Part shown: positions 1 to 64,000 of the stretch, piece by piece | Numbering within the stretch: the stretch's first letter is position 1 | How the letters are laid out: each line of letters starts with the position of its first letter | Assembly (NCBI GenBank): GCA_963693055.1 | Contig: OY843751.1 | Coordinates: 5,024,001-5,088,000, forward strand | Source: a bacterium | GTDB lineage: Bacteria; Zhuqueibacterota; Zhuqueibacteria; Residuimicrobiales; Krinioviventaceae | Direction: 5' to 3' | Length of the DNA stretch: 64,000 nt | Made by a program: the position numbers and the translations under genes | The notes under the pieces: generated by a model | Database searches by the model: none | Seen by the model: the letters and a program-made list of their open reading frames with translations, nothing else | Told to the model about the DNA's origin: nothing

Positions 1-8
1 AATCCCCC

Positions 9-1715
9 ATGGTTGATCTCTGGTACGTTGACAAAGCAAATTCACAAAACGTAGACGAAACATGGGCTCCGGTAATTGGCAAGCGTTCGCTTGTCGTTAA
101 TAATTATAATGAACTGGAATTGGATTTATTTTCAGAATATCATACCCAAATACATTTAAAACTGATTTTCCGGGCTTATAATGAGGGTATTGCTTTCCGT
201 TATTTAATTAACTCCGAAATGGACAGTGTTACTATCTCAACTGAACTCTCTGAAATTAACTTTATGGAAGATATGCAATGGTGGAGCTATAGAAAAGAAC
301 GCCCACCATTGGGTCCCTCCCTGGCATCACAAATTGATACTACCGTCAACTATCCTTTGCTTGCCCATTCAAAATCCGGTAAAAACATTGCAATACTCGA
401 AGCCCAGCTTGACAATTATCCCTGGGCAATGCCCGCCAGCATTGCCGGGCAATCCGGTTTTTCCTTTGACTATAACAGGCATCTCACCATCCCCGTTCCT
501 TTCAGCATGCCGTGGCGTGTAATCATGATTGGCGAAACCTATGGTGAATTGATCGACTCGGACCTGATCGCCAACCTGAACCCCAAGGCTGATCCTGAGA
601 ATTTTTCCTGGGTTAAACCGGGTGTCTCTTTTTGGGACTGGCGTGCCTGGGGATACAAAGCGGATGATGGATTTGTTTACGGATTGGATCTCCCCTCCTG
701 GAAACGTTTCATCGATCTGGCAGCCGAAACCGGTGTACCTTATTTGTTGCTTGACGCGGACTGGTATGGACCCGAATTTAGTAAAGGTTCGAACCCCCTT
801 ACCGGAGGAAAATCTCAGGATGTTAAAGCTGCAATAGAATATGGTCGTCAAAAAGGAGTAGGTCTGGTTCTGTACCTGAACCATGTTGCTGCCAAAGCAT
901 ATGGCGTTGAAAAAATCATTCAAGCCTATGCGGAATGGGGCGCCAAGGGTATCAAATATGGGTTTATGAAAATTGATGATCCTGTTGAAAAGGTAAATTG
1001 GACCCATTATATCGTAAAACTGTGCGCGCAAAACCAACTTTTTGTGAATTTCCACGATGGTCCGGTCCCTCCTACAGGAGAAGAAGCAACGTTCCCTAAT
1101 TTTGTTCATCGCGAATTCATACATGCCCAATCTGACGGCAAACGTGTTTTTGAACCTGGTGATTATATCAAAATGGTGCATGTAAATACGCTTGCAGGTC
1201 CCGTAGATCAAAATAATGGCATGTTTGACATGGTGAATTCACTGCAGCAACGCCCCAAAATGTTCCAACAGCTCAACTCTACTCCTTTGGCAGAAGCAGC
1301 CAGGACCCTTATCACTTATAGCGGAGGAATGACAGTCATCCCGGATGCTGCGGATATGTATCGCAAACACATGAAACTGTTTCGATTTATCAGTGCACAA
1401 AAGCTGCCATGGGCAGAGAGCAAAACACTCGATTCTCAAATGGGGGAATACATCTCTATGATGCGAAAATCAGGAGACACCTATCTGGTAGCATCGGTTA
1501 CAGATGAATCCGCGCGTGAATTAACCATTGACCTTTCGTTTCTTCCCCCGGGTAAAACATTCAAAGCCGAGATTTTTTCAGATACACCAGAGACGCATTA
1601 TATAAACAACCGAATGGATTATAATATATCCCAAAGAAACGTAACATCAACAGATACAATTATTGCTAAAATTGCACCCGGCAGCGGACATTGTATGATC
1701 ATCGAGCCCAATTAA
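9..1715 (+). CDS. Glycoside hydrolase family 97 protein (probably 5'-truncated by window edge)
   Basis: GH97 motifs FRAYNEGIAFRY, PWRVIMIG, SWVKPG, LDADWY, WGAKGIK, FHDGPVPPTG, GEYISMMRK. The frame is open to the window start and no signal peptide is visible. Confidence 0.85.
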   Translation: MVDLWYVDKANSQNVDETWAPVIGKRSLVVNNYNELELDLFSEYHTQIHLKLIFRAYNEGIAFRYLINSEMDSVTISTELSEINFMEDMQWWSYRKERPPLGPSLASQIDTTVNYPLLAHSKSGKNIAILEAQLDNYPWAMPASIAGQSGFSFDYNRHLTIPVPFSMPWRVIMIGETYGELIDSDLIANLNPKADPENFSWVKPGVSFWDWRAWGYKADDGFVYGLDLPSWKRFIDLAAETGVPYLLLDADWYGPEFSKGSNPLTGGKSQDVKAAIEYGRQKGVGLVLYLNHVAAKAYGVEKIIQAYAEWGAKGIKYGFMKIDDPVEKVNWTHYIVKLCAQNQLFVNFHDGPVPPTGEEATFPNFVHREFIHAQSDGKRVFEPGDYIKMVHVNTLAGPVDQNNGMFDMVNSLQQRPKMFQQLNSTPLAEAARTLITYSGGMTVIPDAADMYRKHMKLFRFISAQKLPWAESKTLDSQMGEYISMMRKSGDTYLVASVTDESARELTIDLSFLPPGKTFKAEIFSDTPETHYINNRMDYNISQRNVTSTDTIIAKIAPGSGHCMIIEPN

Positions 1716-1779
1716 ATAAACATTGCCGGTGTTTTGCAATATACATTGCTCTCGATCTAAAAATTTTGACATTTTTCAC

Positions 1780-1808
1780 TTGAAATTATACCCGTTGTGC
1801 AGTATAAT
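1780..1808 (+). promoter_or_regulatory. sigma70-type promoter
   Basis: TTGAAA-17 nt-TATAAT, about 40 nt upstream of the ATG at 1850. Confidence 0.55.
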
Positions 1809-1849
1809 GTAAACAAATCCACAGGGCATAAAAACGAAAAGGACCAGAC

Positions 1850-2920
1850 ATGAAAAAATTATTTATCTCATTAATTTTGATTACAGCTGTCAGCCTCTTT
1901 GCGCAAAGCTATAATGTTGAAACCTACCGGGTTTTCGGTCCCGAACATCCGGGAAAATACAAACACCCGGCCTCTATTACCCAGCTCGACAATGGAGATC
2001 TCTATATATCTTATTACGGTGGTTCTGGTGAATATGGCGATGATACCGCGGTATACGGGTCACGTCTCAAGGTCGGTTCAACACAATGGACTGCCCCCAA
2101 AGTGATTGCAGATACTCCCAACCGCGGTGAGGGCAATCCTGTAGTATGGCAGGCCCCTGACGGTAAAGTCTGGTTGTTTTATGTAAACCGTTATGGCGAT
2201 ACCTGGTCTAACGCGCGCGTCAAAGTTAAAATTTCTGAGGATGGTGCCGAAAACTGGTCCGATTCTTTTATGATCAATTTTGAAGAAGGCACCATGGCCC
2301 GCAGTCAACCCATCGTTTTGAACAATGGTGACTATTTGCTGCCCATGTATCACGAGACTGGTGGTGACCGCGAAATGTCTGCAGCGTCTACCAGCTCGTA
2401 TTTTTTGCGTTACAACCCCAAAACCAAAGAATGGACCGAGACCAACCGCATCAAATCTCCTGAAGGTAACCTGCAGGCACAGGTTGTACAGATCTCTGAT
2501 GATTATCTCATCGCCTATATCCGTCGCGGCGGCGATTTTCTGCCAACCGACCATGGTTACACCCTGCGTGCCGAGTCCCGCGATGGCGGTTATACTTGGA
2601 CCGATGCTGTGGATTCACAGTTCCCGAATCCCAATTCCGCAGTAGATTTTATCAAATTGCAGAACGGCCATCTGCTGTTGGTTTATAATGACAACATGAA
2701 CGACCGTACCCCGCTGACCGTTGCCGTTTCAACAGACAATGACAAGACCTGGCCCTACAAACGCAACATTGGCGGCGGCGACAATACCTTTGCCTACCCA
2801 TACGCCATTCAGTCCAAAGACGGCAAGATCCACATTGTTTATACCACCAACAACCGTACAACCATCATGCACGCTGTATTTGATGAAGAGGCCATTATTG
2901 GTTCACCCCCCGAGTTTTAA
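1850..2920 (+). CDS. Secreted BNR/Asp-box beta-propeller protein (exo-alpha-sialidase-like)
   Basis: Signal peptide; Asp-boxes SEDGAENW, SRDGGYTW, STDNDKTW; PNPNSA and YPYAIQ motifs; AGGA RBS. Confidence 0.85.
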   Translation: MKKLFISLILITAVSLFAQSYNVETYRVFGPEHPGKYKHPASITQLDNGDLYISYYGGSGEYGDDTAVYGSRLKVGSTQWTAPKVIADTPNRGEGNPVVWQAPDGKVWLFYVNRYGDTWSNARVKVKISEDGAENWSDSFMINFEEGTMARSQPIVLNNGDYLLPMYHETGGDREMSAASTSSYFLRYNPKTKEWTETNRIKSPEGNLQAQVVQISDDYLIAYIRRGGDFLPTDHGYTLRAESRDGGYTWTDAVDSQFPNPNSAVDFIKLQNGHLLLVYNDNMNDRTPLTVAVSTDNDKTWPYKRNIGGGDNTFAYPYAIQSKDGKIHIVYTTNNRTTIMHAVFDEEAIIGSPPEF

Positions 2921-2975
2921 AGTTGGATTTATAATTAAATTTTAAGATTGTACTCGTATATTCTATATTTAAGGG

Positions 2976-3488
2976 ATGATTATGAGAACTATAAAGATAT
3001 CAGAAGAAGTGTGGAATGAAATTGCTAAAAGAGGAAAATTTGGCGAAACAGAAGATGATGTATTGAAAAGAATTTTCAACATTATAAATACTGAAGATTC
3101 TAATACTTTTAATTTGTCTGATTTATTATCTAAAGACCTAAATAAATCCAAACCAATTTTCTTAATTATTGAAAACATGAAACAAAATGTAAAATCATGG
3201 ACACACCTTTGTGAAGTCTTTGTTAATTATATGATTGAAAAAAAATATTTAACAAAAGAAAACATACCCGTTCTCTCATATTCAAAGAAGAATAAATATT
3301 TCATTAATACAAAAAAAGAACATTCCAACCCAGATTTAGATGCAGAATGGCGAAAAGTTCAAAACTATTATATTGATACAAAATATAATTCAAAATGTCA
3401 TGTGAAAAACTTGAAAGCAACATTAGAACAATTGAATATACCTGACCTATCTGTAAAAATTAAAATTAAATTTCACAAATACGATTAA
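2976..3488 (+). CDS. Low-GC hypothetical protein with ribbon-helix-helix N-terminus, SeqA-like architecture
   Basis: N-terminus MRTIKISEEVWNEIAKRGKFGETEDDVLKRIF follows the RHH/SeqA-N pattern. The C-terminal part has VKSWTHL...YYIDTKYNS. Much more AT-rich than its neighbours. Confidence 0.55.
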   Translation: MIMRTIKISEEVWNEIAKRGKFGETEDDVLKRIFNIINTEDSNTFNLSDLLSKDLNKSKPIFLIIENMKQNVKSWTHLCEVFVNYMIEKKYLTKENIPVLSYSKKNKYFINTKKEHSNPDLDAEWRKVQNYYIDTKYNSKCHVKNLKATLEQLNIPDLSVKIKIKFHKYD

Positions 3489-3639
3489 TTAAATAAGCAA
3501 GTTCTATCAGTGTTCAGAAATGTCAGATTGTGTCAAGTAATATTCCTAAAAATGTTCAAAACGTAACCTTTGCGGTTAATAATCTTTTTGCTATTATTTG
3601 GGTTTTTCCCGACACAGCCCAAGCTACAAAAGGGATAAT

Positions 3640-4131
3640 ATGCATTTGGATAAAAAAAATCTTTTCCCTCAATACAACGCAGCAATCGACATGCTCGCAA
3701 ATGCCGTCTCCGCATGTCCTGATGATCTCTGGCACCGGGATAAAGAATTTCAGGATTTTTGGTATATTGCGTATCACACTACGTTCTGGCTGGATTTTTA
3801 TCTCACACCTTCGCCCGATGATTTTACCCCCTTGGCACCGTTCGGGCTTTACGAACTGGATCCCGAGGGAATTCTTCCGGAACGAGTCTATACTCAGCAT
3901 GAAATATCAAGTTATATTGAGCACGGTAAACAGAAATGCGAAACTGTACTCGGCGCATTCACAGCGCATACCGCGGAACTGCCTTACCATTTCGGCTCCA
4001 TAGACATGACTTTTGGCGAACTGTTGCTTTACAATATGCGTCACGTGCAGCATCATACCGGACAACTCGGCTTGCTGCTTCGACAAAATATCGATTCAGC
4101 CCCCGCCTGGATAAAAAGATCAAATCGTTAA
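3640..4131 (+). CDS. DinB family protein
   Basis: FWYIAYHTTFWLDFY and LLYNMRHVQHHTGQL His motifs. Start moved to ATG 3640, behind AGGGA. Confidence 0.85.
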   Translation: MHLDKKNLFPQYNAAIDMLANAVSACPDDLWHRDKEFQDFWYIAYHTTFWLDFYLTPSPDDFTPLAPFGLYELDPEGILPERVYTQHEISSYIEHGKQKCETVLGAFTAHTAELPYHFGSIDMTFGELLLYNMRHVQHHTGQLGLLLRQNIDSAPAWIKRSNR

Positions 4132-5595
4132 TCAGTCCATCTGTTCCACATTACTGCAATTCTCAAAAATAAAGGACTCATCGGTTTTTGCGTTACAGTT
4201 CACATTGTATAACTTGAGTCTGTCAACCCAATTGAATACCATTCCTTTATCAGCAGTCATATTTACGTTTTTCAATACCAGGTTCCGTACGGGCATGGCT
4301 TCCACACTCTGGATGGATACGGCTGTGCCCGCTCCATCACAGTCAATATCATGGATCATGATATTACGAAAAACCGGATACGCATCCGCGTTTTCTGCTG
4401 CCAGCCAGGCTCCGTAATGGGTGTTGATACGTATGGCCTCGTTACGAATATTGCGCATGCTTATATCGCGGTAAAATATATTCTCAACCACTCCCCCGCG
4501 AGCAGCATTAGACTTTAACCGAATTCCGCGATCTGATCCGTCAAACACACAGTCATAACACAATACGTTTCTCACTCCTCCGGACATTTCACTGCCAATC
4601 ACAATGCCGCCGTGACTGCTCAACGCGGTAATATTGCGCACAACAATATTTTCGGTGGGCCTTGCAACCCGCCAGCCATCTTCATTTACCCCGGATTTCA
4701 AACATACCGCATCATCCCCAACATCCAACCGGCAATGCTCAACCAAAACATTACTGCTCGAATCTAAATTGATACCGTCGGTATTGGGGCCGCCTTTGGT
4801 ATGTACCTCCAGATCACGCACAATCACATTATCACAATACGCTATGTGGACCGTCCAGAACGGACCGGGATTGGCAATAGTAAAGCCTTCCAACAATACA
4901 TTCCTGCAATTGATAGGATTTATCATTTGCGGGCGCAACCCGGCTTCCGGTGTGCCGAAAATCCTTTTCTCAGGTCCAATACCTTTTAACACCATAGTAT
5001 TATACATATCAGTAGCGGTACTGCTTTGCTTTTCAGACCAGGGCCACCAGGATTCCCCGTTTCCATAAATCTTTCCGGGACCCGTAACCGCAATATTCAC
5101 ACATTCCCATGCATAGATCAGGGGAGAATAATTATAACATTCAAATCCTGCCCAGCGGGTAAAAACTGCAGGTAGAAAATCATTTGGATCATTACTGAAA
5201 TGGATTTCCGCGCCTTTTAAAAGATGCAAATTCACATTACTGAGCAGATGAATCGCCCCGGTCAGCCATTTGCCTTCCGGAACAATCACCTTTCCCCCGC
5301 CTGCCTCATTACAAGCCACAATGGCTTCTCGTATCGCTTTTGTGTTCAGTACTACACTGTCTCCTACGGCACCATAATCTACAATATTAAATGTACGATC
5401 CATAAATACGGGACGTTTAGGTTGATTCATCTCAAAAGGCGTCATCACAGGAGCAATCTCGTATGGAGGCTTTTCAAGCGCTCCTCGTGATGCTGGCACC
5501 CAGTGCCGGCAGCCAAGATTATTCAATAATAAAATCAATAAAACAAGCAGACAGAATCGAACAGCAATTAAAATCGGCCAGGTGTATTTGCGCAC
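4132..5595 (-). CDS. Glycoside hydrolase family 28 (polygalacturonase-like)
   Basis: NTDG, GDDAVCLKSG, HGGIVIGSE and RLKS catalytic motifs; hydrophobic N-terminus with possible lipobox Cys; GTG start behind GGAG. Confidence 0.92.
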   Translation of the reverse strand: MRKYTWPILIAVRFCLLVLLILLLNNLGCRHWVPASRGALEKPPYEIAPVMTPFEMNQPKRPVFMDRTFNIVDYGAVGDSVVLNTKAIREAIVACNEAGGGKVIVPEGKWLTGAIHLLSNVNLHLLKGAEIHFSNDPNDFLPAVFTRWAGFECYNYSPLIYAWECVNIAVTGPGKIYGNGESWWPWSEKQSSTATDMYNTMVLKGIGPEKRIFGTPEAGLRPQMINPINCRNVLLEGFTIANPGPFWTVHIAYCDNVIVRDLEVHTKGGPNTDGINLDSSSNVLVEHCRLDVGDDAVCLKSGVNEDGWRVARPTENIVVRNITALSSHGGIVIGSEMSGGVRNVLCYDCVFDGSDRGIRLKSNAARGGVVENIFYRDISMRNIRNEAIRINTHYGAWLAAENADAYPVFRNIMIHDIDCDGAGTAVSIQSVEAMPVRNLVLKNVNMTADKGMVFNWVDRLKLYNVNCNAKTDESFIFENCSNVEQMD

Positions 5596-5597
5596 GT

Positions 5598-7376
5598 TTA
5601 TTCTCCTTCCGGTGAAATAAATGGATAATCAAAGGGAGCCGCGGATTCCAGAACCAATGCACCAAATACATCGGTACAATAAACCTGGTTGGGTGATACC
5701 GTAAGGCTTTGCTTCTTACCTCCCCATTCCAGTGTAACCTGTTGTGTTTCCGGGCTAATGCCCACAATTTTAATCAGGTTACCCTCCATATCGGTAACAA
5801 CCCGCACATTGGCTGAACAGGTAAATATCTTTTTCCCGTCTATTGAACCGTCAAACCGGCCATCCTGCAATTGCAGTGTAAAAGCGTGTTTGTCCCATTG
5901 TTGTGTATAGGTGTGTTCTGCCTGTTTATATGCCATTCCGCTGAACCAGACCTCATTATGCTCGGCAGAAAACTCGATGCCATATAAATGGGCAATGTAT
6001 TGCAATACCGCAAGCGCAGTGGGACCATAAGAAGATGTCCGTTGCCCCTGGGGTATATTGGGCTTACCTGTGGTGGGATCAAACTGCTGGGTAAAGATCC
6101 GTTCTTCTCCCACTGCCGGCAGCAATTTATTCGCTATCAGAGTCACTTCAGCACAATGTCCGTAGTTCTCCAATGCCCTTACAGCACGCTGAAATGTCAG
6201 TCCCTGCGGTTGACCGCTCCAGTTGTTCCAGGGCACACTTTTAAATTTGGGATCATTAGCCGCAATGGAAACCAGCGGCATGGGTGTCCAGAACTCGTCC
6301 GGATTCAATAAATGATTTTTAATAAACGCATCAGCCATGTGCTGGGTAAAAACACCATGATACATACATCGTAAATTGTTGTGAATCAGTACATCCATAA
6401 ATTCGTTATCCGGTCCGCGATCATAACAGGCATGCTTTGCCGGAATCCACAGGTAATCGATCAATTTGCGCCGGGTGGTTTCAGACTTTTTCATCCAAAA
6501 ATCAGCTTTACCGTTCTTCAGCTCTGCCGAGATCTGGGCCATAATCCGTTCACCATTGTACGCATAAGACATGACATCCATGGATTCATAATACGCGGGA
6601 AGTTTACTACGGTCCTCTGGCCAGCGTGTGCAGCCATCCTCTCCCGTATCCAGAAACGAGAGCGCCTCCAGGCAGCCGTTATTGTCACTGTCCCGACTCT
6701 TCCACAAAAACGCTTCATGGCGTTCAAACGCATTGTACAAAAGCTCGAGATAGTTTTTATCCTTTTTTAACAAAAAATAGAGCTCCCATGCAGGAGTAGG
6801 AAAGCAATACCCCTGCAATCCTCCAAATTTACGCGAATCCGTATTGATTCGATATGCGATCTGACCATCATCTCCCTGGTTCAAAATAAAGATCATCTGG
6901 TTATTACGGGCGATTTGCAGATTACGTTTGCCCCACATGTATCCACCCATGGGTTGGGTCTCTATCCATGCACCTATATAACCACTACCTTCAATCAATA
7001 TATCCATGTCGAGTGGAGGAGGATAATGCGCTTCATTGTTATAACAAACGGCTTCCGCAGCATTGTACAATCCCATCAGAAACGTATCGCTTACAGTAAA
7101 AATTACTCCGGTTTCAGGGACATCACCCAGCGGAACTGATAGCAGAGGGAATTCTTCCGGCAGAGGTTCAACCCGGCTGCTGCCCGGTATTCTTTTTCCG
7201 TCAGGTTGTCGACGCCGTTCGGGCCTTTGAGTAAGAGTTGCATCATCCGCAGGTTTTTGGATCTGCTCCTCAGGCTTGTTTTCCTGAGCTGTAACTGGGG
7301 ATTGAATTAAAAACACAGGACACATTACCAAAATAAGAATAATGATTAAAACCGGTGTAAATTTCGATGGCAGCAT
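5598..7376 (-). CDS. Secreted (alpha/alpha)6 glycoside hydrolase, MGH1/GH63-like
   Basis: Signal peptide; RDSDNNG, DTGEDG, LLNPDEFWTPMPLVSIA, NWSGQPQG, FTQQFDP motifs. Confidence 0.7.
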   Translation of the reverse strand: MLPSKFTPVLIIILILVMCPVFLIQSPVTAQENKPEEQIQKPADDATLTQRPERRRQPDGKRIPGSSRVEPLPEEFPLLSVPLGDVPETGVIFTVSDTFLMGLYNAAEAVCYNNEAHYPPPLDMDILIEGSGYIGAWIETQPMGGYMWGKRNLQIARNNQMIFILNQGDDGQIAYRINTDSRKFGGLQGYCFPTPAWELYFLLKKDKNYLELLYNAFERHEAFLWKSRDSDNNGCLEALSFLDTGEDGCTRWPEDRSKLPAYYESMDVMSYAYNGERIMAQISAELKNGKADFWMKKSETTRRKLIDYLWIPAKHACYDRGPDNEFMDVLIHNNLRCMYHGVFTQHMADAFIKNHLLNPDEFWTPMPLVSIAANDPKFKSVPWNNWSGQPQGLTFQRAVRALENYGHCAEVTLIANKLLPAVGEERIFTQQFDPTTGKPNIPQGQRTSSYGPTALAVLQYIAHLYGIEFSAEHNEVWFSGMAYKQAEHTYTQQWDKHAFTLQLQDGRFDGSIDGKKIFTCSANVRVVTDMEGNLIKIVGISPETQQVTLEWGGKKQSLTVSPNQVYCTDVFGALVLESAAPFDYPFISPEGE

Positions 7377-7629
7377 AGGTTACCTCCACTGAACTTTTGG
7401 GGTATGTTTAACAATACTGTTTTTTGTCAATTGTAGAACAATCAATTCTTGAATAGAGGCTGTTTCGTATCATACAAATTTCCGGAAATTTTATCAACCC
7501 TTTTTTCCAGACATTCAATTGCACTGCATTTTAGGGGAGAAAATCACATTTATACCATTGCAGGATTTTTTTCGGTAACAAATGCTGTTTATTTATATAT
7601 AATAGAACGTTAAAAAACAAGGAGACAAC

Positions 7630-8169
7630 ATGAAAAAATCATTAATTAGAACCGTTGCATTGTTAATTATAATCAGTTTTATATCATTATCACTGCCGGG
7701 TTGCTATGGCAAGTTCCAGCTGTCTCGCAATCTCTATAAATGGAACGGTCAGGTGGGAGATAAAGCTGCCAACACCGTTGTCATGTGGATCATGATTGTT
7801 ATACCTGTTTATGAGGTTGTTGGCGCCGTAGACTTTTTCATCCTCAATACCATTGAATACTGGACCGGAGAAAACCCGGTTAATATGAGTGCAAATGAAT
7901 CTCAAGTCCGGGTTGTTAACATGGATGGTGTAGATTACGAGATCACAGCAACGCAAAACCGTTTTGACATTCGGTCCCTGAATGAGGACAAACACATCAG
8001 CCTGGTATATCACGACGAAAGCCGCTCCTGGTTTGTACAGGATGATTCCGGCAATATCACCCAGGTCGCGCAACTGGATGATGTGGACCAAAACCTGCTG
8101 CATCTCATCAAACCCGATGGGCAACTCATGGATGTGGATTTGGAGACTAATCAACTCGCTATAAAATAA
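7630..8169 (+). CDS. DUF3332 family lipoprotein
   Basis: Lipobox LPGC followed by YGKFQLSRNLYKWN...PVYEV...DFFILNTIEYWTGENP; AAGGAG RBS. Confidence 0.8.
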   Translation: MKKSLIRTVALLIIISFISLSLPGCYGKFQLSRNLYKWNGQVGDKAANTVVMWIMIVIPVYEVVGAVDFFILNTIEYWTGENPVNMSANESQVRVVNMDGVDYEITATQNRFDIRSLNEDKHISLVYHDESRSWFVQDDSGNITQVAQLDDVDQNLLHLIKPDGQLMDVDLETNQLAIK

Positions 8170-8184
8170 ATTCTATATCAATCA

Positions 8185-8222
8185 AAGAGTAGCGGGGAAA
8201 AACTATCCCCGTTGCTTTTTAT
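8185..8222 (+). terminator. Rho-independent terminator
   Basis: AGTAGCGGGGA...TCCCCGTTGCT stem followed by a T-run, just after the DUF3332 gene. Confidence 0.7.
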
Positions 8223-8238
8223 ATCCTCATCTTTCTGT

Positions 8239-8255
8239 TTGGCTTATAAATTGCA
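8239..8255 (+). promoter_or_regulatory. Putative sigma54 (-24/-12) promoter
   Basis: TTGGCTTATAAATTGCA (GG-N10-GC), upstream of the TauE gene. Confidence 0.5.
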
Positions 8256-8414
8256 ACCCTGTTTTTATATCATTTCTTACCCGAACTGATACTGACACAT
8301 TAAAAACATTAAAATCAAACACTTGAAGAGAGAATTCATTCTCACTGGATCTCCTTATTCGATCTTGTACAAGATAAAAAGTACAATTGGGAGATAAATT
8401 TCGGACAATTTCAT

Positions 8415-9449
8415 ATGATGAAAAATAAATACCTGCATTTCTGGATGGCTGCCGTGCTTCTCTGTCTATGGGGATTGGCCTTCCCCTTTTTCAGACAATC
8501 CTTTACACAGGATTTTTACTATATGCCCTTTTTGGGTGTTATTGCAGCCACAGTTGCCAACACAACTCCCGCGGCAGCAGGCATTGTCTACTTTCCTATT
8601 TTAACTCGATTGCAAATTGCACCATTGGCTGCAGTCCAGTTTAATATGCTTATACAGGCATATGGTATGGGACTAGGTACCGTCAAGTGGTTCATGGTTA
8701 ACAAGCGTCTTTTTATAACCAATGTTTTACCGGTTTGTCTGGTTGGGGGCTTTATTGGGGTATTTACAGGTATCGTTTTGCTCCCGCTTCAAGACCCTAA
8801 AATATTGACCCTGGTATTCAATTTTATTGCATTTGCACTGACGCAGTTTATCTTTTTCTCTATACTTGCCCGGCACAAATACCCCAAATTATCCGTTGTT
8901 CTGAATCCCAAAAATATTGCAATTCTATTTATTTTTTCTTTTGCAGGAGGCTTGATGACGGGATGGATTGGTTTTGGCATTGATACTATATTTTACTTTG
9001 TACTGACGGTTATCTTTCAGATTAATCCTGCCGCATCTATCATCACCAGTATAACACTCATGGCTGCAATGTCCGTATTTGGCAGCCTGTTAAACATCCT
9101 GCTGCACAGTGTACCCATTTCACTATGGTATTCTGCAATACCGGGTGTTACTATTGCGGGTTTGTTTCTTGCCACATTTATCGCCATGAAACTGGGACCG
9201 AAAAACGTGCTATTGCTCTTTACCATGCTGTTGAGCGTGGACTTTTTTGTAACATTCTGGACCCAACAGACTTTACCCATGACTCAGGTTCTGCGTGTTT
9301 TAATCACGTATGCGCTTGTAGCATATATTGTATTTATCCACATCAAAGTATTTAAAAAAGGATACAACGATATGGAAAACATGCTTGGTACATTCAAAGA
9401 ACAAAATGAACCTGTTATGGAAGCAGAAAAAGTACTGGAATACAATTAA
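8415..9449 (+). CDS. Sulfite exporter TauE/SafE family membrane protein
   Basis: About 9-10 TM segments; ATVANTTPAAAGIVYFPIL, IQAYGMG and GGLMTGWIGFGID repeat motifs. Confidence 0.7.
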   Translation: MMKNKYLHFWMAAVLLCLWGLAFPFFRQSFTQDFYYMPFLGVIAATVANTTPAAAGIVYFPILTRLQIAPLAAVQFNMLIQAYGMGLGTVKWFMVNKRLFITNVLPVCLVGGFIGVFTGIVLLPLQDPKILTLVFNFIAFALTQFIFFSILARHKYPKLSVVLNPKNIAILFIFSFAGGLMTGWIGFGIDTIFYFVLTVIFQINPAASIITSITLMAAMSVFGSLLNILLHSVPISLWYSAIPGVTIAGLFLATFIAMKLGPKNVLLLFTMLLSVDFFVTFWTQQTLPMTQVLRVLITYALVAYIVFIHIKVFKKGYNDMENMLGTFKEQNEPVMEAEKVLEYN

Positions 9450-9721
9450 ATCATATTTATAAATGTAAAATGATCAATTGTTAGAGTCAACTTTATATTT
9501 TTAGTAAAAACAAATTAGAATCTCCTATAAATTCTTTCCTTCCCCAAAATGCTGATTACAACCTATGAATCATTCTGTTACTATTCAATCTTGTAAACCC
9601 AAACATTCCCATATATCTGTGATTAGAAAACCAACTTTATCAGCAAAATTTTAATATTGCTTTTAAACTTTTTTAGCGGTAAAATATTCGTTTTTAAATT
9701 TGAATAATCACAGGAGCCTTT

Positions 9722-11293
9722 ATGAAAAAATTTGTTACAATTGCTTTTTTAATCATGATGCAGGGTGTGGTTTGGGGACAGTTTAACGGTGGTGACGGCT
9801 CTTCCTCAGCTCCTTACCAGGTTGCTACAGCAACACAGTTGAACAATGTTAGAAATTACTTGTCCGCTTATTTTATTCAGACTGCGGATATTGATCTAAA
9901 TATTTCACCCTATAATACCGGTAGCGGATGGGTACCCATCGGTGATGGTGCAACCAAATTCACCGGAAATTATGACGGTAACGGTCATATCATCAGCAAT
10001 CTCTTAATTGATTCTTACAGCAGCTATATGGGGCTATTCGGCTATACCAACGGTGCGGTTATTTCAAAGCTGGGTCTGGTCAATGTTGACATTACCGGCT
10101 CTGGCAATCTAGGCGCCCTGGCGGGTCAATTAACCGGAGGTTCCGTCAGCCAATGTTACAGCACCGGTTCTGTGACCAATATCGACGCTGGTGAAGTTGC
10201 TGGCGGCCTGGCGGGTGGTGCCACAACCTGCATTATATCCAACTGTTATAGTCGGGCAAATGTGTCAGGTGAAACGCTCGGTGGCGGATTAATAGGCCAA
10301 ATCGGAACATCCTCTTCCTTGACCAACTGTTACAGTGCCGGAACTGTGACCAATGACGCTGAAGACGGATATTCGGGTCTGATCGACCTGAATTTTTCTT
10401 CATCAAATACTTTTGTTGTCAATTGTTTTTGGGACACAGAATCTTCCGGAGAAATTGATAGCGACGGCGGTAATGGCAACGGCGGTACAGGTAAAACCAC
10501 GGTTGCAATGAAAACCCTGGCAACCTTTACCGATATCACTACAACCGGACTCACAACTGCGTGGGATTTTGAGACCAATCCCAATGACGATACCGCGGAT
10601 GACGATATCTGGGACATTGACCTCTCCGGTACCATTAACAACGGCTATCCCTATCTTGCATGGCAGGATGGCGGCGAACGGTCACTGCCGGTGGAATTAT
10701 CATCATTCACCGCAGTGATGGAACACAACAGCGTTCTCCTGCAATGGCAGACCGAAAGCGAAACCGATAACCTCGGTTTTATTCTGGAAAGAAAAGAGGC
10801 ATCCGCTAAAGCATGGTCAGTTATCGCGGATTACAGAAAAACTGCCGATCTACAGGGCAAAGATAATTCTTCTTCTATAAGCCAATATTCCTACACGGAC
10901 AAAAATATTACCACCGGTAGCAGCTATGAATACCGGCTTTCCGATGTAAATATTGAGGGTAAAACTAACATACTGAAATCTGTCAATATCACTACAACTT
11001 TGATTGTACCAGAAAAGACGACTTTATTACCTGCGTACCCCAATCCATTTAATCCCGAAACCCGCATCACCTGGCATCTGGCAGAAAGCGCAAATGTAAA
11101 CATCACAGTAGTCGATCTGCTGGGTCGAACAGTTTCCCGAATACTGACAGACCAGCATCAGGAGAGTGGTGTCTATAACACAACCTGGCATGGTCGTGAC
11201 GATCTGGGCCTGAATTGCCCGTCAGGAATTTATCTTGTCGTGCTCAGAGCCGGCAACTATACTGCTGCTCAAAAAGTCATGCTTGTCAGATAA
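9722..11293 (+). CDS. Secreted GLUG-motif protein with FlgD-Ig / T9SS-type C-terminal domain
   Basis: Signal peptide; GDGSSSAPYQVAT, FTGNYDGNGH and GGLAG/GGLIG repeats; LPVELSSF, YPNPFNP, SGIYLVVL, KVMLVR end. Confidence 0.85.
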   Translation: MKKFVTIAFLIMMQGVVWGQFNGGDGSSSAPYQVATATQLNNVRNYLSAYFIQTADIDLNISPYNTGSGWVPIGDGATKFTGNYDGNGHIISNLLIDSYSSYMGLFGYTNGAVISKLGLVNVDITGSGNLGALAGQLTGGSVSQCYSTGSVTNIDAGEVAGGLAGGATTCIISNCYSRANVSGETLGGGLIGQIGTSSSLTNCYSAGTVTNDAEDGYSGLIDLNFSSSNTFVVNCFWDTESSGEIDSDGGNGNGGTGKTTVAMKTLATFTDITTTGLTTAWDFETNPNDDTADDDIWDIDLSGTINNGYPYLAWQDGGERSLPVELSSFTAVMEHNSVLLQWQTESETDNLGFILERKEASAKAWSVIADYRKTADLQGKDNSSSISQYSYTDKNITTGSSYEYRLSDVNIEGKTNILKSVNITTTLIVPEKTTLLPAYPNPFNPETRITWHLAESANVNITVVDLLGRTVSRILTDQHQESGVYNTTWHGRDDLGLNCPSGIYLVVLRAGNYTAAQKVMLVR

Positions 11294-11372
11294 ATCATTA
11301 ACAACCAAAATCCTGGCAGCGTGCACCTATCTAACAATCTTGATTCTAGCTTTACTTTATTAACACGATTTT

Positions 11373-11409
11373 AAATAATCAGGCGCCCCATAAAAGCGCC
11401 TGACTATTT
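11373..11409. terminator. Bidirectional terminator between convergent genes
   Basis: AAATAATCAGGCGC-9 nt-GCGCCTGACTATTT hairpin. Confidence 0.65.
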
Positions 11410-11444
11410 AAAAACAATTACTTCCACTAGCCCGGAACAACAAT

Positions 11445-11918
11445 TTACAACACCAAAATCAATACAGATGCTGCAATTCCAAAGGATGTTAAAAACATAC
11501 CTCGCTTAAAATGTTTTGTATTAGGCTTGAACATCCACAATGATGAAAGTGCCAGGAACAGCAGCAGAATTCCATAAATCATGCTGAACCAATGGACCAG
11601 ATTCTTGTCGTTCTGTTTATGCAATTGGATCAACTTGTCCACTATTGCCGGATATTGGGTAATCGTATAATTCACAATTCCGGTTGATTTTTCATATGTT
11701 CCGGAATCAAATTGAATCACCTCATCATCTCTGATAACATGAAATTTGCGCATATGTAATGTATTACCAAGCTCATCCGCTGTTAATCCGGATTCAAGTG
11801 TTTTGCTAACTGTCTGCTCTGTTTTCAACAAACCTGTCTCACGACAAATGAGTAAAATTCCACTCAAACCATAAATCAGGGTAAGGCCAATAAGGGAAAA
11901 TCCAATATCCCTATGCAA
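11445..11918 (-). CDS. PepSY-associated TM helix protein (5' end disturbed, possible pseudogene)
   Basis: LHRDIGF...LIYGLSGILL and LIQLHK...LFLALSSLWMF motifs. The RBS-linked ATG at 11994 is out of frame. Confidence 0.7.
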   Translation of the reverse strand: MHRDIGFSLIGLTLIYGLSGILLICRETGLLKTEQTVSKTLESGLTADELGNTLHMRKFHVIRDDEVIQFDSGTYEKSTGIVNYTITQYPAIVDKLIQLHKQNDKNLVHWFSMIYGILLLFLALSSLWMFKPNTKHFKRGMFLTSFGIAASVLILVL

Positions 11919-11928
11919 TGCACGAATT

Positions 11929-11988
11929 AATTGTGATTTATCTTAGAATTGTGATTTATCTTAGAATTGTGATTTATCTTAGAATTGT
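11929..11988. repeat. Perfect 18-bp tandem repeat, 3.3 copies (AATTGTGATTTATCTTAG)
   Basis: Copies at 11929, 11947 and 11965, plus a partial copy at 11983. Confidence 0.97.
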
Positions 11989-12498
11989 TTTCATTTCTGT
12001 ACTCCTTAATAATATCACGCTGTATATACGTCTCTTTCGTCCTAATATTGACATATTAACACATCAATCGAGCGTTTCAAACATTTCACTTGTGGATTGC
12101 TATCCTGATCAGTTGCCTGTCACTTTACTCTTACTTTTAGAAAGCAACAGTTTTTGAAGAGTTTTTACTCGAATCACATGTCATCCATTCAAGAGTTAAA
12201 ACCGACATGTTGGTTCAAATAACGGGGGGCATTGCAAAAAGTTTTAAAAAATATAAATTCATCAGAAATATAATATTTATTAACAAAAATCACTTATCCA
12301 CAAACAATTAAATAATCAGTATTTAACAATTTTTACAAATATTCCAAAAAAAATGATTGTTACAGAGAACATATGCTTGAACCGTACGTTATTCATAAAA
12401 ACGATCAATTGTGAATAGAACTAGAACAATCCAAGCGCTTGCCCCGATATCGGCAGAAACCGTCAATCACTTGCCCTCAACCATTTGGAGGATTCCAC

Positions 12499-14607
12499 AT
12501 GAATGGGAAAAGAGCTACCGCATTAATCATTTTAACATTATTCATCAGTACAATTACCTGGTCACAGGGTTCTTACACCTTTCAACCCCAAATTGACGCA
12601 CGTATGACTGAATTGCTGCACCAGGATGGAATGGTTTTCAAAGATTTGAACAAAAACGGCAAACTGGATATTTATGAAGACTGGCGTAAACCCGTGAGTA
12701 CAAGAGTGAATGATCTGGTCAGTCAAATGACACCAGAGGAAAAAGCCGGCATGCTTTTAATCAACACCATGAACGCAGATACAAAAGGTCGTCTACCCGA
12801 GATCGCCAATCGCTATATTTTCCAGGAAAACATGACTCGCTTTATTTTCAGAAACAATGTAGCAGAAAGGACCGCCAACAATCGGAGCGAAAGACGTGGA
12901 GGTGGTTTCAGACGTACGGAACCTATCAGTCCTTACGAAGCAGCACAGTTTATGAATTCAGTACAAGAACTGGCAGAATCTACACGTCTGGGTATTCCAG
13001 TGCTGTTTAAATCCAACGGTAGAAATCATTATACTCACTCGGCACAGTTGGGCATTGATGTAAGCGCGGGATCTTTTTCCGCATTTCCCAAAGAAGCAGG
13101 CCTCGCCGCGGCAGCACTGGGCGAAGGTAACATGGATGTGATCAAAACATTTTCCAAAATCATGGCTATGGAATGGTCATCCATTGGTTTGCGCGGCATG
13201 TACGGTTACATGGCAGATCTGTGCACCGAACCCAGATGGAACCGTTTTTCCGGCTGCTTTACCGAAGACGCGGACCTGAATTCAGAAATCATGGCAACCC
13301 TGGTTACCTACCTGCAGAGAAAAGATGTATGGCATAACAATGTCTATTTAACTATGAAGCACTTTCCCGGTGGCGGCCCCCAATTAGATGGATTTGACGC
13401 ACATTATAGATATGGCAAGGACCAGGTATACCCCGCCAACATGTTTGATTATCACTGGAAACCCTTCAAAGCCGCTATTGATGCGGGTCTGTCAGCAATT
13501 ATGCCCTACTATGGTGTTCCGGTAGGTGGCCCCTATAAACCCAATGATGTGGGTATGTCTTATTCGAAAGGTATTGTCACGGATCTGTTGAGAGTAAAAT
13601 TAGGATTCAAAGGAGTGGTCAATTCCGATACAGGCATTATGCAGAACATGCCCTGGGGTGTTGAAGACAAATCCATTGATGAACGGGTTGTCATGTCGGT
13701 CAATGCCGGTGTGGATGTGTTGTCCGGATTTGATAACAATGCCCAGGTACTGGGCATGATTGGTAATGGAATTACAGAGGAACGGATTGACGAATCCTGT
13801 AAACGCATGCTGACCGTACAGTTTGAACTGGGACTGTTTGAAAATCCCTATGTCGATCCGGTTCGTGCGAGCACGGTAGTTGGACGTACCACGCATACAC
13901 AAGCAGCCTTTGAAGCGCAAAAAAAATCTATTGTGTTACTGCAAAACAAAGACATTCTCCCACTTCCTGCACCCACTAAAGAAAATCCGATTACAATCCT
14001 CACCATGGGAATGAATGCAGATATACTATCCAAATACAGCAACGCTCAGGATGAAGGTGGTTTTGGTTTTGGGCGCAGAGGTAGAGATGAAACACCTACC
14101 TATACCGTAGTAGACGGTAACGACAGCACCCTGAATATTTCTACGGTTGATGCTGATTACGCCATTATCCGTGTAACCGCAAGGTATAGCGGTGGGACCG
14201 TGTGGTTTGTACCCTGGGACCAGCAAAATCCTGGCAACGGTTATGGTATGCTATCCCTCTCGTCAATGGATGAAACAGACTGGGAACTGAGTCCATCATT
14301 AACAGATATTCAGACCGCGATGAAGCAAGTGGGAGCAAAAAATACAATAATCTCCATCTATTTCAGTCAGCCCTTTGTTTTAGACGAACAATGCGGCATT
14401 CGCAATGCCGGTGCCATTCTGGCGACTTTTGGAGTAAGGGATGATGCACTGCTGCAAGTTCTGACAGGCGCCTTTAATCCACAGGGTAAAATGCCTTTTG
14501 CGCTGGCAAAAAGCCAGGCTGCTATTGAAGCTCAGGATGAAGATGCTCCTGGCTATCCCGAAAAAGACACACTTTTCCCATTCGGATTTGGATTATCCTA
14601 TAAATAA
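12499..14607 (+). CDS. Glycoside hydrolase family 3 (beta-glucosidase-like), secreted
   Basis: FKDLNKNGKLDIYEDWR, KHFPGGGP, IMPYY, NSDTG nucleophile region, LFPFGFGLSY. Start ATG 12499 behind GGAGG, followed by a signal peptide. Confidence 0.92.
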   Translation: MNGKRATALIILTLFISTITWSQGSYTFQPQIDARMTELLHQDGMVFKDLNKNGKLDIYEDWRKPVSTRVNDLVSQMTPEEKAGMLLINTMNADTKGRLPEIANRYIFQENMTRFIFRNNVAERTANNRSERRGGGFRRTEPISPYEAAQFMNSVQELAESTRLGIPVLFKSNGRNHYTHSAQLGIDVSAGSFSAFPKEAGLAAAALGEGNMDVIKTFSKIMAMEWSSIGLRGMYGYMADLCTEPRWNRFSGCFTEDADLNSEIMATLVTYLQRKDVWHNNVYLTMKHFPGGGPQLDGFDAHYRYGKDQVYPANMFDYHWKPFKAAIDAGLSAIMPYYGVPVGGPYKPNDVGMSYSKGIVTDLLRVKLGFKGVVNSDTGIMQNMPWGVEDKSIDERVVMSVNAGVDVLSGFDNNAQVLGMIGNGITEERIDESCKRMLTVQFELGLFENPYVDPVRASTVVGRTTHTQAAFEAQKKSIVLLQNKDILPLPAPTKENPITILTMGMNADILSKYSNAQDEGGFGFGRRGRDETPTYTVVDGNDSTLNISTVDADYAIIRVTARYSGGTVWFVPWDQQNPGNGYGMLSLSSMDETDWELSPSLTDIQTAMKQVGAKNTIISIYFSQPFVLDEQCGIRNAGAILATFGVRDDALLQVLTGAFNPQGKMPFALAKSQAAIEAQDEDAPGYPEKDTLFPFGFGLSYK

Positions 14608-14611
14608 TCAA

Positions 14612-14896
14612 TTCACCACCGGGAGGTCTGGACCTCCCGGTGGTGAAAAAATGATCGCGATGCAGATGTCTGCATCGCGCATATTTTTAAGGGACATTCG
14701 TCCCGTACAATAACATCAATATCAGGACAAATGTCCTGAAAATAGTTCAGCGCGGCATGAATATGCCGCGCGATCAAGTTTCCATTCCATATATACCAAC
14801 AGTTTCCAATTATTTGGGTCACATTACCGACTCGCTTTAATTACTGCGTCCAAAATGAAATTTTGGACGCAAATTATACGCGAAACTCTGTTTCGC
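14612..14896. repeat. Cluster of seven REP-like palindromes
   Basis: Perfect hairpins at 14612-14647, 14656-14679, 14691-14704, 14722-14739, 14750-14771, 14845-14871 and 14880-14896. Confidence 0.85.
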
Positions 14897-15063
14897 AAGG
14901 TTTTCAATCCATTTCTATCGATTGACATAAACCATCAAATGTTCAAGTCTAAATCCACCATAAAAAATTTTAAAAATTGATTAGAATTTCTATACGTTTA
15001 TTTGTAGATTGGTTCTATAACCCAAACACAAATAACCAAACAATCAACAATCGGATAATAATC

Positions 15064-15660
15064 ATGGATACACGTATCACATTACCCGCTCCGCAAACAG
15101 ATCTGAATTTTTCGCTCATGCAGGCCCTCGCCGAAAGACGGACCCTGCGCAAATGGAAAGACGAGCCGATTTCGGAGCAGGATTTATCCAATTTGCTATG
15201 GGCTGCCTGCGGTATTACCAAAGAACCAAAAGGCAAGACCAAATGCAAACGAACAGCGCCATCCGCTTGTAACTCGCAAGAGATACGGGTTTATACCCTG
15301 CTTGAAAAGGGTGTGTTTTTATACCATGAAACGGCCCACGAACTCGTGCAAATCATCCCGGACGATATTCGGGAGCATGTCGGCACGCAAAAAATGATGA
15401 AATCCGCTCCCCTGGGACTCGTGTATGTAGCGGACCTATCCAGAATGAACAGTCCGTTTTTAAAAAGCTATGAGGCAAAAAAATTCTCTGCCTGGGTAGA
15501 CACGGGATTCGTCAGCGAAAACGTATATCTCTATTGCGCGGCCGCAAACATGGCATCCGCCGTACTGTCACTGGTAAAGCGCGACAACCTCGAACAACTC
15601 ATGCAACTCCAGGAACATGAAAAGGTGGTATTGACGCAGGTGGTGGGGTATAGAGTGTAA
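15064..15660 (+). CDS. Nitroreductase, SagB/ThcOx-like family
   Basis: ALAERRTLR, LSNLLWAACG, KRTAPSA, VDTGFVSENVYL, VVLTQVVGY. Start placed at ATG 15064. Confidence 0.88.
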   Translation: MDTRITLPAPQTDLNFSLMQALAERRTLRKWKDEPISEQDLSNLLWAACGITKEPKGKTKCKRTAPSACNSQEIRVYTLLEKGVFLYHETAHELVQIIPDDIREHVGTQKMMKSAPLGLVYVADLSRMNSPFLKSYEAKKFSAWVDTGFVSENVYLYCAAANMASAVLSLVKRDNLEQLMQLQEHEKVVLTQVVGYRV

Positions 15661-15686
15661 TGCAATATTTTTTTGTTTTCCCACTA

Positions 15687-15750
15687 CTCGTTCCCAATCC
15701 GCCGGCTGACGGATTGGGAACGCAATGACATGGATAAACTCTGATTATCC
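15687..15750. repeat. REP-like palindrome CTCGTTCCCAA...TTGGGAACG with a GC-rich internal insert
   Basis: CGTTCCCAATCCG-CCGGCTGA-CGGATTGGGAACG (15689-15722), followed by a short GGATAA-ACTCTGA-TTATCC hairpin. Confidence 0.75.
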
Positions 15751-16300
15751 AATATATAATCGTAAATAATTGTTTAAATTATAATAAAAAATATATAAAT
15801 TAATTTTTATAATATGTAATCATTACTAAGGGGAAAAAGAATGAACGGAATAAATATAAAAGATGCTACAGAATTACTAAGTTATGCAGCTTCACATGTT
15901 ATTGGATGGAATCCTTATGAAACATGGCATTTATTAAAAAAATATGCTTCAAAATTAAATAAAGATGAAAAGTGGCTTGATTGGATCTTAGATAGCTGGC
16001 CACTACAATATTATAATGAGATCGAAAGCACAATAAAAATAAATCTGTATAAAAAAGAAATAATTTTACCACAAGTAATAATTTATGATAATACCCTTGA
16101 AAATGAATCACTCGATAAGTTTAAAATAAAAATTAACAATAAACAAAAAGAATATATTGTTCCTATTGAATATTCAGAAAGAAATAATGGAGTCATAGTT
16201 TATTATGAAAAATTAAAAAGAACCCTGTTTCAAAATGGAAATGTGAAGTTATTTGATGGGGCATGTGCAAGATTGTATGATTTTGAAGAAACCACTAAAA

Positions 16301-17727
16301 GAGACTGTAAACTTTTTTGTGTAAATGAATAGTAGTGCTATATTTGGATTTTCATCCTGTCTTTAAATATAATAGAAAATTGAGAAACAACAAAGGCCCA
16401 GTTTCTGATGGGCTGCGACCATTTTTTAGCAATATCCCTGTAGGCCAGAAACAGCATTTTTTTCAACGCATCATCGTGGGGGAACAGAGATTTGGTTTTA
16501 GTGACTTTGCGAAGCTGCCGGTGCAGAGCCTCTACACTATTTGTGGTATAGATCATTCGCCGAATTTCTTCGGGATATTTAAAATAGTTGGACAGGTTGT
16601 CCCAGTTTTTTCTCCAGGAATTGATAACAATGGGATATTTGGGTCCCCATTTTTGTTCAAGGCGATCCAGTTGCAGTTCAGCGTTTTCTTTAGTTGTGCT
16701 TTGATAAACCAGCTTCAGATCTTTGATAAATTCTTTTTGATGTTTTGATGCAACATAACGAAGCGAGTTACGGATTTGATGGATGATACAAAGCTGGACT
16801 TCAGTATCGGGAAAAATGCTGGCAATAGCATCCGGAAAGCCTTTCAGCCCATCTACGCATGCAATCAGAATATCTTCAACCCCACGGTTTCGTATATCGG
16901 TTAGAACAGACAGCCAGAAATTGGCGCCCTCGGACTGGTCGATCCAAATACCAAGTAAATCCTTAAAGCCTTCACCATTGATCCCCAGTACAGTATAAGC
17001 GGCCTTGTTTATAATACGCCCTTCGTCACGTATTTTATAGTGGATAGCATCCAAATAAACAATAGGATAAACACTATCCAACGGTCTTGACTGCCATTCA
17101 ACGACAAGCTCGCGTACCCGTTCGGTAACATTGGAAATAAATGTTGGGGAAGCGTCCAGGCCGTAGAGTGTTTCCAGATGGTCTTTGATGTCTCTTGTAC
17201 TCAGACCTTTGGCATATAAGGCAACGATGATTTCATCTATTTTGCCCAGATCACGCTGGTGCTTTTTGACAAGTACCGGGTCAAATTCTCCATTCCGATC
17301 ACGGGGGATTTTGATGTCAATTTCACCAAAATCTGTCTTCACTGTTTTGCTGCTGTGACCGTTTCTACTATTACCACTGTTATCACCTTCTGAAGAATGT
17401 CTCTCATAGCCCAAGTGCTGGGTCATTTCAGCTTCCATAATTTGGTCTGATATGCCCCTAATCAAATTCTTGACCAGACTATTTTTGCCCAGCAGATCGT
17501 CTGCTGTCTTGCAGTTTTCAAAATCTTTTTCAAGTTGTTTAATAATTTCAGGTGTAAGTTTCATTGGTAAATTCTCCTGTATTTAATAAAATGTAATATT
17601 TGTTTTTAAAACACAAGCGAATTTACAGTCCCTTGGAAAAGTGTGTGCAAATCAAAACTCGAAATTCAATAACCCTACGGGTTATTGAACCCTTGTTCAT
17701 GATTTACACAAAAATCTTTACACTTCC
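16301..17727 (-). mobile_element. IS256-family insertion sequence, 1427 bp
   Basis: 26-bp imperfect terminal inverted repeats (GAGACTGTAAACTTTTTTGTGTAAAT vs GGAAGTGTAAAGATTTTTGTGTAAAT, 21/26 identical). 8-bp target duplication CACTAAAA at 16293-16300 and 17728-17735. Confidence 0.95.
16338..17564 (-). CDS. IS256 family (Mutator-type DDE) transposase
   Basis: NSRNG, IPRDRNGEF, YAKGLSTRDI, WQSRPL, YLDAIHYK, VDGLKGF, QLCIIHQIRNS, IYTTNSVE. Confidence 0.97.
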   Translation of the reverse strand: MKLTPEIIKQLEKDFENCKTADDLLGKNSLVKNLIRGISDQIMEAEMTQHLGYERHSSEGDNSGNSRNGHSSKTVKTDFGEIDIKIPRDRNGEFDPVLVKKHQRDLGKIDEIIVALYAKGLSTRDIKDHLETLYGLDASPTFISNVTERVRELVVEWQSRPLDSVYPIVYLDAIHYKIRDEGRIINKAAYTVLGINGEGFKDLLGIWIDQSEGANFWLSVLTDIRNRGVEDILIACVDGLKGFPDAIASIFPDTEVQLCIIHQIRNSLRYVASKHQKEFIKDLKLVYQSTTKENAELQLDRLEQKWGPKYPIVINSWRKNWDNLSNYFKYPEEIRRMIYTTNSVEALHRQLRKVTKTKSLFPHDDALKKMLFLAYRDIAKKWSQPIRNWAFVVSQFSIIFKDRMKIQI

Positions 17728-18477
17728 CACTAAAACTTTTGTTTTCCAAAAATCTTATTACTTTGATTACTTAAAAACCAACTGTGCTATGGATAATCCC
17801 AATGCAGCTAAAACATTGCGAGAAGAGTTACATGGTACTGGACATAAGTTACTATCATTAAAATCATCACCATTAGTAAATCATTTGGGATTTAATATAC
17901 TTATATTCTCAAAAGGTGGTGACCTTATCGTACAACGTAGAACCAAGAATGTACTAGTCAGACCGGATGAATTGTGTTCATCAGGTTCGGGTGCGATTAA
18001 CTTTAATGATGTTGAAAACAATTCATTAAAACAAAAAAGTTTTGATCAAATCCATATAACCAGAGAAGTAGAAGAAGAGCTTGGTTGGGAAGTTGCAGAT
18101 AGTATTAAAGGGAAGTTAAAACTATTGGGTTTAACAAGAGAATTGATCAGAGGGGGGAAACCGGAACTTTTTTTTAGTGCAATTTCTACCCTTAACACTA
18201 ATGAAATACAAAAATGCTACAAAAAATCAGAAGGAAAAAAGCAACAACTTGAAAGTAAAGAATTGATTACATTTAATATCAGTCCTTACCATTATAAAAA
18301 AAATCCAGAATTAGAGAATAAAAGTAAATCAGGTGAATTCAAAGAATCATTCACAATTCTTTTGAATAATATTGGGAAAACTGGTAAAATCTCTATCCCC
18401 TTATTAACTAACTTGGTATTATGGTATAAATACAAAGTCAATGGGAATATATAAAAGATTTATATTTTTTTCTTGAG

Positions 18478-18673
18478 TCCACCTGACGGTGAACAATCCC
18501 ATTAAAATGGGATCTACAAGTAGAACGAAATTCATCTTGATAATGGTGACGGAGAGTATCTCCGTCACCATCGAATCCTATAATCCTTAAATCCTATAAA
18601 TCTTAATTCAGACAAAAATCACCGGGACAAATGTCCCGCAAGAACATTCCGAGATGCAGACATCTGCATCTCG
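18478..18673. repeat. Second cluster of REP-like palindromes
   Basis: Hairpins at 18496-18513, 18543-18571, 18623-18638 and 18650-18673; GTAGAACGAAATTCAT at 18520; AATCCT short repeats near 18575-18600. Confidence 0.8.
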
Positions 18674-18684
18674 ATCCAAATCCT

Positions 18685-19641
18685 CTACACCACCACTTGC
18701 TCCCAATCCTGTGAGGTGACCGAGCGTTCAAGCGCTTCCAGTACGGCTACGCAGGCGAGAATGCTCTCGTGGCTGCGCGGCTCTTTGCCAGTACGGAACA
18801 TTTCCACCATATCAACATAATTTTTAGCGGGATCACCCTTGGGCACATCCGAGGCGAGTTTGATGCCTTTTTCCGGTGTAACCACAGTTGTGCTCCAACC
18901 ATGCCCACCCCGTATGAACGCCAGACTGGCAAACAATCCCGATTTGAACACCACATCCGCAAAGGCATCATCGCCATGCAGGGTCATGCGCACACGATCA
19001 ATATCGTCGCCAAACATGTACATCAACGGCTGAATAACATGCACACCATAGAAAAAGATACCGCCGTATTTGGAATCCACTTCTGCGGGACCATGACGGT
19101 ACACATGTTTAATATCTTTAATATCTTTTAACTGACGGATAATGTCAAAGGTCTCTTCGCTCTGCGCAATAGAGCTGAACGAGGTTACCGGTGTGCCTTT
19201 TTCACGCGCGATTCTCAAAAACTCTTTACCCTCATCCACACGGTAACAAAAGGGCTTGTCCACAAACGTGGGGATTCCCTCTTTAACAAAGGGCAATGCC
19301 GCTTCCAGATGATATTTTGCATGGCGATGGTCAACAATCAGCGCGTCGATTTTGCCCATCATTTCCGCAGGGTCCTTGACGATATTGGGAATCGATCCCT
19401 TTTCCGCGGCACGTTTGGCAAATGCATCGGTTTCGCCCCATACATATTTCACCTCACATCCGGGGAACTGTTTTTTCTCGTTAAAGATGCGCCCAAAACC
19501 AATGGTATGCGAATTCTCGGCACCAATAATACCAATACGGATCTTTTTCTCATCAGCCATGAGCGGACTCGTTACAGATGCGGCCGCCAAAACGGCTGCT
19601 CCTTGTACTGTTTTTTCAATAAATTCTCTGCGTGTTTGCAT
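18685..19641 (-). CDS. Tat-exported Gfo/Idh/MocA oxidoreductase
   Basis: TRREFI twin-arginine signal; IGIIGAENSH, FVDKPF, FFYGVH. Start ATG 19641 behind AGGAG. Confidence 0.85.
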   Translation of the reverse strand: MQTRREFIEKTVQGAAVLAAASVTSPLMADEKKIRIGIIGAENSHTIGFGRIFNEKKQFPGCEVKYVWGETDAFAKRAAEKGSIPNIVKDPAEMMGKIDALIVDHRHAKYHLEAALPFVKEGIPTFVDKPFCYRVDEGKEFLRIAREKGTPVTSFSSIAQSEETFDIIRQLKDIKDIKHVYRHGPAEVDSKYGGIFFYGVHVIQPLMYMFGDDIDRVRMTLHGDDAFADVVFKSGLFASLAFIRGGHGWSTTVVTPEKGIKLASDVPKGDPAKNYVDMVEMFRTGKEPRSHESILACVAVLEALERSVTSQDWEQVVV

Positions 19642-19667
19642 TTGTATATGATCTCCTGTAAATTTCA

Positions 19668-21026
19668 TTATACGGTTTCGGGTAAAACATAGGGATACCG
19701 ATAGCGGCGTGTCAGATACGAGTTTGCCTCGTCATCATTTATGAATCGTTCCGCGCGCCCGTCAAAATGCAGGGTCCTGCCAGTACGATAGGCAATATTG
19801 CCCAGGTGCATGACCGAAGTGGAAAAGTGCCCCTCTAAAATATCCGCGTTCAGGTCCTGCCAGCGACCGGTGCGCACGCAATCGATAAAATTTCCCATGT
19901 GCGGCCCGTCTGTGCCCTTGAATTCCTGTATCATCTTCTTATCCGTCGGAACCGTCATGTCTTTGCTGTTCATTGCGGGCCCCGGTTCATTGTCCTTGCC
20001 CAAAAACGTTTTGAACGAGGTATGGGTAATGTGCATCCAGCCTTTGGAGCCGTAAATAAACTCGCCGCCCTTTTCTCCATCTTCAGAATTATTGTACAGA
20101 CTGCGCACATCCACCTGGATAGTTTTGCCGTCCGCGTATTCAAACGCACCCAACTGAACATTGGGGATCTCCTGGTCCGAGTCCCAGATGTGGAACCCGC
20201 CCATACACTGGATTTTAGCGGGGTGCTCGCGCTTGTTCATGGCCCAGCGGATCACGTCCACGCCGTGGGTACCATTATTGCCAAACTCGCTGGTGCTGGT
20301 GTCCCAGAACCAGTGCCATTTGTAATGAAAGCGGTTCTCGTTAAAGGGACGGTATGGCGCCGGTCCCAGAAACAGGTCCCAGTTGACGCCTTTAGGGATT
20401 TCACTGTCCGCAACTCTGCCAATGTTGGGGCGAAACCCGAACACAATCGCGCGGCCCATATAGATCTCGCCAATCACACCTTCTCTCAGCAACCGGATGG
20501 CCTCGTGCACAATGGAACTGCTTCGGCTCTGGGTGCCCACCTGTACAACACGATTGTACTTGCGCGCCGCTTCTACCATCTTGCGGCCTTCCTGCAGGGT
20601 ATAGGAAACGGGCTTTTCGATATAAACATCCTTGCCGGTCTGACATGCCCAAATGGTTTGCAGCGCGTGCCAGTGGTCCGGGGATGCTATAGAGATAGCG
20701 TCCAGATGTTTTTCATCCAGTAATTGCCGAAAATCGGTTACCGTCTTTACTTTTTTAGCGTCCTTTTCCTCCAGTTCTTTTAGCCCTTTGGGGAACAGAC
20801 GTTCGTCAATGTCGCACAAGTGGGTGATGCGCACATTGGGCATTTCCGCGTAACGACGGATATGCGCAATGCCTCGGCCATGCAGTCCCACAACAGCGAT
20901 ATTTATGGTATCGTTCGCATTGGATTTTGCGTATAGAGGATGGATCAATGGTGCGGACATGAGCGCTCCGGCTGTGGTCATGCCGGATGTTTTGATAAAC
21001 TCACGACGATTGGTAACACTCATCAT
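19668..21026 (-). CDS. Tat-exported Gfo/Idh/MocA oxidoreductase
   Basis: NRREFIK; VGLHGRG, SPDHWH, DVYIEKP, QVGTQSRS, WDLFLGPAP. Confidence 0.92.
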   Translation of the reverse strand: MMSVTNRREFIKTSGMTTAGALMSAPLIHPLYAKSNANDTINIAVVGLHGRGIAHIRRYAEMPNVRITHLCDIDERLFPKGLKELEEKDAKKVKTVTDFRQLLDEKHLDAISIASPDHWHALQTIWACQTGKDVYIEKPVSYTLQEGRKMVEAARKYNRVVQVGTQSRSSSIVHEAIRLLREGVIGEIYMGRAIVFGFRPNIGRVADSEIPKGVNWDLFLGPAPYRPFNENRFHYKWHWFWDTSTSEFGNNGTHGVDVIRWAMNKREHPAKIQCMGGFHIWDSDQEIPNVQLGAFEYADGKTIQVDVRSLYNNSEDGEKGGEFIYGSKGWMHITHTSFKTFLGKDNEPGPAMNSKDMTVPTDKKMIQEFKGTDGPHMGNFIDCVRTGRWQDLNADILEGHFSTSVMHLGNIAYRTGRTLHFDGRAERFINDDEANSYLTRRYRYPYVLPETV

Positions 21027-21193
21027 GACCTCCTGAAAATGGATTGATTTGGATCTTTATGAAATATATAAAGTCAGGCAATGAAAAACAATCGGAAAAT
21101 CAAACCCCAATAGAGGGATTTTCAATCAGGTCAAGCCTCCATCCCCAATTGGCATTCAATAAAGTTCAAGTACCTTACTAAGGCCATCCCCCC

Positions 21194-22900
21194 TCACACC
21201 TGCAATAACGCCTCGATGATCTCATCTACCGAGGTTTTATGCACATCCAAAACAACAGGATTTGTGATGCGCCAGCGGATGCATACATCCTGAATGATCC
21301 GGTTTCTTACAATCCACAACATGGGTTTTGAATACGCATGCACGAACGCATCCAGTGCGTCTGCCCATCCTTCGCCGCGCAGTTCCAGGGGTCCCACTTC
21401 GTCCACCACAACCACATCCGGGTTAGCGTCAACTGCCATCAAAATAGCCTGACTTCCAAAGCTCATCCCCTTTTCTAAAAAATGAAACGGTCCCATTTCA
21501 ATTCCGCTGCCCTGTATCTCTGTTCTGCACAAGGGTTCCTGCACACCATCCTGAATGCGTACCACATCAAAACCGGAGCGTTTGTTATTCTGCCAGTACC
21601 CCGCGGAATAGATGCCCCCGGTGGTCAAGCCCAGCTCGGTTAACCGTCGTAATAATTTTTGCACCAGGGTGGTTTTGCCCTCACCGGACCTGCCGGTTAA
21701 AAATACGATCCGTTTAACGGGCACATGCTCGTTCTGGTATTCCAGCAACCATTGTTTCGAATAATACAGCATCTGCGGCAGGACTTGTCCGAGTCGTTTC
21801 CAAAGCTGCTTTTGTGCGGATAAGACCGACATGAACCGCGGCAGAGTCTCAAAAGCAACACCCAACGCGCGGGGGAAATCCTGCATGCTGTGCTTGATGA
21901 ACCAGTCCAGTATTTTCGGGTTCCGCAGTTCAATGCTCACGGCTGAAAATCCCACCAGAATTACAATGGCCCGCAGGCTCATACGCGTTCCAATTACCAC
22001 CCCATTGAGCGTAAAAAACTCGCGTCTTTGCAGTCCGTCCAAAAAGATTGCAGATAAAAGAATCACCGAGATCAACATGATCCACAATCCCGGTTTCTTT
22101 AAGCGGTTCAACGAACGCCGGTACTGATAAAAATTAAACGCAATAAACAACAAACAATAGATTGTCGCAATCCATAAGGGATAAAAACTCAGCAGCAGCA
22201 GGCCGGCAACAATCCCCACACTGATCAATATCAGCAAAATCAAAGAAAATTGCTGCGTAGGGTCCAATCCGAATGACATGGCGTGTCTGCCTTCTTCCAT
22301 AATCGGCATTTGCTCGTCATCCAACCGTATCGCTTTTTTCCCGATGCGTACCGCAATAATGGCGACAATAACTCCAAATAGCATTTGAATCAACCAGAAC
22401 GCCAGCACCAAATCAAACGGCCCAAAGGAGGAAACGCCCAAATTTTTAGCCGCAAAGAAATAAAGGTTCTCATAGAGGTCCACAAAATACAGTCCGAATG
22501 TAATCACCAGTCCGATTATCTTTTGCACAAAACTCCACGATACTGCAAGCGCGCCACCTAAAAGATAGGCGAACAGATTTCTGCCCAGTAACAAAACAGC
22601 CAGCTCTAACAATACCCCTTCCATAAAGATCCCGATCATGGGGCCCATGATTACCGCACTGGGCGAAATGGACTTCATCACCGCGCAGATCAATCCCGAG
22701 CGCCAGAACAATCCTTTTTCCGGCCACAACTGGTGTCCGCTGATCATGATCAAAGCGCCGATTGCGGAAAGCAGCGTGCCCGACATGGGGATTTTTAAAT
22801 TATGCAGCATACTGCCCAAAATGATCTCGCTGGATGCCCACAAACTGCCCAATACCGCGGCCTTGAGCCAGATGTGTGATATTTCTGATGTTTGCTTCAT
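21194..22900 (-). CDS. Polytopic membrane protein fused to a THEP1-type (NTPase_1) P-loop NTPase
   Basis: About 9-10 TM helices in the first ~330 aa. C-terminal Walker A TGRSGEGKTT, GFDVV, Walker B VVVVDEVGPLE. Confidence 0.8.
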   Translation of the reverse strand: MKQTSEISHIWLKAAVLGSLWASSEIILGSMLHNLKIPMSGTLLSAIGALIMISGHQLWPEKGLFWRSGLICAVMKSISPSAVIMGPMIGIFMEGVLLELAVLLLGRNLFAYLLGGALAVSWSFVQKIIGLVITFGLYFVDLYENLYFFAAKNLGVSSFGPFDLVLAFWLIQMLFGVIVAIIAVRIGKKAIRLDDEQMPIMEEGRHAMSFGLDPTQQFSLILLILISVGIVAGLLLLSFYPLWIATIYCLLFIAFNFYQYRRSLNRLKKPGLWIMLISVILLSAIFLDGLQRREFFTLNGVVIGTRMSLRAIVILVGFSAVSIELRNPKILDWFIKHSMQDFPRALGVAFETLPRFMSVLSAQKQLWKRLGQVLPQMLYYSKQWLLEYQNEHVPVKRIVFLTGRSGEGKTTLVQKLLRRLTELGLTTGGIYSAGYWQNNKRSGFDVVRIQDGVQEPLCRTEIQGSGIEMGPFHFLEKGMSFGSQAILMAVDANPDVVVVDEVGPLELRGEGWADALDAFVHAYSKPMLWIVRNRIIQDVCIRWRITNPVVLDVHKTSVDEIIEALLQV

Positions 22901-22901
22901 A

Positions 22902-23753
22902 TTAAATGATCGGATCCTGATTTACTGACCACAACATGCCTCCCACAGTGCCCTTGTGCACCTGGGTGATTTGTCCGTTTTGCTGTTTATCATTGAGATA
23001 GGTTTCAATCTTTTGTTTCAACACGTCATATGGCATATTAACAATCCTGCTGAAAAATCGCGTATAATACTCGACCGTTTCCCCAAATGGCTGCGACTTT
23101 GACCATGCCTGCGTATCAAACCGGATCTCGGGATAGATCCCCATAGAATATAAAAGATTCAATGCATATTGAAAATGCCGGCTCTTGCGATTTTCTCCAA
23201 GCAGCTCCACAAACAGATCGTCCATGGGCTGGTTCTCCCGGTCACCGGCCCATCCCGCCAGATAACACCACCCCCGCGAGCGTTTCATCATACGAAGCAA
23301 ATCATCCGCGCAATTGATGGCAGGTGTCATATGCGCAAAAACCAGATCGTACTGTTTTGCGATTTTTGCTTCAATCTCCGGCACCCGCCAGTCGCCTTGC
23401 ACAAGGTGTAAAGCGGAAAGCAATTCCTGTGGTGCCCGTTGAGATATCTGGTCAAGCATCCCCTGCGATACATCAACGCAGGTGACTTTGGCGCCATATT
23501 CCGCAAAAGGGATTGCAAATGTGCCGGGCCCCGAACCGATATCCAGTACCGTTGCACCGGGACGAATAATTTCATTCTCTTTTAAATGGTTAATCAAACA
23601 ACGGTTGCGTTCTGCCGAATCACCTTTTTCTTTATGATAATCGGGTGCCTTTTCATCCCAGAATCCTGCATTTTTAAAGCCGTCTCCCTGCCGGTTCTCG
23701 CTATCAAAGGCATTCCACTGTTCTATCCAATAGTCTTTTGACCCAATATCCAT
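22902..23753 (-). CDS. Class I SAM-dependent methyltransferase
   Basis: FWDEKAPDY, VLDIGSGPG, VDVSQGML, YDLVFAHMTPA. Confidence 0.88.
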   Translation of the reverse strand: MDIGSKDYWIEQWNAFDSENRQGDGFKNAGFWDEKAPDYHKEKGDSAERNRCLINHLKENEIIRPGATVLDIGSGPGTFAIPFAEYGAKVTCVDVSQGMLDQISQRAPQELLSALHLVQGDWRVPEIEAKIAKQYDLVFAHMTPAINCADDLLRMMKRSRGWCYLAGWAGDRENQPMDDLFVELLGENRKSRHFQYALNLLYSMGIYPEIRFDTQAWSKSQPFGETVEYYTRFFSRIVNMPYDVLKQKIETYLNDKQQNGQITQVHKGTVGGMLWSVNQDPII

Positions 23754-23761
23754 TTTTTCAC

Positions 23762-26053
23762 TCAGAATTTTGCTTCAAATTGTACAATCACTGAACGTCC
23801 TGGCTGCCAGGTATGGTGCCACAATCTGTACTCGGTATCACTCAGGTTTTTGATATGCAGCGAAACCCTGTAGTACCCTGCCAACCCAAGGCCGATGGAT
23901 GCTTCCTGCAAAGCAAACGCAGTGTACGGATTAACCTCGTAATCAAAGAAATATCCGTCACCCGTATAATCATATCGCCATGCAAGGTCTATAATAACCA
24001 GGTTGATCTGTTTTTCGTAATACAATCCCACATTATAGCGATGCCGGCTGGTCTGGAATGTAAAATCACCGGGATCCAGTAAAGTATATGCACCATTCAC
24101 ACTCAGGCCGCGGAGCGGTTGAAATTTAAACGCCACTTCCACTCCCTGTGGAGTATAATCTCCGCGGTTGGTACGACGATCAAAATACAGCGTATCTGTC
24201 CCAATCGTATTGGGCATGAGCACATATTGTCCCCAGCCGGTTGAGCCTTGCTTATCACTCACCATCAGGTTCTCAACCTGCATCCGGAATGCGGATACAC
24301 TCACAAATCCCCAATCCTCCAGACGCTGGATGACGCCTACATCCACATTTGCGGTTTTTTCCGGCTGCATATCCGGATCGCCATAGCTACTCAGGGAACA
24401 TGAATACAGGTCGATCATGGTTGGTGCGCGGAAGCCTTTAGCATAATTCAGTTTCAAATGGGTTGTGGAATTATTTATCCTGAGCAAGCGATAAGCTAAT
24501 CCCACATTGGGATTCACAATACTGCCAAATTCCGAATGCATGTCCAGTCTTGCTCCCAGTACCGCATGCAGTTTGCTGCCTACATTCTGCTGATATTGCA
24601 TATACAATGCAGTATTGTGCAATTGATAATCCTGCCGGGTACTGCCGTATTCCCCGGTGTACAGATCCACAGGTAGAGTAGAATACAATCCAGATTGCCG
24701 GCTATAAATATCAATCTCTTGCACACCCACATAAGCAAGATTGTCAATAACCTGCTCATAATCCACATCTGCATTATCAACAATCCCTTCAAATCCAAAC
24801 TGCAGCAGGGCCTCATTCCAAGGCAGATACAGGGCATAGTTACTCATCAATCCGGTTCTGAGGGCGGTATATCCGGTTGCAATATCACTCACCAGACTGG
24901 TTTCATCATCCTGGTTGAGGTTTACAAACACTCGAGAATCCCACACACCCCGACGACCATTGTATTGAACATGCACGTCTGCACCCGCATAGTAATAATC
25001 ATTTTTCACTGGGGGCCGGGCTGCCGGTTTGTCCCAGGAATTGTTATGAAAATCAACATGAACAGTGGCTTGCAGTTGTTCATTATATTGGCGCTTATAT
25101 TTATATTTCAGATCTGTATTGTTCCATTCATTATTATTCGGCACGCGATAATCTTGCAGTGAACTGCGCAACCCCAACGAGACAAAATGACTGCTCCTTT
25201 CATTGCGATACGAACCGGTCCATTGCAGCGTATTGGCTTCAACAATAGGACGACTGTATCCGTCCGCATTGGGATCACCAATAATATCAGATGCATCCAG
25301 TTCTTTGGAAGCGGAAACCCAGGTGTGCCAGCCCGGTTCAGGGACTTTGGTCAGCACGTTCACCACACCCGCTGTTGCCTGAGAGCCATACAATGCAGAA
25401 CCTGCTCCCTTGACTACTTCAATCCGGTCCACAATCTCCATGGGGATGGTATTAAAATTCACCCCTCCGTTCCAACCATTATTCATTGGGCGTCCGTCAA
25501 CAAGCACCAGCGTCTTGTTGGAATACCCTCCACCGTTCAAAGAACGGATCGACAGACCATAATCCGCACCAACCGTGGAGCCATCCCGAATCACTCTCAC
25601 ACCGGGCAACTGATCAAGGGCCTGGCCGGCATTATACTGGTATTGCTGTTGTAAATCTTTTGGAGACAATTGAGAAATAGATTGCGGCGCTTTATCCGTA
25701 TTCAAGATATTCCGGGTGGCGGTGACGGTTATTTCATTAAAGTTTATTGTGCGTATTTTTTCAAATTGCAGTAATATGGGCCCAGTGTCGTTTTCACCAA
25801 TTCGGACAGTTTTTGTTATCGGGATAAATTGTATATGGGATGCGGTAAGTTTATATTTCCCTGGTTCGGGGACTTTGAACGCAAATGAACCATCCGCAAG
25901 GCTGACAGCCCCTGTTTTTTGAGTTTCCAGAATAATATTTGCGTTTACAATTGCCTGGCCTTCAGAGCCCAGCACATATCCGGATACAGGGATTTCGGCA
26001 AAGGATACACCGGCAAAAAAAATTATGCAGATCCAAATCTTTTTCATGATCAC
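23762..26053 (-). CDS. TonB-dependent outer-membrane receptor with carboxypeptidase-like N-domain
   Basis: Signal peptide; EITVTATR, LVLVDGRP, DRIEVVKGAGSALYG, GVVNVLTK, GFRAPT, MQPEK; terminal Phe. Confidence 0.93.
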   Translation of the reverse strand: MIMKKIWICIIFFAGVSFAEIPVSGYVLGSEGQAIVNANIILETQKTGAVSLADGSFAFKVPEPGKYKLTASHIQFIPITKTVRIGENDTGPILLQFEKIRTINFNEITVTATRNILNTDKAPQSISQLSPKDLQQQYQYNAGQALDQLPGVRVIRDGSTVGADYGLSIRSLNGGGYSNKTLVLVDGRPMNNGWNGGVNFNTIPMEIVDRIEVVKGAGSALYGSQATAGVVNVLTKVPEPGWHTWVSASKELDASDIIGDPNADGYSRPIVEANTLQWTGSYRNERSSHFVSLGLRSSLQDYRVPNNNEWNNTDLKYKYKRQYNEQLQATVHVDFHNNSWDKPAARPPVKNDYYYAGADVHVQYNGRRGVWDSRVFVNLNQDDETSLVSDIATGYTALRTGLMSNYALYLPWNEALLQFGFEGIVDNADVDYEQVIDNLAYVGVQEIDIYSRQSGLYSTLPVDLYTGEYGSTRQDYQLHNTALYMQYQQNVGSKLHAVLGARLDMHSEFGSIVNPNVGLAYRLLRINNSTTHLKLNYAKGFRAPTMIDLYSCSLSSYGDPDMQPEKTANVDVGVIQRLEDWGFVSVSAFRMQVENLMVSDKQGSTGWGQYVLMPNTIGTDTLYFDRRTNRGDYTPQGVEVAFKFQPLRGLSVNGAYTLLDPGDFTFQTSRHRYNVGLYYEKQINLVIIDLAWRYDYTGDGYFFDYEVNPYTAFALQEASIGLGLAGYYRVSLHIKNLSDTEYRLWHHTWQPGRSVIVQFEAKF

Positions 26054-26282
26054 ACCCTGGGATTTTGTAACACGAATTTTAACATAGGATATTTGTAAAA
26101 AAAAATCAATCAGTATTTGATATTTAATCGCAACAGATATCCATTCCTGTTAATTTCCTTTTGACTATAAAAACAGAAAAACATCATAAACACTTGGAAA
26201 TTTGGAATTTTCAGTATGATATATTGTTACAAAAAACAAATTACAAATCATAATATAATACTCTAACAATTCAGGGGTTACT

Positions 26283-27098
26283 ATGGAAAATATGAACATC
26301 TATGTCGAAAAAGGCATAGAAATGATCATGGAGTATGGTCCCAAATTATTATTGGCAATTATCACGCTAATTATCGGTTTGATGGTGATCAAGGCTTTTG
26401 CCAAAGGGATAAGCAGAACCATGGCGAAAAGCAATACGGATGAATCTCTGCGACGCTTTTTAACAAGCCTGGCAAGAGTTGGATTAAAAGTATTACTGTT
26501 CATCAGTGTGGCGTCTATGGTCGGTATTCAAATGACATCCTTTATTGCCATTTTGGGTGCTGCGGGACTCGCTGTAGGCCTGGCTTTACAGGGAAGCCTG
26601 GCAAACTTTGCCGGTGGTGTGCTGATACTGCTATTCCGTCCTTACAAGATTGGTGATTTTATAGATGCTGCCGGTCACATGGGAACCGTCCGCGATATTC
26701 AGATATTTAACACCATCTTGAAAACACCGGACAATAAAACCATCATCATCCCCAATGGTGTATTGTCAAACGGCAGTATAACCAATTTTTCTACCGAGCC
26801 CACCCGCCGTGTGGATATGGTTTTCGGCATTGGGTATGGAGACGATATCAAAAAAACCAAAGACCTGCTAAGTTCAATAGTTAACAGTGATGAGCGTGTG
26901 CTCAAAGATCCGGAACCGTTGGTGGTTGTTTCCAGTCTGGGAGACAGCTCGGTCAATTTCACCGTACGTGTCTGGTGCAACAGCGGCGATTACTGGGGCC
27001 TGTTTTTCGATATGCAGGAAAAAGTAAAACTCGAGTTTGACAATGCTGGTATATCCATCCCCTTTCCCCAACGCGATGTACATGTGTTTAATCAATAA
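26283..27098 (+). CDS. mscS: Small-conductance mechanosensitive channel
   Basis: GAAGLAVGLALQGSLANFAGG, RPYKIGD, IIIPNG, IPFPQRDVH. Confidence 0.95.
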   Translation: MENMNIYVEKGIEMIMEYGPKLLLAIITLIIGLMVIKAFAKGISRTMAKSNTDESLRRFLTSLARVGLKVLLFISVASMVGIQMTSFIAILGAAGLAVGLALQGSLANFAGGVLILLFRPYKIGDFIDAAGHMGTVRDIQIFNTILKTPDNKTIIIPNGVLSNGSITNFSTEPTRRVDMVFGIGYGDDIKKTKDLLSSIVNSDERVLKDPEPLVVVSSLGDSSVNFTVRVWCNSGDYWGLFFDMQEKVKLEFDNAGISIPFPQRDVHVFNQ

Positions 27099-27107
27099 AT
27101 GAAAACG

Positions 27108-27144
27108 TTTCCTCCCGAGGGCTAAAGTCCCTTGGGAGGGGAAA
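27108..27144. terminator. Bidirectional terminator
   Basis: CCTCCCGAGGG-CTAAAGT-CCCTTGGGAGG hairpin between convergent mscS and the YeiH gene. Confidence 0.65.
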
Positions 27145-27159
27145 TATGTCAATTAAAAC

Positions 27160-28137
27160 TCATACCAAATGCAATACAACAAACAAGCTGCTAATCGACA
27201 ATACTACAAAAACCAATACACCTGTCATCAAGGCACCCATCCCCTGTTTGATTTGTGAAAAATGGACTGACAATCCCATTGCGGTCATGGCCATTAATAC
27301 AAATAATGAACCAGCGCTGGCGAATATATGAGATATGGATTGGGGTAAAATCCCCAACGAATTCACAATACCCGCGATTAAGAAATACAACACATACATG
27401 GGGAACTTTGCTTTTTCAACATTACCGTCACGTTTATTATAAACAAAACTCAGCGCCAAAGATACGGGTACAAGCATCATCACCCGGGTCATTTTCACAA
27501 AGGTACCAATTTCTCCGGATTCACTGCCTTTGGCATATGCGGCTGCAATTGCATGGGCCACTCCGTGCAACGACAATCCTGCCCATGTGCCATATTGAAC
27601 AGGTGTCATCACAAATCCACTAACCGCAATCGCCGAATAGACAATAACACCAATCGCGCCTAAAAAACTGACAATGGATACCGCCAGCACCGAATCTTTA
27701 TCATTTGCCCGAATACAGGGGGCCACGGCAAGCACCGCCGAAGCGCCGCAAATGCAGGAACCAATACCTATTAACGTTGCAAGCCGGGTATTTAAATTGA
27801 AAAATCTGCCCAATAGATTAGATATCATCAAGGCGATCAATACATAAAACACAACCAGGATTAAAAACCGGGGTCCCAGTTTTAAAAGCACATGAGAATC
27901 AATCCTAAACCCCATAAGAATAATCCCCAGTTTTAAAATATTTTTCAATGACAAAGAGATCCCCGGTTTAAAACGTGCCTGGGTGCCAACAGTATTATTA
28001 TAAAACATACCAATTATTATAGCAATTGTCAGCGCTTCCAGATTGATAAATTTGATAGATTGATTTAAAAAAAATGATAATAGTGAAATGATGAGAACCA
28101 GAACCAGTCCGGGAATGTAATTTTTAATATTTTTCAT
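27160..28137 (-). CDS. YeiH family putative sulfate exporter
   Basis: LKLGIILMGF, IGSCICGASAVLA, GTWAGLSLHGVAHAIAA, VKMTRVMML, MAMTAMGL. Confidence 0.9.
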   Translation of the reverse strand: MKNIKNYIPGLVLVLIISLLSFFLNQSIKFINLEALTIAIIIGMFYNNTVGTQARFKPGISLSLKNILKLGIILMGFRIDSHVLLKLGPRFLILVVFYVLIALMISNLLGRFFNLNTRLATLIGIGSCICGASAVLAVAPCIRANDKDSVLAVSIVSFLGAIGVIVYSAIAVSGFVMTPVQYGTWAGLSLHGVAHAIAAAYAKGSESGEIGTFVKMTRVMMLVPVSLALSFVYNKRDGNVEKAKFPMYVLYFLIAGIVNSLGILPQSISHIFASAGSLFVLMAMTAMGLSVHFSQIKQGMGALMTGVLVFVVLSISSLFVVLHLV

Positions 28138-28181
28138 TATACTTGCTCCATATTAGTTTACAAGTATAATGCATTTTATGT

Positions 28182-28227
28182 ATAATTAAAAATTATAGTT
28201 TTTTATATTACCATAACAATATATTAT
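28182..28227. promoter_or_regulatory. Two LysR-type operator boxes (ATAA-N7-TTAT) upstream of the YeiH gene
   Basis: ATAA-TTAAAAA-TTAT at 28182-28196 and ATAA-CAATATA-TTAT at 28213-28227. The region is AT-rich, so a chance match is possible. Confidence 0.5.
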
Positions 28228-29108
28228 AATCTATATTTTTGACAAAATGAGATAAAAGGACCCATAAATTCATCGTCACGGTCAAAATAAATAAAATTAA
28301 ATTCCCTGAAAATACCAAAATCCTGAATGGGCACATGCACCAGGCTGCCCGATTTCAGATGCTCCCGTACAGCTTCACGGGAGATTATGGTACACCCCAG
28401 GTTAGATTCGACCAGAGAAACAAGCGCATTGATATTCCCAATTTCCATATAAATCATATCATCTGTGAGATGGTATCCCTTGCTCACCAGTTCGTTTTCA
28501 AAGACCATTCGTGTTCCAGAACCTTTTTCCCTCAGGATCAATTTATCTTCCAGCACCTCTTCAATACTCACTTTTGATTTTAGTGCAAATTCATGCTCAG
28601 GAGACACGACCAATATCAGCTCATCATCTTTGAATTTGGTGAATTGAAACTGGGTCCGGTCAAAGGGGCCCTCTACAATTCCCATCAACATATCCCCCGT
28701 TATCAGGTGCTTTATGACCGTTTCCGTATTTTCAACAGCCAGCATGATCTCTATATTGGGGTGCTCTTGTTTATAACGCCCCAGAATCTCCGGTATTACG
28801 TACCCGCCAATGGTTAATGTTGCGCCAATATTGTATTTTTTTACAAATTCCGCTCTATTTTCAAGATCGTTCTTAACTGCATTCGCCAAGCGATTAACCT
28901 CAATCGCATATTCATATAACCGCTGGCCTTCCAGTGTAAGCTCTATTGATTTTTTCTTTATATTGAATAACTTTACATTATAATATGCTTCCAGACTCTT
29001 GATATGTTGAGATACACCGGGTTGGGTAATATGCAGCAATTCCGCGGTTTTGGTATAATTGTGGGTTTTGACCACAGATAAAAATGTCAGTATTTTATTA
29101 TCAATCAT
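28224..29108 (-). CDS. LysR family regulator (YeiE/CysL-like)
   Basis: HTH NYTKTAELLHITQPGVSQHIKSLE; GATLTIGGY, GIVEG, LREKGSGTR. Start ATG 29108 behind AAGGAG. Confidence 0.92.
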   Translation of the reverse strand: MIDNKILTFLSVVKTHNYTKTAELLHITQPGVSQHIKSLEAYYNVKLFNIKKKSIELTLEGQRLYEYAIEVNRLANAVKNDLENRAEFVKKYNIGATLTIGGYVIPEILGRYKQEHPNIEIMLAVENTETVIKHLITGDMLMGIVEGPFDRTQFQFTKFKDDELILVVSPEHEFALKSKVSIEEVLEDKLILREKGSGTRMVFENELVSKGYHLTDDMIYMEIGNINALVSLVESNLGCTIISREAVREHLKSGSLVHVPIQDFGIFREFNFIYFDRDDEFMGPFISFCQKYRL

Positions 29109-29348
29109 GACAAATCTCCTTTCCCTGTAAATGTGAGAATATAATCTCAAAAATCCAAATTCTGTTTTGGGGATCTTGAATGAAACCGATCCCGCTAAAA
29201 TTACCTGCACCTTTTTCAAGAGTTGATGCATTTAGACACCATCACCCAACAATACAGGCAAAAAAATTTGTTTGCCTCTCTACGCTTTCCATAGTATATT
29301 ATATAACAATCCGACGAAAAAGCAGTTAACATATATCCCAGAGGTGTT

Positions 29349-30689
29349 ATGTCTGAAAACAAAATATCCCGTAGAAGTATGTTGAAAACCACATCCGCCG
29401 CTGCATTGGCAACAAGCATTCCCACAATTATCCCTGCAACAGCATTGGGCAGCAACGGCAAAGCCCCGGCAAGTGATCGGGTAAATATTGGAATGATTGG
29501 ATGCGGTAACCGGTCAGGTGTTACAAAAGCATATCAGAATTATGAAAAATCACAGATCGTGGCGGTTTGTGATCCCATCAAAGAAAGGCGACTCGCCAGA
29601 AAAGAACAATATGGGAATTGTGCGGATTTTGTTGATTTTCGAGATCTGCTGGCCCAATCAGATATTGATGCGGTACATATTGCTACTCCGGACCATTGGC
29701 ATGTGCCTATCTCTCTGGCTGCCGCCCGCGCCGGAAAAGACATGTATACCGAAAAACCTTTGGGGATCAGTGTTGATCAGTGTGTTGCCGCACACGAGAT
29801 CATTGACAAACACAAACGTATTTTCCAATACGGCACGCAAAATCGATCTATGGCGCAGGTACGCATGGGAATTGAACTGGTTTTGAACGGCCACATTGGA
29901 GACGTTAAAAAAGTGCATGTATGGTGTCCGCAAAGCGAGTATGGCGGTTCTACCCAGACCATGCCCATTCCGGAAGGATTCGATTACGATATGTGGCTGG
30001 GGCCAGCACCGGAAGCGCCGTTTAGTCAGGACCGCTGCCTGAACCAGGGACAACGAAACGGGATTTTCCATATTTATGATTACGCTATTGGATTTATTGC
30101 AGGATGGGGCGCGCACCCCATGGACCAGTTGCAATGGTGGGCCGATCAAATGGGACTCGGAATTCCGGTTCACTATAAAGGCTGTGGAACCCTGCCGGCA
30201 AATGGATTGTTTGATACCATCACCCATTGGGATGTTACCGCCACCTATGCAAACGGATTGCAAATGCGATTCATGGATACCGCTACCGCACGCTTTAAAC
30301 AAAGTGATGATGTAATACCCTACATGAACGAAGCACCTTTTTCTCACGGTACCTTGTTTGAAGGAACAGATGGCTGGGTAGCCGTAACCCGAAGCGGTTG
30401 GAAAGTATTTCCCGAAACGCTGTACCAAAAAGCTAAAAATCCGGGCAAAATCCGACTCATTGAAAATTCACACCATCAAACCCATTTTGTGGATTGTGTA
30501 CTGGACCGCAAACAACCCATCAGCGATCTAAAATCGGCAATCAATTCAGACACCATTTGCCATCTCTCGGATATCTGCATCCGTACCGGACGAGAAGTGA
30601 CCTGGGACCCGCAGAACAATACCATTAAAGGCGACCGCGAGCTAAAAAAACGCATGCACCGCGACATGCGCGCACCGTGGACGTTGTAA
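29349..30689 (+). CDS. Tat-exported Gfo/Idh/MocA oxidoreductase
   Basis: SRRSMLK; IGCGNR, ATPDHWH, YTEKP, QYGTQNRS, YDMWLGPAP. Confidence 0.92.
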   Translation: MSENKISRRSMLKTTSAAALATSIPTIIPATALGSNGKAPASDRVNIGMIGCGNRSGVTKAYQNYEKSQIVAVCDPIKERRLARKEQYGNCADFVDFRDLLAQSDIDAVHIATPDHWHVPISLAAARAGKDMYTEKPLGISVDQCVAAHEIIDKHKRIFQYGTQNRSMAQVRMGIELVLNGHIGDVKKVHVWCPQSEYGGSTQTMPIPEGFDYDMWLGPAPEAPFSQDRCLNQGQRNGIFHIYDYAIGFIAGWGAHPMDQLQWWADQMGLGIPVHYKGCGTLPANGLFDTITHWDVTATYANGLQMRFMDTATARFKQSDDVIPYMNEAPFSHGTLFEGTDGWVAVTRSGWKVFPETLYQKAKNPGKIRLIENSHHQTHFVDCVLDRKQPISDLKSAINSDTICHLSDICIRTGREVTWDPQNNTIKGDRELKKRMHRDMRAPWTL

Positions 30690-30741
30690 ATAAAAACGTG
30701 ATTGCAATGCAGGGATCTGCATTACTGAGCATTTAGCATAG

Positions 30742-30775
30742 TTGCCCGCCACTTTGGACGTGTCGGGCAATTTTT
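30742..30775 (+). terminator. Rho-independent terminator
   Basis: TTGCCCG...CGGGCAA stem followed by TTTTT. Confidence 0.55.
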
Positions 30776-30797
30776 ATATTATTAAAAGATGAACGAT

Positions 30798-30881
30798 GTA
30801 GAATGAAATTCATTTCGTTAGTCTGCTTGTTGTGCAGATTTCTTCTTAGAACTTGCCGTGACAGAGACAATCTCTGTCACG
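30798..30881. repeat. Third REP-like palindrome group
   Basis: GTAGAATGAAATTCATTTCGTT (30798-30819) and CGTGACAGAGA-CAA-TCTCTGTCACG (30857-30881), related to the elements at 18520 and 18543. Confidence 0.7.
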
Positions 30882-30891
30882 ATCGTTTTTT

Positions 30892-31764
30892 TTATTGCTT
30901 ATCTTTTTCTTTAAACAGCTCTCCCACACCGGCAATACTTCCCAAAATACCGCTGACTTCCATGGGCAAAAAGACCTTGGTTGCGTTGCCGTTAGCCACT
31001 TTTTCTAACGCTTCCAAATACTTGATGGCAATCAGATCATTCGTTGGGTTTCCGTCGTGGATCGCTTTATAAACAATAGAAATCGCTTCAGATTCACCAT
31101 TGGCAATAGCAATTTTTTCATACTTGTTTGCATCCGCAACCTGCCTGATTGCCTCAGCTTCACCTTCTGATTTCAATACTGCAGATTTTTTTGCCCCTTC
31201 CGCTTCAAGGATCATGGCGCGGCGTTCACGCTCAGCTTTCATCTGACGGTGCATGGCCTCGGTAACGTCTACAGGCGGTTCAATACGCTGCAGTTCCACG
31301 CGGGTCACTTTGACACCCCATTTATCTGTTGCGTCATCCAATATCTGACGCAATTGGGTATTAATGGCTTCACGGGATGTTAAAGATTCATCCAAAGCCA
31401 TATCACCCACCAGGTTTCTGAGGTTGGTTTGTGCCAGCTTGGTTACTGCCAGCCAGAAATTGGTAACGTTATAGGTCACCTTGACAGGATCGGTAACTTC
31501 GTAATACACAACCGCGTCAACTTCAACAACCACGTTATCTTTGGTAATTACACTTTGTGGAGGTATGTCAACAACATTTTCGCGCATATCTACTTTGGTC
31601 ATATTTTCCAGAAAGGGTAGTATAAAGGAAAGACCACTGTCTGCAATACGCTGGTAACGTCCCAATCTTTCAATCAATCCCTTTTGCCACGGACGAACAA
31701 TTTTCAATCCACTTGCGGCAATAATAAATACAACGATGGCAATAATAATTAACAGAATATCCAT
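30892..31764 (-). CDS. SPFH/Band 7 (stomatin/QmcA-like) protein
   Basis: N-terminal TM; LIERLGRY, QSVITKDNV, QTNLRNLVG, WGVKVTRVE, QMKAERERRA. Confidence 0.93.
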   Translation of the reverse strand: MDILLIIIAIVVFIIAASGLKIVRPWQKGLIERLGRYQRIADSGLSFILPFLENMTKVDMRENVVDIPPQSVITKDNVVVEVDAVVYYEVTDPVKVTYNVTNFWLAVTKLAQTNLRNLVGDMALDESLTSREAINTQLRQILDDATDKWGVKVTRVELQRIEPPVDVTEAMHRQMKAERERRAMILEAEGAKKSAVLKSEGEAEAIRQVADANKYEKIAIANGESEAISIVYKAIHDGNPTNDLIAIKYLEALEKVANGNATKVFLPMEVSGILGSIAGVGELFKEKDKQ

Positions 31765-31765
31765 G

Positions 31766-32215
31766 TTATTCTCCCTCTTCTACAGGTGATACAATTAAAT
31801 GGGTCCCCTCAACTTGGGTCACTTTGACCCTGGTACCCTGCGGAATTATAATACCTTGTTCGCTCGAGGCCCGCCATTCTTCGCGGTCCATTCTCACACT
31901 TCCGGTATTGGAAAAATTATCAATATCTTCTAAAACGATCGCTTCCTTGCCTACAAACCGGTCCGCACCAATGCCGGGAGGTTGCGGCTTTGTGACCTTG
32001 TCCGCAAATTTGCGGGATACGCCCACCAGAATACCCGAAACGACAACAAACGCAAGCAGTTGCCATAACGGTCCAAGTCCCAACAGGGATAAAACACCGG
32101 CAGCGGCAGAACCTACACCGAACCACAGAATAAAAAATCCGGCTGTAAAAATCTCGCCAACAATAAATACTGCGGCAAGTATAAACCAGATTAACCAGGT
32201 TTCTATGCCCAACAT
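31766..32215 (-). CDS. NfeD family protein (YbbJ-like)
   Basis: TM N-terminus with EIFTAGFFILWFG; C-terminal OB-fold GSVRMDREEWRA...VKVTQVEGTHLIV; adjacent to SPFH. Confidence 0.9.
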   Translation of the reverse strand: MLGIETWLIWFILAAVFIVGEIFTAGFFILWFGVGSAAAGVLSLLGLGPLWQLLAFVVVSGILVGVSRKFADKVTKPQPPGIGADRFVGKEAIVLEDIDNFSNTGSVRMDREEWRASSEQGIIIPQGTRVKVTQVEGTHLIVSPVEEGE

Positions 32216-32243
32216 GATAGCCCCTTTCCTTTTTTTCTAATGA

Positions 32244-33905
32244 TTAATGTGAATACATGAATCGTTTAATTTTTTTCGTTGGTGTTTTTTCAAACTCTTC
32301 AGGATACAATTCAATCCTGGCAATACTAATAAAACCGGGAAGCAGCGCATTCAAAGCTTTGCGATTTTCTTCCATAATTTCTGTAATATCGGTTTCACCC
32401 ATCTCTTCTGCATCCGTCATTTCAAGATCAGGATATACCAGTGCTACCAGTTTATCATTCTTTTCAATCACCAGAGATTCCTGAACATAAGGCATATTAT
32501 TAAGTTTGGCTTCCACCTCTTCAGGATAAATATTTTGGCCAGACGCTCCCAATATCATATTCTTACTGCGGCCTTTGATATAAACAAAACCATCCTTGTC
32601 AATCAAGCCCAAATCTCCGGTATGCATCCAACCGTCGGGCTCAATGGTTTCCTTTGTAGCTTTTTCGTTTTTATAATAACCCAGCATTACATTCTCACCC
32701 TTGACCAAAATTTCACCGACTTTGGTTTCAGGATCTTCAGAATCGATCTTGATCTCGAGCGTATCTACACGCTGGCCAATGGCGCCAAATCGATTTTTAT
32801 CCCAGTTTGAATAGCTGATCAAAGGACCGCATTCGGTCATGCCATAACCCACAGTATAAGGGAATCCCACTTTTCTCAAAAACGCCTCTACTTCTTCATT
32901 AAAAGCCGCGCCGCCAATAACAATTTCCAGGAAATTATTGCCAAAGACATCCATCAATTTATTATACACCTTTTTATGAACAATATTCTGTAAAACCGGT
33001 GTTTTTAATAAATATTTTGGCGCGCCTTTGCTGATAGCCGGTTTGATTTGTTTCTTGTAAATCTTTTCAATGATGAGTGGAACAGACAAGATCAGGTTGG
33101 GCTTGACTTCCTGAAAGGCTTTAACAATAATCTTGGGTGACGGAGTTTTGCTCAAAAACGTAATATGGCAGCCAATAGTAAAGGGGAATAAAAATTCAAA
33201 CGCGCAGCCATAAGAGTGTGCCAGGGGCATGAACGACAAAATCCGGTCCCCGCGTTTCAATGAAATATTGTTCCAGGCAAATCTCACATTTGCCATCAGG
33301 CTATTGTGCTGCAGCATAACGCCTTTTGAAAATCCCGTTGTGCCCGAAGTATAAACAATCGCAGCTAATTCAGCATTACTGATCTCCGGAAACTGAATGG
33401 ACTCTTTGCTGAAATTGGAATCACGCTGGGTTCTGGCAGATAATGTTTTTTCCACAATACCGGGGAGATCTTTTTTCTTATGATAGAGCAATTTCATTGT
33501 TTCCAGAGAAAACACCCCTTCTAACTCGGGCATTTCGGATTCATCCAAGGTATCAAAAATAGCCTCAGCAGTAAAAAACAGCACTGAATCCGAATGATTC
33601 ACAATATGTGTCATATCATCAGGACTAAAATCCGGTAATATGGGCACAATCACTGCACCATAGGTAATGCTCGCCAGAAAGGTAACACCCCAATTAACAG
33701 AGTTTTTGCCAACCAGTGCAATCTTGTCGTTTTTTTTAATGCCGCATTCTTTAAACAAATCATGCATCCAACGGATCTCTTTAGCTACATCGCCATAATT
33801 CAAATGGCCGCTTCCATAATTTGAAAAAGCCGGCAGTTCCCAGTTATTTTTCAAACTGTCTTGTAATGTTTTTACAAAATTTTCAGGTAACATGTATACT
33901 CCCAA
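32244..33905 (-). CDS. Long-chain fatty-acid--CoA ligase (AMP-binding)
   Basis: YTSGTTGFSKG, GYGMTECGP, GENVMLGYY, TGDLG, GQNIYPEEVE, KTPTKKIKR. Confidence 0.92.
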   Translation of the reverse strand: MGVYMLPENFVKTLQDSLKNNWELPAFSNYGSGHLNYGDVAKEIRWMHDLFKECGIKKNDKIALVGKNSVNWGVTFLASITYGAVIVPILPDFSPDDMTHIVNHSDSVLFFTAEAIFDTLDESEMPELEGVFSLETMKLLYHKKKDLPGIVEKTLSARTQRDSNFSKESIQFPEISNAELAAIVYTSGTTGFSKGVMLQHNSLMANVRFAWNNISLKRGDRILSFMPLAHSYGCAFEFLFPFTIGCHITFLSKTPSPKIIVKAFQEVKPNLILSVPLIIEKIYKKQIKPAISKGAPKYLLKTPVLQNIVHKKVYNKLMDVFGNNFLEIVIGGAAFNEEVEAFLRKVGFPYTVGYGMTECGPLISYSNWDKNRFGAIGQRVDTLEIKIDSEDPETKVGEILVKGENVMLGYYKNEKATKETIEPDGWMHTGDLGLIDKDGFVYIKGRSKNMILGASGQNIYPEEVEAKLNNMPYVQESLVIEKNDKLVALVYPDLEMTDAEEMGETDITEIMEENRKALNALLPGFISIARIELYPEEFEKTPTKKIKRFMYSH

Positions 33906-33909
33906 AATG

Positions 33910-36900
33910 TTATATATGAATTTCTATATATTTTCCAGTAACTTTGTATTTTTTATTTTCAACAACCGGCAGTTTATGAACAGCCTGAATATAATCATCC
34001 AACTGTTCTGCCTGGTATTGCTCACCCGTCTTGTAATCAATAATCTCAACATGCCCTTCTTTTAAATCAATCATCATTCGGTCTAACCGCAGCTCCTTGC
34101 CGGATTGCGTATAAAGCGTATACTCGGTGAAAACCCGGTCCCACACAGAAGCATCAAACAGCCCGGGATGTTGAGAGACAACATTGCGAGCATTCTGCAT
34201 GAGCGATTCCAACTGTTCTATGGGTAGCAAATTTCCAAAATACCCCAAGGTCTGTTTTCGTGCAAACTCGAACTCCTCATTCGCACCATAATGGACATAT
34301 GACAGATAATAATGAATGATGTTCCCCTTGTCAATATCGCGATTTTTCAGGTAAACACTTTTCAGATCAATGTGTTCCATACGCTGTAAATGCAGGGCAT
34401 CCGGTTGTTTCAATGGACGTCTGCTATAACTCAAATAATCCGTCAGCCAGGCATAATCAACTGCTTCCTTTTCATCTTTTACGTGCTGAACAGTCTTGAA
34501 CGAGCCAGAGGTCCAAACCGATTTATTGGCAGTATTATCTTTACCTGCCTCAAACCGCTGTACCCGGTTCAAAACCGATAAAAACAACAAACGATCAGAG
34601 CGGATCTTTGTACGCTCATCGGGCAGACAATCTTTAATAAATTCGGATATACCGCCTTTTTTCCCCAGTACAAATTGAATGTATAGATTGGTTTTTGCGC
34701 GGGTTAACGCCACATAAATATTGTTCAACTCTTCTATAATATCGCGTTTATCTTTTTGCTCAATCAACGGAGCATATTCTGTTAATTCAAGAATATGATC
34801 ATAATTCAATGTATATATGTAATGTAATAGATGACTGAAATCCTGTTCATAACTCAGATAATACGAAATCTCTCCACCAAAATTCCCACCAAAAGGTGAC
34901 AAATTCCAATAGAGAAACACATTATCATATTCCAGTCCTTTTGATTTATGGATTGTTAACAAGGTAATGGCATTGTATTCTTTAAGTCCAATCTGCTGAA
35001 ACCGTTCATTCTGTTCATTTTCCTGACAGTACTCCAAAAAGCCTTTTAATGAATAGTTGGCATCCGTCTGGGTGAATGCAGCAAGAATTTCCAGGAACCG
35101 GTTTAAATTGACCAGATCATTTTCCTGTTTAAAAATACCGGTAACGTTCCACTTTTCAATGACTTTTTGTGTAAACAATAGCAAATTGGGGTGCGCCGCG
35201 AACACCAGTTCTTTGGCAAGCCGATAGATCTCATCCACTTTTTTCAACGCGCTGATACTGTCCAGGCTGCTGAAAAGATCACTGAGCGAATAGCCATCCT
35301 TTGCATGGTCCCGAATGTACAACATGATTTGTTTCAATGTCTCCGGAGACATTAAAACCAAATCAGAGCGCAAAAACCGCAGCAGATCATAAACATCCTG
35401 ATAGACCAGAAAACGGAAAAGCATCATCAAAGGAACAACTGTCCTATGTTGCAAGATGGACCCCGAAGATTCGAGGATGTAATCAATATCCAGTTCATCC
35501 AAAACCGCGGCAATATGTTTCAGGTCACTATTTTTACGGGCCAGCACAGCGGTTTTCTTGACATCCAGTTGACCAGCCTGCAGCAGTGGTGCCAGGGTCT
35601 GAATCACAAACTCTCGCAGGGCGTCTTCTACCGTAGAGATATCATTATTATCATCCTTGTAATTGGCATAATTTCGCGCCTGAACCTGGATGAATCCATC
35701 ATCCGAGGTCTTATGTACTTGAACCGGATCATAAGGCCAGTGGATATCCAGACTGGTATGCATATCGGTATCCATAAAAACATCATTAATAAAATCCATG
35801 ATCCGGCGATAACTGCGGTACGATGTATTGAGGCTGAATTGATTGCATTCGTTCAAAACAGAGGGCATGGCTAAAAGCAAGTCACGTTCACCACCGCGCC
35901 AGCCATAAATGGATTGTTTCTCATCACCCACAATGATCACACCGCCATATTCTTTGGCGCCCATACCACTGGTAATCTCGTTGATAATTGGCAGCAGTAT
36001 CTTGTATTGGATCATGCTGGTGTCCTGGAACTCGTCAATAAGGATAAAACGGATCTGCGCGGTCAGGTATTCATAAAAGGCATTGGTTACCGAAAAATCA
36101 TCGATCAGAGAAAGATCAGGATCATAGAGATATTTGAACGTATAATACGATACATCACTATGGGTAAACCGTTTATCTCTGAATTTAATCTCGTCATATT
36201 TTTCAAAAACCCGGTTTGCAATCAACCGAATCTCGTCCTGTTCTGCAAACAATTCTTTTTCCAGAATAAACGTAGCCAGATCTTTACGGCATTTTTCAAA
36301 ATCAGCAATTAATGCTTCCTTGATATCCGCATAAGCTTTACCGCGAAAAACTTTGGATCCGTCCCAAAAATATTCCATCCCCAACAGCTTTTTATGATGT
36401 TCTGAAACGACTTCCTGATCAAGATTATCCATAATGCTTGCGGCAAAAACCTGACTGTCCAAATCAGCAGGACTCAGAAACATCTTGATAAAATCCATTT
36501 TAAAATATTGAGAATTGGTCATATTCGGATATGATGAACAGACCTCCGCCTCTAATCGTCTCAATAACGCGGAAAAGGATTTGAAAAATCGCTCATATGC
36601 CTCGTCAATTTGCTGTTCCCGGTTTTTTTGATCAACCTGCGGTTGATCTTCAGCATCCATAAAGTCAAAGATCCAGCGGTTTCGCAGCAACGATTCTATA
36701 AATTTCTGATAATCGGTTATGGTCTTTTTATTTGCACGAAAGAAAAAGTCGTGCATTAATTGTTGTGCCTGCGGATCCCGCTCCTGCATGAGAGAACTGA
36801 ACACTTCTGCAAACACATCATCATGAATGGTATTTTCTATTTCATAATTGGCAATACCAAGATAAGGTGCGATAATGGTTTTAAATATCTCGTTGGTAAA

Positions 36901-37251
36901 AGCGTCAATGGTGCTGATACGTACCTTGTTTTTGTTAACCAGCATATCTTCATAGATTCGTTTTAAAACGGAACGGTCCTTGTCTGATATTTGCAGTCCC
37001 AAAATACTCTGCAAATTCAACAACAATTCCTTACCGTCATCGTCCATCCGGATGATATGGTGCAGATGCTCAAAAATCCTCTCACGAATCTCTGATGTGG
37101 CCTTTTTGGTAAAGGTAATTACCAGCATCTCGCTGTAATGGATGCCCTGTTTATAGTATTTCAACAGCAGTCCAATATATTCCAGAGACAACCGATAGGT
37201 CTTGCCGGTACCCGCGCTGGCGCTGATAATCTTGTTCTCGAGACCGTTCAT
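33910..37251 (-). CDS. addA: AddA/RecB-like UvrD helicase-nuclease
   Basis: ASAGTGKT, ITFTKKA, DEFQDTS, VGDEKQSIYGWRGG, TIHKSKGLE, YVALTRAK; C-terminal nuclease RLDR...IIDYKTG. Confidence 0.88.
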   Translation of the reverse strand: MNGLENKIISASAGTGKTYRLSLEYIGLLLKYYKQGIHYSEMLVITFTKKATSEIRERIFEHLHHIIRMDDDGKELLLNLQSILGLQISDKDRSVLKRIYEDMLVNKNKVRISTIDAFTNEIFKTIIAPYLGIANYEIENTIHDDVFAEVFSSLMQERDPQAQQLMHDFFFRANKKTITDYQKFIESLLRNRWIFDFMDAEDQPQVDQKNREQQIDEAYERFFKSFSALLRRLEAEVCSSYPNMTNSQYFKMDFIKMFLSPADLDSQVFAASIMDNLDQEVVSEHHKKLLGMEYFWDGSKVFRGKAYADIKEALIADFEKCRKDLATFILEKELFAEQDEIRLIANRVFEKYDEIKFRDKRFTHSDVSYYTFKYLYDPDLSLIDDFSVTNAFYEYLTAQIRFILIDEFQDTSMIQYKILLPIINEITSGMGAKEYGGVIIVGDEKQSIYGWRGGERDLLLAMPSVLNECNQFSLNTSYRSYRRIMDFINDVFMDTDMHTSLDIHWPYDPVQVHKTSDDGFIQVQARNYANYKDDNNDISTVEDALREFVIQTLAPLLQAGQLDVKKTAVLARKNSDLKHIAAVLDELDIDYILESSGSILQHRTVVPLMMLFRFLVYQDVYDLLRFLRSDLVLMSPETLKQIMLYIRDHAKDGYSLSDLFSSLDSISALKKVDEIYRLAKELVFAAHPNLLLFTQKVIEKWNVTGIFKQENDLVNLNRFLEILAAFTQTDANYSLKGFLEYCQENEQNERFQQIGLKEYNAITLLTIHKSKGLEYDNVFLYWNLSPFGGNFGGEISYYLSYEQDFSHLLHYIYTLNYDHILELTEYAPLIEQKDKRDIIEELNNIYVALTRAKTNLYIQFVLGKKGGISEFIKDCLPDERTKIRSDRLLFLSVLNRVQRFEAGKDNTANKSVWTSGSFKTVQHVKDEKEAVDYAWLTDYLSYSRRPLKQPDALHLQRMEHIDLKSVYLKNRDIDKGNIIHYYLSYVHYGANEEFEFARKQTLGYFGNLLPIEQLESLMQNARNVVSQHPGLFDASVWDRVFTEYTLYTQSGKELRLDRMMIDLKEGHVEIIDYKTGEQYQAEQLDDYIQAVHKLPVVENKKYKVTGKYIEIHI

Positions 37252-40121
37252 TATTCAGTATCCCCCGAGGTAAAATTCTGCGCAAGATACAGATCTTTGC
37301 GTGTAATATCCGGCATGTATTGCAGTTTACTTTTTTGCTCTGCTAACGAGAATCCCTGTACATTGAGTTTGCTGGCAATTTCGATCAAACTCTCGCTAAA
37401 CGCATCGAAAAGGTCCTGCTTTGTTTTCTGTTTTGATCTGGCGGTAATATATTCCAGCAGTTCTTTTTTTTCTTTTTTCAAAACCTGGTAAAACCATGAA
37501 GAAACAGCATCCTGTTTTTCCGGTTCTTCAAGCAAATGATAAAAGAGTTCATAAATAATCAGTTGTTCTTTTTCAAACTGCCCTGTCTTGAAATCAAAAA
37601 TATAATTCACCTCGTCTTCAGGATCAAAAATGCGCAAATCCGCACGTCCCCTGAACTGAAAGTCCAATTCTAAAATATTCTGCTTTGCCGTCAAAAATGT
37701 TTTATATCGTCTTTCCGCGGCGGTGCCTTCTTCCTCTTCGGGCATAATAATCAGCGACTTGCCAAACAATCCCTGCTCGGTCAGCAGATCAAAAAAGCCA
37801 AAAAGCCCATCTGCCAGGTTGGGTGCGGTAATATATTCAAAATAAGAAAAGGTGTAATCATGCAAGATGCTGTAATAATACTTTGACCAGCGTACCACAT
37901 TTTGGATTGCCCGCATCACCAGATCGCGTTCGATGGGTGCGTCAAAGGCAAATACATCCTCACTTTGCGGATGCAGTAGCCGCCAGCATTCCGTGGCTAC
38001 ATCGTGGGCAATGTTGCCGATTAACCGGGCAGAAAAGTCTCGTTCTACAGCTTTGGGCTTTTCGTCAATACGACAAAAACTGCGCACATAATAGAGGAAT
38101 GGATTCGTTTTCAGATCACGAAATGAAGTATAAGAAAGTCGAATCCGACTGTCAGGATAATCTATTTTTACATCTAGAGGTATACGGTAAAATTCCGGTG
38201 AGTAAATCTTTTTCCTGTCCACATCATAATCCGCACAATCCAGTATGGTATCATATACAGGTTTATAGTTATAACCGGCATCTTTACTATATTGCAAAAC
38301 AGCATCATCAAAATTCAACATCAGTTCTTCTACAAACGAACTGACCTGCACATTATTTTCTATATTTTTCTGAGTATAAAGATATACATTTTTACTGGCC
38401 AGCACCATACGATAAAAATAATACTGTTCTCTCAAACGGACGTCATCATAAATTTTCAGTCCCATATGCTTGCGCTGCTGATCCGTAAAAAGAAATGGAG
38501 ACAACCGCTGTGAAGGGATTTTCCCCTCCATTACATTCAACACCGCTACCGATTCATAAGCAATATTACGGGTATCATTCAGATTGGTTATCTCTACTCT
38601 TGTCCCACCGGGTTCTGTATTCCATTGCCAGGTTTTGGCTTTCATATAGTCTAGAATGATCCTGAGCAGACCCGCCCCGGTTTTATATGTCATGAGATTC
38701 GGATTCTGGACATTCAAATAGGTGTCCCAATCGGTCACAATACCAATAGATTCTATGGATTCCAAATCTGCAAGTAATCGATAAAATACATCCAGTATTG
38801 TTGAATGCTCTTTTTCATGCTGACTTACAATCTGCTTTATCCGAATACCGACTTCGCTGTCTATAAAATCTATCCACTCGGTAAGAGATTTCAATCGTGC
38901 CATTTTTTCAAGCAATACTACAAGAGCATTGCTTAATACAAGTACCTGATCATCCTTAACAAAAGCATTCAGCTCAGTATCCATATCCAGATATTTGTAT
39001 TCCCGGTCAAGCAGGCCGTACAATACATTTAGTATATGTTCACGACTGCTGTCATCGGACGATGGCGTAAAGTAATCTACAAATCCGGGCACCAATACAG
39101 CAGATAATATAGAATCTACAGGCAGTAAATATTTTTTCTGTTTCTCTTCATAGATAATGGAATTGAGGGCCGTATACAAGGCTGTAAAAAAGCGGTATAT
39201 TGAAGACTGGGTGAACGAGACCGATTCGCCCAGGTTAAATTTTTCCGGTGATACCATCGCGGAATAGGGATTTCGATTAAAAGCCGGATCTATGATTTGT
39301 TTTATCTTTTGGGAATCCACCGTACGAGACATTGAGAGTATCATTGAAAAGTCATTGGGGCATTCGGTGATTTTTATATTTTCAACGGCAAATACTTCTG
39401 TCAGATCATGTAAACCAAATGGCTGAATATTTAACGATTCCTGATCCAACAGCTTTTCAGGCAATTGATAATACAGTACAACCTGCTTGTCCAATAACTC
39501 CAACTGCCTGATAATATTTTTTTCCAAATTTGTATAATAAAACTGATTGGCAAAAACAAAACGGTCGTATTTTTCTAAAAAACCGGAATCAGGGTTATCG
39601 GTATTGCGCACAAAAATCAGATCATCAAAGCCCTTTTCAGAGATGAATGCTTTGTAACGGGCTTTGATTTCTAATAATCGGTTAAAATTCTCAATTTGCC
39701 AATCCAGAATATCAACCAAATTTTCTTCAATCAATGTATCCAGAATTTGGTCAGGCACGCACTCTTCATTAAATTCTTCCCATAGTGTAAAAAACTGGTG
39801 CGCCAGCTCTATAGCCTGAAAATAAGAATGGACTCTAAAAACTTTTTTGTCTTCGGTAGTGAGCACCGCATAAAACGCAAGTGTTCGTTTTTCTTCCCGC
39901 AGCAAACTTTTTTGGGTCAGATAGAGTAAGCCTTTAAATTCTTCAATGGTAAGAAACCGGGTATCGCTAAAATCCCATTGCTGTTGAAAAATCCTGAGTG
40001 CCTTTTTCTTGCTGTTTTCATTTGGAAAAACAAAAACAGTACCCTCAAAAGGTTCTTTTTCCAACAGATGAGAAATCACATCCGTAGAAAAACCACAAAA
40101 CTCGAATTCTTTTATAGACAT
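37251..40121 (-). CDS. addB: AddB-like PD-(D/E)XK nuclease subunit
   Basis: Degenerate helicase-like N-terminus (VFVFPN); LSYTS...NPFLYY, GNIAH, FRGRADL, FDFKTG; translationally coupled to addA. Confidence 0.75.
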   Translation of the reverse strand: MSIKEFEFCGFSTDVISHLLEKEPFEGTVFVFPNENSKKKALRIFQQQWDFSDTRFLTIEEFKGLLYLTQKSLLREEKRTLAFYAVLTTEDKKVFRVHSYFQAIELAHQFFTLWEEFNEECVPDQILDTLIEENLVDILDWQIENFNRLLEIKARYKAFISEKGFDDLIFVRNTDNPDSGFLEKYDRFVFANQFYYTNLEKNIIRQLELLDKQVVLYYQLPEKLLDQESLNIQPFGLHDLTEVFAVENIKITECPNDFSMILSMSRTVDSQKIKQIIDPAFNRNPYSAMVSPEKFNLGESVSFTQSSIYRFFTALYTALNSIIYEEKQKKYLLPVDSILSAVLVPGFVDYFTPSSDDSSREHILNVLYGLLDREYKYLDMDTELNAFVKDDQVLVLSNALVVLLEKMARLKSLTEWIDFIDSEVGIRIKQIVSQHEKEHSTILDVFYRLLADLESIESIGIVTDWDTYLNVQNPNLMTYKTGAGLLRIILDYMKAKTWQWNTEPGGTRVEITNLNDTRNIAYESVAVLNVMEGKIPSQRLSPFLFTDQQRKHMGLKIYDDVRLREQYYFYRMVLASKNVYLYTQKNIENNVQVSSFVEELMLNFDDAVLQYSKDAGYNYKPVYDTILDCADYDVDRKKIYSPEFYRIPLDVKIDYPDSRIRLSYTSFRDLKTNPFLYYVRSFCRIDEKPKAVERDFSARLIGNIAHDVATECWRLLHPQSEDVFAFDAPIERDLVMRAIQNVVRWSKYYYSILHDYTFSYFEYITAPNLADGLFGFFDLLTEQGLFGKSLIIMPEEEEGTAAERRYKTFLTAKQNILELDFQFRGRADLRIFDPEDEVNYIFDFKTGQFEKEQLIIYELFYHLLEEPEKQDAVSSWFYQVLKKEKKELLEYITARSKQKTKQDLFDAFSESLIEIASKLNVQGFSLAEQKSKLQYMPDITRKDLYLAQNFTSGDTE

Positions 40122-40213
40122 GGAATAATCCGGATTAGAGAATAAACGTCATAAAATATAAAACAATTCCGCATCAAAACAAAAGATTTATCATCATAAA
40201 ATACAACCAACAA

Positions 40214-41404
40214 TCAATCCATCATTTTTTTCATCACATCACCCAGTTTACTGATACCTGCTTCGATCTGTTCAGGATTTGCGTTAGAATAATTCAGCCG
40301 AAAACTGTTTTTCCCACCACCATCCACATAAAACGGATCGCCCGGAACAAAAGCGACCTTTTGTTCTATGGCAAGATCAAACAATTCCATTGATGATATA
40401 TGCTCAGGCATGGTCACCCAGATAAACATGCCTCCCTCGGGACGGGTGAATTGGATATTTTCAGGAAAGTATTTTTCAATCATGTTGACCATTGCATCCC
40501 GCTGTACGCGATAGGCCTCTTTAATATTCGCCATATGTGTATCAATATTACCCCGGGTATAGAAATGATGCACAATTCGTTGTCCAAAATAATTCGTATG
40601 TAAATCGCTGCCTTGCTTGGCTACAATCAGCTTTTCCATAATCGGCAGATCAGCACATACCCAGCCCAGTCGGAACGAAGGCACAACCGTCTTTGAAAAA
40701 GAACCCAGCAGAATAGATTGGTTCCCCACCTGTGTTTTTATGGGAGGAATATCTTCTCCCATAAATCGCAATGCCCCGTACGGATTATCTTCGACTAGCA
40801 GGGTTTGCGTGTTATTTAATATCTCCGCGACCTCGCCTCTCACCTTTGCAGAATAGGTGACTCCTGAAGGATTCTGAAAATTGGGAACGCTGTAATACAA
40901 CTTGACCGGTTTATCAAATGCCTGTTTGAAAGCTTCCAGGGCCGGACCATTGTCTGTTAACGGGACCGTAACAAACTCGGGTTGATAAAGAGACAAGGCC
41001 TGTATAGCGCCCAAATAACCGGGACTTTCAATCAGTACACGGTCTCCGGGTTCAATAAGAATTTTTGCCAAAAGGTCCAGACCTTGCTGTGAACCATTGG
41101 TAACAAGAATATTATCCGCACTAACATCCAGGTTGTATTGATCACGGTACTGCTGCGCAATCATCTCACGCAAAGGAGCATAACCTTCGGTTGTACTGTA
41201 TTGTAAAACAGAACGGCCTTCTTCTTCAAGCAGATCATTGCAAGCCTTTTGAATATCGGCAACAGGAAACAACTCGGGATTCGGTAAACCACCGGCAAAA
41301 GAAATGATCTCAGAATCAGCAGCAACCTTCAAGATCTCTCGAATAAAAGATTTTTGAACACGCATTACGCGATCAGCAAACAACCCGTTAAAATCGGTCA
41401 ACAT
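40214..41404 (-). CDS. PLP-dependent aminotransferase class I/II (LysN/MocR-like)
   Basis: ISFAGGLP, TNGSQQGLD, PNFQNPSG, EDNPY, GSFSKT, RPEGGMF, RLNYS. Confidence 0.92.
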   Translation of the reverse strand: MLTDFNGLFADRVMRVQKSFIREILKVAADSEIISFAGGLPNPELFPVADIQKACNDLLEEEGRSVLQYSTTEGYAPLREMIAQQYRDQYNLDVSADNILVTNGSQQGLDLLAKILIEPGDRVLIESPGYLGAIQALSLYQPEFVTVPLTDNGPALEAFKQAFDKPVKLYYSVPNFQNPSGVTYSAKVRGEVAEILNNTQTLLVEDNPYGALRFMGEDIPPIKTQVGNQSILLGSFSKTVVPSFRLGWVCADLPIMEKLIVAKQGSDLHTNYFGQRIVHHFYTRGNIDTHMANIKEAYRVQRDAMVNMIEKYFPENIQFTRPEGGMFIWVTMPEHISSMELFDLAIEQKVAFVPGDPFYVDGGGKNSFRLNYSNANPEQIEAGISKLGDVMKKMMD

Positions 41405-41415
41405 AAATTCCCTCT

Positions 41416-42408
41416 TTAAAAACCCAATACAAATTCAATCTTGTTGATCTCATCTTCAGATAATTCAGAATTTTTAAGCATTTCCAGGTTATCATCCAAC
41501 TGTTCAACACTGCTTGCTCCAATCAGTACAGACGTAACCCGTTTATCACGCAGCACCCATGCCAATGCCATTTGGGCAAGACTTTGGCCGCGCCCCTGTG
41601 CCATCTCATTCAGTGCGGTGATTTGTCTTTTCACACTCTCATCCAAAGCACTCTCACTTAAAAACCCATGCGGCTTGGCAATTCTGGAATCAGAAGGCAC
41701 ACCGTCAAGATAGCGGTTAGTCAATATTCCCTGTGCAAGCGGAGAATAGGCAATACACCCCACACTATTTTGTTCAAGTGTGTCCAGCAAATCCTCTTCG
41801 CACCAGCGTTCATACATGGAATAGCGCACCTGATGGATCAAACAATGCCGGCCCAACTCGTCCAGTATTTTCAAAGCATTTGCTGTCTGGTCCGGACGAT
41901 AATTGGAAATCCCTACATACAAAGCCTTACCCTGACGTACAATCAGGTCCAAAGCTTCCATGGTTTCTTCAAGCGGGGTTTCCGGATCAAACCGATGTGA
42001 ATAGAATATATCTACGTAATCCAGTCCCATACGTTTCAAACTTTGATCAAGACTGGCTACCAGGTATTTTTTAGAACCAAAGTCTCCATAAGGTCCGTCC
42101 CACATGGTATAACCTGCTTTGGTGGAAATAATCATCTCGTCACGATAGGGAGCAAAATCTGTTTTCAGCATCTTGCCAAACATTTCTTCTGCTGATCCTG
42201 GAGGAGGGCCATAATTATTGGCCAAATCAAAATGGGTAATACCGGCGTCAAAGGCGCGTCTGAGCATGGCCCGGCCATTTTCATATACATCAACTCCACC
42301 AAAATTGTGCCATAACCCCAATGAAATTGCAGGCAAATCGAGTCCACTAGCCCCACAGCGATTATATGTCATATCTGAATATCGGGTATTAGAAGCCTGA
42401 TAAACCAT
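41416..42408 (-). CDS. mgrA: L-glyceraldehyde 3-phosphate reductase (aldo/keto reductase, YghZ-like)
   Basis: LPAISLGLWHNFG, HFDLANNYGPPPGSAE, ISTKAGY, DIFYSHR, GKALYVGISNY. Confidence 0.9.
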   Translation of the reverse strand: MVYQASNTRYSDMTYNRCGASGLDLPAISLGLWHNFGGVDVYENGRAMLRRAFDAGITHFDLANNYGPPPGSAEEMFGKMLKTDFAPYRDEMIISTKAGYTMWDGPYGDFGSKKYLVASLDQSLKRMGLDYVDIFYSHRFDPETPLEETMEALDLIVRQGKALYVGISNYRPDQTANALKILDELGRHCLIHQVRYSMYERWCEEDLLDTLEQNSVGCIAYSPLAQGILTNRYLDGVPSDSRIAKPHGFLSESALDESVKRQITALNEMAQGRGQSLAQMALAWVLRDKRVTSVLIGASSVEQLDDNLEMLKNSELSEDEINKIEFVLGF

Positions 42409-42518
42409 AATAGATCCTTTCTTTTTTATATGATTGAAAAATACGGTTTTGTTCTCTATTAATCAACTGATATTGTAAGAAAGGACCGGCAAATCAAACC
42501 AGCATCACTAAATTTTTT

Positions 42519-43355
42519 TCAATTATGCAATGGTGGTAAAAGCCGTGAACGCTTTACATGGTACCTCACCAGGAGCAACACCCAAGTAAAGCATACAACA
42601 ATCGTTATTAGCGAAGCCTCGGGGCCAAAATCACCTCCGGTCAACCAGGCAGGCCCAACAAGATTACTCTTTATAAAGTGTGTTAGATCATCATTACCCG
42701 AAACCGCAACCCCATAAAAATTCTGACTAAAATTCCAAAACATATGAAAGGAAATGGGAAGCCACAGTCTGCCCGTGGCTGAATACATTAATCCAAAAAT
42801 CAAACTACCAAGCGTAGCAGAAAGCAATCCCGGCAAAGATATATTTTCATTAAAAACATGAGCCGTCATAAACAAAATGCTGGTAATCCCCAAAGCCCAC
42901 CAAATCCCCAGTTCTGTTTCAAGTATCCGATATAGCATCCCCCTGAACAACAATTCCTCCATCACACTCAACAACATAAAGAAAACCAGAGATGTCCCCA
43001 GAACAGATATAGAATAACAACCCTGAATTGAATATGCACCCAAACTCCACAACAATCCTATAATCAAGGATATGCTGCCAAAGCCAACCAGACCTCCCCC
43101 TAATAACGCTTTTGTAAAAAATGAAAAATTCAACTCGTCAACATCTCGTTTTTCAAATAAACGAACATAATAATAATAGGCCCCTAGTAATGCCGCTGTA
43201 GTAAATACGGCTTTGATTGTTTTCTCAGTTACTCCCTGAAATCCCAAAACATGCTGGAGTAAATAACCGGCAAAAAACTTGACCAACAAGGAAGCCCCTA
43301 ATACCCAAATGCATCCCCCTACTATGCGCAACAATATGAATCCTGTTTTTTTCAT
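42519..43355 (-). CDS. CPBP (Abi/CAAX) intramembrane metalloprotease
   Basis: EELLFRG, FMTAH, LWLPISFHMFWNF, LTGGDFGPEAS. Confidence 0.9.
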   Translation of the reverse strand: MKKTGFILLRIVGGCIWVLGASLLVKFFAGYLLQHVLGFQGVTEKTIKAVFTTAALLGAYYYYVRLFEKRDVDELNFSFFTKALLGGGLVGFGSISLIIGLLWSLGAYSIQGCYSISVLGTSLVFFMLLSVMEELLFRGMLYRILETELGIWWALGITSILFMTAHVFNENISLPGLLSATLGSLIFGLMYSATGRLWLPISFHMFWNFSQNFYGVAVSGNDDLTHFIKSNLVGPAWLTGGDFGPEASLITIVVCFTWVLLLVRYHVKRSRLLPPLHN

Positions 43356-43591
43356 AACCTCTCCTAAAATTGTATATACGCATAAATCTAAATATCAAAA
43401 TAACTACCAACAATAGGACTATTGTCTCATTTTCACCTATTCTCTTCAATATGCGCAGGATTGCCTTAATTCACAATTTTTAGTTGATATTCTACAGGCA
43501 AAAGGTTAACTTTATCTGCAAAACGGCCAAAATTCATTATATATTTTTTATGAATGTTTCTACCTAATCTATTGATTTTATTAATGCACTC

Positions 43592-44929
43592 TTGGAGGGC
43601 AACTTTATAAAAAAAAATATTACAGAAAAAATTTCGTTTTTTATGTTCATCATCTCTCTTTTGTGTATGGCTTATGGTTATGGATACCTGACTCACGAAT
43701 TAAAATTATTTCCATATTATCAGATAAAGAATGCAAACAGGTTTAGAGGTGAACTTTTAGCCAAACTCAAGGGCCATAAACAGTGGTTTTATCAAACCAC
43801 CGAAAATAACAAAAATGTTCCGGTTTATGAACATATCGCTGCATACAATGCTCCTACAATGTTTTCATGTATTGGCAATGATGAACATTTGTATATAAAA
43901 ATTGTCAATATGGACGGAAGTTTGGTACACCAATGGAAAACCGACTGGTTTGATCTCTGGCCCAAAGATGCTAAAATACATAAACGTTTTGTCCCCCAAA
44001 AACGCCCCGGCACAAACATTCATGGCATTGAGATTATGGATAATGGTGATATTGTTTTTATCTTTGAAGATATAGGCATGATATGTCTGGATGTATGTGG
44101 AAATTTAAAATGGCATATCAACTACTCGTTCCACCATTCCCTGCATCGTGATGAAGAAGGTAATTTTTGGGTTAGCGGAAATATTTGGCACGAATCCAGG
44201 ATCGAAAACTATTCATATTTAAATCCTGTGGTATTAGAACCTACTGTGGTCAAGGTGTCCCCTGATGGAAAGATATTGTCTGAAACATCAGTCTTTGACA
44301 TTCTTCGCCATAACGAGCTTGAATCTTTTTTGATCATGCAAACCAAAGCCAATATAACACCGCAAAATTCGGGTGATATATTGCACCTGAACGATGTTGA
44401 ACCCTTTCCTGCATCCATGGAACCCGGTTTTTTTCGTCCCGGCGATGTATTGATTTCATTACGAAATATGAACACCGTACTGGTCTATAACCTAGAAACA
44501 CTGGATGTTAAATATCAACGTACGGGCAAGTTCATTAGACAACATGATCCGGACTTTATAGACGGCAACACAATCTCCTTGTATGACAATAACAATTTGG
44601 ATATAAAAAATGACTCGGTACAAAGCAGAATCGTCATGTTCCATCTGCCGGAAGACCGGGCACAGGTTATCTATAGCGGCAGCAAAGAAGAACCTTTTTT
44701 CTCAAAAATCATGGGCAAGCATCAATGGCTTCCAAATGAAAATCTGTTAATAACAGATTCGCTATCCGGACGTGTATTTGAAATCGATAAATCAGGTAAA
44801 ATTGTCTGGGAATATTTTAATCTAGTAGAAAAAGGGTACACAGGCATTATAGGCGAAGCAAAACGGATATCCCCGGTTTTTAATAAAACATTTTTTGAAA
44901 AAAGAAAAAGTGAATGTAGAGACAACTAA
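43592..44929 (+). CDS. Arylsulfotransferase (ASST) family protein, membrane-anchored; start uncertain (TTG 43592 or ATA 43607)
   Basis: N-terminal TM; HHS, DILHLNDVE, LISLRNMN, RQHDPDF, YDNN, WLPNENLLIT, GRVFEI. Confidence 0.82.
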   Translation: MEGNFIKKNITEKISFFMFIISLLCMAYGYGYLTHELKLFPYYQIKNANRFRGELLAKLKGHKQWFYQTTENNKNVPVYEHIAAYNAPTMFSCIGNDEHLYIKIVNMDGSLVHQWKTDWFDLWPKDAKIHKRFVPQKRPGTNIHGIEIMDNGDIVFIFEDIGMICLDVCGNLKWHINYSFHHSLHRDEEGNFWVSGNIWHESRIENYSYLNPVVLEPTVVKVSPDGKILSETSVFDILRHNELESFLIMQTKANITPQNSGDILHLNDVEPFPASMEPGFFRPGDVLISLRNMNTVLVYNLETLDVKYQRTGKFIRQHDPDFIDGNTISLYDNNNLDIKNDSVQSRIVMFHLPEDRAQVIYSGSKEEPFFSKIMGKHQWLPNENLLITDSLSGRVFEIDKSGKIVWEYFNLVEKGYTGIIGEAKRISPVFNKTFFEKRKSECRDN

Positions 44930-44944
44930 CAACAAGGATCGGAC

Positions 44945-46261
44945 TTGAAAAATTTTAAAGAGAACCTTCCCAAATACATGTTTATGTTCTCATTTGTATT
45001 TATGGCATTTATTTATGGTTATATATGCAAAGAATTAAACCTGTTTCCTTCAAAACAGATACAAAGTGCAAATACTTTTCGAGTAACTTTGATGCAACAA
45101 CTTGCCGGAGAAAAACAATGGTATTACCAACCCACTGAGGAGGAACAAAACGTACCCATTTACAATAAAGACATGGCGTTTAATGGCTCTACCCTGTTTT
45201 CCTGTGTTGGCGAAGATAATTATTTATTTGTAAAAATCGTAGATATGGACGGCAGCCTGATTCACCAATGGAAAATCGACTGGTTCGAAATTTGGCCGGA
45301 TTGTGAGCATGTGCCCGAAGCAGATATACCCAAATCAAGACCCGGCACTCAAATCCAGGGAATCACATTATTAAACAATGGTGATTTGGTGTTCAACTTT
45401 TCCGGTCTGGGATTGGTACGCATGGATCCATGTGGCAAAGTTGTGTGGCGCCTTGCATATCGGACCCATCATTCAATCCATCAGGATGAACAGGGGAACC
45501 TGTGGGTTCCCAGGGATATCTCCCATCAATCCAAAGTAGCGGATTATCCTTTCCTTAAACCCATCTTTTTAGAACCAACAATATTAAAAATTTCTCCCGA
45601 GGGAAAAGTGCTCAAAGAAATCTCCATGTTAGACGTGCTTGTAAGGAACAATTACAAAAGTTTGTTAGTGATGTCTACCAAAGCCCGTACCGATGTAAAA
45701 ACCTCCGGTGATATTTTACACCTGAACGATGTGGAAACTTTTCCGGATTCCATGAAAGAAGGCTTTTTCACTAAAGGAGACATTCTGGTCTCTCTGCGCA
45801 ACATAAACACGATCCTCGTATTCAATGAATCAGACCTGAAAATCAAGTATCTTAAAATCGGTGATTTTGTTAGACAACATGATGCTGATTTTATTGATGG
45901 CAATACGATCTCGGTTTATGACAATAACAACATTGCTCAAAAAGATAAATTCATGTACAGCACTATAACAATACTTGATGTGGTAACCAACCAAACCCGC
46001 ATCCATTACAAGGGCACTCCGGAAGCACCTTTTTTCTCCAATTTGATGGGTCGTCATCAATGGTTACCCAATGGCAACATGTTAATCACAGAATCTTCTA
46101 CCGGTCGCGCATTTGAGATCAATGAAAATGGCAAAATCGTATGGGATTATTTTAATATAGTTGAAAAAGGATATGTGGGCATTATGGAAGAAGCCATACG
46201 TATCTCCCCTGATTTTAATCAGGAATTTTTTACAAAGAAAATTGCCGAATGTTCTGATTAA
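44945..46261 (+). CDS. Arylsulfotransferase (ASST) family protein, tandem paralog
   Basis: Same motifs (THHS, DILHLNDVE, SLRNIN, RQHDADF, WLPNGNMLITE); collinear with the upstream gene. Confidence 0.82.
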   Translation: MKNFKENLPKYMFMFSFVFMAFIYGYICKELNLFPSKQIQSANTFRVTLMQQLAGEKQWYYQPTEEEQNVPIYNKDMAFNGSTLFSCVGEDNYLFVKIVDMDGSLIHQWKIDWFEIWPDCEHVPEADIPKSRPGTQIQGITLLNNGDLVFNFSGLGLVRMDPCGKVVWRLAYRTHHSIHQDEQGNLWVPRDISHQSKVADYPFLKPIFLEPTILKISPEGKVLKEISMLDVLVRNNYKSLLVMSTKARTDVKTSGDILHLNDVETFPDSMKEGFFTKGDILVSLRNINTILVFNESDLKIKYLKIGDFVRQHDADFIDGNTISVYDNNNIAQKDKFMYSTITILDVVTNQTRIHYKGTPEAPFFSNLMGRHQWLPNGNMLITESSTGRAFEINENGKIVWDYFNIVEKGYVGIMEEAIRISPDFNQEFFTKKIAECSD

Positions 46262-46366
46262 TTAAAAAAGAACAATGAATTTTTTGAGCTATCAAAAAAA
46301 TATGAAATAAATAATAAATTTAGTATATTTAATGTTGTTAATATTGATATGTTTAGGAGTTACATC

Positions 46367-46603
46367 ATGAAAAATACATCGAAAATATTATTGGTTTTTT
46401 CAGCTATTTTACTATTCCTGGGCCCCCAAAATGCTGCGGCATATATAGGACCGGGAACCGGCTTGTCTGCAATTGGTGCTTTTCTTGCCTTTATTTTTGG
46501 TATCATTGTAGCTATTTTAGGTTTCTTGTGGTATCCCGTTAAAAGAATTTTCGGTAAGAAAAAATCTCAGGAACCTGATGAAATCAAAGGTGAAAACGAA
46601 TAA
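46367..46603 (+). CDS. Small membrane protein with AYIGPGTG motif
   Basis: ATG 46367 behind AGGAG; signal-like segment ending AAA, then YIGPGTG, one TM helix and WYPVKR. Confidence 0.75.
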   Translation: MKNTSKILLVFSAILLFLGPQNAAAYIGPGTGLSAIGAFLAFIFGIIVAILGFLWYPVKRIFGKKKSQEPDEIKGENE

Positions 46604-46983
46604 TGACTATTGTAGGTGCAATCATTCTGGTTGTTGGTTTTATTGCTATTATAAATATATTTGATCTTGTAGGAAAAAGTAAAAAAGTCATAGATGTGGC
46701 AAAGCATTCTGCAGATGTATTTCAAAATCCGGATATGAGTGATCTGGAAAAAGAAAAAGCCATGCAAAAAAATTCAATTATCCTTTTCAAATATTTTTTT
46801 ATTATTGTGGCTGTCTGTGCAATTGCTGTCTTTGCTCCCCTGGGTGTTATTTGGCTGGTCCAATTGACGGGTGTAACAACAGTTGAAAATGTACTCCACG
46901 CAACATTTTCATGGCAATTTATTGTGATCAGTTCTATCTTCATCATCGGCATTACCTGGTTGTTACGGAGAAAAAATGTCTGA
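46603..46983 (+). CDS. Hypothetical 3-TM membrane protein
   Basis: Coupled to both neighbours; MSDLEKEKAMQK loop between hydrophobic segments. Confidence 0.75.
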   Translation: MTIVGAIILVVGFIAIINIFDLVGKSKKVIDVAKHSADVFQNPDMSDLEKEKAMQKNSIILFKYFFIIVAVCAIAVFAPLGVIWLVQLTGVTTVENVLHATFSWQFIVISSIFIIGITWLLRRKNV

Positions 46984-48055
46984 TTTTGAAAACAAGTACT
47001 CTTTAATAGAAAAAATGCTGCACGATGTAGCCTTTAAAACCTGGCCCTCCCAAATTGCAATGTCTGATCTTGAAAGCCGATTAAACAAGAAAAAACTGAA
47101 AGGCATCGGCATTGAGCAGCCAACCTTTATAACCGCACTTCCCCGTGCCGGTACAACTTTGCTGCTTGAACTTGCTGTAGAAACCCAAGAGTTTGTTTCA
47201 CACACCTATCGTGATATGCCCTTTCTATTGACACCTCTGTTTTGGAACAGTTTTTCAAAAATCTTTAAACAATCAGATACGCCTCGCGAACGTGCTCATG
47301 GAGATGGCATGCTGGTCAGTGTTGACAGTCCCGAAGCCTTTGAAGAAATCATCTGGAAAGCGTTTTGGCCATCACGTTACAGAAAGGATAAAATTGTACC
47401 CTGGGCAGAACCAAGCTATCCGGAATTTGAAGCATTCCTTCGAGATCATCTTGTCAAGCTCATAGCCTTGCGTGGTAATGGTGAAAAAAGCAGACGTTAC
47501 ATTTCCAAAAACAATCTCAACATTTCCCGGTTAAAATATATCAACAAAATTTTCCCCGACGCAATCATCATTGTGCCCTTTAGAGATCCCATACAGCACG
47601 CGTCTTCACTGTTACGACAACATCTTAATTTTATCAACATTCATAAAGAAGATGCTTTTGCAAAAAAATATATGGCTGCAATAGGGCATTTTGATTTTGG
47701 TGAAAACCTAAAACCTGTAGATTTTGATAACTGGCTAGATTCTGCCGCTGTACAGGACCCACAAAAAATAGATTTTTGGCTGCAATATTGGTCAGACGCT
47801 TACAACTATATGATGAACAACAGTAATGACAACATTCAATTTATAGCATACGATGCCATGTGTGAAAATCCATCCAAACACATGAAAACCTTTGCGGAAA
47901 TGTTAAAACTGAAAAAACCGGACATCCTTTTACAACAAGCTGAAAGAATTGCTCCACCCAAACCCTATCAGGTCGGGCTTGACACTATTGATGCAACAAT
48001 TCTGGATAAAGTAAATTCAACGCATTTACGCCTGAAAGAAATATCCAAATTTTAA
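46976..48055 (+). CDS. PAPS-dependent sulfotransferase
   Basis: 5'-PSB loop FITALPRAGTTLL; ERAHGDG, SPEAFEE, YISKNN; 3'-PB motif FRDPIQHASS; YDAMCENP. Confidence 0.88.
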   Translation: MSDFENKYSLIEKMLHDVAFKTWPSQIAMSDLESRLNKKKLKGIGIEQPTFITALPRAGTTLLLELAVETQEFVSHTYRDMPFLLTPLFWNSFSKIFKQSDTPRERAHGDGMLVSVDSPEAFEEIIWKAFWPSRYRKDKIVPWAEPSYPEFEAFLRDHLVKLIALRGNGEKSRRYISKNNLNISRLKYINKIFPDAIIIVPFRDPIQHASSLLRQHLNFINIHKEDAFAKKYMAAIGHFDFGENLKPVDFDNWLDSAAVQDPQKIDFWLQYWSDAYNYMMNNSNDNIQFIAYDAMCENPSKHMKTFAEMLKLKKPDILLQQAERIAPPKPYQVGLDTIDATILDKVNSTHLRLKEISKF

Positions 48056-48215
48056 CAATCCCTTCTTCTCAACTTTTAATTTTACAATCCTCTTAATATG
48101 TCTTCCCCTAGTATTGATCAAGGCTTATTTTTTTATAACAAAATCAAACTATTCATTGCGTATTGCGTATAAAACCTTACATTTAATTAGACAGTAATGA
48201 AAAAAGGGGATTCAC

Positions 48216-48596
48216 ATGGAATTACTGAACTATTACACAGGATGGACCAGTATTATACTGGGCTTTGTTGCCGGGGCGGTAATTGGTTTGTTTTTTTACA
48301 AAGACAATTGGGCTGGCGGCTATAACTCCTGGCAAAGAAGAATGATGCGATTGGGACACATCTCTTTTTTCGGACTCGGTTTTATAAACCTGGTTTTTGC
48401 ACTAAGCATTAAAAGCTTTCAAATTCAATTAACCACAGATCTGCCGTTTTACTTGCTGACCGCTGGTAACATCCTGATGCCAACAATATGTTTTTTATCC
48501 GCTTACAAGAGAAATTTCAGACAACTCTTTCCTCTGCCAGTTGCATGTATGTTAATTGGCACTTTAATCTTTATTTTAAATGGGGGTTTATTATGA
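48216..48596 (+). CDS. Conserved 4-TM membrane protein
   Basis: WAGGYNSWQRRMMRLGHISFFGLG motif; overlaps the radical SAM start (ATGA). Confidence 0.75.
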   Translation: MELLNYYTGWTSIILGFVAGAVIGLFFYKDNWAGGYNSWQRRMMRLGHISFFGLGFINLVFALSIKSFQIQLTTDLPFYLLTAGNILMPTICFLSAYKRNFRQLFPLPVACMLIGTLIFILNGGLL

Positions 48597-49927
48597 AAAT
48601 TGCACTGACAGCAATGAGTGGAATCCGAGCCTACGACCAGGAACTGTTGGAACTGGGGTTAACATTGCCCGGTTTTGTTGAAAGGAGTAAAGTAATAGCA
48701 TCTTTACCCAGCCTGGGTCTGTTAACACTTGCGGGTATGACACCCAGCCACCATGAGCTGGAATATATTGAAGTACCGGATATTGAAAACAAATCCGCAA
48801 TTGTAGACAGGTTAAAAGATTTTGATCTGGTTGCCATTTCAAGTTTTAGTGCACAAATTAAAGAAGCTTATGAGCTGGGCAATGCCTTATTACAGCACGA
48901 TGTGGCTGTTGTATTGGGTGGTTTACATACAACCGCCCTGCCCGATGAAGCAAAACAGCATTGTACGTCTGTGGTAGTAGGTGAAGGTGAACTCACATGG
49001 CAGCAACTGCTCAAAGATGCAGAAACAAAAAAGCTTGACCCGATATATGGAAATCGTGAGCAGGAATTTGATTTGAATGACGCTCCAATGCCTGCTTTTG
49101 AATTGTTAAACATAGACAATTATAATCGTCTGACCGTTCAAACCAGCCGTGGATGCCCTCACTTTTGTGAATTCTGCGCTAATACCATCATGCTCACCCG
49201 AAAATACAAACAAAAACCCCAAGCCAAAGTACTGGCTGAAATCGACAAAATCCGGGAAATATGGCCTCATCCCTTTATAGAGTTTGCAGATGACAATACC
49301 TTTGTAAACAAGGATTATTGGAAAGCCCTGTTACCTGAGCTAAAGAAAAGAAAGATTCGCTGGTTTACCGAGACCGATATATCCATAGCAAACGATACAG
49401 AACTTTTACATCTCATGCGTGAAAGCGGATGCGCGCAGGTACTGATTGGGCTTGAAAGTCCTACATCCGGTTCGCTTAGAGGTCTGGATACCAGAAGTAA
49501 CTGGAAAGAAAAACAATTTCCAAAATACATGCAGGCAATAAAAACCATTCAATCACAAGGTATTAGTGTAAACGGATGCTTTATATTGGGACTGGATGGG
49601 CAAGATACCTCCGTGTTTGATAAAGTCTATGACTTTGTTGAAAAATCAGGTTTACATGAAGTACAAATCACCGTACAAACGGCATTCCCAGGAACATTAC
49701 TTTATGAAAGATTGGTAAATGAAAAACGGATAATTGAATTAGGTGCCTGGGAAAAATGCACCCTTTTCGACATCAACTTTATCCCAAAGAACATGACCGT
49801 TCAAAAACTGGGCAAAGAATTCAGAGAATTGGGTGTTAAATTATATAACAAAGATTTTACCAGAAAGAGGCAGGACCATTTTAAAGAACTGCTGAGGGAG
49901 CTGGTCAGGTCCCGGCATTCAAATTAA
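48593..49927 (+). CDS. B12-binding-domain radical SAM protein
   Basis: LPSLGLLTLAG, VVLGGLH, VVGEGE; CxxxCxxC in SRGCPHFCEFC; FADDN, IGLES, FILGLDG, AFPGT. Confidence 0.92.
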   Translation: MKIALTAMSGIRAYDQELLELGLTLPGFVERSKVIASLPSLGLLTLAGMTPSHHELEYIEVPDIENKSAIVDRLKDFDLVAISSFSAQIKEAYELGNALLQHDVAVVLGGLHTTALPDEAKQHCTSVVVGEGELTWQQLLKDAETKKLDPIYGNREQEFDLNDAPMPAFELLNIDNYNRLTVQTSRGCPHFCEFCANTIMLTRKYKQKPQAKVLAEIDKIREIWPHPFIEFADDNTFVNKDYWKALLPELKKRKIRWFTETDISIANDTELLHLMRESGCAQVLIGLESPTSGSLRGLDTRSNWKEKQFPKYMQAIKTIQSQGISVNGCFILGLDGQDTSVFDKVYDFVEKSGLHEVQITVQTAFPGTLLYERLVNEKRIIELGAWEKCTLFDINFIPKNMTVQKLGKEFRELGVKLYNKDFTRKRQDHFKELLRELVRSRHSN

Positions 49928-49951
49928 AATCCTAACTGAAAGGAGAACCCT

Positions 49952-50335
49952 GTGAAAAACATCAGGTTAATATCTCTTTTGTTCTATACAAGCGCAGTAT
50001 ATGACGGGCTGCTGGGAATCATATTTCTATTTTTCCCACTGTCACTATACAAGGTTTATTCGGTTACCTTTCCAAACCATAATGGATACGTACAATTTCC
50101 GGCACTATTGTTAATAATATTTGGAATCATGTTTCTGAATATTGCCAGAAAGCCCGTACAAAACCGGAATTTAATGCCATATGGTATATTATTAAAAGCC
50201 GCCTATTGTGGTGTCGTCTTTGTATACTGGTTTTCAATCAATATTCCGGATATGTGGAAACCTTTTGCAATCATTGACCTGATTTTTGGTATCCTGTTCT
50301 ATCTCTCTTATCGCTCGCTACAAAACAACAATTGA
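49952..50335 (+). CDS. Hypothetical 4-TM membrane protein
   Basis: GTG behind AAGGAG; YDGLLG, NHNGYVQFPA, YGILLK. Confidence 0.75.
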   Translation: MKNIRLISLLFYTSAVYDGLLGIIFLFFPLSLYKVYSVTFPNHNGYVQFPALLLIIFGIMFLNIARKPVQNRNLMPYGILLKAAYCGVVFVYWFSINIPDMWKPFAIIDLIFGILFYLSYRSLQNNN

Positions 50336-50360
50336 ATTAACTGATATCGTTTTACATTTC

Positions 50361-50398
50361 AGCATAACAGGAACTCCCAAGGTTCCTGTTATGCTTTT
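50361..50398 (+). terminator. Rho-independent terminator
   Basis: AGCATAACAGGAAC-7 nt-GTTCCTGTTATGCT, perfect 14-bp stem plus a T-run. Confidence 0.8.
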
Positions 50399-50481
50399 AT
50401 TGGCATGATTATTGATTTGTTGATTTATTACAAACATTAGAATTATGTACAAATCATAACTTTTTTAAAATCAGCCAATAT

Positions 50482-52701
50482 ATGATCAATTATGACAAAA
50501 TATTTCAGACATTCATTGATAAAATGAATGATGGTATCATTCAAGTCGATAAAAATCTGAATATTGTCTATTGTAATCCCAAAGTATGCGAACTCTTGGG
50601 CCAATCCTTTGAACACCTTCATCACAATTTGTTGCTTGACTTTCTAAGTCCCCAAAACCGCGAAATTGTTGAAAAACAATTTGAACTGCGTGAACAAGGT
50701 TCGCATCAATCCTATGAACTAGAATTCCACAAAAATGATCAAATCATTACAGCTATTCTAATTCCTCACCCAATCTATGATGAAAATAATGAATTTATTG
50801 GCAGTGTGGCTGTGCTTAATGATATTTCAGAACGTAAGAAATTTGAACAAGCCCTGATATCAAATGAAGAAAAATATAAAGCCATATTTAATAATAATTT
50901 TCAATTTACCAGTTTATTGGACCCCAAAGGTATATTGCTGGACGCAAACCAAATAGCACTCGACTTTATTGGCAAAGAAAAAAAAGATGTAATAAATCAG
51001 TATTTTTGGGACACTCCCTGGTGGTCTCATGATAAACATATCCAACAAGACCTGAGAAACGCTATTCAACATGCGTTAACCGGTGAAATTGTACATTTTG
51101 AAACCTATCATATCAATGCACAGGGTGAAAAGCGGTACTTTGATATTACGCTAAAACCGGTTATAGATTCCAACAACGAAATCATTTACATTGTACCTGA
51201 AAGCCATGATTTTACTGATAGGCGCAATATTACAAAATCACTTTACGAAAATAAGAAACGTTATCAACTTTTGTTTGAAATGGCAAGTGTGGGAATCATC
51301 ATTCTCAGAGAAGGAAGCTTTTTTGATTGTAATAAAAAAACCATGGAATTGTTTGAAGCTGAATCCAGCAGATATTTTGTAGATAAAAGTCCCGAAGAAT
51401 TATCACCAGAAAAACAAAAAGATGGTTGTTATTCTAATATAAAAGCACAAGAGTATCTAAAAGCAGCACTTGAGGGTACACCACAGGATTTTGAATGGAT
51501 CTTTTTAAAAGAAAGCGGCAAAGAATTTATTGCAAGAGTAAGGCTTGACCTTATTGTAATCAATGAAACACGCTTTATTCAGGGATTTGTTACAGATATC
51601 ACTGAAATAAAAAAAGCCGAGCAAGCCCTGTTGGAAAGTGAAGAGAAATATCGCACACTGGTTGAGCTTGCGAATGACGGCGTTGTCATTGTACAGGATG
51701 GTTTGTTAAAATTTATCAACTCAAGATTTCTAAAAATGCTAGGCTATTCTTTTCAACAAGCTATCAATCATCCGCTTGAACAATTTATTCACCCGGACGA
51801 CCGCTCTCATGTTTTTGAATATTATAAGAAAAGAATGAAGGGCGAAATTTCTACAAATATGTACAATTTTAGAATCATAACCAAAGATAACCGGGTAATT
51901 ACAATTGAAGCAAACATAATGAGAATAATTTATCAGGGCAAACCCGCAAGTTTTGGTTTTATACGAGATGTTACTGAACGATTAAAACTACAGGAAAAAC
52001 TTGCGTTTTCAGAAAAAATGTCTACCATTGGTGAACTTTCAAGAAAAGTAGCTCATGAAATTGGTAACCCGCTTTCCTCAATTTTACATTCAGCCAGTGA
52101 ATTAAATGATTCCGTATTGCTTGCCGGTGATGAAAAAATATTAATGGATATCATACTCAAAGAAACCAAACGTTTAGATGAAATCATAAAAAACTTTTTA
52201 AAATTCAGCAGACCCCGGCAGCCCGAATACAAAACTGTTAATCTTGCCTCAATCGTTAACGAGTTATACCTCGTATTTCAGAATGATCAAACCTTTAAAG
52301 AAAAAAATATTGTATTAGAAAAAACAATAGAACAAGATCTGCCAGAAATTACAGCAGACCCCAATATGATCAAAGAAGTACTCTGGAACATATTTTTAAA
52401 CGCCAGAGATGCAATAGAAACAAATGGAAACATATCCCTTTCTCTTTTTTCACTCTTGCATGAAAATGCCAGTTCTATCCAAATGATCATAAAAGATAAT
52501 GGCAAAGGTATTCCCAAAGAGAACATAAACATCATATTTGAACCTTATTTTACTTCAAAATTTACCGGTTCAGGGTTGGGGCTTGCAACAGTTAAAAAAA
52601 ATATTTCCGAACATGATGGAAGCATTTCTGTAAAATCTACAATAGGTAAAGGTACCGAATTCAACATCATTCTACCCGTTGAGAGGAGCATTGAAAAGTG
52701 A
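50482..52701 (+). CDS. Cytoplasmic multi-PAS sensor histidine kinase
   Basis: Four PAS/PAC-like repeats (DISERK, DFTDRR, DITEIK, DVTERL); H-box AHEIGNPL; N-box NIFLNARDA; DNGKG, FEPYFT, GSGLGL. Confidence 0.93.
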   Translation: MINYDKIFQTFIDKMNDGIIQVDKNLNIVYCNPKVCELLGQSFEHLHHNLLLDFLSPQNREIVEKQFELREQGSHQSYELEFHKNDQIITAILIPHPIYDENNEFIGSVAVLNDISERKKFEQALISNEEKYKAIFNNNFQFTSLLDPKGILLDANQIALDFIGKEKKDVINQYFWDTPWWSHDKHIQQDLRNAIQHALTGEIVHFETYHINAQGEKRYFDITLKPVIDSNNEIIYIVPESHDFTDRRNITKSLYENKKRYQLLFEMASVGIIILREGSFFDCNKKTMELFEAESSRYFVDKSPEELSPEKQKDGCYSNIKAQEYLKAALEGTPQDFEWIFLKESGKEFIARVRLDLIVINETRFIQGFVTDITEIKKAEQALLESEEKYRTLVELANDGVVIVQDGLLKFINSRFLKMLGYSFQQAINHPLEQFIHPDDRSHVFEYYKKRMKGEISTNMYNFRIITKDNRVITIEANIMRIIYQGKPASFGFIRDVTERLKLQEKLAFSEKMSTIGELSRKVAHEIGNPLSSILHSASELNDSVLLAGDEKILMDIILKETKRLDEIIKNFLKFSRPRQPEYKTVNLASIVNELYLVFQNDQTFKEKNIVLEKTIEQDLPEITADPNMIKEVLWNIFLNARDAIETNGNISLSLFSLLHENASSIQMIIKDNGKGIPKENINIIFEPYFTSKFTGSGLGLATVKKNISEHDGSISVKSTIGKGTEFNIILPVERSIEK

Positions 52702-54044
52702 AAAGCATTCTAATAATAGATGATAATGACAGCTTTAGAAAAGTATTATCAATGCGACTGGGAAAACGGGGATTCAGAGTCAAAGACGTTGCTGAAAGTA
52801 TTAAAGGTCTTGAGCTAATTACAAAAGAATTTTTTGACATCATTATCACAGATCTTGTTATGAATGACAAAGACGGTATTCAGGTCATTCATGAAGCACG
52901 AGTATCAAGCCCAGCATCAATAATCATTCTTATAACCGCTTATGGTTCAGTTGACACGGCCGTTCAAGCTATCAAAGCTGGTGCATATGATTATATAACC
53001 AAAGAATCAAACCTTGATGAAATTCTTTTGGTCATTGACAGAGCAATGGAAAAAAAATATTTGATGGATAAAATCCAGGTTCTTGAAAATCAAATTCGTG
53101 AACAATTTGATTTTGACGAGATCATTGGAAGTTCCCCCAAAATGATTCAAGTATTAAAAACCATATCAAAGGTAAGCACTACCCAGGCAACCGTACTCAT
53201 TACCGGCCAGTCAGGAACGGGTAAGGAATTGGTTGGCAAGGCAATCCATTATAACAGCCCTCGCAAAAACAAATCTCTGGTAACAATCAATTGCGGAGCA
53301 ATTCCAGAAAATCTTCAGGAAAGCGAGTTATTCGGATATAAAAAAGGCGCCTTCACCGGTGCCATTCAAGATAAAAAGGGATTAATTGAAGAAGCAGATG
53401 GCGGCACATTAATCCTTGATGAAGTTGGCGAGCTGTCTCCCACTGCACAGGTAAAATTATTGCGCTTTTTACAAAACAACGAAGTCCGCAGTGTAGGTGA
53501 TACCAAAACAACCATAGTAGACGTTCGCATTATTGCCATGACCAACCGCAATCTTGAAGAAGAAGTAAAAAACAATACTTTTCGCGAAGATTTGTTTTTC
53601 AGGTTAAATGTTGTTCCCATAATATTGCCACCACTTTCAGAAAGGCCTGGCGATATAGAGATCATGCTGGAGAGTTTTGTTAAAAAAATTGGCAAAAAAT
53701 TGCACATGACAAAATTAAACATAACCTCTGAAGCAGTCCGTCTATTAAAGATTTATCACTGGCCGGGCAACATTCGTGAATTGGAAAATGTATTGGAACG
53801 ATGTGCAATTTTGTGCAATGATGAAACTATATATCCGGATGATTTACCACTAGATATACAACAAAAAAATATCAACAATGAACCCGAGTTTACAGGTACG
53901 CATTTAACATTGCAGGAAATTGAAAAAAAATACATCCTCTCTGTTCTTGATAGTACAAACGGAAACAAATCACATGCTGCCGACATATTGCAAATTTCCA
54001 GACCCACTTTGATCAATAAATTAAAATCATACAAAATTGATTAA
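52698..54044 (+). CDS. Sigma54-dependent response regulator (NtrC/AtoC family)
   Basis: Receiver domain; GQSGTGKE, ESELFG, GAFTGA, LDEVGE, WPGNIRELEN; Fis-type HTH. Confidence 0.95.
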   Translation: MKSILIIDDNDSFRKVLSMRLGKRGFRVKDVAESIKGLELITKEFFDIIITDLVMNDKDGIQVIHEARVSSPASIIILITAYGSVDTAVQAIKAGAYDYITKESNLDEILLVIDRAMEKKYLMDKIQVLENQIREQFDFDEIIGSSPKMIQVLKTISKVSTTQATVLITGQSGTGKELVGKAIHYNSPRKNKSLVTINCGAIPENLQESELFGYKKGAFTGAIQDKKGLIEEADGGTLILDEVGELSPTAQVKLLRFLQNNEVRSVGDTKTTIVDVRIIAMTNRNLEEEVKNNTFREDLFFRLNVVPIILPPLSERPGDIEIMLESFVKKIGKKLHMTKLNITSEAVRLLKIYHWPGNIRELENVLERCAILCNDETIYPDDLPLDIQQKNINNEPEFTGTHLTLQEIEKKYILSVLDSTNGNKSHAADILQISRPTLINKLKSYKID

Positions 54045-54068
54045 TTCTTTTACACCTGCTCTTAAAAA

Positions 54069-54087
54069 CTGTAAAATTTTTTTACAG
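54069..54087. promoter_or_regulatory. Putative enhancer (UAS) for a sigma54 activator
   Basis: Palindrome CTGTAAAATTTTTTTACAG about 100 bp upstream of a -24/-12 element. Confidence 0.5.
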
Positions 54088-54180
54088 CATTTTTCTTCTT
54101 AAATTAAAACCCATTCTCAAGCGAGGACGCAAAAACAACAAAAACAAGGTCTTACAAATAAAACAAATTTTAGTAAATTT

Positions 54181-54197
54181 TTGGTACAACCTTTGCT
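54181..54197 (+). promoter_or_regulatory. sigma54 (-24/-12) promoter
   Basis: TTGGTACAACCTTTGCT (GG-N10-GC), about 30 nt upstream of the receiver gene. Confidence 0.75.
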
Positions 54198-54229
54198 TGT
54201 ACTAGTAATAAAAAAGCAAAGAAAACGAG

Positions 54230-54559
54230 ATGAAAAATATACTAATAATAGATGACAATATTTCTCTTTGTGAATCAATAAAGATATCGCTAAAGAAATA
54301 TGACTATAATATTGATACAGCATATAATGGTAAAAGCGCCATTTCCAAGATTCAGGAATCTGATTATAATACCATCATCACCGATGTTTTCATGCCAGAT
54401 ATTAACGGAATAAAACTGGCCCAAGATGTCTTTAAAAAATTTCCGGATATGAAAATAATTATTATGACAGCTAAAGAATTTCCACAATTCCAGGAACCCT
54501 TTAAAAAATTACAAAAACCCTTTTCAAATTCAGAGCTTGTCAAGCTAATTGAAAATTAA
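54230..54559 (+). CDS. Single-domain response regulator (CheY-like)
   Basis: ILIIDD, ITDVFMPDINGI, IIMTA, LQKPF. Confidence 0.88.
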   Translation: MKNILIIDDNISLCESIKISLKKYDYNIDTAYNGKSAISKIQESDYNTIITDVFMPDINGIKLAQDVFKKFPDMKIIIMTAKEFPQFQEPFKKLQKPFSNSELVKLIEN

Positions 54560-54580
54560 TTGAATCCAAAAGGTAGACAA

Positions 54581-55123
54581 ATGTCAAATACAACAACAAC
54601 ATCAGATATTGTAAAAAAAGAAAACCATGCCTTATCAACACTTGAAAGAAATAACAAGGCAGAAACAAACAAATACCTGACCTTCTTTTTAAAAGAAGAA
54701 GAATATGGTATTGAAATCTCCAAAGTAATAGAAATTATTGGTGAAATGCCCATAGTTCCCATACCCAAATTACCAGATTATATTAAAGGGATCATTAACC
54801 TGCGTGGAAGAATTGTACCAGTAGTAAACCTGAGACTAAAATTGGGAATGGCTAACAAAGAAATGACCGATGAATCTGTCATTATCATTGTTAGCTCTCA
54901 CAATCGGGATATGGGCCTGATAATAGACAAAGTAACAGAAGTGCTTGACATCCGTCAAGATAATATTGATGATGCCCCTGAATTTGGTACCAGCATAGAT
55001 ACTGAATATATTGTAGGTATTGCAAAACAGGAAGACTCGATCAAGATCATTCTGGATATTGATAAAGTTATAAATTCGGAAAAGATCTCTGAATCTCTTG
55101 AAGAAAAAAGAAATAATATATAA
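54581..55123 (+). CDS. cheW: Chemotaxis coupling protein CheW
   Basis: KYLTFFL, EYGIEISKVIEI, KGIINLRGRIVPVVNLR, GLIIDKVTEV. Confidence 0.95.
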   Translation: MSNTTTTSDIVKKENHALSTLERNNKAETNKYLTFFLKEEEYGIEISKVIEIIGEMPIVPIPKLPDYIKGIINLRGRIVPVVNLRLKLGMANKEMTDESVIIIVSSHNRDMGLIIDKVTEVLDIRQDNIDDAPEFGTSIDTEYIVGIAKQEDSIKIILDIDKVINSEKISESLEEKRNNI

Positions 55124-55144
55124 AATGGTTTGGAGGAAATAACC

Positions 55145-57553
55145 ATGTTGAACAAACTCAGTCTAAAAAACAAAATTGCTCTGATTGTAGTACTTATGAT
55201 TGTTGCTCTTGTAGCAATCAGCAGTTGGGTTTCATACCAATCTGCTTATACTTCGGTCAAAGAATCGTATGTAAATCAAATTCAAAACATTAACAAATCT
55301 ATCGATCAAAAATTAACAAATTTCTATGTAACCCAGGAAAAAATTGCTACCGCTCTTGTAACAGATCGTATGATAATCGAAGGAATTAAACAGGGTGACC
55401 AGGAGAGACTCATCGAAATGCTTACTTTGGCTGATAGCCAGAGTGACATTTACGAGAATCTGTTTTTATCCACCGCAGAAGAAAACACATCCATTTTTGC
55501 GTGTCCTGAAAAACTAGTGGAATCATCAATTGATTTAAAATGGCATGATACAGGTTTTAATGAAAATATCAAAAAAGCACTTCAAGGGCAATCTCATCTG
55601 AGTAGTGTGGGTGTTTCACCTGCAACGGGTCTTATTGTTCAGGTCTATACTGTACCAGTCAAAGAAAATGGAAAAGTAATTGCTATTCTGGGCATGCCCT
55701 TTGATTTAGGTTCATTTTCAAAAAGTATCGTACAAAATATAAAGATTGGCTCTACCGGGTATCCTTTTATTACTGATCTTCAAGGAATATCATATGCTCA
55801 TCCTGATGAAAAACAAATCATGAAACTTGATATCAAAGAATATGATTGGGGAAAACAAATACTTGATTTACCATCAGGCTCTGTCCTGGAATACAAATGG
55901 CAGGGCAAAAAAAAGATATTGTCTTTTCTCAAAAACGAAAAATACCATTATATCTGCGCTAGCTCATTATATGATGATGACATGAAAGCAAGTGCAGCCT
56001 CAGTTGTACGCATCCTGGTTATTACTGGCGTATTCATCATTATTGTTGCAGGCGTACTTATCTTTTTATTCCTTCGCAAAAGCCTCAAACCGCTTGATAC
56101 TACTGTTGAAGCCGCCAATAAACTTGCGGAAGGCGATATTAATGTTTCAGTAGATCTTAGTCGCCAGGATGAAATAGGTCAAATGTTAAAAGCCTTTGAT
56201 AAAATGATTCAAAGCCTTAAATCAAAAGCGGAAACCGCAGCAGAAATTGCAAAAGGCAACCTGGATGTCGATGTACAGGCAGTATCTACCAAAGATGTTT
56301 TGGGCAATGCAATGGTAGCTCTAAAAGAAAACGTAACCGCAATGGTTCAGGATGTAAATAACCTTGCAACAGCAGCTGTTAACGGAAACCTTTCCGTACG
56401 CGCAAATGCGGAAAATCATCAAGGTCAATTCCGCAATATCGTCTTGGGTATTAATGGCACATTAGACGGTGTCATGGGCCCCATTAACGAAGCATCAATT
56501 ATCCTTGAAAAACTGGCAAATCGTGATCTTAGTAGTCGAATGGAAGGCGACTATAAAGGTGACCATGCCAAGATCAAGAACTCTTTAAACACAGCACTCG
56601 AAAATCTCGATGCCAGCATCCAACAGGTTTTTTCCGGTGCTGAACAGGTTGCATCTGCCTCAAATCAAATCAGCGATGGCAGTCAGCAAATGGCACAATC
56701 CGCAACAGAACAAGCGGGCAATCTGGAAGAAATTTCCAGCAATCTTCAAGAAATCACGTCCATGTCATTGCAGAATTCAAGCAATGCCAAAGAAGCAAAA
56801 AGTATGACAGACAATTCTCGTGAAAGTGCTAAAAAAGGTGTAGAAAGCATGGGCCGTTTGTCAAGTGCAATTGACAAGATTAAAACATCATCTGACGAAA
56901 CCAGTAAAATTGTTAAAACGATTGATGAAATTGCATTCCAGACCAATCTGCTTGCGCTGAATGCCGCAGTTGAAGCCGCAAGGGCAGGTGAAGCTGGTAA
57001 AGGTTTTGCTGTAGTTGCTGAAGAAGTACGAAACCTGGCAATACGAAGCGCGGAAGCTGCAAAATCTACCGCTGATCTCATTCAGGAATCTGTAAGCAAT
57101 GCTCAGGAAGGTGTAATGCACAATCAGGAAGTAATGGAAAACCTGAACATCATCAATGACCAAGTCATTAAAATTGGTGAGATCATGGGTGAAGTTGCAG
57201 CAGGATCAGATCAACAGCGTGGCGGTGTTGAACAGGTAAATATGGCTATTGAACAAATGAACAAGATTACCCAGCAAAACGCTGCAAACTCGGAAGAATC
57301 TGCAAGTGCTTCTGAAGAACTCTCGAGCCAGGCTGAAGAAATGCGGTCACTTACTTCTAAATTCAAAGTATCCGGCATGATTTCACGTTCCAGTATCAGA
57401 TCAAATATTGATTATACTCAAACCAAACGTGAAAACGGGTACAGCAATGGCTCAAGCTCAAATGGTAATGGCATAGATTTATCAGCTGAAGAACTGATAC
57501 CTTTTGACGACTCTGACAATAAGAATGACAACTTTGTTTTAAAAGAATTTTAA
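55145..57553 (+). CDS. Methyl-accepting chemotaxis protein (Cache-like sensor, HAMP domains)
   Basis: Two TMs around a periplasmic domain (IGSTGY, YAHPD); [37 protein letters not shown]; C-terminal VLKEF. ATG 55145 behind GGAGG. Confidence 0.96.
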
Positions 57554-57573
57554 AACCCCTCAATTCCCCCTCA

Positions 57574-57622
57574 AAAGCCTCTGTAATCCTGTAATTTTGG
57601 ATTACAGAGGCTTTCCTTTTTT
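57574..57622 (+). terminator. Rho-independent terminator
   Basis: AAAGCCTCTGTAATCC-9 nt-GGATTACAGAGGCTTT followed by a T-run. Confidence 0.8.
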
Positions 57623-57726
57623 ATATAAAAACTCAACATAATAATATTTTTTCTTTCACAATTTTCATTTTTTTACATAACAAAAAATATTTTAATTTTT
57701 AGCCATATTTGTCATTTTAAATACAA

Positions 57727-57742
57727 TGGTACAAAATTTGTT
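57727..57742 (+). promoter_or_regulatory. Possible sigma54 promoter (variant -12)
   Basis: TGGTACAAAATTTGTT, same -24 hexamer as the site at 54181 but GT in place of GC. Confidence 0.4.
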
Positions 57743-57798
57743 ACATATGTCACGAATTAATGAAACAGGTTGTATTTCATATCTTAAATAACCTTACT

Positions 57799-57835
57799 GC
57801 AGTATTTCACTCGTAGCAGTATTTCACTCGTAGCA
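57799..57835. repeat. 17-bp tandem duplication (GCAGTATTTCACTCGTA x2)
   Basis: Exact copies at 57799 and 57816, plus GCA. Confidence 0.92.
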
Positions 57836-57919
57836 TTAGTTCTAAATTTCAACAAAACAACAATTTCAAAATTTCACATGTCAGTGTCTAGAGCACAATC
57901 AACATGAAAGGATAACATT

Positions 57920-60316
57920 TTGAACTTAAAAAACAAGAGTTTAAAGAACAGAATCTCATTTATAGTCTTGTCTTTAATTCTACTTTTAGTAACTCTCAGT
58001 AGTATCGTTGCATTTAAAACTTCACACCAGGCTGTTAAAGCTTCATATGTAAATCAAATGCAAAATATCAACAAAACGCTTGATAAACAATTGGATAATT
58101 TTTACACAGAACAGATAAATATTGCCAATTCTTTAACTACTAATCAGGATATGATTACAGCTATTATTAATAACGATACAATTGAAGCGAACAAGGTCCT
58201 ATCTATTGTTTGTGATCAAACCAATATTTATGAAGGTTTCTTCATTTCCACTCCGGAAAATAATACAGAAATTTTGTATGCGGCAAGCAAAATGCCTCAT
58301 TTAATGGGCCTAAAGTGGGCAAATACAGGTTTTGATGATAATTTAAATTCTGCTCTCAATGGCAAACAACTTTTAAGTGACATTGGCGTCTCTCCTGCAA
58401 CAGGAAGAGCTGTTCAGTTATTGACCACACCCATCAAGAATAATGGACAGGTAATTGGAATTTTAGGAATGTCTATTGACATTGGTACCTTTTCATACAG
58501 TACAGTCAAAGATATAACCATTGGCACCAACGGTTATGCTGCCGTCTTAACCTTTGAGGGTATTGTCTTTGCTCATCCCGATGAAAAACTGGTTATGAAA
58601 GTAGATTTTAGCAAATACGATTTTGGCAAAAAAACAATTGAAATGCCTTCCGGTAGTGTTATTGAATACAAATTTCAGGGCGAGGCCAAAATAGTTACCA
58701 CCATTAAAAACGAAACCTATAAATATATTGCAGTAACAACCATGCCCAAGAGTGATATTATAGCCAGTGCCATTAAAATAGCCAAAATATTATCGCTATT
58801 GGGTATTATTACCTTAATTGGAAATGGAATATTTATCTTGTTGTACCTGAACAAAAGTTTAAAACCGCTGGAAACAACCGTTAACGCTGCCAACAAGTTG
58901 GCAGAAGGTGATGTTGATGTTTCCATTTCACATTCAAGCAACGATGAAATTGGACAAATGCTCAAAGCCTTTGATAAAATGGTACAAAGCATTAAAGCTA
59001 AAGCCGAAACCGCTGCTGAAATTGCTAAAGGCAATCTGGAGGTTGATGTTCAATCTATTTCAGACAAAGACGTTCTGGGCAATGCAATGGTGGCTCTCAA
59101 ACAAAATGTTACCGCCATGGTCAACGATGTAGACAATCTCGCAACCGCTGCCGTAAATGGCAACCTCTCTGTTCGTGCAAATGCAGATAATCATCAGGGA
59201 CAGTTTCGCAATATCGTTAAAGGTATTAATGGTACTCTGGATGGAATTATGGGGCCCATCAATGAAGCCTCCGACGTTCTCGAAAAACTGGCTGACAGAG
59301 ATTTGAGTATACGCATGCAAGGCGATTACAAGGGCGACCACGCCAAAATCAAAACCTCTATCAATACCGCGCTCGAAAATCTCGACGCAAGCATTCAACA
59401 GGTCTTCTCCGGTGCTGAACAGGTTGCCTCTGCATCAAATCAAATCAGCGATGGCAGTCAACAAATGGCACAATCCGCTACTGAACAGGCCGGTAATCTG
59501 GAAGAAATCTCCAGCAATCTGCAAGAGATCACATCCATGTCGCTTCAAAATACCAACAATGCCAAAGAAGCCAAAAACATGACCGATAACTCGCGCGAAA
59601 GTGCCTTAAAAGGTGTGAAGAGTATGAAACGGCTCTCCGTATCCATCGATAAAATTAAAACCTCATCCGATGAAACCAGCAAGATCGTTAAAACCATTGA
59701 CGAAATCGCTTTCCAGACCAACCTGCTCGCGCTCAATGCCGCGGTTGAAGCCGCAAGGGCCGGTGAAGCCGGAAAAGGATTTGCCGTTGTGGCAGAAGAA
59801 GTCCGCAACCTGGCAATCAGAAGCGCGGAAGCCGCTAAAACCACCACCGATCTCATCAATGAATCCGTAAGCAACGCACAGGAAGGTGTGGAACATAACA
59901 AAGAAGTTATGGAAAACCTGCAGACCATTAATGACCAGGTCATCAAGATTGGCGAAATTATGAGTGAAGTGTCAGCAGGTTCCGAACAGCAGCGTGGTGG
60001 TGTGGAACAGGTCAATATGGCAATCGACCAGATGAACAAAATCACACAACAGAATGCAGCCAATGCTGAAGAGTCTGCAAGCGCATCCGAAGAACTCTCC
60101 AGCCAGGCCGAAGAAATGCGCTCATTAACTGCTAAATTCCAGGTCTCTAGATCTTCCGCAGGGGTTCGGACTATTGCGCAATCGTCAGCTCAGCCTGCAC
60201 CGGCATACCAATCCAGCAACACAGGTAACAGTACAAGCAAATCCGCCAAAGAACTGATTCCTTTTGACGACTCTGACAATAACGCGAACGATAAATTTAT
60301 TCTGGGTGAATTTTAA
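57920..60316 (+). CDS. Methyl-accepting chemotaxis protein, tandem paralog
   Basis: TTG start behind AAGGA; same architecture with a near-identical signalling domain; C-terminal ILGEF. Confidence 0.96.
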
Positions 60317-60326
60317 TAAAATTCCC

Positions 60327-60358
60327 GCCCCTGTAGTGTTTATCCTACAGGGGCTTTT
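60327..60358 (+). terminator. Rho-independent terminator
   Basis: GCCCCTGTAG-8 nt-CTACAGGGGC-TTTT. Confidence 0.8.
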
Positions 60359-60415
60359 ATTCCTTTTAATAATCAAAACAGATCTGTATATTTCATAAAA
60401 ACTCAAGAACTTTTT

Positions 60416-61708
60416 ATGAAACTCAAGATCGCTTTATTATCCTATATCATCATTCAACTGGTGTATATACTGTTTTTTCAATTGCCGTTTGTGGGCGACT
60501 CGTCCATGTATTACAATCTGGCACAAACGTGTATACAGCACAACTCTTTTTATCCTGCGGCACACAACTTGAATGATGCATATATTATCGCCCCTTTATA
60601 TGTGAACTATATTATCCTGTTGTTACATATTTACAACTCGCCAACAACCATTCTTATCTTTAATATTATTCTGAATCTATTGAATCTGTTGTTATTGAGA
60701 AAAATAACAGACTTTATATTTCAAAAGAAAAAATATACAGATACAATAACGGTTCTGTATTTAATATATCTGAGCAGTCTGGGTGCGGTTCTAATGAACG
60801 TTACAGAACTCTTCTTTTGCACCTTGCTGTTTGCAGGATATTATTTTATCTTGAAAAACACCAAACAAAGTCTCTTTCTTGCGGGCATTTTTACAGCATT
60901 AGCCTTTGCCACCCGCCAGGTTGCGCTTGCTCTGATTCTGACTTTTTTTCTGGTTTCTATCATTCGCAAGCAATTTTCATTTTTAAAATCAGCCCTGCTA
61001 ATCTCCGGATTCGCCGTCACCCTGTTCTTGTTCGGACTGTTCACATGGTCTCAATCCGGCAGGTTCGTCATGTCTCCCAACACAGGCGCGTTGAACATGC
61101 TCATAGGCGCGAATGATAATGCTACCGGTGCTTATAACAATATTGCATTTGAAAAAGGACATGCGGGGTACATTGAAAATTTTGATAAAACCCCCTATAC
61201 TGAAAAAGCCGATTTCTGGAAAAACCAAACCCTATCATGGATCAAAAAGAATCCTGTCAAATGGCTCATGCTTTTCCCCAAAAAAATAGCACACATGTTC
61301 ATATATGATGATTGGTCAATCCATACCCTGGTGCCCACCAATGATTGGAATCTTTATATCATTGGTAAAACCATTATAACAGAAAAGAGTATAAAACCGG
61401 TCTTTGCGGGTGAATCAACATTCTTGAAAATATCATTTATATGGATTTACACATTGCATCATCTCGTTTATTTTGCACTTTTAATTTTCATGTTTTATCA
61501 ATTCATCTATTATAAAAAACAAAATCCGCAAGTGATGTTCAGTTGTATGCATATTTATATTTTTTGTATTATAGCAACCGGCGTAATATTGCTGGCATTT
61601 GGAGCTCCCCGATACAAGCACCCCATGTTTGTACTGCTATTGATAACCATTACCCCCATGATTTCTGAATTGAAATGGCCCAATATAAAAAAAAGGGTGG
61701 TTATTTAA
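60416..61708 (+). CDS. GT-C fold integral membrane glycosyltransferase (ArnT/PMT-like)
   Basis: Many TMs; GDSSMYYNLA, PLY, TELFF, ATRQ, NTGALNMLIGAN, PRYKHP. Confidence 0.7.
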   Translation: MKLKIALLSYIIIQLVYILFFQLPFVGDSSMYYNLAQTCIQHNSFYPAAHNLNDAYIIAPLYVNYIILLLHIYNSPTTILIFNIILNLLNLLLLRKITDFIFQKKKYTDTITVLYLIYLSSLGAVLMNVTELFFCTLLFAGYYFILKNTKQSLFLAGIFTALAFATRQVALALILTFFLVSIIRKQFSFLKSALLISGFAVTLFLFGLFTWSQSGRFVMSPNTGALNMLIGANDNATGAYNNIAFEKGHAGYIENFDKTPYTEKADFWKNQTLSWIKKNPVKWLMLFPKKIAHMFIYDDWSIHTLVPTNDWNLYIIGKTIITEKSIKPVFAGESTFLKISFIWIYTLHHLVYFALLIFMFYQFIYYKKQNPQVMFSCMHIYIFCIIATGVILLAFGAPRYKHPMFVLLLITITPMISELKWPNIKKRVVI

Positions 61709-61722
61709 ACCACCTTTTTTTT
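61688..61722. terminator. Bidirectional terminator
   Basis: A-run GGGTGGTT...AACCACC T-run between convergent genes. Confidence 0.7.
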
Positions 61723-62302
61723 ATTTCAATTCAATTTTAAAAGGCACTTTGAGTTTTTCCCATTGAAGAAACGCAGTTGCCGAGGTCCCGTCCAGATCTT
61801 CAAAGCCATAAACCAGCCATTCCTGATGAGGAGCAGCAACAGGAGTAACGTTAATTCTTAGCGCGTCTTGAGATTCATCATATTTATAACTGCCCCATGC
61901 GTCATTGACTTTATTAAAAATGACAACCCAATCGTTTTCAGAGGGAATCATATGAATGCTATATTTACCGGCTGGTAAATCTTTACCATTAACTTTGACA
62001 TCACTGCTAAAATCGATGGTGGTATTTTCATTAGCGCCGGCTCTCCAGGGAAAGTCCTTGTTATCTGAATATTTGTTGCCGGGATTCAAGCCATAAGGTA
62101 CCAAATCACCCCAAATGGTTCTGCCTTTAACTCCGGGACGACTATAATTGATGGTAACCTTGGCATCTACACCCAGGCTCTGAGATACTTTTGCGGCAAG
62201 GCTCTTGCGGATTTTTTTATCCTGAGCCAATGTAGTATTGCTTAACCCTACAAGCAATGCCACTGCCAGCAATAAAATGGTTAGAAATTTAACTCTTTTC
62301 AT
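61721..62302 (-). CDS. DUF2911 family secreted protein
   Basis: Signal peptide; INYSRPGVKGRTIWGDLVPYG, WRAGANENT, LPAGKYS, WGSYKY. ATG 62302 behind GAGG. Confidence 0.88.
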   Translation of the reverse strand: MKRVKFLTILLLAVALLVGLSNTTLAQDKKIRKSLAAKVSQSLGVDAKVTINYSRPGVKGRTIWGDLVPYGLNPGNKYSDNKDFPWRAGANENTTIDFSSDVKVNGKDLPAGKYSIHMIPSENDWVVIFNKVNDAWGSYKYDESQDALRINVTPVAAPHQEWLVYGFEDLDGTSATAFLQWEKLKVPFKIELK

Positions 62303-62409
62303 TATTCCTCCATGTGGAAATATTTCATATTTATTTAACGAATTTATTACAGCTTGTAACAACGATTTTGTAATTATTATTGCATTTCCTCAAGATTTCT
62401 ACGCAGGAA

Positions 62410-63417
62410 TCAATAAAAAGATTCAATACTGAAATAATAACCTAGACCAAAACTAACAGAAAAACATGTCTTGTTGTAAAAATCATCAACAATATCAAGA
62501 TTTTTAACATTATCGATAATAAAATATTTCTTGAATCCAACACTTGCATCTAGACCCAAGTAACGATTAATAATATAAATCAAGCCCAAATTCGTACCAA
62601 TACCCAATCCTCGTGAAGAAGATCCAACTCCCAATAGTTCATTATCTTTCTCATCAATAATCAAAATCTTTACAGGATCAACTGTACAACTCGCAACAAA
62701 ATAGGATTGTTTTAACCGCGTCCTGTAATAAAAAACAGGACTAAAAATAGATTGATATTTTATTTTATAATTGTAAAAACCAAAAGCCGGTAAATCCAGT
62801 GTATCAATCTCACTAAATACAATGCTCTGTTCAAAAGGTTGTACCCAGGAATGGCTTGAAAAACCAAAACCAAATTTCTCATGAAAATAATACCCAACCT
62901 CAATAGCTTTACCAGAACCCATATCAGAATCTTTATTTGTAACACTGCCTACTGGAAGTCTCTCAGAATATTCTGTAGGTAGACCTTTAAAAATATCAAA
63001 ATTCAACTTAACATAAAACGGATGAATTAATGATTCTTGTTTTCTTTTTTTTATCAATTCCGGAAGGTTATAGTCTTTGATGGACTTTATACTCTTTTTT
63101 TTGAGATATTGAATATCTATCATCTTGCCCTGTATTGTCTTTAATTCCAGAATTTCAGGATAAATATAAAACCGGGGAGGCTCAATGTCTTGGTATCTAC
63201 CCTTGACGGCTTGAAACAAAATACCTTCAATTGTTGTATCAATCAATTCACCATAACAATATTCGCCGTTTTTCAACAATAGCACTTTGGTCTTGGGTGA
63301 ATATAACACAGAATCAATGCGTGTATTTATATCAATGCCATATATTGTAGAAACGCTGCAAAAAACAACCAACAAACTAATAGCAGTAGATATTCTCATA
63401 ATCGTCCTCATTATCAT
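62410..63417 (-). CDS. Hypothetical secreted protein with C-terminal outer-membrane beta-barrel
   Basis: Signal peptide; alternating beta strands (IEVGYYF, LGLDASVG, SFGLGYYF); AT-rich. Confidence 0.6.
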   Translation of the reverse strand: MIMRTIMRISTAISLLVVFCSVSTIYGIDINTRIDSVLYSPKTKVLLLKNGEYCYGELIDTTIEGILFQAVKGRYQDIEPPRFYIYPEILELKTIQGKMIDIQYLKKKSIKSIKDYNLPELIKKRKQESLIHPFYVKLNFDIFKGLPTEYSERLPVGSVTNKDSDMGSGKAIEVGYYFHEKFGFGFSSHSWVQPFEQSIVFSEIDTLDLPAFGFYNYKIKYQSIFSPVFYYRTRLKQSYFVASCTVDPVKILIIDEKDNELLGVGSSSRGLGIGTNLGLIYIINRYLGLDASVGFKKYFIIDNVKNLDIVDDFYNKTCFSVSFGLGYYFSIESFY

Positions 63418-63421
63418 TCAA

Positions 63422-64000
63422 TTAGTTTATTTTAAAAATCAGACTTGAATTAATTGACAGTCTGGGTATATGGTTTATTGTGTCATTAAAAATAAAATCA
63501 GAAAAACCCGCATTTACCCCAATAGCAACATACGAGTTAAACCAGTATTCCAACCCCCAGTTTGTATAATACATCAAACCATCTTTCTCTACAGTATCGT
63601 CTCCAATCCCTTCTGGTTCAGTGATTATTACAGGAGAGATTGAAAGCATACCGGTCACTGCAACAGAAGCATTATCAAAATGGTTCCTATAGATCACTTC
63701 CGGCATTATTCCGACAAGAAAATTATCAGTTTCATAATTCATATAATAATTCATTTCCCGGTTTAGCGTGTATTGTGTTTTTAATGGCTCACGTAAATAA
63801 CGTAACCCAATACCAAAATGATTAACCATCATATGAACATCAAATGACAATGCAGCCCTAAAATCCACATACTTGACATCATAAAAATCCCGGGGTAAAC
63901 TTTTATTATTTAATATGGCAGGATCCATAACTCCATATTCGACTCTTAGAAAAAAGGAATGTTTTTGTTTTCCTGCCATTTCCTCTGTATCAACAGATGG
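63422..64000 (-). CDS. Hypothetical beta-barrel-like protein, probably 5'-truncated by window edge
   Basis: Frame stays open from ATG 63979 to the window end (PSVDTEE); amphipathic strands FGIGLRY, WGLEYWF, IGVNAG. Confidence 0.55.
   Translation of the reverse strand, partial: PSVDTEEMAGKQKHSFFLRVEYGVMDPAILNNKSLPRDFYDVKYVDFRAALSFDVHMMVNHFGIGLRYLREPLKTQYTLNREMNYYMNYETDNFLVGIMPEVIYRNHFDNASVAVTGMLSISPVIITEPEGIGDDTVEKDGLMYYTNWGLEYWFNSYVAIGVNAGFSDFIFNDTINHIPRLSINSSLIFKIN

Follow-up and report, generated by a model that had tools for sequence, protein, structure and literature searches.

How can sulfate that is activated in the cytoplasm as PAPS reach arylsulfotransferases (ASSTs) that are predicted to face outward? 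A recent review describes most ASSTs as having no identified natural acceptor or physiological role (PMC13426309). The window analyzed here, a stretch of 64,000 nucleotides, contains a five-gene cassette that offers both a concrete donor and a route.

All five open reading frames lie on the + strand. Two ASST paralogs, ASST1 (43592..44929, 445 aa) and ASST2 (44945..46261, 438 aa), are followed by a 78-aa YIGPG microprotein that is our proposed sulfate carrier (46367..46603), a protein with three hydrophobic segments that is its predicted insertase-like partner (3-TM; 46603..46983, 126 aa), and a PAPS-dependent sulfotransferase predicted to be cytoplasmic (ST; 46976..48055, 359 aa). The microprotein, 3-TM and ST genes overlap by 1 and 8 bases. 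The positions match exactly those in the first-pass annotation, which had described a five-gene sulfation cluster, and the topology of the cassette proteins is predicted from hydropathy and charge alone. A functional tie to the downstream B12 radical SAM gene was considered and dismissed as weak, the gene being linked at 4 of 80 loci. The host genome also holds a cysC/cysD/cysN-like run and retains a separate YidC.

The five genes are a conserved cassette that recurs in many bacterial groups. Of 341 GTDB loci with the microprotein, the best 80 were compared: the 3-TM gene is present at 79, ST at 78, ASST at 71 and all three at 70, with 3-TM and ST fused in 36. Nine loci have no adjacent ASST; in 5/5 genomes tested from this group an ASST is encoded elsewhere. 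The reverse comparison used 80 metagenome loci fetched by ST motifs and gave the microprotein at all 52 loci with at least 1 kb upstream and an ASST at all 17 with room on both sides; the 3-TM gene is absent between microprotein and ST in 4 of the 52. The proposed co-occurrence of YIGPG proteins with sulfotransferases therefore holds in both directions. Non-pathogenic cultured hosts include Paracoccus saliphilus, Tateyamaria omphalii, Rhodobacter sp. CZR27, Paroceanicella profunda and Novosphingobium capsulatum, and the plasmid cassettes of Paracoccus, Paroceanicella and Novosphingobium sit amid transport and catabolic genes. cysC or cysD adjoins some ST-type loci. Clustering the neighbors of the 80 loci gave no fifth conserved gene, and neither a fixed fifth gene nor a fixed acceptor pathway emerged when the flank scan and the neighborhoods of orphan ASSTs were added. 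At 13 of the 58 loci scanned, glycan genes lie in the flanks, which weakly favors the cell-surface glycan acceptor suggested earlier, but none adjoins the window cassette; none was found in the orphan ASST neighborhoods.

The microprotein (motif AAA/YIGPGTG, the slash marking the predicted cleavage site) consists of a predicted signal peptide (residues 1-25), Tyr26 at position +1 (codon 46442..46444), one TM segment, a WYP motif and a basic tail, with hydrophobic segments at 7-25 and 36-54. Its gene is preceded by an AGGAG site. It is not a chance open reading frame, since 2962 of 1.84 billion representatives match its profile at E<=0.001, and 1286 do so at E<=1e-10. Searches of Pfam, NCBIfam and PDB sequences gave no name for either the microprotein or the 3-TM protein, and an ESM Atlas search returned unnamed clusters only, at 0.89-0.90. 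The signal-like segment and the basic tail (mean net charge +4.9, with a variable C-terminus) predict that the Tyr of this small membrane protein faces outside. A very short leader is apparent in a few copies (L059, L060, L065, L078).

The +1 Tyr is conserved in 110/110 homologs, in the 150 best unfiltered HMMER matches and in 66/66 metagenome copies; at the GTDB loci, which were picked by Tyr-containing patterns, the count is not independent. Ala directly precedes it in 106 of the 110 homologs, and the spacing from Tyr to Trp is 29 residues in all of them. Phe never replaces the +1 Tyr among the 150 matches, in contrast to the second Tyr (WYP), which is Phe in 17/150 and missing from 22/22 copies checked that are fused to alkaline-phosphatase-fold (AlkP) enzymes; the second Tyr was rejected as a carrier. 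With both co-occurrence and Tyr conservation borne out, the first-pass interpretation is supported.

ST, a match to PF13469 (E 1e-12), lacks hydrophobic segments. Its R57-x-G59-T-T61, K178, R203 and S211 align with the PAPS-binding motifs and an aligned Lys of TPST1, and the solved sequences closest to its profile are human TPST1/2 (E 5.6e-10; 13-14% identity; PDB 5wrj, 3ap1), with which it shares the PAPS motifs. By fold, mycobacterial Stf9/Stf1 (E 4e-6, 2e-5) and TPST2 (E 3e-5) are near-equal, and the comparison therefore does not point to a protein Tyr in particular as the substrate. Sulfotyrosine is the end product of the TPSTs and of Xanthomonas RaxST, unlike in the relay proposed below.

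Both ASSTs pass the Pfam cut-off for PF14269 (ASST1, E 5e-36; ASST2, E 4e-40; bit scores 125 and 138 against a cut-off of 27) and are 52% identical to each other. They contain the His/His/Asn/Arg/His active-site set of E. coli AssT, with candidate residues His182, His265, Asn267, Arg291 and His318 in ASST1 and His176, His259, Asn261, Arg285 and His312 in ASST2. The match to 3elq begins at residue 434, adjoining His436, and the remaining residues, listed in PMC13426309, were mapped by order and spacing. In ASST2 numbering, H176, H259, N261 and H312 are invariant in 66/66 ASSTs and R285 is kept in 62. The earlier description of two membrane-anchored ASST paralogs stands for family membership; as for the anchor, hydropathy places the predicted N-terminal segment of ASST1, whose domain would face outward, only marginally above threshold and that of ASST2 below it. 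The ASST1 start codon is uncertain (TTG, with a GGAGG just inside the open reading frame). Duplicated ASSTs with a single microprotein occur in the window and at three further loci (L008, L041, L069).

Hydropathy gives the 3-TM protein three hydrophobic segments, arranged as TM1, a helical hairpin, TM2 and TM3; its orientation is inferred from charge and from the fusion to ST. An AlphaFold2 model (pLDDT 96.5) has helices at 2-19, 22-41, 47-87, 94-101 and 104-125. A search for homologs of near-equal length gave 11 matches only. At two cassettes, on Paroceanicella pD4M1B (L291) and in genome G094 (L250), the slot between microprotein and ST is filled not by 3-TM but by a gene of another family, A3 (hhalign 93.6%, E 2e-7, 211 columns). 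A3 is homologous to Ylp1/DUF106: its profile matches MJ0480/Ylp1 (PDB 5c8j; E 1.5e-9, residues 8-118), and PF01956 is found in 5 of 19 members (best E 1.8e-4). The swapping in of an Oxa1/Ylp1-related protein bears on how ST would reach the Tyr, a step in which the 3-TM protein had been suggested as a possible participant; direct homology of 3-TM to Oxa1 was not detected. Aligned by hhalign, the 3-TM family (A2) gave 0.9% against A3 and was also negative against YidC. No match of 3-TM to YidC, Ylp1, TMCO1 or EMC3 was found by sequence or fold, in comparisons where the positive control, A3 against YidC, failed too. Fold searches turned up generic helical hairpins, the best at Z 9.3-9.4; the best 50 matches listed included no Oxa1 member, and a Foldseek match to 7tut_8 from a multipass-translocon structure (E 2.8) was discarded as too weak to be evidence. 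Compared with the Oxa1 superfamily (Ylp1/MJ0480, TMCO1, EMC3, YidC), the window protein is operon-bound, often enzyme-fused and without detectable homology.

We favor, with evenly balanced confidence, a reading of these sequences in which the cassette would relay sulfate from cytoplasmic PAPS to the ASST, which is predicted to face outward, with Tyr26 as covalent carrier. ST, held at the inner face by 3-TM, would sulfate Tyr26 as a tyrosylprotein sulfotransferase would. In the weakest step of the scheme, 3-TM may serve as an Oxa1-like insertase dedicated to passing the short N-tail with its Tyr through the membrane. The passage would probably be repeated, as sister systems fuse the same module to an enzyme of 700 aa, which is unlikely to be used only once. 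The literature describes Oxa1 proteins as insertases (PMC5868721); a reversible shuttle role for one of them is our own inference. Sulfotyrosine is an aryl sulfate and, going by ASST chemistry, would therefore sulfate the active-site His of ASST, which would hand the group to an acceptor beyond the inner membrane. The acceptor is probably a glycan or lipid of the envelope, and two or three ASSTs in one cassette would differ in their acceptors.

The closest known relays each share part of this arrangement. DltB/DltX/DltD and PatA/PatB rely, as the cassette would, on a small membrane protein or peptide whose invariant Tyr connects an activated donor in the cytoplasm with an extracytoplasmic transferase (PMC12148441). 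There, the group is acyl, the Tyr lies in a C-terminal hexapeptide and the loader is a membrane-embedded MBOAT (PMC12148441), whereas the cassette would carry sulfate, from a loader with a soluble ST fold to an ASST as unloader. Its Tyr is at +1 after the predicted AxA-type signal peptide and the C-terminal hexapeptide motif is not found; the microprotein falls outside the DltX family. Neither MBOAT nor SGNH is encoded in the cassette or among its conserved neighbors. Cpz8/Cpz4 likewise combine a PAPS-dependent ST and a PAPS-independent ASST in series via an intermediate carrier (PMC6731281, PMC13426309), two enzymes that the cassette also encodes together. The Cpz carrier is a triketide pyrone, whereas the constant partners in the cassette are the microprotein and 3-TM, with the enzymes predicted on opposite sides of the membrane. 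No type III polyketide synthase was found among 11 window proteins, the conserved neighbors or 95 flanking open reading frames.

The Tyr module recurs beside other enzymes. It is fused to PF01663 AlkP enzymes adjacent to family A3, and all 38 of the 167 phylum genomes that carry A3 also carry the module; in many genomes the fused enzyme has ~700-800 aa. Genes for ATP sulfurylase and APS kinase are present at AlkP-type sister loci. Free copies of the Y[IL]DPG type are followed directly by a NoeA homolog in 9 of 16 cases (L273, where the microprotein search gave no match, is left out of the 16), and no separate 3-TM or A3 gene was seen at the NoeA-type loci. In the rhizobial (Sinorhizobium/Ensifer) nodL-noeA-noeB operon, a 71-aa microprotein gene with AxA/YLDPG lies directly before noeA and carries no name. 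The arrangement resembles that of the cassette: the microprotein, then an inside enzyme, NoeA, described as a kinase plus methyltransferase (PMC9758233), and an AlkP-fold membrane enzyme. The group transferred would be methylated phosphate, not sulfate, and the account of the operon, as far as available, makes no mention of such a carrier (PMC9758233). We tentatively raise the possibility, on balance doubtful, that AxA/Y-x-[GD]-P-G is a general, reusable trans-membrane group carrier, whose N-terminal Tyr would be loaded inside by interchangeable enzymes (TPST-like ST, AlkP-fold, NoeA kinase-methyltransferase), carried through the membrane by an Oxa1-type insertase put to new use, and discharged on the outer side by ASST or a transferase of AlkP fold.

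Other readings must be weighed against a Tyr26 carrier. The microprotein might instead be a structural subunit that ties ST and 3-TM to ASST, with its Tyr docked in a pocket, while sulfate is actually shuttled by a phenol or lipid soluble in the membrane, which ST sulfates and which crosses alone or via 3-TM, like the caprazamycin pyrone. There is a documented precedent for such a small-molecule relay (PMC6731281), no cassette gene is needed if the shuttle comes from core metabolism, the ST fold is equally near Stf9/Stf1 and TPST, and a binding role can also make a Tyr invariant. We nevertheless regard it as unlikely: Phe at +1 occurs in 0/150 homologs against 17 at the second Tyr, neighbor clustering gave no fifth conserved gene, and a carrier is the simpler account of a module that recurs with enzyme pairs as unrelated as AlkP-fold and NoeA/NoeB.

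Less probable again is a single-use carrier, sulfated as a precursor in the cytoplasm, inserted as a hairpin by 3-TM or the general machinery, cleaved, discharged and discarded. With its signal peptide, minimal outer loop, single TM segment and basic tail, the microprotein would suit the part of a simple Oxa1-type substrate (PMC5868721), no reverse movement is necessary, and the 3-TM gene is sometimes missing; yet one transfer per protein would be costly for fusions to enzymes of ~700-800 aa, and the four copies noted above apparently have only a very short leader. The least probable reading, and a quite improbable one, is an inward relay, or one that stops at the microprotein: ASST would move sulfate from external aryl sulfates to the Tyr, and ST would regenerate PAPS from PAP, or the sulfated microprotein would itself be a product or signal. 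Tyrosine peptides, enkephalins among them, can serve as ASST acceptors and some PAPS enzymes return sulfate to PAP (PMC13426309), the catabolic setting of the plasmid cassettes would fit, and RaxST/RaxX is a bacterial precedent for a sulfopeptide end product. The sulfate-activation genes at AlkP-type loci and by some ST-type loci point outward, however, and duplicated ASSTs per microprotein suit several acceptors better than one product.

We found no description of the cassette in the mostly open-access literature covered, and the papers listed for the motif strings are unrelated by title. Sulfate transfer via a Tyr microprotein would give cells a hitherto undescribed means of modifying extracellular molecules. 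If true, the relay would take tyrosine shuttles beyond acyl groups to sulfate, and probably to phospho-groups, and give Oxa1-type proteins a new job. The cassette also draws attention to the overlooked 71-aa gene in the nodL-noeA-noeB operon. Should the general carrier hold as well, an insertase would act as a metabolic shuttle, a large subfamily of ASSTs would have its natural donor, and noeA and noeB, host-range genes of rhizobia, would gain a mechanism that can be tested.

The cassette (window 43592-48055, plus strand) comprises two PF14269 arylsulfotransferases (ASST1 and ASST2), a 78-aa YIGPG microprotein, a 126-aa membrane protein with three transmembrane segments (3-TM) and, as its last gene, a PF13469 sulfotransferase (ST), as assigned by Pfam. 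All five ORFs were recovered at the positions described in the first-pass annotation, with overlaps of 1 and 8 bases joining the last three. In a Pfam/NCBIfam-type family search, neither the microprotein nor the 3-TM protein scores above the cut-off of any family. A motif scan of the complete 6.5-Mb genome finds one such microprotein. A third ASST of the same type stands alone at G000:C1:4656230-4657540 (G000 being the genome of the window), with no microprotein gene nearby. The genome encodes APS kinase (Pfam) inside a cysC/cysD/cysN-like run recognized by eye; genes of this kind at G000:C1:1157893-1171791, where only APS kinase is assigned by Pfam, lie within an apparent polysaccharide export cluster, a candidate acceptor pathway. 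Directly after the cassette, window 48216-50335 holds a B12-binding radical SAM gene (PF02310 and PF04055) flanked by two membrane genes of 126-127 aa, both without a Pfam match. Elsewhere, a 408-aa ORF (window 16341-17564, minus strand) presumably resembles an IS256-type transposase, and a 430-aa membrane protein (window 60416-61705; no Pfam match at E 1e-6) reads by eye like a GT-C-type enzyme.

Co-occurrence of the microprotein with sulfotransferases, which the first-pass annotation had named as a check, holds in both directions. A GTDB scan gave 341 microprotein relatives, the best 80 of which were retained for neighbour counts and, judging by record titles, come from Proteobacteria, Cyanobacteria, Acidobacteria, Planctomycetes, Verrucomicrobia, Bacteroidetes and others. 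Within these best 80, a 3-TM gene is present in 79 loci, an ST in 78, an ASST in 71 and all three in 70; in 36, the ST begins with the 3-TM domain. A check of five among the nine loci with no neighbouring ASST turned up one elsewhere in each genome. For the reverse test, 80 metagenome loci were retrieved through ST motifs alone, and 28 that were too short were left out of the count. The microprotein is present in 52/52 loci with at least 1 kb upstream and the 3-TM protein in 48/52, while an ASST occurs in 17/17 loci with room on both sides. No further gene is conserved among the neighbours of the best 80 of 341 loci. From the flanking genes, 144 ORFs were picked and 95, from 58 loci, were scanned, giving glycan-related genes beside 13 loci and other sulfation genes beside seven. 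The cassette seems to be a mobile unit complete in itself, and genomic context across the 58 loci does not fix the acceptor.

The first search returned 128 microprotein homologs. In an alignment of 110, Tyr26, Gly28, Pro29, Gly30 and the terminal G-F-x-W-Y-P motif are invariant, the Tyr lies 29 residues ahead of the Trp in every sequence, the preceding residue is Ala in 106, and the mean net charge over the 12 residues past WYP is +4.9. The Ala, the fixed spacing and the basic tail together predict cleavage by signal peptidase immediately ahead of the Tyr (AxA↓YIGPG), and the sequence predicts a topology with the Tyr outside and the tail inside. Because these homologs had been word-filtered, the Tyr was recounted in the best 150 of 2962 unfiltered HMMER matches. 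The +1 Tyr, whose invariance had been singled out for checking, is kept in 150/150 (147 by pattern, two by eye and one after a pattern artefact was resolved), whereas the second Tyr, in WYP, is Phe in 17/150. The hydroxyl thus appears to be needed at +1 but not at the transmembrane end.

Both ASSTs retain the five residues (His, His, Asn, Arg and His) that PMC13426309 gives for E. coli AssT. Cys163 (43/66) and a terminal Cys (39/39 among rows reaching that far) may form a disulfide, which would agree with an outer location. According to the same review, reported enzymes of this class cannot use PAPS, bar one putative exception, and tyrosine peptides are among their acceptors. The ST retains PAPS motifs, and its profile first matches human tyrosylprotein sulfotransferases TPST1 and TPST2. 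Since a fold search places mycobacterial Stf9 and Stf1 level with the TPSTs, Tyr is favoured as the substrate, short of being established.

The Tyr segment, or module, belongs to a wider family. Weaker matches, drawn from the phylum of the window and from 301 genomes of another phylum, yielded 20 regions. Free microproteins of the A↓Y[IL]D[PM] type occur in 16 of these: nine immediately 5' of a 464-aa homolog of rhizobial NoeA (33%, E 8e-61), four 5' of a PF01663 enzyme and three with a sulfatase-fold membrane protein as sole neighbour. The Ensifer nodL-noeA-noeB operon likewise has such a gene ahead of noeA: a 71-aa hypothetical gene in the nodL/noeA gap of Ensifer canadensis pT173b (L287:3754-3969, WP_011970946.1, AHA↓YLDPGTGS), which matches the microprotein profiles in a test on nine sequences (E 5e-5 and 1e-18). 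According to PMC9758233, NoeA-type proteins combine a kinase with a SAM methyltransferase and NoeB has an alkaline-phosphatase fold. At L269:5204-9892, the neighbours of a YLDPG microprotein are a sulfatase-fold membrane protein on one side and, on the other, a run of phosphonate genes (PEP mutase, TPP decarboxylase and alcohol dehydrogenase). In sister sulfation-type loci L111-L128 and L130, YIGPG is fused to a PF01663 enzyme and accompanied by a second; 19/20 sister loci encode a Ylp1-like protein, and several add ATP sulfurylase, APS kinase, sulfatase-fold membrane proteins or ASSTs. An L-x-x-L-G-Y tail at the C-terminus, a candidate second Tyr handle (L114:4408-4608, L120:636-4654 and others), ends small 60-100 aa proteins and sulfatase-fold membrane proteins of these loci.

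The AlphaFold2 model of the 3-TM protein (TM1, helical hairpin, TM2, TM3) has the same predicted layout as Oxa1-superfamily insertases, as PMC5868721 describes them. No direct homology to the superfamily was detected in tests that are insensitive; the genomic evidence for a connection is stronger than these tests or the model layout. In the phylum of the window, 50/167 genomes carry the module, mostly as the N-terminus of a ~730-aa PF01663 enzyme, and 19/20 regions fetched around the matches encode a 273-aa protein, A3, whose profile matches MJ0480/Ylp1. A3 occurs in 38/167 genomes, each with a fused-type match; by our own reading of the match list, the fusion occurs without A3 in two incomplete genomes. 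Two cassettes of the form ASST-microprotein-X-ST carry, at position X, a relative of A3 in place of the 3-TM protein, so that one slot is filled by either the 3-TM protein or a protein related to Oxa1. A strict need for either partner is disfavoured by four ST loci that have no 3-TM gene and by the NoeA-type loci, which show neither gene. The microprotein ends in WLP in three-gene loci without a 3-TM gene (L196, L204 and L205), and WYP is also absent from copies partnered with A3, hinting that its transmembrane end co-varies with the membrane partner.

Beyond gene linkage and conservation, we infer every step of what follows. At roughly even chances, the ST would transfer sulfate from PAPS to Tyr26, the sulfated Tyr would pass the membrane through the insertase-like partner, and the ASST His would take the sulfate and hand it to an outer acceptor; the microprotein would probably be reused. 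It is unlikely that the microprotein is a scaffold, with a small molecule or lipid as the shuttle, and a carrier used a single time is more doubtful still. Least probable is a relay directed inward, or a sulfopeptide as end product.

The cassette would work like the Dlt/Pat tyrosine shuttles (PMC12148441) and Cpz8/Cpz4 (PMC6731281), yet lacks defining features of both, and archaeal glycan sulfation uses two other enzymes (PMC11980604). A literature search found no description of the cassette. In every system that contains it, the module appears to have on one side an inside enzyme whose class can esterify a phenol and, on the other, an outer enzyme of transferase type, the arrangement that a carrier role predicts. 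The cassette is real, widespread and uncharacterised.
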